Below are positions 1 to 64,000 of a stretch of DNA of 64,000 nt, in pieces. Both the position numbers and the translations under genes were made by a program. The notes under the pieces are model-generated. The model worked only from the letters and a program-made list of their open reading frames with translations. It searched no databases and had not been told where the DNA came from. Each line of letters begins with the position of its first letter. The stretch's first letter is position 1. The DNA comes from Ylistrum balloti (lineage: Eukaryota): positions 372,001 to 436,000 of the forward strand of contig NW_026782300.1 in the NCBI RefSeq assembly GCF_031769215.1, read 5' to 3'.

Positions 1-472
1 CATTATCAAAATGGGCATACCATCAAGCTGTCATCCTTCACTCATAATTCTAAACAAGTTTGAAATATTTTCAATGGAAACAAATAATGCTAAAAATCTA
101 ATTTTCCTTTATAAACTGTAGTAAACTTTACCCCCATCCACGGGGAAATGTGAGACCCTGGGGCCATGAAATTAACAATTTTGGAAAAGCACCTTATGAT
201 GTTTTCATCTATGAATAGTATTTGATTTTACCATACCTGGGTGATGAGAAGAACATTTTCAAATTTAAATCAATTTGACTCCTTTTGGCCCCGCCCCTCA
301 GGCCCCTGTGGAGTGGGGACTGCACCATTCACAATTGTGGTTCAATTATAGGTCAGGGAAAGTTTCTGCAAAATTTCATGGAAATCGGATCACGGGTTTT
401 TTTTAATTGTTTACGTACGCACGATGCCGGATGAAGGTGATCGCAATAGACTTAATCTCAGATGACCTAAAA
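1..472 (-). mobile_element. Non-autonomous Helitron/Helentron-type element, 5' part, cut by the window edge
   Basis: The reverse complement begins TTTTAGGTCATCTGAG...CTATTGCGATCACCTT, matching the element starts at 10473 and 12632. Internal GGCCCCGCCCCTCAGGCCCC block. Confidence 0.65.
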
Positions 473-475
473 TCT

Positions 476-1034
476 TGACGGAAGATAAAACTGAACAGGG
501 CAAACAAAGAGCAATACTGTAGAGGGCTATGATTATCATAGGTCCTTGATGGACAAAAGGAAATGCTTGTAAAAGGGTGATGGTTGACAGGGCAAAGAAG
601 AAAAAGCTGGACAAACAGCAAATCTTGACAGCTTAAATAAAGGGCAAGTTTGATAGGGCAAACAAAGAGCACTTATGGACAGATGGCAATCTGGGCAAAG
701 AGCAATGCTTTAGGGGGCAAAAAGGAAAAAGCTGGATATGATAGGATAGGATAATATTGGGCGGAGGGCAATGCTGGTCATGGCAAAGAGAGGACAGTGC
801 TTGACAAGGCAAAGTGGAAAAGGGTGGACAGAAGACAAACAAAAAACAATTCCGGACTATGCTTGACGGGGCAAGCAAAAAGGTAATGCTGGACCAAGGA
901 AAATGCACGGACGAAGACGATATAGGACAGATGACTATCGGAGGGTAGTGATGGACAGAGGACATTGCAGGGCACGTGACAAATTAGCAGGACCACAACA
1001 AAAAAACATGCTCCTTTGGACCAGGAGATCTAAA
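476..1034. repeat. Degenerate purine-rich repeat (GGACAGA/GGGCAAA motifs) ending in a Helentron-like terminus
   Basis: Recurrent ggacaga.g.c and gggcaaa motifs. The reverse complement of 1005-1034 (TTTAGATCTCCTGGTCCAAAGG) resembles the 5' end at 6802. Confidence 0.4.
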
Positions 1035-3412
1035 CATGGCTCACAGATGGTCATCTTTTATTCAAACCAGTAAAGCAGCTTGGCAGTTTTATCTTACTTT
1101 TAAATAAAGATTGTCAATCACTCCAACAAACTTGACTGCGCTTAATCCAAATATGGTGCTTGACGACCTTGAGTGTACTGTCTGAGATGTTTGAAGATTT
1201 TAATGCTTTAGATCTGTTTCACAGCGGAAGTGGGTCAAGACCGTTCATTTCAAGTTTCAAGTCTTATCAAAATTTCAGGAGTTGACATTTGTCAAATATC
1301 ATGGTCTTTTGATAGTAGGCCTACAGAAGAAAACGTTGTAAGATGCACGGTTATTTACTTCACCAAACTCAAATACCATTCATCCCAATATACCACAGGA
1401 TAAATATGATAAGGCCAACAATTTTGATAGCTTGTCGTCTTGATAGAGGGCATATGATCCTGAGACCTTGGAAATTGATAAAGGTCATGTATTTAAACAA
1501 ATGTGATAGCACTCCATATCAGAACGCCAAATAGCATTAACTTTGGGGTCTTTACTTATATTTCTTCACTCAGTAGTAAAACTAAGATACATGGTATAAC
1601 GAGCCTTTTGAAATGTCCAAAGCTTACATTATACAGTGCATATCCTTGTTTGTAATAACAGTAAAACATAATGTTTTACGATGAAAATAGAAGTGATATT
1701 TTCACTGAATGAAAATAAAAGTTTTGGCCTGTTATTTTCGCTCGTTTTAGACCAATAAGATAATACCATTTCCTGTGAATATCAATTCTCCCAAGGTGCA
1801 TTGCAGACTTCAGAAACGACGTTCCAACTCTGGTAAAAACAGTGAAAAAATACGCACGTGAAATGGTAAGATGTTTTTGCTATGATTTATGTATTAGTAC
1901 TGTTCAATCTTAATCAGTCATTGGCGTGTTTTATGTGTTGTATCTACTGGCAAGTGCTTAATGTCAAATTATAATGAGACATAGATGTGAAATGATGTTA
2001 TTTGGTGGAGAACATGTTGTACATGTGTATACACAAAACAGCAAAAAATTCAAAGTGGCATCAACGAAAGGTGTGAAAATGTTATACAGCTTGTATTTCA
2101 TCTCGAGGGGTTTAGACTGATATTTTTACGGGTGTGCAAATATCAAAGTTTCAGTCCCGCTCGATGCAAATTTAGATTTCATTCGTCAAAAAATAAACAA
2201 TATTCTATATATTCTATATTCCTATGGCTATGCTTGGTTATAACCGGAACATTGACGTAAATCTACATCAGACGATCAAGGAACAATTATAACACCGTTT
2301 CATTTAATATGTACAACACGTGATTAATTAGCAGATTAGCCTTAGTCAGGAACTGTAAGACTGTTTCTCGTACCTATTACAATAAGGATATATTGAAAAA
2401 CAGATGAAATTAATGGGAAAAAAACTAGTAATTAAAACTATCACGGTATAAAGATCGTTATAAGTTATAAATTACATATGTATTTCCACTTGATTGCTAC
2501 TTTATGACGTTAACTTCACATAGTTTTACATTAACGATTCTGTAAATTTCATGGTTATATACAGGATTTGACATAATTTCTACATATTGTCAATTGTAAT
2601 GTGGTCCTGTACACTTAAATACACTGGGAAGACCATCAGACTACGCTCAGTCCAAACCTACCTGGCTTGTTGAAAGTAAATGTCACAAGTTTTTAAAGAA
2701 ATAATCGAAATCGGAACCAGGTAACCAGCGATCAGAACGTTTTTACAAGACTAGTAGTTAGAAAGAAATATTAAAAAATAACAGGAAATTCCATCATATA
2801 CCAAATGGGCATTAATAATCATTTTCAGTAAAAAAAAATCAGGATCTATTGTCAAATGGTCAACTGTACTTCAGCTCTTGGTGGTGCTTGGGGAATGGAC
2901 TGCAGATATTCTACAATGTATATTACGGAGATGAAATCGACGTCAGTTGCATGTGGAGTTCATAAATGGCGTTTGACAAGGTTATAAATCGCAGACTACA
3001 GAGTTCTAGTAAAAGTAGTTAAGCCGTTAATTGCGTACATTCAAATGTTTGTTGTATTAATGGAACCAGGAAGTATATAAAGGGATACTTTAAGGAAGTT
3101 TTTTTTATAAAGTAAAAGACGTTGAAACTGGCAGTAATGAGAGTTCATCGAAGGACCATCATGAAGGCAATTATGGGTAATTATTCCGACAGTGACTTCA
3201 GATGATTCAGAGGAGATACAACTATTGTCTACAAAAAAACGAACAATTTTCACAATATGATGCAAAAAAAAGAGATTGCCACACAGACATCATACATTCC
3301 TTTAGATTCAGGATTGACATTGATCTTGGGCAGCCTCCCAGATGCGGTTATACAGGCAACAACAATTAGAGACTTTGACTATCGGGTTGGACATCAATTG
3401 GAAAAGTCATCC

Positions 3413-3615
3413 CATGCATGCGTATACCAGGTTACGTACTTCCGTCATACGGAGCGTCTGTACATCTAATCATGCGCAGTAATGTGTGGGCGTATACCAG
3501 GTTACGTATTTTCATAATACGGAATGTTTGTACCTATAACCAAGTGCAGTGATATGCGTGCGTATACCAAGCTACGTACTATCATTCTACTGAGTGTTTG
3601 TAAATCTAACCATCT
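3413..3615. repeat. 70-bp tandem repeat, 3 copies, CpG-rich
   Basis: GCGTATACCAG/A recurs at 3420, 3490 and 3560, each followed by similar TACGTA..T(G/C)TGTA sequence. Confidence 0.85.
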
Positions 3616-4512
3616 CGGATAACATTTATCGTTTCAAAATAAATATGATAGAAACGCATATAAATACATACCAAAAGTGTACAAAATTACGTACCCTCAT
3701 TCTATTAGAGGGATAGGAGACTGTCTATATACCCCTTTGTAAATCTACAGCAAAAATATTCGAAATAGATAGGGTAAAGGTAAATAGCAACTGTGAGGTG
3801 AGAAGATTTTGATGAGCTCACGGCGCAGTGAACAAGCACAAATGTTAACGCTTAAGAAGCCACCATTAGGTCTCGTTTCTTTTCTAGAGCCTATATTATA
3901 TATTACATACATGTCTGGATAATGTGTATATGTGCCACTGTGGTGGCCACCATATCTTTATGTTACATGAAATCCTTATTGACTTATAGATACCGATGAC
4001 GGGATTTCAGAGATGCTGAGAAATCCAAAACGAAAGTGTAAGGTCTAAAAATAGAACGGACAAACAGCCTCGCTTTGAATTAATACAGGAAGTCACATGA
4101 ACGCTGGCAGTCAGAGAAAACAGGACGAAGGCAATACTAACTGCCTTAGTAACTTTTGTTTTGATGTCAAACATGTTTTATTAAGTTTTTTTTTTACCAA
4201 CATTCAAACAAACTTTGAAATTTGTTAGCTGCGGCGAGGAATATGTGCGAGTATTCCATGTCTTCTATGATATGAGCTGTGATCACGCGCTGGATTTATT
4301 TTTTGAACAGGTATTTGTTTAGTACACCGGAGACACTTTCGAAATTCAATAAAGCGGAGCTACACTTGACTTAGCAAGTTAAATGGAAGATGACAACATG
4401 TGACTTTACATCCGATTATGGTACAAAACCATAAAATCCAAACATGACAGGCGATTTTTGACAGACTTGAAAAGTAGGAGAAAAACATTCCATTTCAAAC
4501 GGATCCAACAAT

Positions 4513-4572
4513 ATGAGTAACACGTATGATGATCCAGCGGCCCGCCCACTGTTTGGCGATCCGCAGCCACGG
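4513..4572 (+). CDS. TMEM243: TMEM243 coding exon 1
   Basis: ATG at 4513; MSNTYDDPAARPLFGDPQPR; donor CGG|GTATGT. Confidence 0.88.
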
Positions 4573-7500
4573 GTATGTAAAAAAAAAAAACCAAACAATT
4601 GACACATGTACTGAGGTTGGACATTCAACAAGTACCCAATCTAATCAGAGTTGATTCTGTAATTGATGTATTATCACTGTTGTATCGAATATCCATGATA
4701 AAGATTAACAGCAATTTCATAATCTGCTTAATTAACACCACAAACCAAAACTGGATATACACTGCAACAAGATATTATATCTATGATATATTAAAGAGCA
4801 GTATGTCCAACAGTGCCTTTAAAACATGCAGTCACACACATAGAATATAAGTGTGGGCCAGTATTCTTTGAAAAGGGGCAATCTTAATCAGCATTGACAT
4901 TACTTATAGCCTTGTTCAGCTAAGTTAAGTGGACCTTTTTCAGAGTAGAATTCTCAGGAATAAATCTCATCAGAAATATATGTTTCATTATAATAGCCAC
5001 ACCATTATAAATGTTGATAGAAACCCAAATATCCACGACTAGAATAAGTCCTGGTTGGACCATATCATCTATTTCACCTACTTCAATCAAATCCAGTAAA
5101 AAAAATGGTTTATACTTCATACAGGAGTAGTAAATTAGTTCAACGAGACTGAGCTTGGATATTATGCTTTAACGCTGATAATTTTCATTATTTTATCAGA
5201 GAAAGTTAAGCACAATATGTACACATTGTTTAGTTATTTCATTGCAGTAATAAAATCTTATTTCTTCATATATAGGATCGGATGCTGAACCTTGTGGTTG
5301 CGGTATTTACCAGTATTATAGTTGCTGTAAGTATAAATCCTGATTCACAAATTATGTAATGGAACTTAGAGCCATAACGTTAGAATGTTGATATATATTT
5401 CCTGTAGACCTTGGTGTAATGTTAATGTGTAGATTTCTTATGGGTAATTCTTTCAAGTCTAGGATATTCCTGAAAAATTTGTCTGATTATTTTGGCATTA
5501 GTCCCCTACCAGTGACACTGGGGGAACTATAGCTCTCCTGTCTGTCTGTAAATCTGAGTAAATATATACATACATGTATGTATTACCAACATTTGTCATT
5601 GCTCCAGCAGTTTCATTCCTCGAGGGATATTCCTCATACTTTACACACTTATGAATTGTCATAATATCTTGAACAAACGTAAGCTTCAGGGTGGTTGGGT
5701 TAAGGTCAAGATAAATATTACTATATATAGAAAATTGTTGTCAGCATTTAGCAGCTTTATTTTTTATGGGATTTTGACCAAACGTCACATATCAACAAAT
5801 GACCATAACATCTTGGACAAGTTCGTGTTTCAGGGTTGTTGCATCAAGTTTAAATCCGGGTTACTATATTTTAAATCATTGTCAGCACTCTAGTGGTTTG
5901 ATTCCTTTAGAAATATTCTTATGAAGTATGAGTATATCAAGATCATCATTGCTCATGGGATTTTGATCCCACACTTACAAACAACTTAAAATTCTCTGAG
6001 ACATTTTGAATTTCATGGTTCTTGGGTCAAGGTCACTGTTACCATTTTTAGAATGTTTTGTCTGTTTCCAACCAACCTCACTTATTCAAGGATTTTCATG
6101 TATTTTCACAAACATTTACAGCACTAAAATATCTTAAATCGATCTGTGCTCTTAAAAATGACCATATGACATTATTACACATTAATAATGAAATTGTATT
6201 GTCAGATTGTAATAAATATATATTGCATTGCTATGTTAAAATCAGTATAAATCTTCACTTTGTATACTGAGGGGTCCAGAATGCGAGTGTATTGTTTTAG
6301 CAGAATTTGATAAGCTTTGTTATAGGAGTATGTATTCAATAAACTCTGTACCAATGTAAAAAGGAGTAGAGAGAATGTCTGAATAATTCAGGTCACTGTC
6401 CAATATAAACAACTATGTACCTTGTAATTAAGTCCAAGAGAAACAAGTAAATGTCTATTTACAGAGGTTAAACTATACAGTTAAAATTCAAGGCTGAGGT
6501 ACAAAAACTTTCAATTACAATTGTTTTCTTTTTTACCTTTTCTTTGAAGAATGTCATGTCTCGAACATGATTATGATACACACAGTGCTTGTTGTACTTC
6601 TAACCAAAATTTGTGTTTAAGACATTTTTTTTTATCATTTCAGGTGACTTTGATTAGTGCTTTCGTCTTTCCAAACTGGCCACCTGGTGGAACCAATGTC
6701 TTCTTTGCTGTTATTATAGTTTTGATCTGTGCTTCACATTTACTTCTGGTATTTACCTTTGATTTGAACATACCATTTTCATTGATCAATTATAATTCTG
6801 ATTTTTAGCAAACCTGGCCTGAAAGGCCAAGTGAGCTATAGGGATACCAATGTGTCTGTCGTCTGTCAACTGTTACTATATATTGCAACCATTCGTGAAG
6901 GACTGAGCAGATTTTACTCAAATTTGGTCTGAAGCAACCTTGGAGAAAGGGGAACCAATTTTGTGCAAATGATGGGTCTCTGCCCTCACTCATCAGGGCT
7001 TGAGGAGTGGGGCTCATTAGGGAAAATCAATCAATTTCTTTAAAATCTCTATCTTGTTCTTTAGGAATTCCAGGATATTGTCCAAATTTGGTCTGAAGCA
7101 TGCTTTGAAGAAGAAAAATCAGTTTTGTATAAACCTTAGGTCTTGGCTCCCTGGGACCAGAGGGGCAGGGCCCAATAGGAAAAATATATCAATTTTGTTG
7201 AAATCTATCTTGTTCTTCAGGAATTGCAGGATATTTTCTAAAATTGGTCTGAAGCATACTTAGAGGAAAGGAAATCAGTTTTTTTTTATAAATGATAGGT
7301 CTTTGTCGCTGGGGTTAGAGGGGCGGCGCCCAACATGGAAAATCTATGAATTTCTAAAAAATGTATATTCTTCTTACAGAATGGTAGGATATTGTCTATA
7401 ATTGGTCTGAAGCATGCATGGGTGAAGGGAAATCAGTTTTGTGTAAAGTGTGGGTTTAGACCCCCTTGGGCCAGTTGGGTGAGGCCCAGCAGGGAAAATC

Positions 7501-8637
7501 TAACCCTCAAGAAGATTTAGTTCATTTTCATATAATTGCATTGTACCATCAACAATTCATTTGGATCTTTGGCTCTTTGAAACAGTTGTGATCATCACTG
7601 AATAACTATAGCATTGCTGATCATCAAGAGATAGACACAATTATAACTGATAATTTGTCCTGGGGTCTGGTCCCACTCCAGGACAGATTATATCTTTGAA
7701 ACCATTGAGATTACCATCCCATAACTTGATAGCATTGCTGGACATCAAGAGATTATCAAGTGATCTTTGCCCATGTCCCTAAGGAATTTGAAGCTGTATC
7801 TGTGGGGTGAGGACCATTGGGGGAAATGGTTTCCTTGTAAAGAAATGTAAAGTTTTGCATTATTGACTTAAATTTTCAGATGAGCAATACAGGCCCTCTG
7901 GACCTCTTGTTGTTTTTAGAATGCCTTTCGTTCAATTCACTTCAGACTCTCTTTCAGTAGATCTGTTTTAAAGAATTATTCAGTGTATGTCCATGATATT
8001 TGCTTTGTGGTAGCAAAAGTCACCAAGGTGTTAAAACACTCTATCAGAAAAATATTTTATGATGAACCAAGAGGCCAACAGTTGTTATTGCCTAATAGGT
8101 TCCTAAGATTAAGTATGACTACGATATTTTGTGAAAAAATGACTTTGACCCATATTCAACATCTAAGGATTCAAAGTTGTCAAAATATTCAAACGACTTC
8201 TGTTGCTTAGAATGTGTGAAATAATTAATTTTCATGGTGGTTTTATTTTCCATCATTTCATGGTTACCCTTAACAAGAAATTCATATGTCCACAAACTTT
8301 CAAATTAAGTGTAAATAAATTTATTGAACGGTATTAATCATGAATTGCCCATGAAATTGTTATTTTTTGACATACAATGAAAATTAAGGCCAACTAATAT
8401 ATCTGATTCTGCAGTGATGATATTGAAGGTTTTGCCTTATTCAGTTTACTTAATTTCTTTATCTGTTATTATTAAAAGCACTGATTTGTTATGTTGCAGA
8501 TTTATTGGTACAGACAAGGGGACCTTGAGCCAAAGTTTAGGACCATGATCATTTACAATGCATTTACCATCATTTTACTGTGTGTATGTGGTAACTTATA
8601 CATTCATGAAATTGGGATTAAAAAAAATCCAAAATAA
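4513..8637 (+). CDS. TMEM243: Transmembrane protein 243, spliced CDS of 4 exons, 117 aa
   Basis: Exons 4513-4572, 5276-5326, 6644-6748 and 8500-8637, all GT-AG phase 0, total 354 nt. Translation: MSNTYDDPAARPLFGDPQPR/DRMLNLVVAVFTSIIVA/VTLISAFVFPNWPPGGTNVFFAVIIVLICASHLLL/IYWYRQGDLEPKFRTMIIYNAFTIILLCVCGNLYIHEIGIKKNPK*. This matches recalled TMEM243 motifs (RPLFG, DR..NLVV, VTLISAFVFP, IYWYRQGDLEPKFR). Confidence 0.95.
5276..5326 (+). CDS. TMEM243: TMEM243 coding exon 2
   Basis: tatag|DRMLNLVVAVFTSIIVA|gtaagt. Confidence 0.92.
5498..6300 (+). mobile_element. Degenerate non-autonomous Helitron/Helentron-like element in TMEM243 intron 2
   Basis: Starts TTAGTCCCCTACC..GGGGAACTATAG followed by CTGTCTGTCTG; internal AAGGTCAAG motifs. 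The right boundary is approximate. Confidence 0.4.
6644..6748 (+). CDS. TMEM243: TMEM243 coding exon 3
   Basis: tttcag|VTLISAFVFPNWPP...HLLL|gtattt. Confidence 0.93.
6802..7911 (+). mobile_element. Helitron/Helentron-type non-autonomous element with an internal ~160-bp satellite array (TMEM243 intron 3)
   Basis: 5' TTTTTAGCAAACCTGGCCTGAAAGGCCAAGTGAGC followed by GTCTGTCGTCTGTC; 3' CAGATGAGCAATACAGGCCCTCTGGACCTCTTGTT. The motif ATT(T)GGTCTGAAGCA recurs at about 6920, 7084, 7240 and 7399. Confidence 0.75.
8500..8637 (+). CDS. TMEM243: TMEM243 last coding exon
   Basis: ttgcag|IYWYRQGDLEPKFR...KKNPK; stop TAA at 8635-8637. Confidence 0.93.
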   Translation: MYWYRQGDLEPKFRTMIIYNAFTIILLCVCGNLYIHEIGIKKNPK

Positions 8638-9181
8638 CTTAAATAGTGTCATGCCAGCCATGTCAATTGCTTGTTCAAAACTGTTGACTTTATGCCATGC
8701 CTCGACGTCTAGTATGACACCAAGTTCTTCATGACACAAAATGTTAAACATTTACGGTACTGTGAAAGGGGTCAATGGAAATAATCCATGAAAAGAAGAG
8801 GTATCCTCTGGATGAAAGCATCCTGGAATAGGTTAGAACATTTCTATATTACATATGTTCAATTCTGTAAAATTTCTGAAGTTCAGTTAAGCTTTACTGT
8901 CAATATGCTATGACTTACATATGTTGTATACATTAACCACAAAGTTATTGGGTCTCCACAGTTAATGTGCATCTGTTTTTATTGTAAATATTTCCTATTT
9001 ATTTGATTTGGTCATTGGCGAGTGTATTTAATACTTCAAACTTCAGTAAATTCTCTCTTTTCTCTGGCTGGGGTAATGTTATTTATTTCTTTGTACTAAA
9101 CATTCCAACTTACTTTATTCAAATACTTGGATAAGTCGAAGTTTCCTACAGTGGCGCTGATTTTGAGATAACGAGGTTCAA

Positions 9182-9203
9182 ATATATATATATATATATA
9201 TAT
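9182..9203. repeat. (AT)11 microsatellite
   Basis: Read directly. Confidence 0.9.
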
Positions 9204-10472
9204 TTAAATTCTATGTACATGTTTATGTATCAATCATTTCAAAAACACAGCTAATGTTTAGAAATGTTTTAAATACATCTATAGCTTGAAACCTAATCAC
9301 CATTGATTTTCTTCATTTTCAAGTTATTACTTTAAAACTTGACACAACTGAATAAGTTGTGATGTTTATGTATGATATAATGTAGATTACAGATCTGACA
9401 ACCCTATTACAGGGCTGACCATACTAACCTGTATCCAACTCTATTATGTTTGGTGGAGTGGTAAGTATTACCATTGGTTACCAATGATAATTTATATGAA
9501 TGTACAGATGGTGCTTTCCTTGGTTAAAAATACATTTGTATCTATGTTTGATTGTGTACATCTATATTAATACTGATGTGTGGAGAATGTACTGAAATGA
9601 TGGTATGTATTGATGTGAAAAACACTTCAAATTTTGTTCTTTTAAATTCAGAGAATTTTTTTTCAACTTTCCACAAAGAAATTATAATTGAATGTCTTAT
9701 ACTTAAGCTTAATTCTTGGCAATAATTGCTGTAATATTCTTTTTCTTGTGGATATGCAAAATATACACGACTTCAATGCCAGGCAGTTCTGTTCAATTAT
9801 GTACCCGGTGAGTCAGTGCTTTACAATTACAATTTTCTTTAACCTTATCTACACTAAAGAGCTGTTGTTGAAAATGTTCTATATATTGACGGATGGTTTA
9901 AAACTGAGGAGTCATTTCAGTGTGAAATGTTACATCATGAGATCTTGTCCAAGTAGCCACTGTATACTTTATTGATTTGACATGCATACTTCTTCATGAA
10001 CTTCCAAATATTTACTTTATGAATTTATATATTGTCTGGAAGAAATATCTGTTTGCAGTTTCTTTATAGGATTTATCCAAGTATGGTATGTGACATATGA
10101 TACAAAATGTTAGCTATGTTGTAATTGATTTCATAGAACTAGGGATTAAAACCTCTGAAAAGTCTAAATTGGTTCTGACCTAAATTTTTCACATTATTTT
10201 AAAGTTTCCTTATCCATTATGTAAGCATATGACAATATTAATTTATATATGCTGAGTGATGCACATACATGACATCAATCCAATGCTTTACATTTATTCA
10301 AAACAGTTTAGATTTTAACACAATTTATTAACCAAACACTACTAATGCCATGAAATGTCTTGCTGTCTAGTCCATCTCTTGAAGGACAGACAGGCACTTT
10401 GTCATACCTAATCAATCCTGACATTAAGGTGACATCACAGTTAAACAATTAAACAAATTTTTTTTTAATAAG

Positions 10473-11249
10473 TTATCACCTGAGACACCTATTGTGATCC
10501 CTTTTTGTCTGGTGTCGTGCATTGTAAACCTTTAATATTTTTGACTTTTTATGGAAAACTCTTGAGCAGATTTCAATGGGGTTTTTTTTTTACGAAAAAC
10601 CTTACATGACTAAAGGCATATCAAAATTGTAAATTATTTGGTCACCAACCCCAGGGCCAAAAAGGGAAAATTGATTTAAACTTCAGAAATCTTCTTCTCA
10701 AATCCCAGGTATTTTAGAATCAGAATGGATGGAAAAGTCTTCAAATGCTTTACCAAAATAGTAAATTTCAGGACCCCAGGGTCTTGCATTTGGCCCAGTG
10801 GAGGGGGTAAACTCCATTGTAGTGTATATAGGAAAATTACATGTCTGAACATTATTTATTTTCTATTGGAAATAATTCAAACCTGGTTAGAATTATTAGT
10901 TTAAGCTGACAGTTTGAAAAGATGCACATATCAATTTTGACCGACCCCCAGGGGGCTGATGGGTGGGGCCAAAAGGGGTCAAATTGACTGAAATTCAAAG
11001 ATGTTCTACTATTTCTGGATGCAAGATTTTTTTATAGTGAAATTCAAATATTGGGTGTAATTTCTTTTAATTTAAACTTGGTTAGAAGCCTTAGCATGGG
11101 ACAGTAGTTAATGTATACAGGAGTTACATTTGCATTATATGTACAATATAGTTAAAATTATATCACTGTTTTGAACAAAATCATTTCTATGTCATGTTAC
11201 AAGAAGCCTTGTGACTCAGGTGACCATTAAGGCCCTAGGTCCTCTTGTT
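10473..11249 (+). mobile_element. Helitron/Helentron-type non-autonomous element
   Basis: 5' TCACCTGAGACACCTATTGTGATC; internal CCCCAGGG and GGTGGGGCCAAAAGGGG motifs; 3' CTCAGGTGACCATTAAGGCCCTAGGTCCTCTTGTT. Confidence 0.75.
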
Positions 11250-12631
11250 TATTATTGCATATATATATCAAATATATTTGACATTGGAAATTGACTGTGA
11301 ATATTTGGATAGCATAGAAACAGAAAACGAAGTATAATAACCATGTACAAACAATAACAAAATGAATGTTTTACTGTGATGTCCCTTTAAATTCTACTGG
11401 TTTATCATGTATTGATTAAATATTGAATTGTTAATATTGATTTGTTATTGTTTGATGTACAATTCAAAAATTAAAATGTTCTTGAAGTAAGTCTTTTGGA
11501 ATATAATCTCAAAAGATAAATGTGAAACACTCTGTATACCTAACACGTTATCAGTATGTTAGTTTATGGACCAAGAAAATATCAAGGTAACTTGTGTAAA
11601 AAATGTTGATGATTATAATACAATATATTATATATTTTAAAATTGTGAATACATTTCTGTGTTTGTAAAATTTGTAGATAATGTGCAGGTGAGTATAATC
11701 TCAAAGATTATTGTTAACACATACTTTATATCACTTTTGGTTATATAATGCCTTCCATGTCAATTTTAATAGGGTTATCTCCCCCTTTTTAAAAAAGTTT
11801 TTCACCAATAATGAATTGTTCAAGTCTATAACCACAGATTATGTCTAGCCTAAAATCTGTTGACATGAAGACAAAATAACCATGTAGCTTGTGTCCATTA
11901 ACTTATCTCTGACAAACCCAACTGCTGATTAAAGCCAATACCTTGCTAAAGGCCTAAATGACCTCTATATGAAAAATTTTGTGTTTAAAATTCCAGTTTT
12001 CACTGCATCCACACTAAAAAGAATTGATCTATGGATTTGTAACAACTGATAGCAGACTGTATTTACCACACTAATAAGATATTTCACAGAAGCTAGTATG
12101 CTGTTACATGGCATAGGTCTATCAGAATGATTTAATTATGCATTGATAGATTTTTTTTTTTTGAGTTCTTGCTGGTATGAAAGAGATACCTATTTGCAAA
12201 CTGAATGAAAGTGTGTAGTGCATTCAGTGTTTTTTATTTGAGAAATGAAGAGAAAAATCGACAATTGAGAAAGCTGCATTTTGCATACAAACAATGAAAA
12301 TTAATTATTATCACAGTGAGTAAAATTCCTGAGAATTTTTAATATTCAATGACTATTTGAATTTCCAAAGTAGACTTACTTTGAAAGTGAATATAATTCA
12401 TTGTTTTGATTGAATTTGAGTCAACTAGAACTTTCTCGGGGGAGATAACTCTTAACAAAAAGAGGTATGATGACATATATCCTTAATAAAAATCTGTGAA
12501 TTTCATGCTTGTTTGAAATCATTATATGTATGTGCAGAATAGAAGATGCTACAAATAAAGGCGGTGTTTGAAAGTTGAATCTTAATTATTAAACTTATTT
12601 TACGCAAGTGTATTGGTGTTGTATGATGTTA

Positions 12632-13580
12632 TTAAGTCACCTGAGACAAAATCTAAGGTGACCTATTGCGATCACCTTTTGTCAGAATTATCTGTCATGC
12701 ATCATAAACAATTTACATTTTCAGCCTCTTCTCAATAGCTCAAAGGCCCAGAGTCATGGTATTGTGCCAGTAACATGCTGGGGTAAAAGGCTACCAAGTT
12801 TGTTCAAATGACTTTCTTTCAAGGTCAGAGTGCTCAAAGGAGTTAAAATATTTCAAGGAATTCTTCTGAATAACCAAAAAGCACAGGGTGCTAAAAATGG
12901 GTCTGTAGCCAGATACAAAGTGTGTTAATATTATTGACAATAACAAACTTTCTAGGTCACAGGTGTCAAATATGTTCAAAAGTTAAAACAATCTCTTCTA
13001 AATGGCCCAGGGTGCTGATAATGGGTCTGTAGCATGATGGAATGAAGGGCTACTAAGTTTGTTCATATGAACTTCTCAATAACAAAAAGGTCCAGGATGC
13101 TGATATTGGGCCTTTAGCATGAACAAATGAAGAGCTACCATGTTTGTAAATATTACTGACCTTGGCCTACTTTTAAGGCCAAAGGTATGAAATATGTGAA
13201 AATCTTTTAAATGACATCTTCTCAATCACCAAAAGGTCCATGGTACTGATTCGGCCTTTAGTATGATGGGATGAAGGGTTACCAAGTTTGTTCACCTTGA
13301 CAAACTGTAAAGGTCACAGGGGTCAAATGTGTTGAAATGTGTTAGCAACTTCTCAACAACCAAAAGGTCCAGGGTGCTGACATTGGACTTGTAGTATGAC
13401 GGGATGAATGACTACCAAGAATGCTCATATGACCTAAAAATATGATTTCAAGTTTGCAAGAAATGTCTTTATGAACCAACCAATGTCTTCTATGTAGACT
13501 GGACTTTAGTTGAGCAGTTTACTTTTGGCCTATTTGGCCTCTTTCATATAGGTCTTATAGTTGGTTGACCCTTAAGGCCT
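12632..13580 (+). mobile_element. Helitron/Helentron-type element with a degenerate internal tandem array
   Basis: 5' TTAAGTCACCTGAGAC..AAGGTGACCTATTGCGATCACCTT; recurrent CCAGGGTGCT..GGGTCTGTAGC and CTACCAAGTTTGTTC motifs; 3' GGTTGACCCTTAAGGCC. Confidence 0.65.
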
Positions 13581-15422
13581 CTGACTGAAGTCAAAGCACC
13601 ATACATTACCCCTGCAAATTCCACTGTTGCAGTGTTTTCTAGCTGTACAGACTGATAGGTGTTTGATGACTTGCAATAATGACCCAGAATATAAGCATTC
13701 AAATAATATCATCTTTATTAAATAAAGATCTTTACTGTAAACAAGACAATAAATCATACAATGGATAACCACAACAAAATTGAGCAAAAATTTGTATCAC
13801 ACAAATAAAAATACAGGTGAATTTTACGGATATATAAATAAGGGAAATAAGTTACATGTACAAGTATATTATTATATTCATGTGTAAGCATTCATATAGG
13901 CAAAACTCTTTCACAAGTAGCACCCTAGATGAAATCACTTGAGTTTCTTTTCTCCTAGAAAAACATAATGGAATGGACTTCCTACAATGCAAGCTATAGC
14001 AATACTGGGAAATATGCCATCAGAAAGACTGACCCCCAACTTATATTAAACTGTCTAGCTCCTTTACCCTGCCAATCCTTAACATTTCTTACAAAGTGCC
14101 AAAAATTTTGCTTTTCAAATTTAAAGGAATGGTTTTGTGTTAAGGTAAATGTACTAAATTAATGGTTATTAAATTTGATCACTAATACTTTTTGACAAAT
14201 TAGTGTAATGTTGAATTCATGCATCAGTAATAACTGCTATATATATACAACATACAGAAGTGACAATTACGGCAATGGAGCACCATACTTTCTGTGCGAA
14301 AAGTGCTAAAGTAAGATTACTTCTAAAATATATACATTTACACAACTTTTTTACATCTAGTTTATGTATATAATTCAATGAAAAATACATTTCTTCTTTA
14401 GTTAGGAGGGTCTGTATTTCTTCAATAACATTCAAGCAGTATTTCTAAGTCATATAATTTGATGTGCCAATAGGGATATTAGTAATTAGTATTTTTTGAA
14501 GAGGTGCAATGTGAAAAAATGATTATGTGAAGCCGAGCGAGAGGTAAATATCACAGTTTGGGTGAAGATTTAGAAAGAGTAGCAACAACTGATTATGTCA
14601 TGGTTTGTATCTTTTTATTACAGAATCTTATTTATTCTGATAACAGGCTTTATTGTATTCATCTCTGTCGAAACAATAAAATAACAAAGTCTAAATCTCA
14701 AGGTAATCATCTCAAAGTGCTAAATATCACAGCTCAAGCATGTACATGTACCCCTCAATGCTATTGTCCAGAGATGAATGCTTGCTGGGTTCATTGCTCT
14801 GTGAACAGGTCATTTGAAGCAGGGCCTCCTTTTAGTAGCTGCTGGCTTCCTCAACTAACAACACAAGGAATGCCAACGGCATGCCATCAAGAACAAATGG
14901 GGTGCAGTGTTCTGACCTTGGACACAAACCTGACATTGTAGACTGGTCTGTTCCTCAGATTCCTTAGAAACTCCAACCCCCATAGTTAGGAAACTGTCAA
15001 ACTACACACCTCCAATCTTCACCTGAGGTTATGCAGACCATTGCTTTACATATTGAGCTATTGCAATCCCCTATGACAAGCTCACATACCCAATACCATC
15101 TGGAATCTGACATGCTTTAGGGAGGATGAGGTATGACAAAAAAGACTGATATAAACTCTCAGATCATTCATACATAAGTTTGGTAAATTCAGATAACATT
15201 TAAAAAGAGTTTATCCCTAAAACAAATCTCAAAAATGTTCCTCTATTCAATGTCATCATACTCACAAGTTTTTCAACAGGTCAAATTCAACAAAGTGGAT
15301 TAACACACGTTTAACCGGTATATGATTTAACCATAAATTTTCTTAAAAAAAATAGTATCAAGAAACATCAAAGCGTTATCTTAATAAATATCACATGAAC
15401 TTCACTAGAATAGAGCAGTATG

Positions 15423-15556
15423 TTAACTGTCGGCTCCATTGATGTCAGAACTAGTGATGTCTGTGTCAGTCTCACAGATCTGACCATGAGTTTTCTCCCC
15501 TTCCACGTCAGATGACGACCCAATCAAGTCGGACCCTCCAGAAGGTAACATGGGAT
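15423..15556 (-). CDS. DMTF1: DMTF1 last coding exon
   Basis: atgcag|DPMLPSGGSDLIGSSSDVEGEK...GADS; stop TAA at 15425-15423. Confidence 0.8.
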
Positions 15557-18500
15557 CTGCATTAAGAAAAACAGAAAATGTTCATCACAATTAAGTCTAC
15601 AAAACATGCATCACAGCATAGAACGCTTAAACACAATCACGCCTTCCAGAAGATGATGTTTTCTTTTATTTGATAAATATAACCATGACCATAACATATG
15701 ACATCTGTTCTATACTTATCCCCGGATAGTATACTAGTTTAAAACTTACAAACTATAAATTATAAAGTCAAGATGAATATTCTTCAAACTAAAAAAACAT
15801 TTTACTGCTTAACAGCAACAAAACCAACAAAAATTCCGTTGCATCAAATCTGTTGTTCGTTATCCTAATTTTTATCCTTTCTACAAAGCACGAAATACCA
15901 TATTAAATCTCCATGTGGTCAATATATGACCAAATCCACTTAAAGGGAGCTTATTAAAGACCACTCACAGGACAGTTTTTGGACATTTTCATTTCATAAT
16001 TACAACAATATCATCTTTAATACTACATCCTTAATGTCTTTTTTTTCCATAAAATGTAATGCCAATTCAAATATTGTTTTTGAAAGATGAAATACAGGAT
16101 TAAATGAACCTAATTGTTTAATCTGTGGACATACCTGACAGAGAAGACATGAGTTCACTACTGGTGGTCTGGACAAAAGACGGGGAGGTCGTACTGACCA
16201 TTACCAGGTCAACTGTGTCTGCAGTCGAGCTTCCTATGTTGGTCTCCTGTGTATTGAAAATAAAAATTGGTCTGAAGACATCAATACCATTATTTTAACT
16301 ACTTTTGATTTAAGATAACTCCATCTAAAATAATCAGATTAATGTGAAATGTATATATGAAGAAGGAATCAAGCATTTTATATATTACCTCAGCTTCAAA
16401 TATTTTTGAGATAATTTGACCTCGAGTGGTCAATTGGTCATTGCTGTCTAGCCCAGTCCCTGGGATATCACCCTCATCTCCTGGCAGCTGGTCATCCTGA
16501 CTTAACGTCTGCAGATCTTCAGAAATAGAATTTAAGAAATTATTAGAAACACCAGGTCACTATATGCAAAAGTTTTGAATCCATAAAATTAATAAAATAA
16601 ATTGTTCTGGAGACATTTGTTCAGCAATATTTCTTAAATGAAATTATCAATTCTATTTCAATATATGCTTTCCATTAAAGCACACCAGCTATACGCATAA
16701 TGTGAAAGTCATCCATGAAACTTATGTTGGAGACTAACCTGGATCTGACTCTGTGATTGTGTCAGTCAGCTGTATGGAGCTGGTCATCTCACTACCGTCC
16801 AGTGTGGCCACCACCTCTGACACTCCATCCTGTGAAGAGCCAGTACTCAGTATAACTGGTGTTGGGTTCATCTGCACCGTTACATTCTCATTGCCTCTTA
16901 TCGTGGTTGTCTGGTAACAATCAACACAAAACATTTTCATGCTAAATTATATAGGCCTGATGTAAGTCAAATGAAACATTTTTTGGTTTAATAACCTGCA
17001 ATATTTTATTTTTTCCACTCCAAGATATAATTTGATTTTGCTGTTGATCTGTAAACTAACAACTTTATAATTATCACCTTAATTCCATATGTTTTGATTT
17101 GGTTCTGAAATTTACATAGAACTTTCAATGCCTTCTACTTTGAGTTGTATCTCTTTATAGCAATGATATGATCTGCACTTTTCCTAATACCACTAAGGAA
17201 GGTAACTGCACTATAAGTACACTTTAGTGCATTAATTACCCACTTGTAAGGTGTTTACAATAATATGATCCATTCCCTTGTCTACATCACAAGGAAGATA
17301 ATTGCAATATATTGTGACATTTAGTCACAGGGTTTTACAGCATTACTCACTGGTAGAGTGTGAACAATGATGTGATCTGTCCCCATGGCAGCACCACTAA
17401 GGGAGATAACTGGACTATTTTGAGGCTGTGTGATAAGGAAGGTTCCAGAACTTGTCTGATGTAGTACCTCAAATGTCTGAAAAGCAGTGTCTCCTTCAGC
17501 AGATCCTGTGTCTAGGGAACCTGCTATGGAGAGATGTGTAAACATTCATAAAAACTGACCAATATAAACCTCATTCATTAAGAAAACTACAGTGTTCTGA
17601 CAATATGAATTCATTCCAAACAAAGTGTCTGGATTTTTTATTAGTTTGATTATTGAACCTCATAATCAAAAAGAAGTGATTTAGTCCAAAAATACTGGTT
17701 GCAAACTGGACACTGACTCAAAAGTAGGTGGACTACTATTTCTGAGTTTTCTATTGGAATATGTTCTATGGGCACCATAAGAAATAATCCTATTATAACA
17801 CCGAATCTTATTTTTACTCTACACATACTTACCAGTCTGTATGGGAAGAGAATGCATGTTAGAGTTAAGAGACATGGGGATTTGTAGTGTTGTCATATCT
17901 GTGGCTGATACCGGTCGGGGCAAACCAATGTGTGAAAGTCGCATACCAGACGATGTTACAGGATTCTTCATCCGTACATTTTGTAAATGTACATTTTTAA
18001 GAAATATAATCAGATCTGAAAATTAAGTAAAATTCCATTACTTTACATATGATGATATACTCGAATCATTAGGGAAACCAACAACATATGAAAAATTATT
18101 TTTGAACTTTGAACAAGTATCTTTATTTACATCTCATCCATTAAACAGATTTCTGTGCATAAATAGAATCATACAAATTAAAATAAGTCCATACCTGAGA
18201 ATGACAGTAACTGATAATCTGGAACATGCCTCTTGAGAGACCACCACTTTCCTCTTAGCCACTGTGGAGATCGTACACTACCAAAGAAATAGCATATATT
18301 CATCTTGTGATTTGTTTTCATGACACACGACACACAATAGGCTATGTACATTGTATCTTGTCATTTGTCTCCATCCAAACTCTGCCTACTGATATGCCAT
18401 TGCAACCTTTCAAATGTGTGTTTTCTTGCTTACATGGTTTCTACATTGTGATATCAACATGATAAAGAACATAATGAAACCTGCAATTTCTGAACAGTCA

Positions 18501-21500
18501 ATAAACATGTTAGTGTTTCAAAAATCATGTTAAAATTAACACATTTTCAAATATTCTGAACTGGCTGTAGTCTTTACTTATTCGTAGTTTCATGCCTTGT
18601 TTGCATGTCTTTAAATACTTTGCCATGATTAGGAGCAATGTCAACTCTGAGAGCTCATACTCTTATTTATTTTCACAAGTATATTTTTGAAACTATATTT
18701 CTGAATTCTGTTTAGACTGACAGAAGGTTTACTGTATCTTTGACCTGTGTAAGGTAGCAGAAACAACCTTGCACTGTACCTGTATCTGATATTAAGGGAG
18801 TATATATTTTACAGATTACAAAATATATTGAACGTAAACTGTTCCAGTAATTAATATAATCATTCGTGTGCTTTTAATTCTCTGAGATAAGCCACAAGTG
18901 AAACAATTATCAAAGCATCATTCCAATGATATTGAACTATATCCAAATTTAACATTTAATAAAGCACATCTTTGACAGATTTTCTTGATATGAAACTGTA
19001 TTAGAGGCTGACATTACTCTTACAAGAAAACAATGAGAAGACAATTATTACTTTCATTTTTCCATGATTTGTAGGAATTCTCAAACTTAAACGTACAACA
19101 ATGCCACTGTAATTACCTTGGCCAGTTCTTGGCTAGCTCTGTCCAGTCAATCTCTGTGTCATCTGACACACCCAAGTTGGCAATTCTAGAACCAGAAATT
19201 TTATGTTCAATTGAAAATTGCTTTATTTATAACATATTAATTTGATTTATAATAAGTTATAAAACAAAGTACTGTAGTATGTATAAAGAGTTTACTGGAT
19301 GTAAAGTTTGATGAAGATTTGACTTGTTGAATAAAAAAAAAAACCAAAGTAAGATTTAGCCTGACTGATCTTCATGGCCAACCTTTAATACACACTCAGC
19401 AAGCTTTATCTATATCCAATAGAACCGACCACAGAGATTAAAGTTATTATCTAACAATCACACAAAAATAACATGTAACAATTTTGTATTTGTAGACAGA
19501 CTCAAATATTCTATCTACTGCATAATCCACGAGATACATACTTAAGGACAAGATTGATGTCATCCTCCCTTGTCCAGTCTGTCCCACCCTTCTGTTTCCA
19601 GTTGAGGAAGTTTAACCACTTTGTTCGACACTGTTTCTCTGAGCGTGTGAGAACTCTCTCTGCTACAGATGCCCATGAAAGTCCACTGGTGACATTCTCA
19701 CCTACAACAAATAAGCTCCATTGTAAATTGTGTCCCTTGGAATTAGCAATGCCTCTAATCCTACCTCTTTTCAAACAATTACACAATAACTGAAGACGGA
19801 AACTCTCAAATAACTCACTTATTCCACACGAAGATAATCCAAAACATGACTATTTATATTATGATTCGAAATTAAAAGTATTCTAATCAAAATAAGTTTA
19901 CATCTCACCGACTTTTAATTTTAAATAATTAATCAATAGCATGACAGGTAATGCAGGGTTTGTTTAGTTCTGTCTGGTGTACATGCTAACACTACCTAGG
20001 TAAGGTGACAGACTAGAACTCCTGAACCAGAAAGGGTCAATATTATCAAGGACATTGATAAGGGAGAGTTCTACCAGGATAATACATTCTCCAAGACATT
20101 ATTCTTCTCTGTATAGTCTATATATATAAGACTATATAAAATAGACATCCTTACCTAACCTTCTCAATGTTGTGATTTTTGTTAATATATCAAGATATTT
20201 CTCAAGGTTTTGTGGGAAGGCTAAGTAAGTAGTAAACATATTGAGAATGCATTAACAATGTAAAATCAACATTATTATATATTTACAGTACCTGGTTTGA
20301 CACCTGCAAGTTCATAAACAGCTGATGAAAGGCGATGTTCTTCTTCTGGCAACCATTTACCTGTAATTCATACAACATAAGGTAAATCTATGCACAAACA
20401 TGATTGTTACAGATACAGGCAAGTTTACACATTAAAGAAACAATACAGGTGAAAAACAATATTTATTTATTTATTTTATTTACTTATTTATTTTGTCTAC
20501 ACATTTTACTTCAACAAAACCATTTTACCTGAATTACAGGTATCCCTCATTAGACGACATTTATCTTTGACAGATGAAGCACTCCTTCCCAACACAGACC
20601 CTATGGAAGCCCAGTCATTGCCATATTTACCACGTAATCTACAAAAGATACATTTAACTAACAATTGATGCTTGCAAAATGAGTCCTCGAATTAAAAAAA
20701 AAGCCTTATATTGTTACATCTGATCATGATCATCCATACAGAAACATCAAAATTTTCACACGTCATTACCATGTAATAACAAATTGTCAAGGAATCTCCT
20801 AGACGCTGTGTATGATGTATATTGAAATAAAGGAAGTGATATACCAATATTAAACGGTATACAACCTTGAGTGATTGGTCACACTGATTATATATATATA
20901 TTATATGAAGGTTCAAGACATATCATCATGATAAGATCTTCATATGATCATTATTGTAGATGAGTGTGATTAGAGAGGTAATGTCCAGTCAAATGTGACT
21001 TTCAGTGAAGTGCATAGTTATAGGCCACTGAAGGTTTAAATATTTCCTTACATTCATGGAGATGGGTTGAGATTTCACTGGCTTATAACTGATCAATTAT
21101 TTGCTTGTTTCGCTGTCGTTCTTTCTATTCTTTTAAATATATTACACAATGATGACCTATAACATTTCATCAGTTCATAGCTTGTTTGAGCACTGCACAT
21201 TATTAGGTCTCAAATACAAAGGGTATATTTTAAACTGATATGTCCTCCTGAAACCAGAAGTTGTAGAAGTTACTCACTCCCTAAGTTTTGCCATTTCCTC
21301 AGGAGAATATTTGCCCATGTGATTTTTCTGGTCATACATTCTGGTAACACGTCTATAAACAGAAAACAATGGACGCTGCAATCCTTTAGCAACTGTCCTA
21401 TAAAAGTCTTTTCTTTCATCTTTGGACATTCCAAATATGATTTCAGTAGGTTCATTTATTCCACGTTCCTGTAACATAAGAATCATTTAACATGTATGAT

Positions 21501-24500
21501 AGTTGATATCAACAAAAAACATGTTTTAATGTCTGTTGAATTATCAGGATCAATACAGAAATAGTAAAATCAAAAACAGGAGTACACATTCATTGGATCA
21601 TACTCTGTCGTGGAGAAGTTTTTGTCAGGGTATTTGGCATAATTACAGTTTAGATAGTTCTTTTCTTTTATTGATTTTGCTTCTGATTTGTGACTCTACA
21701 TGATCACGATTTTGCCTATGATTTGTGACTCTACATGATCATGATTTTGCCTCTGATTTTTGACTCTACATGATCATGACTTTGCCTCTGATTTGTGACT
21801 CTACATGATCATGATTTTGCCTCTGATTTGTGACTCTACATGATCATGACTTTGCCTACGATTTGTGACTCTACATGATCATGACTTTACCTACGATTTG
21901 TGACTCTACATGATCATGACTTTGCCTCTGATTTGTGACTCTACATGATCATGACTTTGCCTATGATTTGTGACTCTACATGATCATGACTTTGCCTCTG
22001 ATTTGTGACTCTACATGATCATGACTTTGCCTATGATTTGTGACTCTACATGATCATGATTTTGCCTATGATTTGTGACTCTACATGATCATGATTTTGC
22101 CTCTGATTTGTGACTCTACATGATCATGATTTTGCCTCTGATTTGTGACTCTACATGATCATGATTTTGCCTATGATTTGTGACTCTACATGATCATGAC
22201 TTTGCCTACGATTTGTGACTCTACATGATCATGACTTTACCTACGATTTGTGACTCTACATGATCATGACTTTGCCTATGATTTGTGACTCTACATGATC
22301 ATGATTTTGCCTATGATTTGTGACTCTACATGATCATGACTTTGCCTATGATTTGTGACTCTACATGATCATGACTTTGCCTATGATTTGTGACTCTACA
22401 TGATCATGACTTTGCCTATGATTTGTGACGCTACATGATCATGATTTTGCCTCTGATTTGTGACTCTACATGATCATGATTTTGCCTCTGATTTGTGACT
22501 CTACATGATCATGACTTTGCCTCTGATTTGTGACTCTACATGATCATGACTTTGCCTATGATTTGTGACTCTACATGATCATGACTTTGCCTCTGATTTG
22601 TGATTCTACATGATCATGACTTTGCCTATGATTTGTGACTCTACATGATCATGATATTCTACAATTGATGACGGTTGACTATCACATTATAAAACAATTG
22701 AAATTTACAGCAGACCTGAAAAGTCGTGAAGTGAACAATTTCACTCTACCATGCGTCACCAGTTTGATGAATGGTAAATATTTTGGAAACACTCTATTCA
22801 GGTTGTGATAAACTAATAATCAACCATAGATCATTCCAGAACTGATGTCAGATGATAAGTGATTAATTTTGTAGCAATTCCTAGCATTTTCAACAGCATT
22901 AGAGACCCCCTTCTTGTAACATTGACCAAGCAGTGAATTAGGCTCTAATTGTAACAGTGACATAGGAGTGCAGTAAGTTTTTCTTTTAACATTGAGATAA
23001 GAGTGCATTTGGTTCTTTTTGTAACGTTAATCTAGGAGTGCATATAGGTAACCAAGAAAGATCACAGGCATGATGAATTACCACACACACTCAGACACTT
23101 TGTCATGTATAAAAATACATAGAAACATAGACACTAAATTCAATAAAATTATAATCAAGAGCAATATTTCATGTTGGAAAATCACAAAGAAGGACTCAAT
23201 ACTGCTGAAATATATTGGTATACGCTATCTATTTGAGAAATCAATATTAAGATATATACCCGACAATATCCATCAATGTTACTCTGTAAAACATCTATCT
23301 CTTCTTTAGTCCATTGGCCTTGCTTCCAGCTGGCTCCTGTAACATATCATTCAACAGAAGTGTTTATTCTTAAAAGTTATAGTAACATTACTATCACATT
23401 AATGGTGATACATGTATCTTTACTTTGTATGATGAATATTTTTTATGATTTACACAGTTGATGCCTATACTATGAATGATGAAATTTTCGAAGAAGTTTC
23501 GTATTGGCAGCATCTTTACTTTGTACAATGTACTTTTTATAGATCTAAATTGGTAACAGTTTTACTTTGAACAATGAACTTCTTAAAGATTTATCCGTCG
23601 ATTGCCTTACTTTGTATGACGAACTTTTTAATGATTTATATGGGTAAAACATTTACTTTTAATGATGAACTTTTTAATGATTAATACCCATAACACCTTT
23701 ACTTTGAATGATGACCTTTTTTAATGATTAATACCCGTAACAACTTTACTTTGAATGATGAACATTTTTAATGACTTATACGGGTGTCATGTTTACTTTG
23801 AATGATAGACCTCTTTTATGATTTAAACAGGTGATACCTTTACTCTGCATGGCAACCTTGTCAAACCGAGTGGTGAACCATGCCTGTGTTACATCAGAGT
23901 TGCCCGGTGACTTCTTGCCCGTGTTACTTGGTCCCAACAGTTGCTCAGATACTGATGGGGTGGTCGTTACCAAAGGAACAGTTACAGCTGTAGCCATTGC
24001 TGTTGCCACAGGAAGCTGTTGTTCTTCCAGCTGTCAAGTCAAAGGAACATATATCAAACTTGTGCAGCATATATAATAATATTACACAGAATATATACAT
24101 TTAAATACAATCAGTGTTCAAAATTTAGGAAGTGTCCTTACCCATTCTATCATCTAACAATTTCATACTGAATTGTTCCAATTGTGATGCATATTTAGTA
24201 ACGAACTAAAAAATAAAGGACTGGAAAGATACTTGCAGAAGACCAAAAAAAGCCAAACTCAGCTCCCTTTCTCATCAGTTTACATAATTCAACTCTGATT
24301 TGTATTTTATGAGAATAAGAACCAACAATTTGGTTTAATTTTCAGTGAGGCTACCTCAACTGCAGCTGAGGCTTGAATCTTCTGCTGGTCGTCCAGTGTA
24401 ATGTCTGCATTCTCTGCAGTCGTGCTGTCTGCAACAGTCAGGACATATGATTGTCCATCCTCACCCTGGAACCTAAATCGTTTGTTGGCAGGCTCAGTGA

Positions 24501-25509
24501 CATCTGTCTCCACAGTAGCTGTAGCTGAGTTCATACCCAAAGAAGCTACAAGTAGAAAACAGAACATATACAAAAGTGTTGTGTATCAATCCAAATGAAC
24601 TGAAAATAAATTAATTAGTAGAAAATGTTTAACACTGTATCACAAAGTGTCCAACAAACAGTGAACTTATCATGTCTAAGAATACATTTTCAGAACAAGG
24701 TATTAAATACAGTAAATTACAGTTTGAGTTATTATCTATGGTTTTCCTGAACGAATCAAAGGTCTACTCCAATTTAAAACATCTATATATTTTATCTAGT
24801 AATACACTGCTCCAAATATCACTTATTTTTTATCTAGTGTACCTGTAGATTGTTTCCATTTCCTATAGAGAAAGAGTAGAAAAAATACATATGTAAAAGA
24901 TTTTTATTAACCATAATTCTTAAAATATCCTACCAGGAAACCAAAAATAGCAAGTAGCAACTCTATGGGCACTGTTATATGGTGCTTGTCACAATGACAT
25001 AACATAAAAATTGCAAAAAGCATACATGTATGTGGCATGTGCAGCTCACCAATAAAAATGAAAATCTCAGCGTAAACACCAGATAGTACTGGACAGACAA
25101 ACTTTGTTTGGCACTCTTAGACTTTGAGTGAGACTCCTTGTTTTCAAAAACAATGTGCATCAATTAAAGGACATGCTGGTCCAAAAACCTACAAAACAGA
25201 CTGTATACCTGCTGCTTCTCTAGATAATATGATGTAACCATCAGCAATGCCGGACTCAAACCGCAGAACATTTTCTGAGGTGGGTAAGGTTTCTTCCCCA
25301 GGTACTTCTTTCTTGATAATGGCACACACACTGTCACTGCCTATACCACTTTCCTCAGGCTCTTTGACTGGGGGCACTATAGACTCTCCTATTTCTCCTT
25401 CACACAGATCCCCAACAGTACTGCCGATGTTCACTGAGGCCAGGTCTGTCATACTTGTGGTGTCCACCGATGAAAGGTCTGAGGAGTTCTCCTCTGACAG
25501 AACCTCCAT
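15423..25509 (-). CDS. DMTF1: Cyclin D-binding Myb-like transcription factor 1, spliced CDS of 16 coding exons, 781 aa
   Basis: Exons in transcript order: 25509-25209, 24545-24355, 24030-23838, 23336-23260, 21468-21278, 20638-20529, 20360-20292, 19701-19542, 19185-19117, 18277-18195, 18015-17833, 17523-17351, 16910-16739, 16516-16389, 16246-16135, 15556-15423. Phases are consistent and the total is 2346 nt. Diagnostic motifs: QAWFTT, WKQGQWTKEEID, MSKDERKDFYRTVAKGLQRPLFSVYRRV, GNDWASIG..LGRSASSVKD, RSEKQCRTKWLNFLNWKQ, VRSPQWLRGKWW. Confidence 0.94.
16135..16246 (-). CDS. DMTF1: DMTF1 coding exon 15
   Basis: acacag|ETNIGSSTADTVDLVMV...SSLS G|gtatgt. Confidence 0.8.
16389..16516 (-). CDS. DMTF1: DMTF1 coding exon 14
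   Basis: DLQTLSQDDQLPGDEGD...KIFEAE|gtaata; the frame requires the less common AAG acceptor. Confidence 0.68.
16739..16910 (-). CDS. DMTF1: DMTF1 coding exon 13
   Basis: taccag|TTTIRGNENVTVQM...TESDP G|gttagt. Confidence 0.8.
17351..17523 (-). CDS. DMTF1: DMTF1 coding exon 12 (tandem TAGCAG acceptor)
   Basis: (A)GSLDTGSAEGDTAFQTFEVL...IIVHTLP|gtgagt; an alternative in-frame start lies at 17520. Confidence 0.82.
17833..18015 (-). CDS. DMTF1: DMTF1 coding exon 11
   Basis: ttttcag|..LIIFLKNVHLQ...HSLPIQT G|gtaagt; phases fit. Confidence 0.82.
18195..18277 (-). CDS. DMTF1: DMTF1 coding exon 10
   Basis: SVRSPQWLRGKWWSLKRHVPDYQLLSFS. Confidence 0.93.
19117..19185 (-). CDS. DMTF1: DMTF1 coding exon 9
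   Basis: IANLGVSDDTEIDWTELAKNWP. Confidence 0.92.
19542..19701 (-). CDS. DMTF1: DMTF1 coding exon 8 (Myb repeat)
   Basis: GENVTSGLSWASVAERVLTRSEKQCRTKWLNFLNWKQKGGTDWTREDDINLVL. Confidence 0.95.
20292..20360 (-). CDS. DMTF1: DMTF1 coding exon 7
   Basis: GKWLPEEEHRLSSAVYELAGVKP. Confidence 0.92.
20529..20638 (-). CDS. DMTF1: DMTF1 coding exon 6 (Myb repeat)
   Basis: LRGKYGNDWASIGSVLGRSASSVKDKCRLMRDTCNS. Confidence 0.95.
21278..21468 (-). CDS. DMTF1: DMTF1 coding exon 5
   Basis: ERGINEPTEIIFGMSKDERKDFYRT...GKYSPEEMAKLR; donor GTGAGT. Confidence 0.95.
21673..22655. repeat. 35-bp minisatellite, about 28 copies, in a DMTF1 intron
   Basis: Unit ATTTGTGACTCTACATGATCATGA(C/T)TTTGCCT(C/A)TG; unit starts run from 21686 to 22631 in exact 35-bp steps. 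Confidence 0.97.
23260..23336 (-). CDS. DMTF1: DMTF1 coding exon 4
   Basis: GASWKQGQWTKEEIDVLQSNIDGYCR; GT-AG flanks. Confidence 0.9.
23405..23852. repeat. Degenerate 45-49-bp tandem array, 10 units, the last being the DMTF1 exon end and donor
   Basis: TTTACT anchor (some variants) at 23419, 23466, 23515, 23561, 23606, 23652, 23698, 23745, 23792 and 23839. Confidence 0.85.
23838..24030 (-). CDS. DMTF1: DMTF1 coding exon 3
   Basis: LEEQQLPVAT...DVTQAWFTTRFDKVAMQSK; donor AAG|GTATCA. Confidence 0.88.
24355..24545 (-). CDS. DMTF1: DMTF1 coding exon 2
   Basis: ttgtag|..SLGMNSATATVETDVTEPANKRFRF...AAVE|gtagcc; phases fit both neighbours. Confidence 0.8.
25209..25509 (-). CDS. DMTF1: DMTF1 coding exon 1 (acidic N-terminus)
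   Basis: Acceptor at 25536-25537; ATG at 25509; MEVLSEENSS...ILSREAA; donor G|GTATAC. Confidence 0.75.
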
Positions 25510-26631
25510 GCTGTGCAAGTATTACTGCTCTATTTCTGAAAAATAAAACAAATTCTTTAAGACAAAAAATCCACCACACCACCAGGATATCACTGACCAG
25601 ACAATATATCTATGTGAACATTTTATCTGCTGGTGCTTTGATAGATTTCACAAGAGGCCCTTAGGCCTAAATCCTCATCCGAATATATGACCTGTGAATT
25701 ATAAATTAACAAAAATAGTGGGGAAAATAATGAAATGATTAAAACAGTTTGGAATAGTGAAAAAATATTAATTAACTTTCACCGAGAAATGTGCGAGATA
25801 ACGGCGGTTTAATTATCACATACACTCTAATTAAGTCTCTCAGGATAAAACTAGCAGACTTTTCTTTTCTTGCTTGGGATGGTGATTTATTGTACGACTC
25901 AAATTTTCTGTGCTCATACAACATGATTTCAGAGCTATGCATTCAGTTGTAAGACTCACTCTATTATTAAGTCATCAATGAGGCAGGCCCGATATTTGAA
26001 TTTGGAACAGGTGACAAGATTTTCATACAAGAGAACACTGCAGTTATCTGACTTTTAAAATAAACAGTTCTAACAAATATCAATATAAATTGCCTTAGCT
26101 ACTCAGAGTGATAATTCCAACAGGCATATGGGCTGATTTGCTTTGCAGTAAAATGTCTGGGGATTTCTTTTAATGGCTGATCAGTTTTATTTGTAAACCT
26201 CCAGTTGTAGTTAGTAACAGCCAATTTTTCAGATGAAATTTACACAACTTTCTGCCAATTATATCACGTCATTTTTCCTGGTTGATTTCTATATTCTCAT
26301 TTTCAAATAGGTTTAACTTAGAAGAATTAATGCTTTTCTTATTAAAAAATCATAGCCTGCGGTCATTGATTGCACACTACTTCTACTTATATCTAGGATG
26401 TATTTATCTCTTACCAATTTATTACAATAACAAACAGTGTGATCATTAGCTACAGATTACCTTTATATTACCACTGGCAGCCATAAAATAATTTTCAGAC
26501 TGACCAGTGACAATTTTACTCAAACCAACTTAGAAACTTGCACTGCATCTATTTATGTTTATGATGTATCCGTTTTCTTTCTTTTTATTCCAATACCAGA
26601 AAGACATCAGAATGAAACTGCAAGAATTTAC

Positions 26632-26790
26632 CTCTGAATTAAGCGTACTCTACTCTGTTTCATCGATAAACATTATGTTATTATGTCCCGATTGTTACAC
26701 CTGTCGGGTCGGTGGAAATTTTTGTGCAACGGTAGAATAAAAATTAAAACTCCTCATTTATATTAGTGTCTGAGCATACGCCATTTTGTT
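26632..26790 (-). other. DMTF1: Candidate non-coding first exon of DMTF1
   Basis: CpG-containing segment starting at a sense-oriented CAAAATGGCG motif and ending at donor GAG|GTAAAT (26631-26630). A weaker donor CAG|GTGTAA lies at 26700. The 5' boundary is approximate. Confidence 0.4.
26779..26788 (-). promoter_or_regulatory. YY1-type motif CAAAATGGCG near the putative DMTF1 start
   Basis: Exact match in DMTF1 sense orientation. Confidence 0.45.
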
Positions 26791-27209
26791 TCAGAAGTTT
26801 TGTCGGAAACACGAATATCTAAATGGGAGTTGGTCAATTAATGAGTTTCTGACATGATTTAATTCTTTCACATCTTTTGACAGTTGTGTCCTCTTTACCA
26901 CGTGGGTAAGCCGAGAATCTTACTTCGATGTTTTCGTCCGGGTGTTTCATCAAGAACCAGGATGAGCAAGGACCAGGATGGCGGATGAACAATTTTTTTT
27001 GTATCGATTTTTTTCTGTAATGAATTAAATTTGCGAAGTAAATAACAAAATCAGTAATCGATAAGAAACTACGGTTATAATTTGCATTGTATGACATGAA
27101 TAATAGTAGGAAATACCAAAATGCCATACATTGCAGAAGGAACTATATCAGAACTTTATTTTCATGCGTAACACAATAGATTACCGATGTAAAGAGGCTA
27201 GTAACAAGG

Positions 27210-27219
27210 TCTCGCGAGA
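27210..27219. promoter_or_regulatory. TCTCGCGAGA palindrome (BANP/'CGCG' element)
   Basis: Exact 10-bp palindrome 8 nt upstream of the SUCLG2 ATG; a known housekeeping-promoter motif. Confidence 0.55.
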
Positions 27220-27227
27220 TTACAGAC

Positions 27228-27311
27228 ATGGCTGCGCCTATGCAGATATTGCGGTCGTCCATGCGACTTTCGTCGTATCGATGCTTATGCAAAGGGAGAT
27301 GGAATCGCAAG
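27228..27311 (+). CDS. SUCLG2: SUCLG2 exon 1 (mitochondrial targeting peptide)
   Basis: [28 protein letters not shown]|gttggc; phase 0 fits exon 2. Confidence 0.8.
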
Positions 27312-30300
27312 GTTGGCAACAATACTATATTATAATATGTACAATTTGGGTGCATACCATAGTTCAATTGCAAACCCTTTTTATCGAAATCGATATAATG
27401 ATTTCTTCTCACGTAACCAGTGTTCTTACTTGGTTTACCTCGGACTTTACCATTAATAATATACATGGGATATCGGATCCGAATAATCAACTGTCAGACG
27501 AATCTTATCTAAGTAGGCCAGGGCATCGTGTCAGTTTGACGGTCGTGTCGCGAACTTATGAAATGAACTACACAGAATTACTTTGTGGAGTTGCAGATAT
27601 ATATATATATATGCCCATGGTTAAGGCATAAAAATAAAGAATGGTCGGGACTATCGTCACGTTTGTATTTTGTGATTTGTCATTTTCAACTGCAGTAAGA
27701 ACAAAAATTAAAGTTACTGAAAATTTCAGGATTCTCTCGCCTCCCAGATTTTTTTTTTTTGTAATCCGCCAAATTTCTCATTTGAGGTAAATCGCTCGGA
27801 ATCTACTGTTCTTTAGCAGTCACTGAAGTCTACATTGTCTATATTAGCTTTGCCACTTTACTAAATAATCCAAACTCACTATTTGGGACATTCGTCTTAC
27901 TTGATGTTCACAAAAGAAGTGTGAACCACCATGATTTTGCGGTCCGCATATGGGAAATATTTCCAAAAAGGAACAAATCAATTTGGCTGTCATTGATACA
28001 GGTTTATTTGCATAAATAATAAACATCAGCAAATGACAGAGATAACAGAAGCAATGAAACAGGTGGTAGGGTATGAAAACCAAAGGGTAGTAATCTGGAT
28101 TAAGAGTTTTTTTTTTTTTTTTGGAGAGGGGGGCGGGTGCAGGAGAGGAAATAGTCACATATAACTGAATTCATTTTGTAATATGTATTAAACATTGAAT
28201 TCCATTTCATTTTGACATTCTTAATACTCCATGTGTTCTAGAGTTTATATCCAATTAACACAATAAGGAAAAAATCCATTTTCTTGATTTATAATTTCAA
28301 AGCAAAAAAAAAGCATCTATCAATATCAGATGTACCAATCATGTACACTAATTCAAACTGGATATAAAATTAGTTGTGCGATTGCAAAAGTTTTCAGGGT
28401 TAATTACAAAGCTTATGTTATATATACAGCTTAGAAATGACCGTTTTAGAATAATATAATTAATGGAAGCACAACTGATCTTTATAGTGTATAATGATAT
28501 AGATATGGAAGCATTTCACAGGATGCATCCATTAATCAACTCTCCTCATTGTTACTTAAAATTGTTGTCTATGTTTTTTTTTTAATTAGTTAACTTTTCA
28601 ATTTCAGGTCAAATGGGTGTATACAGTGTTTCTATACTCAATTTGATATTGATTAAATTATATACATAAGTTTGTTTGTTTGTTTGGTTTTTTTTTTTTT
28701 TTTTTTTGTTTACTCTCCCTTGCCATTCTACTGAGAAATACATTGGTTCATTGGAGCCAGGGAAATCTACTACATGTTAGATATACATTGTTCAGTCCCC
28801 CTGACTTCCCTGTCAGGATTCACACTAATGCACTCTCCCTTCTCCCTGCTAGGATTCACACAGGTTCAAAGAACATTAACCTTACCTCTGTGTGGAGATG
28901 AATGATATAATGTTAGTTTTGTAGTAACTGTTATATTCTAAGTACCAGTACTTGCCCTTTTCTGGAGATATTCATTATAGTCAGGTCACAAGCATTGAAG
29001 GAGCATGCTCATTTTATTATCAGGAAGACTTATTCAGCTCAAAATATTGTATATTATTTTCTGGGGAATTAATGTTGACTTTTTGTAATAAGCTCTTGAT
29101 TTTAATCAAATTTTAATCAGTATTTTTGTTTGCATAAAAAATTGTGTTATCTTATGTTAGAAGATGATTGAGACAAGTTCTGAATGTTTTCTATATCCTG
29201 TCAACATTTTTGTGCAGTGGAATAATTGTATTAGAATTTACTGGATTACAGATCTGTTTTTCATTGGTTTTATTTACAGGCAGCTGCTGTAACTATACCA
29301 TCTCGAAATCTCAACCTACAAGAATACCAAAGTAAGAAGTTAATGGATGATGGAGGCGTGTCTGTACAGAAATTTGTGATGGTCAGCAGTCCTGAGGAGG
29401 CTAAAGATGCCGCAGAAAAATTAAGTAGGCATCACTTTATACTTTGGTTGAAAAAATTAGAAATATGTTCAAAGGCTGTTGATATACATGAATAAATTAG
29501 GCAATGCTGAAAAAATGTGTTATGAACAGGTGACACAGATATTTCAGTCTTGGACTTTGACTTTTACGTAGGCACTTTCATCGCCAATGTTGAAAATGCA
29601 CTACTTGTATATCTCAGGTAAGACCCCCCAATAGATGCATGGTGTTTATTTTCTAAGAATAATTTATCCATTATAAGCATTTTGTCAAAAGGCAATAAAT
29701 CAAGCGCTCCATCTTTATTGCAGGTATATTGAGATGTTTAAAGAGGGTTTTAGGCTGAAGGTAACACAGTTACTGTTACAGTCTGTTGTCACAGCCTTTG
29801 GAACTAGTTGTTACTACCAATCCTAGCTTTTTGATTAGTGGAAATATTCCAATGATTTCCCAGTAATCCCTAAAGGCAGTCGTTAGCTTTGGCCATGCCG
29901 CCATCTTTCAAACCTGTGTCATGCATCATACTGTCACTATGAGACAATCAAGTATTATAAAATATTTCTAAAAACTTCCTAAAATTGACAGACTAGGTGT
30001 TCACAAAATTATTCAGATTGAGATTTGTATAAATCACAAACTAGCATTACTCTGGTTTGCAGAGAATTCTCCAAGGCAGGACAATATGGTGGAATGCACT
30101 GAATTATGGGATCATTAACATCTATTCTTACTGGTCTATCTAAAAGTCTGCAACAAGTGATAATCAGCTTAATTAAGAGTCACAAAGACTCTTCAGAAAT
30201 TTTATTTTAACATAAACAATACTGTGAGCGTTGGCACTATACATGGTGTATCACACTTCAGGAAAGCATCTTCAATTATATATCTTAAAATACTAAATAA

Positions 30301-33300
30301 AGAAAGTGACATTAAAAGATCTATACTTGATATGATTATTACTACCGATGAAGGGAAGGTGTGAACGTTTCAAGTACTGTAGTACTGAACAAAGTATTGA
30401 TAGTATTGTATTGAAGTACTTCACCAATCGAATTCCTTAAATTTATGCAACAAGCTCTCTGATTGGCAGAGCCAAGTCTAGATCGATTGTGGGTGGAGCC
30501 AGGTGAAAAAATACTGTGCAGACATCGGCATTTTACAAACACTCGACTGTCGCGAGAGGTTAATTGGAAGAGTCCAAGTCACAGGTGGCTTCAGATCAGA
30601 CCTAATTGGGTTGTCCCATTTGTTTCGTTCTACACCCAATGATACTTTGCTTTTCCATCGATGGTACAACGAGAAAACGAAAGTTACTCAGTACTAAACT
30701 AATTTACGTACAAAATATATATCAACAGGTTAGATCACTGGGACCGGAGAATTCATAACATCTTAACAGTGAATGTAGTCACATAGTCATTCTGTACTAG
30801 TTTTATTTATTTATTTATTTTTTTGAAAGGGGGGAGGGTTGGCTCAAAATATTTCGGTTTAAGCCCAAGCTCTATTATATGTAACAAAGAATTACGAATT
30901 ACCTGGGACCTCCTGATATATGCCGATAATTCATACTGCATTAAAAAATAAAGGAATTCTGTGGTCTCATATATTTTTTATTTTATTTTTTATCTTTCCA
31001 TCGAAAATTATACATATCCGCAACATGTGAAAAAACTTTGAAGTTGGTTGGGCGGAATATCTAGAGCATTTACTACTGCAAGTTCCAGAAATTCTGACAC
31101 AAGTCGGGTATATTTGCCCGAAGCCTCTGTCTCATGACATTGAATACATATTCAGTTACGTTGTATTCCGGGGAATAAGGCGGCTGAAAAACCAGGGACA
31201 CGCCATATTCTTTCAGCATATTTCTTAAAATGCGCTCTCCTGTCTATGGTGATGGAATCCACAATTATCCATCACAACCACATCGCCTTGTACAAAAACA
31301 GGATTCCCCATATCGTTCGTATCGGACATAATTTCGTCCAAGAAAATTTTGCGTACTGTTGTCGTCGTCGGACATTTTTCCAGCGATTACTTAGTACTTG
31401 TTATGTAACTGATAGTGTACATTAACTCCGCCTACCGGAACAAATTGGGTGTCAGATCAACTATTCAGGTTGTCTAAACTCCGCCCCCGACCAATCACAG
31501 AGGTCGTTGTATACTTGACTCGATTATTTGAATACTTCAATACAATAGTATCAATACTTTGTTCAATACTATAGTAAGTGTGTCGTTCACACCTTCCCTT
31601 CATCGGTAGTAATACATTAATATACAAAGTTTCTGATTCATATACGAAAAATGGCCGAGTTATGAAGATGTTACTCTAACAAAAATAACAGCTTGTCACA
31701 TTTTTTTTTTTGCTTTGCGTTTCCTTTTTTAAAATTCTGTTTTTGTTTTTTTTTTTTTTTTTTTTTGTAGTTGTTTTTAGTTTTCAATATTGAGTTAAGA
31801 ACTATTCATATCTCTAGTATTTTTGAATTTCTCAATAAAATTAGTTGTAATTTGATATGTTTGTTTTATAATGATTTCTTTTAATTCATTTCAGAGGTGG
31901 ATGAATATGTAATTAAAGCTCAGATTCTGGCAGGAGGAAGAGGCAAGGGAACATTCTCCAATGGCTTCAAGGGAGGAGTACATTTAACCAAAGAGTAAGT
32001 GTCAGAAATTAAGTAAAACCCACCATTATATATTTCTTATAATGCTTAAATTTTCAGTTATTTGTTCAACATTTCTACTTAAGCAGATATAAGATGTAAG
32101 AAAACAGAAATTACCTGTTTATTATACCATGTAGTGTAAGAAATAAGAAGAGAAGTTTAAATCTAAAACTGGCCTACAGAGAATTATTTTGTTTTCTGAA
32201 TCATATGTATACAACATATTGACAATGGCCTTCTACAAATAGTTCATTTATCATAATCTAAGATTTTATTTGTAATTCAGGTATCCCATCATGCTTAATT
32301 AATATGCATGTGCTTCCTCCCTCATACCATCAGTAACAATTATTGATCAAGGTGACTTTGTCTTACATGTTTGCCCATACCTCTCCTAATATTTCACATT
32401 AGACAATTGGGCATCATTGTGATATTTCTGTTTTCTAGATGTTAAAAGTTTTTTCTTTGAATTTTAGTCCTTCCAAAGTGAAGGGAATTGTTGACAACAT
32501 GCTTGGTCACAAACTGACAACGAAACAGACACATGCTGATGGGGTCAAGGTCAATCAGGTTAGTAATAGCATTGAGATTAACAGTTTAATGCTGATATGA
32601 TATCTTGTTATTTATGAAATTAGCTACATTTGTAGTAGGTTTAACCAGACTGAAAATTTATCAAATATTATGAGTTTTCTACATCAGCAGTTCATGGAAA
32701 AGTATATACCTTCTACCATTCTACATCTGATTTGGAAATTAAACCATGACTGTTTTGATGAAAGCTGGCTTTTCCATTGAAAGGCCATAATAGTGGACCT
32801 AAACCCGTTAAATAAGTAGATAAATAGATAAAACTGTACAACCAGGCCACCTGGTTCAATTTTAAGCTCTGTGGAGATGGAGCCACTTTTCAGAACAAGA
32901 ATCAGTAGGTAAAGTTTATATATCTAAAAAAAATTCTCTGGTTTTATGTCACCTAGGTGATGGGATCAGAATGTCAGGATGTTTCCAAGGATACATTTTA
33001 ATGGAAAATTTTCAAGCTTCTATCACTTAGTTCATGGTCTTTGAATCTGTAGATATTTCCATGGAAACTTAACCAGATTTGTGGTTTCCTGCCTGATGAT
33101 ATCAGAATCTTGGGATATTTCTGAATCACTTAATCATTGTTACATCTGATAGAGATGATTCCAACTTCCGTAATGTAGCATCATAATATTACTTTACTTG
33201 GATGGAGTATAACAAACTTTGTGGTACCAAGACACTTTATTTCCAAAGATAGTTGAATCCACTCTCTGAATTGTGTTGTGTAGGTGATGGTCGCAGAAGC

Positions 33301-36300
33301 TCTGGACATCGCCAAGGAGACCTACTTTGCCATTGTGATGGACCGAGGTTTCAATGGTCCTGTCATGGTGGGTAGTAAACACGGAGGTGTAGACATTGAG
33401 GAGACGGCGGAGAGAGATCCAGATTCAATAATCAAGGTATAGAGTCAGTAACATTAATTGAAACACTAATCAAAGGGATCATTAAAAAGACACTAGTCTA
33501 AAGTTTAAAAATTCATAAAAGGACATGTGTTGTCCTTCTGATCACTAGTAAACATGATCAAATAATTAATGTTGTCACTTGATACTTAAATCCTCAAAAT
33601 CTCCTTAGAGCTATTCCAGTAAAACATCTATTAGATCTCAGGACTCAAAAATACTTTTATATATGGTTCGGTTTCCTGCCTGTTACTTACAAGCAAATTA
33701 TCAGTTGAATTCCATAGGTGGTATACCCCAACATAATCTGGAGTTTTAGAGTGGGATAAATGTTTTGGATTAGCCCTAATATTAACACAATGTTTTCAGA
33801 AAGAATCCATTGCTATTTAAGTCATTCACTGGCTAGGTATACGAAAGAGTGAACTAATTACATCAGTGAGACCTACACTACTATGAAGCAATCATTTGCT
33901 TTTGAAATAATTTCAAGTCTCTGCAATGAAATTAAGTTTGGACTGGGGAACTATGACCCATTAGCCCTAATCTTATGGGTGGGTACATTACAAAATATTT
34001 CAGATAGGCATGTGTTATTGTTAGACAAAGATAAGGTTTTAGATATAACAGACAACATATGATGAAATCTGTATCATCTGAGGAAGGAGACATTGTGACT
34101 AGTGTAACATGAAATCTGTATCATTATTAGGAGGCAGTAGACATTGTGACTGGTATAACATAATATCTGTATCATTGGGGGCAGTAGACATTGTGACTGG
34201 TATAACATGAAATCTGTATCATCTGAGGAAGGAGACATTGTGACTGGTATAACATGATATCTGTATCATTGGAGGCAGTAGACATTGTGACTGGTATAAC
34301 ATGATATCTGTATCATTGGAGGCAGTAGACATTGTGACTGGTATAACATGAAATCTGTATCATTGGAGGCAGTAGACATTGTGACTGGTATAACATGAAA
34401 TCTGTATCATTGGAGGCAGTAGACATTGTGACTGGTATAACATGAAATCTATCATTATTAGGAGGCAGTAGACATTGTGACTGGTATAACATGATATCTG
34501 TATCATTGGAGACAGTAGACATTGTGACTAGTATAACATGAAATCTGTATCATTGGAGGCAGTAGACATTGTGACTGGTATAACATGATATCTGTATCAT
34601 TGGAGGCAGTAGACATTGTGACTGGTATAACAAGAAATCTGTATCATTGGGGGCAGTAGACATTGTGACTGGTATAACATGATATCTGTATCATTGGAGG
34701 CAGTAGACATTGTGACTGGTATAACATGAAATCTGTATCACTGGAGGCAGTAGACATTGTGACTGGTATAACATGAAATCTGTATCATTGGAGGCAGTAG
34801 ACATTGTGACTGGTATAACATGAAATCTGTATCATTGGAGGCAGTAGACATTGTGACTGGTATAACATGAAATCTGTTTCATTATTAGGAGGCAGTAGAC
34901 ATCGTGACTGGTATAACAGAGGAGCAGGCTCTCAGAATGGCAGAAAAGTTAGACTTCACTGGGGAACATCTTCAAGAGGTATGATGTCAAGATAGAAACA
35001 CATTTAGTCAGTGTTATTATTGTGAATCTGTACATAGTTAAACAATGATAAAAACAATAAATAATATTTTACAAAATACAGCTTGCATGCAACATTGTCT
35101 GTATGAAAATGTAAATGTTTCCAGGATGAACACTTATCAATACCAAAACATGAGTCTAACTAAAGAGTCCTTTTAATTAAAGGACAGTAAGGTTAAAATC
35201 ATTGTAGTTCTTTATGTTTTAGTGCATATGATATACTGGTTTCTCTTTGGTAAAGACAGATGTAGGGTTAAGTTTTGTTTTGTTTTGTGTTTTTTACTCT
35301 TAATTTCTTTGGATAGATTTGTTTATCAGAATATTCAAAGCAATGAAAACTTGTAGCTTTCACAATTCTTATCGGTTTATTGCAGGCAGCAACACAAATC
35401 ACTCGTCTCTATAACCTGTTCGTGAAGGTAGACGCCACACAGTTGGAGATCAATCCTTTTGGAGAAACACCAGATGGTAGAGGTAAGTCTATTGATGATT
35501 GGATACACTTTAGAAACTACTTGTGTAGAAATGTCAACATTTTTTCTCTTTTGCTTATTACCTTATTTCCCAGTAAACATTTTCCTTTCATTCTTAATTT
35601 ACAGTGGTCTGCTTTGATGCTAAGTTGAATTTTGATGACAATGCAGCATTCCGACAAAAGGAAATATTTGATATGGAAGACACGAGTGAAACAGATCCTC
35701 GTGAGATAGAAGCAAACAGACTCAAGCTAAACTACATTGGTTTGGATGGTAGCATTGGATGTTTAGGTATATATACATTGTTATAATAGTTTATTTGTTA
35801 TCAACATTTTATCATGGTTAAGTTTGAATAATTTCCACTGGGAAGTTTAGCATTAATTCTGTCCCCACATAGACAACTTTCTTACTATTTTTTCTTTCAT
35901 TAATCAGTCTTGTTTGGTAATTGAAAATCTGAAAGTAAGTAAATCAATTTCCACATACTGTGTGCTATTACCAGCTGATTAAGGGTTTCACTAGCAGAAA
36001 ATGACTTTAGTCCACTTCCAAGCTGTTCTTGTAGGACAGGTGATATTCAGCCAGTTAATGGGTACAAGTGGAAGCTTTCAGAAAGTCATTTAAACTTTCC
36101 TTGAATAGTCGATCATACTTTTATATATTCTACAGTCATGATCTTTAACTTTGATCCAAGTCTGAGGAAATGGGATATTGAAGCAATTTCAATTTAATAA
36201 TTATTTGGATTACCTCCCTTCATCTATCTTTCGTAGTGAATGGAGCTGGTCTTGCTATGGCAACCATGGACATCATCAAACTACATGGCGGAGAACCAGC

Positions 36301-38253
36301 CAACTTTCTGGATGTAGGAGGCGGAGTATCAGAACAGCAAGTTTATGATGCCTTCCAACTTCTTACAGCAGATTCTCATGTAAGTATTGCCAAAATTTCT
36401 ATTAACACATGTGGACAGTCTATAATTGGTCTTCCTCGATACTCCAGAGGTTACAATAACTTTTGCTCTCTGTACCTCCGGATCATGTCATGGCAGAATT
36501 GCAGACATAAGCGAAGCAATTTGATTAGTTCCAAGAGAAAAAATTTGACCAATCACAAGCTGATATTCATCTTTTGAAGATTACAGAGGAGCAACACCCA
36601 TCTTTAAAGCCATTACAATATACTGTTATGAGACATTGAGATTTGTGTCATGTTTATCATAGGAACAAACTGATATTTTTGTCTTGTCCACAAGGTGTTG
36701 CACATTGAAACTTCAGTTTTGCTATGACATATTTCAGGAGTGCAGAGAGCAAAAGTGATTTCAAACCCTGGAGTATTGAGGATAACAACTGATATTCCAG
36801 TGTTTCATTGTCAATTTTAATTTCAGTTTTTTTAATTCTTTTATGTTACGACATCACTTTGTAAGAAACTTTATCAAAAATTTACTTTGAAGAAGCAGAA
36901 ACTTAATTTTCTGAAATCAGGTTAATCACAAAAACCAAGACTAATATGCAATCTACTTCAATGTTAGTCACTATTTTATGAATGAGAAAAGTTAATCATT
37001 AAAAGCCATCCAGATTATCAAATAACGATGTATTTAATGTGAGGATTTTAGTAACAGAAGGAAATATCTTACATTATTTCTAAATATATTTTAATGATTA
37101 TGCTCAAGCATTGAAAAAGAAAGAATTAATTGCAAATTTCAAAACCTCTGTAATAAATTGTATATTTAAAACGTGTATGCTAATACATTCTTATAATATG
37201 AGTTTTTATTTTTTACCTTTTTTAGGTGAAGGGAATTCTTGTCAATGTATTTGGTGGCATTGTAAACTGTGCAACTGTTGCAACGGGTATCCTTAAGGCC
37301 TGTCAGCGTATCAACCTGAAGCTCCCCCTGGTGGTACGACTAGAAGGTAACAAAGATTAGTTAATAGGTCCCATTGCTGTTTGTATACACTGCTGTAACA
37401 TGAAGCTAATAATCAAGTCACTTTTATTTTCTGCTGTAAAAGGAATGGGACCACTTTCTAAAGAAAACTCTTAACTGCGCTGGTAATCAGTCATTTAGTA
37501 GTCTTCAAATGGATTTGTGGTGGGAAGGGTAATAAACACTATGTCCATGTATAATTTGATAGAATCATTCTTGGATATGAGATGATTTTTTTTTCTCTTA
37601 CCCTTGAAAGGTTTATAAACACCTTTTATAGTGTGAGGTTTCTGAGTTTCACTCCAGGATTGAGAAGTGGTCAGGGGGGAGGGATGGGGGTTACCTTTCA
37701 TAACTATGAATTAACATCAACAAAGCAGGGCAACAGCAGATTAAGGCTGGTAGGATAAGAGAAAAATGGTTCTTTGTTTGCTGAATTTTACCCCCTTGTT
37801 GGTAAACCTCGTGTGGAAATAACTAAGTTTCAATCACTCAGCAAGTGTCATGTGTGCCAACTTAGTAATTTCCCCCTTTGGAAAAGATCCCCCTATTTCA
37901 CCCCAAGAGAGAAAGATTTGTTAATCTTAACCTGAAGGGAAGATCTTTTATTTTGAAAACACGAGTTTGAAAATTCACTCACTTTTAAAATGAAAAAAAC
38001 ATGTACATTTCATAAATATGTCAGATTAAACTAGTGTGAAAATCAACTGCTGGTTCCAATGTATACTTATGTGTCAGTGTGTAGTTATTGTAGTGATAAC
38101 TAACAGGGATGTTCTGTATATAATTGTGTTATTTTTTTCCCAGGACAAAATGTAGAAGCAGGAAGAAAAATTTTAGAAGAAAGTAACCTTCCTATAAAAG
38201 CAGCTTTTGGATTTGAGGAAGCAGCAAAGTTGGCAGTAGCCAGTGTGAAGTAG
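27228..38253 (+). CDS. SUCLG2: Succinate--CoA ligase [GDP-forming] subunit beta, mitochondrial; spliced CDS of 11 exons, 431 aa
   Basis: Exons 27228-27311, 29280-29424, 31895-31994, 32468-32558, 33284-33436, 34889-34978, 35386-35482, 35605-35766, 36237-36379, 37226-37346 and 38144-38253. All are GT-AG with consistent phases, total 1296 nt. Arg/Ser-rich targeting peptide. Motifs [52 protein letters not shown] and GIVNCA are of the GTP-specific type. Confidence 0.96.
29280..29424 (+). CDS. SUCLG2: SUCLG2 exon 2
   Basis: [32 protein letters not shown]...AAEKL. Confidence 0.93.
30342..31609 (-). mobile_element. Internally deleted Tc1/mariner-IS630 superfamily DNA transposon in SUCLG2 intron 2
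   Basis: Terminal inverted repeats CTACCGATGAAGGGAAGGTGTGAACG are perfect for 26 bp, with 13 mismatches over the first 89 bp. TA flanks both ends. A transposase remnant lies on the minus strand. Confidence 0.88.
31008..31375 (-). pseudogene. Frameshifted DDE transposase fragment (IS630/Tc1/mariner type)
   Basis: [20 protein letters not shown] / [32 protein letters not shown] / [26 protein letters not shown], with two frameshifts. The second D and the E are about 37-38 residues apart. Confidence 0.85.
31895..31994 (+). CDS. SUCLG2: SUCLG2 exon 3
   Basis: [33 protein letters not shown]. Confidence 0.95.
32468..32558 (+). CDS. SUCLG2: SUCLG2 exon 4
   Basis: [31 protein letters not shown]. Confidence 0.95.
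33284..33436 (+). CDS. SUCLG2: SUCLG2 exon 5
   Basis: [40 protein letters not shown]...DSIIK. Confidence 0.95.
34062..34918 (+). repeat. 47-bp minisatellite, 18 copies, built from the SUCLG2 intron 5/exon 6 junction
   Basis: Unit ATGAAATCTGTATCATTGGAGGCAGTAGACATTGTGACTGGTATAAC; the last copy is the real acceptor plus the first 10 codons of exon 6. Confidence 0.97.
34889..34978 (+). CDS. SUCLG2: SUCLG2 exon 6
   Basis: attattag|[30 protein letters not shown]|gtatga; the first 30 nt are the last unit of the 47-bp array. Confidence 0.92.
35386..35482 (+). CDS. SUCLG2: SUCLG2 exon 7
   Basis: [32 protein letters not shown]. Confidence 0.95.
35605..35766 (+). CDS. SUCLG2: SUCLG2 exon 8
   Basis: [22 protein letters not shown]...[11 protein letters not shown]. 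Confidence 0.95.
36237..36379 (+). CDS. SUCLG2: SUCLG2 exon 9
   Basis: [30 protein letters not shown]...LLTADSH. Confidence 0.95.
37226..37346 (+). CDS. SUCLG2: SUCLG2 exon 10
   Basis: [26 protein letters not shown]...LPLVVRLE. Confidence 0.95.
38144..38253 (+). CDS. SUCLG2: SUCLG2 exon 11 (last)
   Basis: [36 protein letters not shown]; stop TAG at 38251-38253. Confidence 0.95.
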
Positions 38254-39239
38254 AATGTATGAGATTTTGTACAGTGGGTTTTCAGGTATGTCTGTTGCAA
38301 CATGGTACAGGACTGATGAAAATCATTTGAATTTTTGCCATCAAATTCAGTTTAGAGTTTTTGAGGTTTTTTCCTCTTTAAAAAAATTGGATTCAGAATA
38401 ATAACAAATAAGAACAATAAAAAATTATTGCATTTTATTGAAATAGATCTTACAAATTTTTATGTTTAAGTTTTGTTTTTTTGGCATTTTCAGATATATT
38501 TGCAGTAACAGACACATAGATGTTTAGAAAATATGGTTTAGCCAGGGTTTTATCCATTGGTATGTAGTTGAATAATCGGTTTTGTCAATGATTTGCACAC
38601 TGAATGTGATCTTTTAAATGATGTACATTGTACAAGGTTTAGAAGGCAGCAAATGTAAATTATATCTGGGAAATACTATGTATAACAGTATAAAATTGTT
38701 TTTTAAGTGATACTGTAAATCCATTTTGGAAGTGATAATTATATTTCAACATTTTAATTGCCAATTATGTAAGTGCTGAAGTATTATAATTACTTGATAA
38801 CAAAAAGCATGTATCATTGTGTTCTAGATAGCTGCAGCACCAAGTCATGATTTGTGTTATCAAAACATTTTCACTAATAGGTTAAAATTTGAGTGTTAAA
38901 GTACATCCATTTTTATAGGTAATCAGTGTCATCTTTTCATAAAATTTAGGACTATGTTCTTAAAATAGCAGATTTCTGTTTTTGTGATTTGACCACCATC
39001 TCCTGGATGGAAAAACAAGAAGACTTTTTTTAATACTGCCATATTTTTTGTTAGTGTGTTGCATAAGCAAATTCTGAGTCATGCTACGTAGAAATTCCAA
39101 TATGTCATCTTTTAACATTTTCTTCTACCATTAAGCCATCAATCAGGAATGGTAAAGATTGTTGTCATGGAAAAAAAGCATGTTCAGCATTTTGTCACAT
39201 CAATGGATTACTATCTAAATGGTATATTGACCATCAGAA

Positions 39240-39440
39240 ACAATGACATCATGAAACAATGAGATTAGATAATAATGACAACGTTAAAAAAATACACCAG
39301 AGAATAATGACATCATGAAACAAAGATGTCAGAAAATGATGACATCATTAAACAAGACATCTGAAAATGATGACATCATCAAACAAAGATATCAGACAAA
39401 GGTTACATCATGAAGGGATGACTCCAGGAAATGATAGCAT
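39240..39440. repeat. Degenerate ~32-bp tandem repeat, about 6 units, downstream of the SUCLG2 stop
   Basis: ATGACATCAT at 39243, 39307, 39339 and 39370, with diverged units at about 39276 and 39402. Confidence 0.75.
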
Positions 39441-42010
39441 CACATCTATGATTTCAACAATTATCATATTGCTAACATTTCTCTGGAATCATATGTTGCT
39501 GTCATAAAAATCAACAACAAATAGAGATAAAAATTAGATATGATATCAACAAGAATTGCTGAAGGTAGCTAAAAAAAATATGTCATTGCTATAAAAAAGT
39601 ATTTTAAACAACTCTTTTCATTATTTTACAGCTGGGTATTCAATATCAGTCATGAATTTGATCCATCTGATGTGTTAGATGATCAGTTAGGAAATTTCAT
39701 TTGAATTCCAGATCACTAGAAACTATATGTACTCTCAGGGCTTCATAAACATACAACTGATTTGTTTACTGGGGCGTTCTTCTCTGGTTGTTGGTTTGTG
39801 ATTTGTGATGAAATCATTTTCATAAAATTTGTGATAATTAATTAAATGTGGTGAGAGTATGTAAGATTTACATGTAAAGTCACGGTTTCTTTTCAAGTGA
39901 AATCTGAATTATAGAGAAATTGTTGCTTGTAATATGGTAATTAAGGTTCATAAGAATGTAATTAAAGATATTTAATTTGATTTGTTTATACTTGTCATTG
40001 TATTTCTTTTTTCTCTGTAATTGTTCAATACAAAATTACTGTGATGTTGATATGTAATTTTAGGGGATATTTTTAATTTTGTTCAGTCAGTCAATACTTA
40101 TTAGGTACTCATCAGTTCCATATTAAAAGAAAAGACAGAAAGAATGAAATGATGTCATCGTCTTTCAGGGCTTTACCTTAACACATCTACTTGACCTATA
40201 GCCATGGTTCGGTTTCTAGTCTATTATTTAATGAATAGTATATGTACTCCAATACAAAATCATAAGTCTTAGGATGATAGATGTTTTACTAGAATATAAC
40301 TTAGATTATGTTGTGTAATGTTTAATTAACTCACAGCCCTGATGACGGAATTTTGATAATTCATTTAAAATCGCATGTTATTAGCAATTATTATCATTTT
40401 TTTTCTTTCTTTTTGTTAACTGCTGAAAAGGTTCTTGAATATTGTTTATTTCATATAAAATAGATCGAACTAGTCATGAAGTTAGTGCTCCCTTAAATGA
40501 AAACTTTCGTCACTTATTTCATAAATCTCTATAAATTATAATATTAAATGTTAGCTTTTCATGTCACTTCTGTATAAAAAGAAGTACTTGTTTTAGTAAT
40601 TCTGCTGTATCATGGAAATCATGTCAACGATTTGAGGGGGAATATTTTTATTCAGACTTTGTGTTTAAATTACTTATGCAAAAAGTGATAGTGATCAATT
40701 TCAGTTTTGCCGTATTTCCTTAACATGTAGTTAGAAGGTAATGGGTTCACAGAAACTTTTACTAGAGATGGAAGTAACAATGGTTTAAAATCAAATGTAT
40801 ATATTCAAGAGAAACATATTGTCCAGGGCATTTAAGCTATGATTTAGGGATGAAGATAGAGGATGTTTCTGAAAAGTTACTAATATATATTATCAACATG
40901 TTTAGCCTTTCAGTAATTTAAGTACTTTAATTTATGTTGTGATTTCAACAATGACTTCTCAAATCTTCCTACCAACTACAGCCCATCAAAGAAATATCAA
41001 TATCTATGTTTTTCTCATCAAGTCAATATATTTGTAATGTGAACATTGAATTGAAAATAATTGAACTGATAACCTTTTTGTTTACACTCCTCTTGTGTTC
41101 CATTTTGTTTGATAATAAAAACATTGTAATTCAAAATCTAAACTTTTCTAAAATGGTTATCTACAGACCTGAATAGAGATATTGGGCTCTGTGTAGTGTT
41201 GGTGTCTCCCTTTCTCTTTGGCTTATGAAACCACATACTCACCTGAACTAGGTCTGTAATTGGTAGAAATAGATCTACTAACTATATATAGCAGTCACCC
41301 GTACAAATGGCCCTAATATACTTATGTTACTTCTCCAGAACTATTTGTTATAGTGATCTCTCTCATGTCTTCATCTTCAAGTTCAAGTTCACAACAAGAG
41401 GCCAGAGGTCATTTTTTTTAATCAACTTGTTATAAAACTTGAGTATTTACTAGCTGTCTGTTGGGACTTGTGTATTGTATGTCAGTATCTGGTACTTGAT
41501 GTATTTTTACATAGACTTGCATTGTGAAGGCCTGCTGATTTTGTTATGAATTTATGTCATCCATATGTGTATGAAGTAGTCTTGTATATCCATATAATCA
41601 CATTACGCAGCTAGACCTGTCTATAACGACCACCCGAGAAGCAAGCCTGTATATAATGTCCACCTGACAGAAATGTCATTGAAAGACATATTTTAATAAA
41701 CAGGAAGTTGGCTACAGACATGGTTTTATAGGCAGTTTTACTCATTCTATCCCCAAGAGTTACTTCACTTTGTTTAACACTAACAGTAATAATGTATAGC
41801 AATTAGCTTGACAGCCAATGGGGGCCAAAAATGTTTCTACAATGGCCTTTACAGACAAGTCTTTGCTTTACAGACAAGTCTTTGCTATATACAATTGCAC
41901 TTTATAGGTAATTTTGCTATGGGACAATTATTTTTATAGAAAGGTTTTGCTTAACAGGGGTGATTATTGTAGACAGCCTTTTGTATACATGTGTGACCTA
42001 TATAGACAAG

Positions 42011-42688
42011 TTTATGCTGTACTGGGGTGACCTTTATAACATATTTATGCTCTACTGGGGTGATCTTTATAACATATTTATGCTAATAAATATTTATGCT
42101 ATACTGGGGTGATCTTTATAACATATTTATGCTATACTGGGATGACTTTTATAACTGGGGTGACCTTTATAACATATTTATGCTAATAACATATTTATGC
42201 TATACTAGGGTGACCTTTATAACATATTTATGCTATACTAGGGTGATCTTTATAACATATTTATGCTATACTAGGGTGACCTTTATAACATATTTATGCT
42301 GTACTGGGGTGACCTTTATAACATATTTATGCTATACTAGGGTGACATTTATAACATATTTATGCTATACTAGGGTGATCTTTATAACATATTTATGCTG
42401 TACCTTTATAACATATTTATGCTATAGGGTGACCTTTGACATATTTAACATATTTATGCTATTTATGCTATACTGGGGTGACCTTTATAACATATTTATG
42501 CTTTACTAGGGTGATCTTTATAACATATCTATGCTATACTGGGACTGGGGTGACCTTTATAACATATTTATGCCATACTGGGGTGACCTTTATAACATAT
42601 TTATGCTGTACTGGGGTGACCTTTATAACATATTTATGCTGTACTGGGGTGACCTTTATAACATATTTATGCCATACCGGGATGACCT
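42011..42688. repeat. 33-bp minisatellite, about 20 irregular copies
   Basis: Unit TTTATAACATATTTATGCTATACT(G/A)GGGTGACC; it explains the repetitive ORFs at 42096-42792. Confidence 0.95.
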
Positions 42689-45600
42689 TGATAGACAGAG
42701 CTTTTATGTACACAGATTTAGTCTATACCTGCTTTGCTATACATGAGTTATATTATAGAGAGGATTTGCTTTACACAGATGTCTTTTATTAACATGATTT
42801 TGTTATACACAGGTGACCAGAATAGACAGGTACATCCTATGCAGTTTTTGCCTTGACTTACAGGTATTCTCTCTAGTGACTGGCATGGGTTGGACAGGTG
42901 TTATTATTTTCATTACAGAGGTGTTCTTTGTCGACAGGGATTTGATTCTAGAACATTTACAGGAACCAAATGGGTAAATATGATGATTTATGTAAAAGGA
43001 TAAATACATATGTGCCAATCAGACAGAATGTGTTTTAGTTTTCATTTCCTTGGATTGTTTAATTGTCATCTAAAATGACATGGGAGTTAACAGACTTTAC
43101 TTAAGTTATCAGAAGACAGTTCTTCCTAAGAACTAATAGTCTTTTTCAGAGATTTGATCACTTATGAATTCCTTAAGTTTGAAATTGGTCATGTGTTTCT
43201 CTGAAACACTGTATTAAATTAATGATACTCAGTTGGTGAGCATCATTGTGATTTGTATATGACATAATTTGAGATGAAAATGATAGCATTTTTGTTTTCA
43301 ATAAGCACTGGTATCTCTATTACAGTATGTTTTACTGAGATCATTATTCTTATTTCATCAATAAATAAGTAAATAAACGGATAAACAAAATAATATAAGT
43401 TGTCAAAGTGGAAACATTTTGCGCATTTTTTGCTCAAATAGCATGGTATCCTCACCAATTATAATAATTAGCTGTTTGTCAGCCTTTCTTGATTCAAAAA
43501 GGTGATTGAATGATCGGTACTTCCCATATATAATCATTTATCAGAAAATCGATTTGTTTCATTGTTAGAATGTTATTTCTGTAGGGCCAGAAGAGTGCAT
43601 GTCTATGAACTTTTTAAATTGTCCCATACTTCAATTAGAAAAGTTTCCGGGACTACTTTAATTTACTTAAGTGTTATTCACGAAATCAAAATGTTCTTCA
43701 GCAGTGGAAAGCTTAGACTATCCTCGTGTCATGTTTTTGAAAATTGTTTTAAAGTGACTTAAGAAATTGGATATACCCCTTCATTGTTTTTTTTATGAGA
43801 TGGATCATTCTAGCTTGACAAACAGTTATAATATTCAACAATACCGTCAGTTTATTCCTTTTTTCTCTCCTCAGTATCGTTTAAATTAGACTTTTAATAA
43901 GGGACAAACACGCCTTAAGGGATATAAATTTAAGGTAAAACGATACCATGAAGTCAAAACGGTCAAAGCCAGACGTTTGAACTCTGGAATTTATAGATAT
44001 TTAAAGTTGAAGGTAAATAGATAAAGTGATAGGTCTGTTGAAGAGGTGTGAACTGTTTGATTCCAGTTGAAGTGACACTAGCATAAAAGCCCCCTGCAAT
44101 GAACAGTATCGAGTCTCTACAAACTAATTTGTTGTCACCTTGGTGTAAGCGAGACAAATGGATATCGTCTAAACCCCGTTAGGGCAGTGCCTGGTAAGGT
44201 TATTTCGTACGTTCACCGATATCTGTGTTTTCAAGTTCAACACGGAACAAGATACAAATCTGCGAAAATGTTTAGTCATAAATAACATGACATACGAAAA
44301 CGTTATGTGTGTGTGGGTGTGTACATTTTATTATTTTAAAACTGAACTAATTATCGAAATTATAACTTTCAAATCACACTTTGGTTTCAATAATTTTATA
44401 TTAATTAACAGTTGTTAGGGGATAATCATAGGTAGTACCACGGAAAACACCATTGCCATCTCCAAAATATTTGCATCGCGTCTTAAAATCGTCAAAAGAG
44501 TAGAGACCGGAGAAAAGGTTTCATTGAAGGCAAGTTTTGTTTTAAGGTCGTGTCAAGTTGTAATATCAGACATGTCAACTAAACCACCCACTATCAAAAG
44601 ATTACAGGATATGATCAGAGTGTCAATCAGATGATGTACATTTAGGTGTGGAGATAATGAATATTTGTTTTTAACAACTTCAGTGCTGTTTTTTTTCATT
44701 TATCGTGATTATGGATAAGTTCGTAGCTTTACAAATCAGGCTTAATATTTCATTTGAGATGATATCGCAAGATAACAACAACAGATCGTATAAATTATGT
44801 TCTAATTAATTAACCGGATCTTTATAAGTACTCATGTTGTGGTTATAGGCCTAACAGTCACTTCGTTAATGTAGGGAGTCAATCCATTAACGATGAACTG
44901 CTGACATTGGCAGGTTATGATCAAAACATCCGGTTATCCTGTCTTTTTTCCTTAATACATGTACTACCATTACATGGTGGCTTCGCAACGCTGCACAAGT
45001 ACCCGCTGACATATGAATGAATTGGTCACGCACGAGCAATTAAGACGAAAACAATGACTTGGGTGATGGTTAAAGATGAAGATTGCCAGGTCTGTAGGGA
45101 CAAGTCCGTATTCATATAATTTCACGGAATTAATCATAAAATAATGGATTTTTTTGTTTCGCATCACGATGTCGGGTCCATCACAAATTACATCGTGAAT
45201 GTAGTAATTGGTTTGGTTTCTTGTTTAAATAATCATCATTGAATGGGTTAAAGGGAAGGGAAGGTTGGACGGAAGGACGGGAGTGGCCTTGCATTGCCCA
45301 GAACGCAAAAGTAAGTACAATGCGATCAGAATGTGCAGGCAGAGGAGGAAAATAAAAAGAAATTTGTGTGTCAATGCCAGGTAGCAGATGGTAATCAGTT
45401 TGTGTTCGAGCAGAATAGAGAAGTTGAGAAAGGCGCCAGTAAACCTGGCAGTAGGCTTTAAATTATATATGCTATACCACTTATTAATAATATGAAAAAT
45501 AAAGCATGAGTATTATTTTCAAATGTAAACCATACAGACAGAACCTGTTCACAACAGCTGGATGTATCGATCGCTTTGCTTCTGCAAAATGAATATTGTA

Positions 45601-46890
45601 TATCATTACTTTGAAAATCCTTTGGTTCAGATGTACTGGAGAACTTCCAACACGTGTCATTTACAGCCGTAAATACATTAAAACAAAACAAGGATAAGAT
45701 TAAAGCATGTAGTGTTAGTCGGGATCAATATGGACAAATCGAAATAAGAGTTATCGACCCTGGAACAATGCGTGGGGTGCGTGCACAGAGGTGGTCCGAC
45801 AATGTCTATACCCCACAGAATGACATTACACGGGCACACCTATGTCTGCATCATGTTACAAAATCCTTGTTTCATTTTGATTTCATCAAAGTAATCCTTA
45901 ATGCTAATTTATTTAAAGCGTCTTTCTTTAGTGGTCGTTCTTTTGTAGATAATTGACAAGATAGTAAACTCCTCCGACCGAACCACATATTTTACATGAT
46001 CGTGCATTAAGTATGCATATGTATATTAGAACGATGTGGGTAATGCGATATTTGTGAAACCTCTTTAGATTTAAATGTTTCTTTATGCAATTTGAATGAT
46101 ACAAAAAAGGACTGAACGCTGCGAACCGCTATCGACAGTACCATGTAATTCAGGTGGAATTTCTCATGTGCTGCGTTTCAGTGACAGAACGAATCATTCA
46201 TTAAAAGGACGTTCCCGTCTCTGATTCTTTCATAAGAACAACGTTTCCAGAACAGCACGTGCCATTCATAAAATAATACGCCGTTCCTACTACAAATGGA
46301 GTCATTTATCCAGCCGTTAAAATAGACGTTCAAGTCACAGAATGATTCGTTCATGGAAAAAAGAACTAAGTTCCTGGTGCTGATCCAGCCATTTATAAGC
46401 ACGTCGTTTCCAACACAAAAAGTGTCGTTCATAAAACATTACGCCGTTCAGACCTTAGAAAGAGTAATTCATTGAGCCGTCCATAAACATGACGTCTTAT
46501 AACTAGTCGTTCACAAAACGACGTTCCGCTCAATAATTTAAGAATGATATATCCGTGACTGAAAGAATCAGTTCAAAAGAACCAAAGTAAATATGACGTC
46601 CTTGCATTTGGGCGATCTATGGATATACACACAGAATTCTTTCGATGAGGTCATTACTACGATGTTTCCACCACATAAACATTCATAGAATGAAACGTCA
46701 CTGGATTTTCTCGTCATAGAGCCACCAATATTTATTGATAAGACATTGTGTAATTAATCACAAAACAATTAGAATCAAATACTAAAGAATAAAATGTATC
46801 ATGTATCTTACTGTATTTTTCTAGACGGACGTTTCATCAATTACTTTTATTGATTCAAAGAACAGAAGGATTTCTTTCTACGAGCGAATT

Positions 46891-47048
46891 CCTGACCAAG
46901 GTCACTGTTTCATTATCCTAGATCGTATATAGACCGTAATGGACGCGTTAATATTCAACAGATAACCATCCTTAGCACGATACAGCAGTAATATAAAGCT
47001 GTTTTATGACCAGTAGGTATTGTACTTTATGTTATTGGCCCTCGGAGA
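46891..47048 (+). repeat. Diverged ~160-170-bp direct repeat, copy 1 (copy 2 at 48218-48384)
   Basis: Shared blocks CCTGACCAA, GACCGT, CGTTAATATT.AACAGATA, AGCTGTTTTATG, GTA.GTATTGTAC and TGTTATTGG. Confidence 0.75.
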
Positions 47049-47145
47049 TCTCAGGAATCGGCCAAAACATATTTAAGTCACAGAACGGTTCATCTATTAT
47101 TACGCAGTTCTCTCCATAGTCTGAACCATTTTCTTCTTTTGAATA

Positions 47146-47700
47146 TCACCGAAACGACGTCCCCACCATAGAATTACCTATTCACCGAAACGACGTCCCC
47201 ACCATAGAAATACCAATTCACCGAAACGACGTGCCCGCCATAGAATTACCTATTCACTAAAACTACTTCCCCACCATAGAAATACCTATTCACCGAAACG
47301 ACGTCCCCGCCATAGAAATTCCTATTCACCGAAACTACGTTCCCGCCATAGAATTACCTATTCACCGAAACGACATGCCCGCCATAGAATTACCTATTCA
47401 CTAAAACTACGTTCCCGCCATAGAATTACCTATTCACCGAAACGACGTGCCCGCCATAGAACTACCTATTCACCGAAACGACGTGCCCGTCATAGAATTA
47501 CCTATTCACTAAAACTACGTCCCAGCCATAGAATTACCTATTCACTAAAACGACGTTCCCGCCATAGAAATACCTATTCACTAAAACTACGTCCCCGCCA
47601 TAGAATTATCTATTCACTAAAACTACGTTCTCGCCATAGAAAAACCTATTCACTAAAACTACGTCCCCACTATAGAATGACCAATTCGCCAAATACGACG
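47146..47700. repeat. 35-36-bp CpG-rich minisatellite, about 15 copies
   Basis: Unit CCC(G/A)CCATAGAATTACCTATTCAC(C/T)(G/A)AAAC(G/T)ACGT(C/T). Confidence 0.95.
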
Positions 47701-48217
47701 TTCCTAACATTAACGAAAACCATGCTCCCGACGTAGTATGACCCATTTACTGAAAACCGTATTCCCGTTAGAGATTGACCCATTCATCAGAAAAGACGTC
47801 GCCATTCCTAAAGTTACCAAATCATTAAACGACGTTTCAGCTATAAATTAACACATTCGTTAAAAACGGTGGTTCGGCTATTTATAGTATCATATTCATC
47901 AAAACGGCATTCTTGCCATAGAATGATATATACCATATATCCACACATAAGATCTGCCTTCTGTTACCGAACCAGGATTTTGAGAATTTGGTGTGAAAAA
48001 TGAATAAAAAGTGTAATATATATAAAAGGCACACAATGTTTATATCACGTTCATTAGAAAGTGATAACAATGAAAATATCTTTAATCCCTGAAATATTTG
48101 ATAAATACCAAGTTTTCAATCAATTCTAGCTATTATTTTCATTGATTCGGCATCAGATAGTTACACAATGAATTGTTTGAGCTCGACTATGTATGATAAA
48201 GGTTGACATGACATGTC

Positions 48218-48384
48218 CCTGACCAAAGCGTGCTGTCCCACTAACCTGTATTAGACTACCGTATGTGGACCGTGAGGGCTCGTTAATATTGAACAGATAC
48301 TCATCCCAAACACGACTCGGTAGTTTCATGGAGCTGTTTTATGGCTGGTAAGTATTGTACGCTTTTGTTATTGGTCTTCTGAGA
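48218..48384 (+). repeat. Diverged ~160-170-bp direct repeat, copy 2
   Basis: Aligns by eye with 46891-47048. Confidence 0.75.
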
Positions 48385-48614
48385 GCTTACTGCAAGTCAG
48401 CGAAAAACTCGATATTTTGTCCACTCCCCACAACAAGTACTAGATAAAGGACAGATCGCTCTAAAATGATTGATTGATCTCATCCAATCACATATTCCTA
48501 AAACTTCCTCATCAATAATTAATTGTTTGAGAAATAAAAAACAAAGAAATCATTCGCGTTTAGCAAAGGTTTTTGTCACCTATTAGATATCATTTTATAT
48601 GAGTATTTGTGTTA

Positions 48615-48616
<2 letters not shown>

Positions 48617-48652
<36 letters not shown>
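48617..48652. repeat. (TG)18 microsatellite
   Basis: Read directly. Confidence 0.95.
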
Positions 48653-48658
<6 letters not shown>

Positions 48659-48746
48659 TCTCATGTCCATTGAAGACAAAAGTGAATAGTACCATTTATA
48701 CAAATTTAGAGGTATATACAGTGAAGTCAAACAATGAATTTAGCTG

Positions 48747-48788
48747 CATCATACAGCTGTTTTGTCCTTCTTGGACTCCTCAATGATG
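48747..48788 (-). ncRNA. Minimal type I hammerhead ribozyme relic, copy A
   Basis: The minus strand reads CATCA-TTGAGGA-GTCC-AAGAA-GGAC-AAAA-C-AGCT-G-TA-TGATG. Stems I and II pair perfectly. The core has C3>U and G12>A substitutions. Confidence 0.75.
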
Positions 48789-50550
48789 ATGATTGTCTAA
48801 ATCTCATAAGCCTAGGAGGTGATTGAGGTAAATCCTAAGGGATCAATATTTTTTCAAATTTTCATATATCTAATAGGTTTAGAACAACATCATGTGCATG
48901 TGCATAGTCGATACCATGCCAATGAACTAACACATTGCAGGTAGGTTACGGCAAACCTCGAGGACTAAAATTTCACCAGTTCACCTGTTCACCAGCAATG
49001 ACTACCTGAAAGGGAGACAGAGTGATTCTATAGAATTTAAGAAGAAAACCTAAAACCTAAACACACGAACAATGATTGTACCAAGACAAGTGAACAGCAG
49101 TTTTCTGTACAACTCTAAAAATTAGATACAGTAAAGCTATATAATGAATTCAACATACTGTTATTTCATCATTCTAGGAGTCGTCAGTAATCTAAGGGAA
49201 TAAAATGTTGTAACCACGGAAACGACTGTGGGAAATCGAAATTGACAGAAGAAATAAAAAAAGAAACGAATTTCAATAAATTTCACAATCTTAAATATTT
49301 AATTGTTTTAAAAGTATGTTAAATACTCGTGTATATTCTGAACCGTGGGTCTGATAAAATATATTAAAGTGACATACAGTATACGACAAACCTTGGCGAC
49401 AAAAGCCCATCAGCAGAGTCTACCACCTGCAATCTCGAAAACTGTAGAAAATGCATACACATGAAACTGAATATTAAACGTATTGCTATATTAAAAATAC
49501 AACGTAGTTGCTATTTAAGAAAATCTCATCTTAATTAAAAGCATGCATATCCTTACCATTGCATCTACATCAAAGGTAAAGGAACAGTTTGATTATTATG
49601 CAAAGATTCCGCTGATGTACATGCTAGTTGAACGAATGTGTATATGAATACAAAGCTTTTGATTCCGGAGTACATCATGCCATAGATCCGCAGTTCTTTG
49701 TCACATCTATAGTTTTGAAGGTTACGACCGATCTTTTATTATCTTCTAAAAGTCCTCTCTGATAGCTGTGGGTTGATGTTTGTTGCTGTTTCATGAAGGA
49801 TTATAACCTCTTGTTTCTTTTATGTTCTGTTTTGGTCTTTGCTACTTTTTCTCGTGTAAAGTTGTGAGTTTTGCATCCACCCGCCACTAGTTCACTTTGT
49901 GTACACAGAGAGCAGTCTCTTAGTCACTATGTCAATGCTGTCAGTTCTTTCTCTAGACCATCGAAGTCTTATGCAGCTGTTCAATAGTCCTAATTATTTC
50001 GTTGGCCAGCGTCTCATTTTGGTGACTTACTTGTTTACAAAGCAGGAAGAAAACTTCCATTAATCAATGCCTTGTGAAGATCGCTATCTATATTACGAGG
50101 TCCTTTTAACACCCGACACTCGTTTTGTGGCCACCCGTAACAGACATGACTGCCAAAATCAATAACACAGACTATTGTCCAGCAGGGAAAGTTCTCGTCC
50201 GAAAAAGTTAATAGAAATACGACACATTTTCTCATAATTGATTTCTCCGCTATGTCTTGGATTAGTTTCCAAATTGGCAGTATAAACACTATACATACAT
50301 TTATTACTTTAATTCTATTGAAACGATTCCAAGTGGAATTTTTGTCAACCTCTTTCTTCTTTATTTCTTGTCGCCTTTTGTTATGAATTTTTACCAACAT
50401 TTAACATATGCTGTTCAGTTTGTTATTTGAACACTTGAAATGGTTTTATTGTCACTAAGAATGTGATGTCATCTTCCATGAACCTGTGATACATCTTTGT
50501 CAACATATTACCTGAGGTATCATATAACCGTTACACTTCACGATCTGTAT

Positions 50551-50685
50551 AAATTCGTCTTTGACCTCACGAGAACTGTATGAATTCGTCTTTGACATAG
50601 CCAGGGATGCAAGTTTGTCGGCGACCTCGCAAGGAATGCAGTTTTGTCTTTGATCTCGCAAGGAATATGAATTTGTCTTTTATCT
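50551..50685. repeat. Degenerate 28-31-bp tandem repeat, about 4.5 units
   Basis: Units of the form AATT(C/T)GTCTTTGA(C/T)CTC(G/A)C(A/G)AG. Confidence 0.65.
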
Positions 50686-52183
50686 GAGCCTTACTTATTT
50701 AGTCAATGCAAAGTTGTTTAAATGATGAAATGCGTTGGCTTTTTTCCTTCAGGAATTCTGACTTTACCTAAGACCAACATTTCTAGTTAAGATTACTCCT
50801 GCCAAAGTAAGTTTTAAACTTTACATTTGCTGAAGTTAATTAGAGATCCAATCGCAAAATGGTCTGTTAATTGCCCTAAGAGAACAAAATTAAACCCCAG
50901 AAATATTGACCTTAGTGTTGTAATATGATTCGAAACCTTCATGAAGCGCTTGATTCATTTCAGGGACATACAGGCAGAAGACCTGTCGAACAGCTGGGGA
51001 TATGGCTAGCGGCACGCTAATTTGCAGTGCTTATCAGCTGTTATGTAGACTAGGATAAATATTGAAACGTTAACCGAGTCACTCGATTAAATCCGCGATT
51101 GTCTGTTGATTTTCAATCAGTTTGGAAGACTAGACAGTCATTAATGAGATTTGTCTGAAACCAAACTTCTCTAGACAGCTGTTTCTGGTATCTGATTGGT
51201 ACTTGTATCAATATCTAGTACACACACCAAATCCACAATGACGGGGTAGCGTTTTAAATTTAAGCTCCCGAATCAAAGGTCCAAGATAGATAATTTTTCA
51301 TTTTACTAGAACTTTTTCATCCTCAACAGCAACTCTTGATATGTCATCCATAATATAACCTTGTTTAGACAATTAAAACTGATAATCTGCCGTTTACTTT
51401 TGATGTGAAGTTTTGAATATTGTCATTTATTGACAAACGGGTTTAGTATTGAAGAGACTAAGCAAAGCATCTACTGGAGTTCAGACCAAGAAAATTAATT
51501 TCTGTATCTACCGCAATATGTATGAAACAATCGGCCATACACAAGCTAAGGTTATATGCCACCTGTGACGAATGTTATTGTTTCATAAATTTCATAAGTC
51601 GATCCACATTTGAAGGACAATGAACATGATTTGAATCACTTTTGACAAAAATCATTCTTTAAAACGACAAATATTTGGAAATTTGGTCAGAAATACAACT
51701 AGAACATTCGGCGCAGATATTATAATAACGTCTTTACAGAAAATTTCTTCATTACATTTTCCTTGAAATCCCTATTTAGAATACATATTCTATCGAACAA
51801 TTGAACAAGATATGATCAAAATATATGTGAAAATAATATCACAGATAATTATGTATAATGGAGATTTTACGTCGTTTGCCGGAAATTAAGTATTTTGTCT
51901 CAAAGCTACAGGTAAAAACACCGGTATATAATTAATGTTAGTTGTCTGTTATTCAAAGGTAAAGTAAGAGATTAATAATCAGTCAACAGAAGAAGGCTGT
52001 GTAAGACACATTAATTTTGTAACATTATACATACATGCTGAAGGAAGCTGAATGATAACTATTCAATAACGAGATTGTTTTTTCTATAGCATAACTAATG
52101 TTACGTCCAACTATTTATCATCTGATGACGCTGTGTGCTTGCAGAAGCGGTCGACAGATTCGTAATAAAATCGTTTCATTTGT

Positions 52184-53035
52184 TTATTGATTAGTTTCAC
52201 TGTTTATTGATTGTTTTCAACTGTTTATTGATTATATCTGTTTATCGATTGGTTTCATCTGTTTATTGATTGGTTTCATCGGTTTATTGATTGGTGTCAT
52301 CTGTTTATTGATTGGTTTCATCGGTTTATTGATTGGTGTCATCTGTTTATTGATTGGTTTCATCTGTTTATTGTTTAGATTTATCTATTTATTGATTGGT
52401 TTCATCTGTTTATTAATTGGTTTCATCTGTTTATTGATTGGTGTCATCTGTTTATTGATTGGTTTCATCTGTTTATTGATTGGTGTCATCTGTTTATTGA
52501 TTGGTTTCATCTGTTTATTGTTTAGATTTATCTATTTATTGATTGGTTTCATCTGTTTATTAATTGGTTTCATCTGTTTATTGTTTAGATTTATCTATTT
52601 ATTGATTGGTTTCATCTGTTTATTGATTGGTTTCATTTGTTTATTGATTGGTTTCATCTGTTTATTGATTGGTTTCATCTGTTTGTTGATTGGTTTCATC
52701 TATTTATTGATTGGTGTCATCTGTTTATTGATTGGTTTCATCTGTTTATTGTTTAGATTTATCTATTTATTGATTGGTTTCATCTGTTTATTAATTGGTT
52801 TCATCTGTTTATTGTTTAGATTTATCTATTTATTGATTGGTTTCATCTGTTTATTGATTGGTTTCATCTGTTTATTGATTGGTTTCATCTGTTTATTGAT
52901 TGGTTTCATTTCTTTATTGATTAGATTTATCTATTTATTGACGTTATTTGTTTATTGATTAGCTTCAGCTGCTTATTGATTCGAATGATTTGTTGATTGA
53001 TTGGTTTCATCTGTATATAGATTGGTTTCGTATGT
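52184..53035. repeat. 21-bp minisatellite, about 40 copies, with higher-order variants
   Basis: Unit ATTGATTGGTTTCATCTGTTT; variant ATTGTTTAGATTTATCTATTT at 52370, 52517, 52580, 52748 and 52811. Confidence 0.97.
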
Positions 53036-54689
53036 TTATCTAAAGGTTGGTAAGCAAATAAGCAAGTATCATGCAATCTATATTAGGTATATGCTCAATT
53101 TTTACAGTAAATCACAAAACATCTCTCATTATCTCTTTATAATTCCAATGTATCCCCTCAAGAGCATGGAATGAAAGAAATCACTTTTTCAGCTCATATT
53201 TCCTACTTTTATTACAACAGTTACTGTCACTTCAATAACCTCATTACCACACTGTATTACATCTACATCATCGTATCACAATTTGTGTACGTATTTAATG
53301 AGCCCGAGTAATACTGTAACAACAATTATCTCATTTCCATCACACTGTATACCATACATCAGCTGTTATATCGACCAACCCCCTACTAAGCTGTATGAAA
53401 ATTGGCCCGTTATAGCAAGGTCTCAACATTCTACCAAACAGTATGAAACATGACGACTGAAATTTCTCGATTATTTACTTTCTTTCCACTAGTAATAACC
53501 ACCTGAATTTTATACGTAGCTCTTTTCAAAAGTGTTCTAGCAAGAAGTGTGTTCTAGTTAAATAAATGGCGTACACTGGATGTTACACCTGAGTTACTTA
53601 ACATAATCATTTTATCAAATTATGTTAATCTTGATGACTTGCTTTCTAATTAAGAAGATTTTTCCTACTTTGAATTAGTATTCGAATATATATCACCTAT
53701 CTTGTCTTCAACACTACCTATGTTCAGTTACCAGATTTATCAGAGATATGCTTTACGTTTGCATACTTGTTCGTTACAAACATCCCACAGATGGATTTGT
53801 ATTTTACATTTGCCACTCATGGTGAAGAAGTGATTGTCACTTACATCGGTAGTCACCCATATATCTTTAAAAGGATGTTTTGTGAAAACGTATCTAAAGA
53901 GGATGTTTAAAGTGATATCTGCATTCATTTCATATAAGAGTATGAAAAAAATTAAGAAAGACAGAACAGAAAAAGAATTGTTCGTCATTTTTCTATGGGA
54001 CTAATTTTGTTTTCCATGTCATTTTACCATCGGATCTAGTTCACAGAAATTGTTGGTTATACTCTTGTATATTAAAGTAACTGTGAATAGGATCGTGAAA
54101 GAAAATACATATCATTTTTAAGTACCATCTTCACTGTGTTTTAACAAAACTGCCTTGCCCCATGTGGGTCGTTATTGGTATGGAGTGACATGTTTTGTCA
54201 ATACCGAGAGTGGCCTCCGAGAGTCGACCAATTGACAGCTCTATTGACATTGAACATTAATGCCAACATATCAAGTATTATATGTTTGCCCATACTGAAG
54301 AGAATCAAAAATAACAATTTGATTTTAATGTCAGAATATGTCCACCCACACCCTGGGTGAGCTAGAGATATATCGATGTGTAAATCTGTGACAACATGAG
54401 AAATTGATCCCAACTTCAACAAGGAGATGTTAAAATCGGCAGGAGGAGAAATTTAATGGCATTCTGGTATTTCAAAATTCACCAGAATTAATATTGGTAA
54501 TAGCGCAAGTAATCATGATTGAAAATATCAGTTAGAAAAATCTTGAATATTGTTTTCTTAGTTTCCCAAACAGTGGAGAAGACACAAACGCTTTCACTTA
54601 TTATATACTTATATATATAAATATTCTGATAAAGGAATACGAAGGTTTTCCTGTCTCTGTTAATATACTTATAAAATCTACCTGTGGAC

Positions 54690-55385
54690 AACAATAGTAT
54701 TATCCGCAAAGTTGTACTATACGGAAAACAATAGAGGTTTCTTAACAGAAAATTGGAGTTAATTAAAAACAAAAAATCTCTATCAAACCTTTGCCGAAAC
54801 AACTCACTACCATTGTTAGCACTATCAAATCTAGGTTATAGTCTTATTGCGATACTGTTCAAGAAGTGGAATTACTAGTATGTGAATTTCAGAGAACTCA
54901 AAAGAGCTTTCGAAAAATCTTCAACGCTCTCCTCTTCAAAAAATTGTTTTATAAGAACATTTGATTTTTTCACTCTGTACACCATTCTTAGGTCCAAATC
55001 AAAGAGGAAATATACAGAGAATGAAATCATGAAAATGATAGCATTTCTGGTTGACAACATCTTTGTCGAGTTTGGTGAAAGATCTTCAAATAGACTATTG
55101 ACATATCTATGAAAGCTGTATTCCTCTGTTGGCTGACTTGATTTTAAGACTGAATGATCTAAGAGCTTATAAAACAGGTCACACAAACCTGGATCGTTTA
55201 ATTTCACTTTCAGATATATTGTCTTTAAATAACAAAAACAGTATTGACCACGTGCATATTGAGCGTGTAAAAACTAAGAACGGAAATACAAGACAAATAA
55301 AATGTATCGAACGCTGTATGTGTGCAACTATGTCACAGTCTATTCTCAAGCACTCTGTTTCATGTGTTCTTATCAAAGACTAAGA
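54690..55385 (+). mobile_element. Penelope-like element reverse-transcriptase relic
   Basis: Degenerate motifs in the expected order: SYCDT..SRSG..M*ISENSKEL, IRTFDFFTLYT, KYTENEIMKMIAFLVDNIFVEFG, SCIPLLADL, SFNFTFRYI(-DD). Many stops and frameshifts. Confidence 0.8.
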
Positions 55386-55532
55386 TGAACATACCGGCTA
55401 TACCAGGACACTGGTAGTAAGTAAACTGATAGCAGATTGTATAACAGACATAAACGAATAATACATTTTAATACAAATTTAGAGTTAGTTGTAGTACAAC
55501 AAAAATAAATAAATAAATAAATAAATAAACTA

Positions 55533-55574
55533 CATCATGCAACTGCTTAGTCCTTCTAGGATTCGTCAATGAGG
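55533..55574 (-). ncRNA. Hammerhead ribozyme relic, copy B (strongly decayed)
   Basis: The minus strand reads CCTCA-TTGACGA-ATCC-TAGAA-GGAC-TAAG-C-AGTT-G-CA-TGATG; same 42-nt length and flanks as copy A. Confidence 0.55.
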
Positions 55575-56205
55575 CTAAGGACATGTCATGTAAGCCTAAG
55601 GGTGACTGAGGAAAACCAAAATTGTTCAAATGAAATGTCAAAACCAAGATGAGGAGAGGCACTAGTCCCACAATTCAATAATATTCCTACTTTTCCTATA
55701 TCTGAAAATATCAAAGTGTATGTGCATATTCTAAAGTGTGCTACTATTCGGATGAATTAAAACGTAGCATGCACATTACTGCAAACCGCGGGGACTAAAA
55801 GTCGGCCAGCAGTGACCAATTTTAACATTACTGCCTCGACCAGACATATGTAGGCGGTTAGTAATTGGCCGAAGATTATTGATATGAGTATCTCAACAGA
55901 GAGCACCTAGGATTTACCTAAGCTAATATACTACTGTAATGACATGGAGTGGTAAGTATCCTAATCAGTGCAAGTTATTGGCATACATCAGTATCGCTAC
56001 TTATATAAACATAGGTCATTAACAATAATTCATATCATTATCACTATAAACGGAGACCCCTCGCACTACCCCTCTTTAAATCGCATTCATGTCCGCAAGC
56101 AGAAGTACATCATACCTCATTTGAATGTTCAGAGGACACACAAGAGAATATCCCATTTCTATACAAATTTAGAATTAGATGTAGTAAAGTCGTATAATTT
56201 TACTG

Positions 56206-56242
56206 CATCATACAGCTGTTCCGTCCTGTTTCGTCAGGGATG
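56206..56242 (-). ncRNA. Hammerhead ribozyme relic, copy C
   Basis: The minus strand reads CATCC-CTGACGA-AACAGGAC-GGAA-C-AGCT-G-TA-TGATG. CUGANGA is intact, stem II has a deletion, and A13 is changed to G. Confidence 0.65.
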
Positions 56243-58130
56243 TTAATGGAATATAGTGTTGAAATCAATGAGGTGACTGAGGAAATTAAGATTGGTCGGA
56301 AAATTAGAAAAATACAGATTTGATGGCGCACTACCCCCATGATCGCACAAAAACATATAATCCACTTCGATCTTTATTTTTATTCTTCTCTCTGAGATAT
56401 AAACCCTTCTTACTCATCTAAGATATTACCGGACGTTTAATTGACCAATACTATTGTAATTTGTGTGACTGCAAAATCATGAACTGTCTGTGTAAAATTT
56501 CAATATAATGTAGGACGATGATTTAATTCAACGACCCCACTATCCCAGGCACGTTATTAACATTACAAATATTTTCGTGGTTTTGTCATTACGGAAATAA
56601 CATGACATATATTTATTTTACGATCTTATTCTCATGAATTATTTAAAGGAACCTACATCACAATCAATTCGGCTTTTCACAAATGACCCAATTACATGTA
56701 ATGTATACACTTTTGTCAATTTAAAATTAGACTCTGTATATCAAGTATTGAGTTTACTGAAATCAGTAAATATCACAATACATATGAACTTCGAAAAAAT
56801 CTATGAAACATATACGTTTCAATCGATCTTCAAGTTGCACGTGTTATCTAGATAATCTTACATTATGAAACAATAAAGAATATTTTCACATTATCTAAAG
56901 GCATTTTGTCTTCGTATAGTCACATACAAATTTGAATATGCCAGGAATTCATGACAATATTTTTTTTGATATGCCTCCTATGAGAAATATTAACCTTTGT
57001 CTGTCATATAAATATTTGTCAAGCTCTTTTTAGAAGTATATCTAAATTTGCTGTACGTACCCCTATTTATTTACAATACCTTAGGTTTTCTTAGCGAGAA
57101 TTCATTGACAATTTAAATTTAACGGACGTGTCTCCTCATGAATCAACAAAACAATTTATTACCTGTGGAAATAGATTATTTTTATAGTTTTCTGCTTGCC
57201 TTGTACTTGATAAGATCCTTGAAACCAGCTGACCATGCTAATTGTGTGGTCAGGAATTAGGACATTGTCACACATAACCACACATTACTGATCATTATCT
57301 TAAAGAAGACATTTATCAAAATCACAAAGTAAACAAACCTTAGACATTTAATGTTCTGTATTTCTTATATAATGCTAAAATAACAAAAATACTCTCACTA
57401 GATGGGACGTTAAACCACAAACTGCTGTCCAATATCGAGTACAACGTTATGTACAAATACATTTCTGTCGCATTGACATTAGCAGTGAATGAGTAAGGTA
57501 TATACCGTTTAAAAGCGAATATGAATGGACCAAACACAATACACCAAACAGGTATCGATAAACAGGTATATCAACACATCAATAATAAATCAAATATTGT
57601 TTACGGTTTCTCTCGACGTTCTGCAGGATTAACGCACACCATTTACGTGAAAGTGATACGATCTCTGGTTTCGTTTGATGCTTGTGAAATCTGAGGTGAA
57701 TGGTGCTATAACGAGCAACAGTTAGTGGTTGTATTTGGCCAAGACCATCGATAAATTGTGTAACCTTTAACGTAATAGGTCGGAAGCCATGCTTTAACAT
57801 CTTACCACTTACACCTCACGAGACGCTGAGTCAGACTAATCACATTGCGTCACGTCATAGCACAGAGATAACAAGGTCATATGTGCAAGTGTAAGTCATG
57901 TACTGTGTCCTGTTAAGCTCCGAAAACATTCTAGCATTTGCACATGAAGTAGCTTACTATTAAATTGATATGATGAGATCATTTGTCTCATTAATCCCTA
58001 AGACCTTGCTATGGGGTAACAATTAAATCGGAAACACAAAACAGTTCTGCTCTGTACAAACTCAACATAAGTAAACTACTAGAGAAACTGCAAATATTGC
58101 ACAGATAAGGATCATGAATCCTGGCATAAC

Positions 58131-58435
58131 CCGCCCACATTCATATTTGGAAACGTTTCGAGATTGGATACGCAGGTCTACCACACTACACACAAGTTTG
58201 GTATATTTTGAGATTTGATACCCAGGTCAACCACACTACACACAAATTTGGTACATTTTGAGATTTGATACCCAGGTTAACCACACTACACACAAATTTG
58301 GTACATTTTGAGATTTGATACCCAGGTTAACCACACTACACACAAATTTGGTACATTTTGAGATTTGGTACCCATTCATATCCCACCGCACAAGGTGACA
58401 TATCCCACCACACAAGGTGACATATCCCACCACAC
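58131..58435. repeat. 50-bp tandem repeat (4 conserved + 1 diverged unit) followed by a short ~21-bp duplication
   Basis: CCACACTACACACAA at 58181, 58231, 58281 and 58331; CACAAGGTGACATATCCCAC twice after 58385. Confidence 0.93.
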
Positions 58436-58679
58436 ACATCTTTCTTATACATATACCTTATCACACACAACTTTGTTATATGTATACATCATACATATAT
58501 TTATTGAGATTTATAAGTATAAACAAGTTTACATTGAGATTTAATGTCTGGAAAGGAAACAAATTGAATGAAACCTTTGAAAAAGTATATTTTAAAAGAA
58601 GAGAGTGCTTCACCAAAATACAAATGACAAAATGGACAGTGTTCTAATTTTTGACCGCGGTTGGTCTACGAAGATGTAA

Positions 58680-60420
58680 AGTGCCTACTCCCCGATTTGT
58701 ATACGAGATAGAGGACCTTGATGCCGCTTTTGTGACTGCTATCATAGCCGCCCACACTACCGTGTATTCTCAAGGACTTACCACCGTCGCAAAAGTCGAA
58801 AAGTAAGCGACACGTCATCTCGGCTGCTAGTACAAGTGAGGAGTGGTTATTATTTGAATGACGCTGGACATGTGGACGTTATAAAAGTGACCAACACGCC
58901 TGAAGCAGTGGTTCTTATTGCTATAAAGAAACTAGCCGTTCGTGAAGAAAACATAAAATAAACTGCTTTCCACTACAGTGGATGACTCTGTAGGAGCAGT
59001 GTTCGACCTACTATGAACGGTCATTTAATTTTTTCAGGAAAAATCGATAGCCATCGATCATCACCTAAATAACGACCTCACGGACGAATGGGATAGGAAG
59101 AGGTCGAAGCCGCAGCCAACAGCTCGCATTCTTTCTGAGGACTACAGAACTCTTGACTTCGCAATCAACGCCAAAACCAAAAGTTCATGGCCGACACAAG
59201 ATGTCAGAGTTGTCTCTGAAAGTAAAGTCATTCATCGTCTGGGATGAAAGCAATCTAGCCTCATTTCCTTAACAATGAAAATGCATACTGCCGAAGATAA
59301 GAGCATCAGAATCCTTGGAACTAGTGGGAATGTTATGGAGACCAGACAAATGACTTACATCACAGACAACTCTGACAGAACTGGAGAACATGTCGCACAC
59401 TAATGTTTTACTTCTATGATCTCCAGAGCTGAAGCATCTGTCTTCTGGCTTGGAATCACACCTAACATCAAAGCAACGCGGACTGGATGTAAGACGTGTA
59501 GCCGCAACATACCTTCCTATCCTAGTGCACCAACGACACTAACCCAGATTACCCCTTCCAGTATATCTGCGCAGATGTTTTCATTTATACGGAGGCAACA
59601 TACCTAGCAATCATATATTAATATCAAAATTGGCCGATATTTGAAAAAAAACTATTGGGGGAGAAAAAAGGAGTCATTACTTGTCTGAGATGAGCATTTG
59701 TCACCTTTAGAATCCCCGAATAACTTGCCTCAGGCAGGTACCCCGAGTTCACCTCCGAAGCAACTAGACAATTCCTCGTGAACTGGAACGTACATCACCG
59801 TTTGTCATCTGTAGCTTCCCTCCACAGCAACTGCCGAGCTGAAATTGGGTGCTAAAACCATTAAACGTTTTGTCATTGACTATACCGGGCCAAGTGGCGA
59901 CCTTAATACAGATGTCTTTCAGCGTGCGATGCTCCAGTACCGTAACATGCCGGAAAGGGACACGAACAAGTCCCCTGCAATGCGTATATCTGGACATCGA
60001 TTCGTGACTTCATATCCATCTTGCCAGGCGAATAAAAGTCTCATAACACCTGGGTTGAAGTCTTATCTGCTAAGGAAGTGGCACTTCGGAACCGACACAT
60101 GAAAATGCAGACCTCTGGTCGGAACACACAAGGAGATTACCAGTGCTAGTCGTTGGCGATCATGTGCGGATACAGAATCAGATGGGACCACATCCACCTC
60201 AGTGGAATACGATTGGTATCATTATGGAAGTATGTTGTTAAGGTTGATGGATCTGGAAGAGTAATGTTGCGAAATAATGAATTTCTTAGGCAACGCGTTC
60301 CACTTCAAATGCAGTCTCAACGCAGAACGATAATATAGTGTTCCATCAGAAACGTGTTCCTCAGGGCACGTGTATCAACCCCCAACACAAACCAATCCCC
60401 TCGCTAAAGCAAAAATACCA
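58680..60420 (+). mobile_element. Ty3/Gypsy LTR-retrotransposon relic (gag, protease, integrase; RT/RNase H missing)
   Basis: gag-like AIKKLAVREEN (58920-58955); protease MADTRCQSCL (59187-59216) and ETRQMTYITD; integrase [40 protein letters not shown]; C-terminal VGDHVRIQNQ..VKVDGSGRV.LRN. No LTRs were recognised. Confidence 0.85.
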
Positions 60421-63400
60421 GGGTAACTGCAGCTGAACTTAACGTCCCTCTGCATTTGTCATTGATCCAAGCAGTATCAAAAGTATTGCGATTACCTGAT
60501 AGTACAACCTGAACGTATCCCCACGGCGACCCGTGATCTTTTTTTCCACTTCACCAATAAACAAATGACCAAATAGACAGTGTTCTTATTCAATATCCAT
60601 CGTCATTTGCTGTAAAATCATAATTTCATGATTTAAAAAACAAAACTTGATTTCGTGGATAAGTATAGCTCAATAAATCAGCTTATACTTATCTTAATGG
60701 TGAATTGACATTATATCGTGGAATAAGAATACCGTCGAAATAACGAAAACATATGCCAAAGAAAATCAATGGTTTTACAGTATTCCATTTTGGTATCTGT
60801 TGATCGCCATACCTTGGGGAAGCAGAGTTGTTACTATCTAAAAACGCAAAAATCGCAAACGGGAATTCGACATTACATTTATGATACAGCTTGGTGGGGA
60901 GCTGTCCCTATTGGTTTCGTTGTTAGAAAGTAAAAAAGAAAGTGACTAACGTTAAAGAAATATACGATGGACATAGTCAATATTTTTTAAATTCAAAGAC
61001 ATCACCAGTATATAGGTGAAATTGAAGAATTTGATTTGATTGATAAGCTCTCCGATGAAATCGACTTTGTATTAGAGCAAAACCATTAGCCAGGAGACGG
61101 GAAGTTTGTTCTTATAACAAATCCACCTGTATAAACTTAATGAACCTAACGTTTATAAGATCACACGTCGATAAGGTTACATTATGACGTCAGAATTAGA
61201 TAATGATACAATTTGTATACATAAACAAATAATCACAACTAATAATATTTAAACACAAACAAACATACTTTCATCACTCACGCAATGTTTTCAACCACGT
61301 GTGCAGCAAAAAAGTCATTTAAAAGAGCATCTAGGTTAAGATATTTTCTAACGAAGAAGTGGATGTACAAAAGTGAATATAAAACAGGAACGCACCATCA
61401 TATACATAAACAATAATGCAATACAATGCATTACAGGTACGAAGAAGATTTCTACAGCAACTTCTATTTCAAGTTAAATATTAATTTAGATTAATACATT
61501 TTATGAAAAGAATAATTGTATAAAGCGGAAAATGTCATTAAATGACCAATCACATCATGGAATTAGAAGCCAATACATTGCTATTTATTGTGTATCCACA
61601 AATTGGCTAGTTGCCAAACTTGACTTCCCGAGTTGGCTTCTAATGGTATTATTACTCAGTATAAAAATCGACGTTTCAATGCCTCGAGTCACCTGGACTA
61701 AGAATAGGTCAGAATATACTGACCAATTACGTTTACCGTGAAATGACACGTTGATTAAGACAGTTTGGAAGAGGTGAAGGGTCAGAAGAGTCTGTAGTAT
61801 AGAGACATCAATTATCAGCCTTATAGTACATACTATGTCTACCTAACAGGCAGAAGAAAGGCGAATCTTAATTCATGTATGATAGGATCAGGTGATCTGG
61901 GCTAAAAGTCTGAGTATTCAATGCTTTAATGCCCTAAATCTGGCTTGTTATTCCTTTAACTGTTACACAGACGATGCCATTACTGAAATTACCGTTAACA
62001 CTTACAGACATTTAAAATGGAACAAAAAGCCCCAAACTACGTCACTACGTCTACCTGTATACAGGTGAAAGACAGGTGATTTGTAATCAAGTTCGTACCT
62101 TACCAGGTATATATATGCATGTGTAAACAACATTTTTCTTCACCCCATTGAAAACAAAACAAACTTCGACCAGTATACATTTCTAAAATCAATACTTGGG
62201 ACTACCCAATCCACACCGCTGATAAACTATCCATTACGCATACCATGGAAAATCAGGCAGTTCTACATGCTTTTGTTGTCGATTTTACGGGGTGAAATGT
62301 TCATCAAGAAGTACATAACCATTTGTATGTATAAGTGAATATCTATTGCGCTTAACAAGTGAAATTATCCATTTAGCATTTTGAATAACAACAGAGTACC
62401 ACGTGTTTCTATTAGCAAGTATTGATGTGGCACATGCAGTGTCAATAATGCAATAGATCAGCACAAAACTCCATGTGACCTGTTAGATATTCTGGATCTT
62501 ATCGTTCTGTGATTACACCTACATTAATGGAGATCTATGTATGTATTGTACAACGAAACTCTATGACTATGACCAGGGGTGATTCGTTCTATAACAGGTA
62601 AGTCTTGTATATTGCATTTAATATATAGAACCTTTCGCAAAGTATATTTGTAATACGTAGAATAATATTGGTATATTATTTCTATTTTTCTCCATATCTG
62701 TTGATGATTTTTCATCAGCATTTTTTAATCACAAAATATTCTGTATCGAAACCATTGCAATGTAAAATTTAGTTGTTATTTGTGTAATAATAGTAGTGTT
62801 GATTTTGATAACGGTTGACTGGCTGTGTGATGTATTTATTATCATTGATGTCTACCTAGTATGAGATAAAACGTCAATACAGTGACTTACTCAGGGGAAT
62901 TAAGCTGGAAATGGATGTCGTAAACAGTATGAACATATATGACATAGTTAAGGTTTGAATACTTGTTTAGCTCCATTGAAATTATAACAGAAACCAACAT
63001 GAAGGTAATGCGCTTGCGGTTTAGAATACTGAAGAAATAATCAAGCTCCCTCATAGTCTCTCTTGTTCATGCAAATTTCAAATAAGTGAGACTTTCTTTC
63101 TGCTGAAGAACATTTCATATATTGAAGAAGGTTGACAATGGTCTAATATGGAGAACTTCATTACTTAAAGTTACTTTGCCATGATCTCGTTTGGAAATAC
63201 TCACTGGTATGCCTGATGGTTATGGTGTTATGCGTTTAGTTTTTATAGTAGGATCTTATATGACCTAGTTGGATTGACCAATCTTTAAAATTTCATTTTC
63301 CGTGGAAGAAGCATTTTTTGTCATATAGTTATGGTTTTAATTTGCTTTTAATGTTTCCTGAAGTTCAATATAGCCCGTTAATTTTTCTTTTCTGTAGTTT

Positions 63401-64000
63401 TCGTTCCATCAATTAGTTTGAATTAAGATTATGACTTTTGTGAACTTGTCAGTATTGTTTTAATGCCATCATGACTAGTATGTTAGCTGTGTGTTACTTC
63501 TGTTTTATGACCATATTCTAAAGAGATTCGTTTTTCTATTCAATTTTATGTTTTTGATCGTCTATGACAACAAATGCAAAAATGTTCAAATCACCAAATG
63601 ATTTGAACATCGTTCAAAATTATATTATTTAAGGAGGATAAAAGCAAATCTATTCGATGCTCTACCGAACCATAAAATTAAGAAAGGACCACTTTTTCCG
63701 ATAATATACAGTTCAGTTACTCATAGCAAAAGAATACGTGCAGTAATTTATATTGAACCATCACGGAACATAAGCAATTTAAAATAGCTTTTTAATTCGG
63801 CCAAGCCAAAGTCGTGATTAAAATTTGAAGCATCTTTATACGACAACTTTGACATTTTAAAACTAAGTCTAGTCTAGTTCAATAATGCAGTTAAGGTGTA
63901 TCCGGATGTTCCATTGAGATGTAATTTAGACTTTCGCTTTTCAACATATTTTTTCTTTACAGTCGGTCCGGAAAGAACTTTGTCTTTTTTACCTGGATTA

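What the first reader, a model, noticed from the sequence alone, without database searches (positions are those of the whole stretch)
34062..34978. The SUCLG2 exon-6 splice acceptor and first 10 codons have been amplified into an 18-copy minisatellite of mostly splice-dead decoys
Seen: the real junction unit is 21 intronic nt (TGAAATCTGTTTCATTATTAG) plus 30 exonic nt ([10 protein letters not shown]), and 17 copies of it lie directly upstream. In 13 copies a 4-nt deletion (CATTATTAG|GAG to CATTG|GAG) removes the acceptor AG. Two copies carry another variant. Two copies keep an intact ATTATTAG|GAG (AG at 34129-34130 and 34460-34461), and both read [10 protein letters not shown] then TAA or TGA in frame. 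Only the functional copy has TTTC instead of TATC in the pyrimidine tract. Inference: (i) the variant that spread is the one that cannot compete for splicing, which suggests selection on array content; (ii) the two intact copies are potential poison acceptors that would trigger NMD; (iii) the real branch point must lie in exon-derived sequence of the neighbouring copy (GTGAC at -33 or ATAAC at -24), so every unit carries one. Array length or content could therefore tune expression of a TCA-cycle enzyme. Caveat: each unit also has internal CAG/TAG dinucleotides.
Basis: partly seen in the sequence, partly recalled or inferred. Interest (0 to 1): 0.8.

Follow-up and report, generated by a model that had tools for sequence, protein, structure and literature searches.

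The report
Splice-acceptor minisatellite in scallop SUCLG2 intron
An intron of a scallop citric-acid-cycle gene ends in 17 extra tandem copies of its own splice acceptor plus the first 30 bases of the next exon; this repeat type ("mirage" minisatellite) is already known and is most likely a tolerated by-product, not a proven expression dial.

Summary
A 47-nt x 18 array lies at 34062-34918, and its last copy is the true intron 5/exon 6 junction of a GTP-type succinyl-CoA ligase beta gene. Thirteen copies lack ATTA and so the acceptor AG. Two copies carry a GAG variant, and two keep the intact acceptor and run into a stop after 10 codons.

DNA contigs of four other individuals enter the array from both sides, so it is not an assembly artefact. 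Their repeat words are 7-9 times single-copy depth, which suggests a variable array. Three related animals have the same intron position but no array, so it is a young, lineage-specific insertion.

It fits the known "mirage" minisatellite (amphioxus Adh3 and globin genes; human F7 intron 7). Earlier notes of this scan report many such arrays elsewhere in this genome, including acceptor-side ones.

"Splice-dead" is overstated, because every unit keeps a GAG/CAG/TAG cluster and a branch-point-like motif. Nothing here supports selection on array content or expression tuning. No RNA data were available. The branch-point inference holds under AG-scanning logic.

Verdict: a real new member of a known kind, of modest interest.

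The parts
33284..33436 (+). SUCLG2 exon 5 (51 codons); donor GT at 33437
   Evidence: tblastn with E. coli SucC. Boundaries read. Orthologous ORF fragments all stop at the same donor.
33437..34888 (+). Intron 5, 1452 nt, of which about 805 nt is the array. Without the array it would be about 650 nt.
   Evidence: The same intron is 415, 234 and 651 nt in three related animals.
34063..34867 (+). Seventeen non-functional tandem copies of the junction unit (the 'mirage' array proper)
   Evidence: TRF; unit alignment. Nine units fall into two sets of identical copies: 7, 8, 11, 16, 17 and 5, 6, 12, 14.
34063..34109 (+). Unit 1, the V variant (CATCTGAG|GAAGGA). It keeps an AG, but with G at -3. Unit 4 (34208-34254) is the same type.
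34110..34160 (+). Unit 2: intact decoy acceptor (AG at 34129-34130). The reading from 34131 gives 10 codons and then TAA.
   Evidence: Pyrimidines at -20..-4 are 9/17, against 10/17 for the real site.
34443..34491 (+). Unit 9: intact decoy acceptor (AG at 34460-34461), with GT lost from the tract. The reading from 34462 gives 10 codons and then TGA.
   Evidence: No contig of four other individuals lay on the 101-nt depth bin (34414-34514) that contains it. That is a hole, not proof of absence.
34848..34886 (+). AG-free zone upstream of the real acceptor, with branch-point candidates GTGAC (A34856, -32) and ATAAC (A34865, -23)
   Evidence: The logic of AG exclusion zones comes from PMC1431707. 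The branch point itself is not mapped.
34868..34918 (+). Unit 18: the authentic junction (21 nt of intron plus the first 30 nt of exon 6), with private T34878 (TTTC) and C34903 (ATC)
   Evidence: Contigs of three other individuals cover it with no listed difference.
34889..34978 (+). SUCLG2 exon 6 (30 codons, phase 0/0)
   Evidence: It is 73% identical in protein to the exon in L002.
35386..35482 (+). SUCLG2 exon 7, used to type the gene as GDP-forming

Best explanation
This is an acceptor-side 'mirage' minisatellite. A 51-bp segment spanning the intron 5/exon 6 boundary of a scallop SUCLG2 gene was duplicated in tandem and then amplified by slippage or unequal exchange, to 17 extra copies upstream of the authentic junction. 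The array became homogenised around a 47-bp variant that had lost ATTA, including the A of the acceptor AG. As is usual, the boundary copy, which is the real junction, stayed outside this homogenisation.

The array is most likely a tolerated, selectively near-neutral by-product of a genome that makes minisatellites very readily.

Inferred mechanism of correct splicing:
- The real acceptor is the only copy continuous with the rest of exon 6 and with its donor 90 nt downstream, which favours it under exon definition.
- It has the best, though still weak, pyrimidine tract and a UAG|G.
- Its branch point is supplied by a TNAY motif in the exon-derived part of the neighbouring unit.
- Thirteen units lack the homologous AG, and two have a poor GAG.
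- The two intact copies lie 758 and 427 nt upstream. Using them would define 848- and 517-nt exons that end in a premature stop, so any such transcripts would probably be lost to NMD.

Shown here: the structure, the direction of copying, its presence in other individuals and its absence from relatives. Inferred: the origin mechanism, the silence of the copies, the branch point and NMD.
For: - Structure and census.
- Direction of copying: the exon start is conserved to bacteria, mammals and three related animals that lack the array (and TRF).
- Real in the population: in four DNA runs from two studies the left-flank contig runs into unit 1. In three of them a right-flank contig starts in unit 17 or 18. 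Repeat words lie at 4-9 times single-copy depth.
- Young or homogenised: nine units fall into two sets of identical copies, and the real copy has two private differences. PMC3087553 describes the same pattern of 'exclusion of cluster boundaries from homogenization' for an amphioxus acceptor-side mirage.
- The genome makes minisatellites readily: about eight separate arrays in this 64-kb window, one of them a donor-side junction array in the neighbouring gene.
- Precedent that such arrays leave splicing undisturbed: amphioxus Adh3, globin, TnC and PGBD5 and human F7.
- No RNA structure that would hide the copies is needed or seen (z = +2.0).
Against: - No RNA data could be obtained, so the silence of the copies is assumed from precedent in other species.
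- The two intact copies differ from the real acceptor by only one tract pyrimidine (9/17 against 10/17). They are transcribed first and have their own branch-like motif, so measurable cryptic use cannot be excluded.
- The real acceptor shares the lowest pyrimidine count among the nine acceptors of this gene that were scored (exon 7's was not), so competition could matter.
- The dominant variant happens to be the one without the AG, and all copies carry a tract-weakening T>A. Both fit some purifying selection against live copies.
Confidence: 0.68

Rival explanations
1. Content shaped by purifying selection, without a regulatory role. Live copies of the acceptor upstream of the real one are harmful, because they give premature-stop transcripts. 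The array could therefore grow only after its founder unit had a weakened tract (T>A) and then lost the AG (ATTA deletion). The intact units 2 and 9 are rare relics, tolerated because they lie far from the exon.
For: - All 17 copies carry the tract T>A, and 13 lack the AG.
- TTTCATT, as in the real copy, also stands at the acceptor of relative L002. This hints that TTTC is ancestral.
- The last eight units before the exon are all AG-less.
- No contig of four other individuals lay on unit 9's private sequence. In all four, unit 1 is followed by another V unit and not by intact unit 2.
Against: - It rests on a single historical event.
- By my rough arithmetic, 2 of 3 near-fixed differences falling in the roughly 16 of 51 nt that carry the acceptor signal has a chance probability of about 0.2.
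- Every AG-less unit still has CAG and TAG close by.
- Two intact copies in the first nine units has a probability of about 0.26 by chance.
- Holes in contig coverage prove nothing.
- Earlier scan notes report acceptor arrays of about 60 copies in this genome, two of them first read as in-frame acceptor copies. I did not check these, and how many of those copies keep the AG is not stated.
Confidence: 0.2
2. One reading: the array is a cis-regulatory VNTR. Branch-point and acceptor decoys, plus two poison acceptors coupled to NMD, set the output of SUCLG2. Array length or content would then tune expression and be under selection.
For: - The copies carry branch-like motifs and AG clusters.
- The real acceptor is weak.
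- Array content appears to differ between individuals. TGATATC-type units are at 7-9 copies by depth against 3-4 in the window, and a V-V junction is seen in the other individuals but not in the window.
Against: - No expression or junction data exist here.
- The array is absent from three related animals with the same intron.
- Its units are nearly identical, so it is young.
- Published mirages do not disturb splicing.
- Minisatellites are frequent here, so an array on a junction is expected now and then. By my arithmetic the chance is about 7% for a random 51-nt seed in this gene.
Confidence: 0.08
3. Assembly artefact: the array, or its size, was created by mis-assembly of reads.
For: The exact order and number of units in the window were not checked with long reads. 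No contig spans the array.
Against: - Independent short-read contigs from two studies reproduce the left array-flank junction in four individuals and the right one in three of them.
- They also hold array words at several times single-copy depth.
Confidence: 0.02

Closest known systems
Amphioxus 'mirage' minisatellites, in particular globin BflGb6 (3' end of intron B12.2 plus the 5' part of exon 2); also Adh3, TnC and PGBD5 (PMC3087553, PMC3902484)
   Same: - A tandem array whose unit spans an intron-exon boundary of the host gene, with the authentic junction at one end.
- BflGb6 is acceptor-side, as here.
- Many but not all copies keep the AG.
- Concerted evolution inside the array, with the boundary copy excluded.
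- Length differs between haplotypes.
   Different: - A different phylum (mollusc).
- A shorter unit (47-51 nt against 150-160 nt in BflGb6) and more copies (17 against 3-6).
- Most copies lost the AG through one shared 4-nt deletion.
- Normal splicing is shown by RT-PCR in amphioxus but is untested here.
Human F7 intron 7 37-bp VNTR (PMC1557585)
   Same: The first element of the minisatellite spans the exon-intron boundary. The authentic site is therefore accompanied by identical pseudo-sites that normally stay silent. The array is polymorphic in length.
   Different: It is donor-side. The authentic site is the most upstream one and wins by 5'-to-3' scanning. Here the authentic acceptor is the most downstream copy and is transcribed last, so that rule cannot explain the choice.
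Human IFI6 (6-16) minisatellite providing multiple splice donor sites (Turri et al. 1995). I know this paper from memory; only its title phrase was seen, in papers that hold it.
   Same: A minisatellite that overlaps a splice junction and multiplies a splice site.
   Different: It is donor-side with a 12-nt, in-frame unit. The extra sites are used and give protein isoforms. Here the unit is out of frame and any use leads to a stop.
Other junction minisatellites of this same genome noted by this scan (USP5, LRRC20, lectin, FAM135A and SK on the acceptor side; many on the donor side)
   Same: The same genome and the same architecture, according to unchecked AI notes. I confirmed one donor-side case by eye in this window (23418-23851, minus strand).
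   Different: In this array most copies have lost the homologous AG. The notes describe several of the other arrays as tandem copies of the acceptor itself.

Membership tests
'Mirage' minisatellite (tandem duplication of an intron-exon boundary) | Head-to-tail tandem array of minisatellite-size units | tested here: met
   Period 47, 18.0 copies, 92% matches
'Mirage' minisatellite (tandem duplication of an intron-exon boundary) | The unit contains both intronic and exonic sequence of the host gene, and one terminal copy is the authentic junction | tested here: met
   Unit 18 is 21 nt of intron plus the first 30 nt of exon 6. The exon part is conserved in SUCLG2 of mammals and of three related animals.
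'Mirage' minisatellite (tandem duplication of an intron-exon boundary) | Derived from the gene's own junction, not an older repeat that became an exon | tested here: met
   Relatives have the same exon start and intron position without any array. There are no dispersed copies in the window.
'Mirage' minisatellite (tandem duplication of an intron-exon boundary) | Concerted evolution within the array, with the boundary copy excluded | tested here: met
   Two sets of identical units. The real copy has two private bases, against 17 copies that agree with each other.
'Mirage' minisatellite (tandem duplication of an intron-exon boundary) | Length or content instability between haplotypes or individuals | tested here: inconclusive
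   Depth of TGATATC-type unit words is 7-9 times single copy in X3 and X5, against 3-4 copies in the window. A V-V unit junction is seen in all four runs but not in the window. These are contigs only, and no read spans the array.
'Mirage' minisatellite (tandem duplication of an intron-exon boundary) | Regular splicing is not disturbed, and the copies are absent from the mRNA | not testable with these tools
Regulatory decoy or poison splice-site element coupled to NMD | The decoy sites are used in transcripts, and use rises under an NMD block | not testable with these tools
   No RNA data
Regulatory decoy or poison splice-site element coupled to NMD | Conservation of the element across species | tested here: not met
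   Absent in L002, L005 and L006. These relatives are distant (80-84% protein identity in exon 5), and close pectinids could not be fetched.
Succinyl-CoA ligase beta subunit, GDP-forming (SUCLG2) | Closer to GDP-forming than to ADP-forming chains | tested here: met
   Exon 7 scores 47.1 bits to 6wcv_B (GDP-forming) and 24.1 bits to 6g4q_B (ADP-forming). Exon 8 barely discriminates (66.4 against 63.6 bits). Exon 5 fragments carry PF08442. No tree was built.

The most novel reading that the evidence does not exclude
The array is a functional, polymorphic splicing rheostat. Branch-point and acceptor decoys, together with one or two live poison acceptors, divert a length-dependent share of SUCLG2 pre-mRNA into NMD. 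The AG-less unit type spread because selection favoured arrays that titrate without killing the gene. Acceptor-side mirages would then be a general source of expression variation in scallops.
Probability: 0.06. Interest if true: 0.6.

Novelty: new member of a known kind. Interest (0 to 1): 0.25.

Why it matters
As it stands, this is one more well-documented example of a splice-junction ("mirage") minisatellite, now in a mollusc housekeeping gene and on the rarer acceptor side.

Its modest value is as a natural experiment on 3' splice-site choice. Seventeen near-copies of a weak acceptor sit upstream of the real one, each with a branch-like motif. Two are fully intact, and the rest differ by one defined 4-nt deletion. 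The rule that explains the donor-side F7 case (the most upstream site wins) cannot apply, because here the real site is the last one transcribed.

RNA-seq and long reads from a few scallops would show whether exon definition alone protects the gene, and whether such arrays leak into NMD. If they do leak in a length-dependent way, these arrays would be a common source of expression variation in this genome.

Tried and rejected
- RNA evidence: the single run search (kind 'any', 32400-36500) returned only DNA-like contig runs, so no junction could be tested.
- Own-species protein fragments: the exon 5 ORF of the window is not on record. The word search gave no hit above 84% identity, so neither close pectinid relatives nor transcript fragments across the exon 5-6 junction could be fetched.
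- Older decayed copies of the junction in the upstream intron: the best local alignment is a 10-mer, reached by 49 of 300 shuffles. I therefore dismissed a 9-nt TATAACAGA match between the upstream flank and the exon as chance.
- Dispersed copies of the unit in the window: none.
- Coding potential of the array on either strand: only periodic ORFs of 69 aa or less.
- RNA structure that could hide the copies: the array folds worse than shuffles (z = +2.0).
- Polarising the private ATC/ATT difference with outgroups: they use ATA, ATT and ATC, so it is uninformative.
- The joint 33645>35087 seen in two DNA runs has only 23 letters on its shorter side. It sits in a short stretch with raised depth and many loose ends, so I read it as a dispersed repeat, not a deletion allele.
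- Mollusc literature: a search for minisatellite plus exon-intron boundary plus bivalve gave one irrelevant paper.
- No proper splice-site model (e.g. MaxEnt) was available, so only simple descriptors were used.
- The organism name (Ylistrum balloti) comes from earlier scan notes and was not verified here.

Full report
**Observation**

The stretch was read directly. Tandem Repeats Finder reports a single array at 34062-34918 with period 47, 18.0 copies, 92% matches and score 1435. I cut it into units and aligned them.
- Units 1 and 4 carry a CATCTGAGGAAGGA variant.
- Unit 2 (51 nt) and unit 9 (49 nt, two bases lost from the tract) keep ATTATTAG|GAG, with AGs at 34129-34130 and 34460-34461.
- Thirteen units read CATTGG, having lost ATTA and with it the A of the AG.
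- Unit 18 (34868-34918) is the real junction.

All 17 upstream copies share TATC and GACATT, whereas the real copy has TTTC and GACATC. Both intact copies read ten codons ([10 protein letters not shown]) and then TAA or TGA. A 31-nt unit core occurs 16 times in the window against 0 expected, and only inside the array.

**The gene**

tblastn with E. coli SucC (taken from locus L001) lays out the exons of a succinyl-CoA ligase beta gene on the + strand between about 29.3 and 38.3 kb.
- Exon 5 is 33284-33436.
- Exon 6 is 34889-34978 (90 nt, phase 0 at both ends).
- Exon 7 is 35386-35482.

Exon 7 scores 47 bits to GDP-forming (SUCLG2) chains and 24 bits to ADP-forming chains. Exon 8 hardly discriminates. 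"SUCLG2 exon 6" is therefore a fair label if one presequence exon lies upstream; I did not map that exon.

**Direction of copying and age**

Exon 6 aligns from its first residue to pig and human SUCLG2 and to SucC. An exon 5 word search returned only genomic ORF fragments that all stop at the same donor. The contigs of three of them (L002, L005, L006; 80-84% protein identity in exon 5) also hold exon 6. In those contigs:
- the intron position and the exon start (GA[GA] CC[AT] GTG GAC AT.) are the same;
- intron 5 is 415, 234 and 651 nt;
- there is no junction array.

So the exon sequence is ancestral. The array is a derived insertion of about 805 nt into an intron that would otherwise be about 650 nt. 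Nine units fall into two sets of identical copies, so the array is young or strongly homogenised. No older decayed copies lie in the upstream intron.

**Is it real in the animal?**

No RNA run holds the stretch. Five DNA-like contig runs from two studies do. I laid four of them on 33000-36000.
- In every run a single-copy contig (depth 9-17) runs from the left flank to 34098, inside unit 1.
- In three runs a contig starts at 34854 or 34873 and runs through the real junction and exon 6 with no listed difference.
- Short contigs of array words have depths of 59-134 where single copy is about 15.

This rules out an assembly artefact. The words of TGATATC-type units are 7-9 times single-copy depth in X3 and X5, while the window holds 3-4 copies of them. 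All four runs also hold a contig in which unit 1 is followed by another V-type unit, not by intact unit 2. Nothing lay on the two 101-nt depth bins at 34414-34615, which hold units 9 and 10 with their private variants. Together this suggests that array length and content vary between individuals. Contigs cannot prove absence, however, and none spans the array.

**What kind of thing it is**

Notes of earlier agents of this scan name the genome as the saucer scallop Ylistrum balloti. They also pointed me to the term "mirage". I checked the literature myself.
- It describes an acceptor-side case in globin BflGb6 (3' end of an intron plus the 5' part of exon 2).
- It notes that many but not all copies keep AG/GT, that RT-PCR shows regular splicing, that haplotypes differ in copy number, and that boundary copies are excluded from homogenisation.
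- PMC3902484 adds TnC and PGBD5 and repeats that these arrays do not generate aberrant mRNAs.
- PMC1557585 shows that in human F7 intron 7 the pseudo-donors of a junction-spanning VNTR are functional but silent, because the most upstream donor is taken.

The array here meets every structural criterion of a mirage that I could test. The same notes list many donor-side and five acceptor-side arrays elsewhere in this genome. Those are leads I could not check. I did confirm by eye one decayed donor-side array in the neighbouring gene of this window (23418-23851, minus strand).

The window holds about eight separate minisatellite arrays. By my arithmetic, a random 51-nt seed in this 9-kb, roughly 20-junction gene would straddle a junction about 7% of the time. 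An array on a junction is therefore not surprising in itself.

(i) "Splice-dead decoys and selection on content."
- The homologous AG is indeed gone in 13 units, and the two V units have a poor GAG.
- Every AG-less unit nevertheless keeps GAG, CAG and TAG within 2-10 nt, behind the same tract (7-9 of 17 pyrimidines) and behind its own TNAY motif. They are weakened, not dead.
- The spread of one variant is what unequal exchange does to any array.
- Of the three differences between the dominant unit and the real one, two fall in the acceptor signal. By my rough arithmetic that has a chance probability of about 0.2.
- I rate weak purifying selection against live copies as possible (0.2) but unproven.

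(ii) "Poison acceptors."
- Units 2 and 9 are complete: a branch-like motif in the preceding unit, a tract only one pyrimidine poorer than the real one (9/17 against 10/17), UAG|G, and a stop after ten codons.
- The real acceptor shares the lowest pyrimidine count among the nine acceptors scored in this gene.
- Some use is therefore plausible, but it would create 848- and 517-nt exons, and there are no RNA data.

(iii) "Branch point in exon-derived sequence."
- The AG-free zone upstream of the real AG is 39 nt (34848-34886).
- Under the scanning rule (PMC1431707) the branch point should lie there.
- The only TNAY motifs at a workable distance are A34856 and A34865, both in the exon-derived part of unit 17.
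- This inference is sound, though the branch point is unmapped.

**Most likely mechanism**

The array arose by tandem duplication and slippage or unequal exchange and is tolerated. The real acceptor wins because of its context: continuity with the purine-rich remainder of exon 6, a donor 90 nt away, the best tract, and UAG|G. No special RNA structure is involved, since the array folds worse than shuffles. Rare use of copy sites would give premature-stop transcripts. One point of interest is that the F7 rule (the upstream site wins) cannot explain an acceptor-side array, where the authentic site is transcribed last.

**Verdict**

This is a new member of a known kind, and this scan has already noted several others on other DNA of the same genome. 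Regulatory tuning remains an untested possibility of low probability.

Noticed in passing
window 23418-23851 (minus strand): A decayed 47-nt x 9 array (70% matches). It is a donor-side junction minisatellite in the same window.
   Followed up: partly
window 21672-22654, 42086-42693, 47146-47701, 52173-53039, 58156-58374, 39232-39414: The window is unusually rich in minisatellites: 35x28, 33x18, 36x15, 21x42, 50x4 and 32x6 (unit length x copies). I did not check whether any of these also abuts an exon.
   Followed up: no
window 33599-33666 and about 35087-35109: Short stretches in introns 5 and 6 with raised contig depth (up to 78 against about 15) and many loose ends in all four DNA runs. Two runs also show a 23-letter joint 33645>35087. 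This looks like a short dispersed repeat, not a deletion allele.
   Followed up: no
window 33000-36000: The four other individuals differ from the window at about 1.1-1.4% of intron positions (12-15 letters in 1.1 kb), mostly at shared sites. Exon 6 and the real junction show no listed difference in the three runs that cover them.
   Followed up: partly
window 34062-34108: All four DNA runs hold a 77-nt contig in which the first (V-type, AGTGTAACA) unit is followed by a second V-type unit, not by the intact unit 2 of the window. The 5' end of the array is arranged differently in those individuals.
   Followed up: partly
I did not examine them.
   Followed up: no
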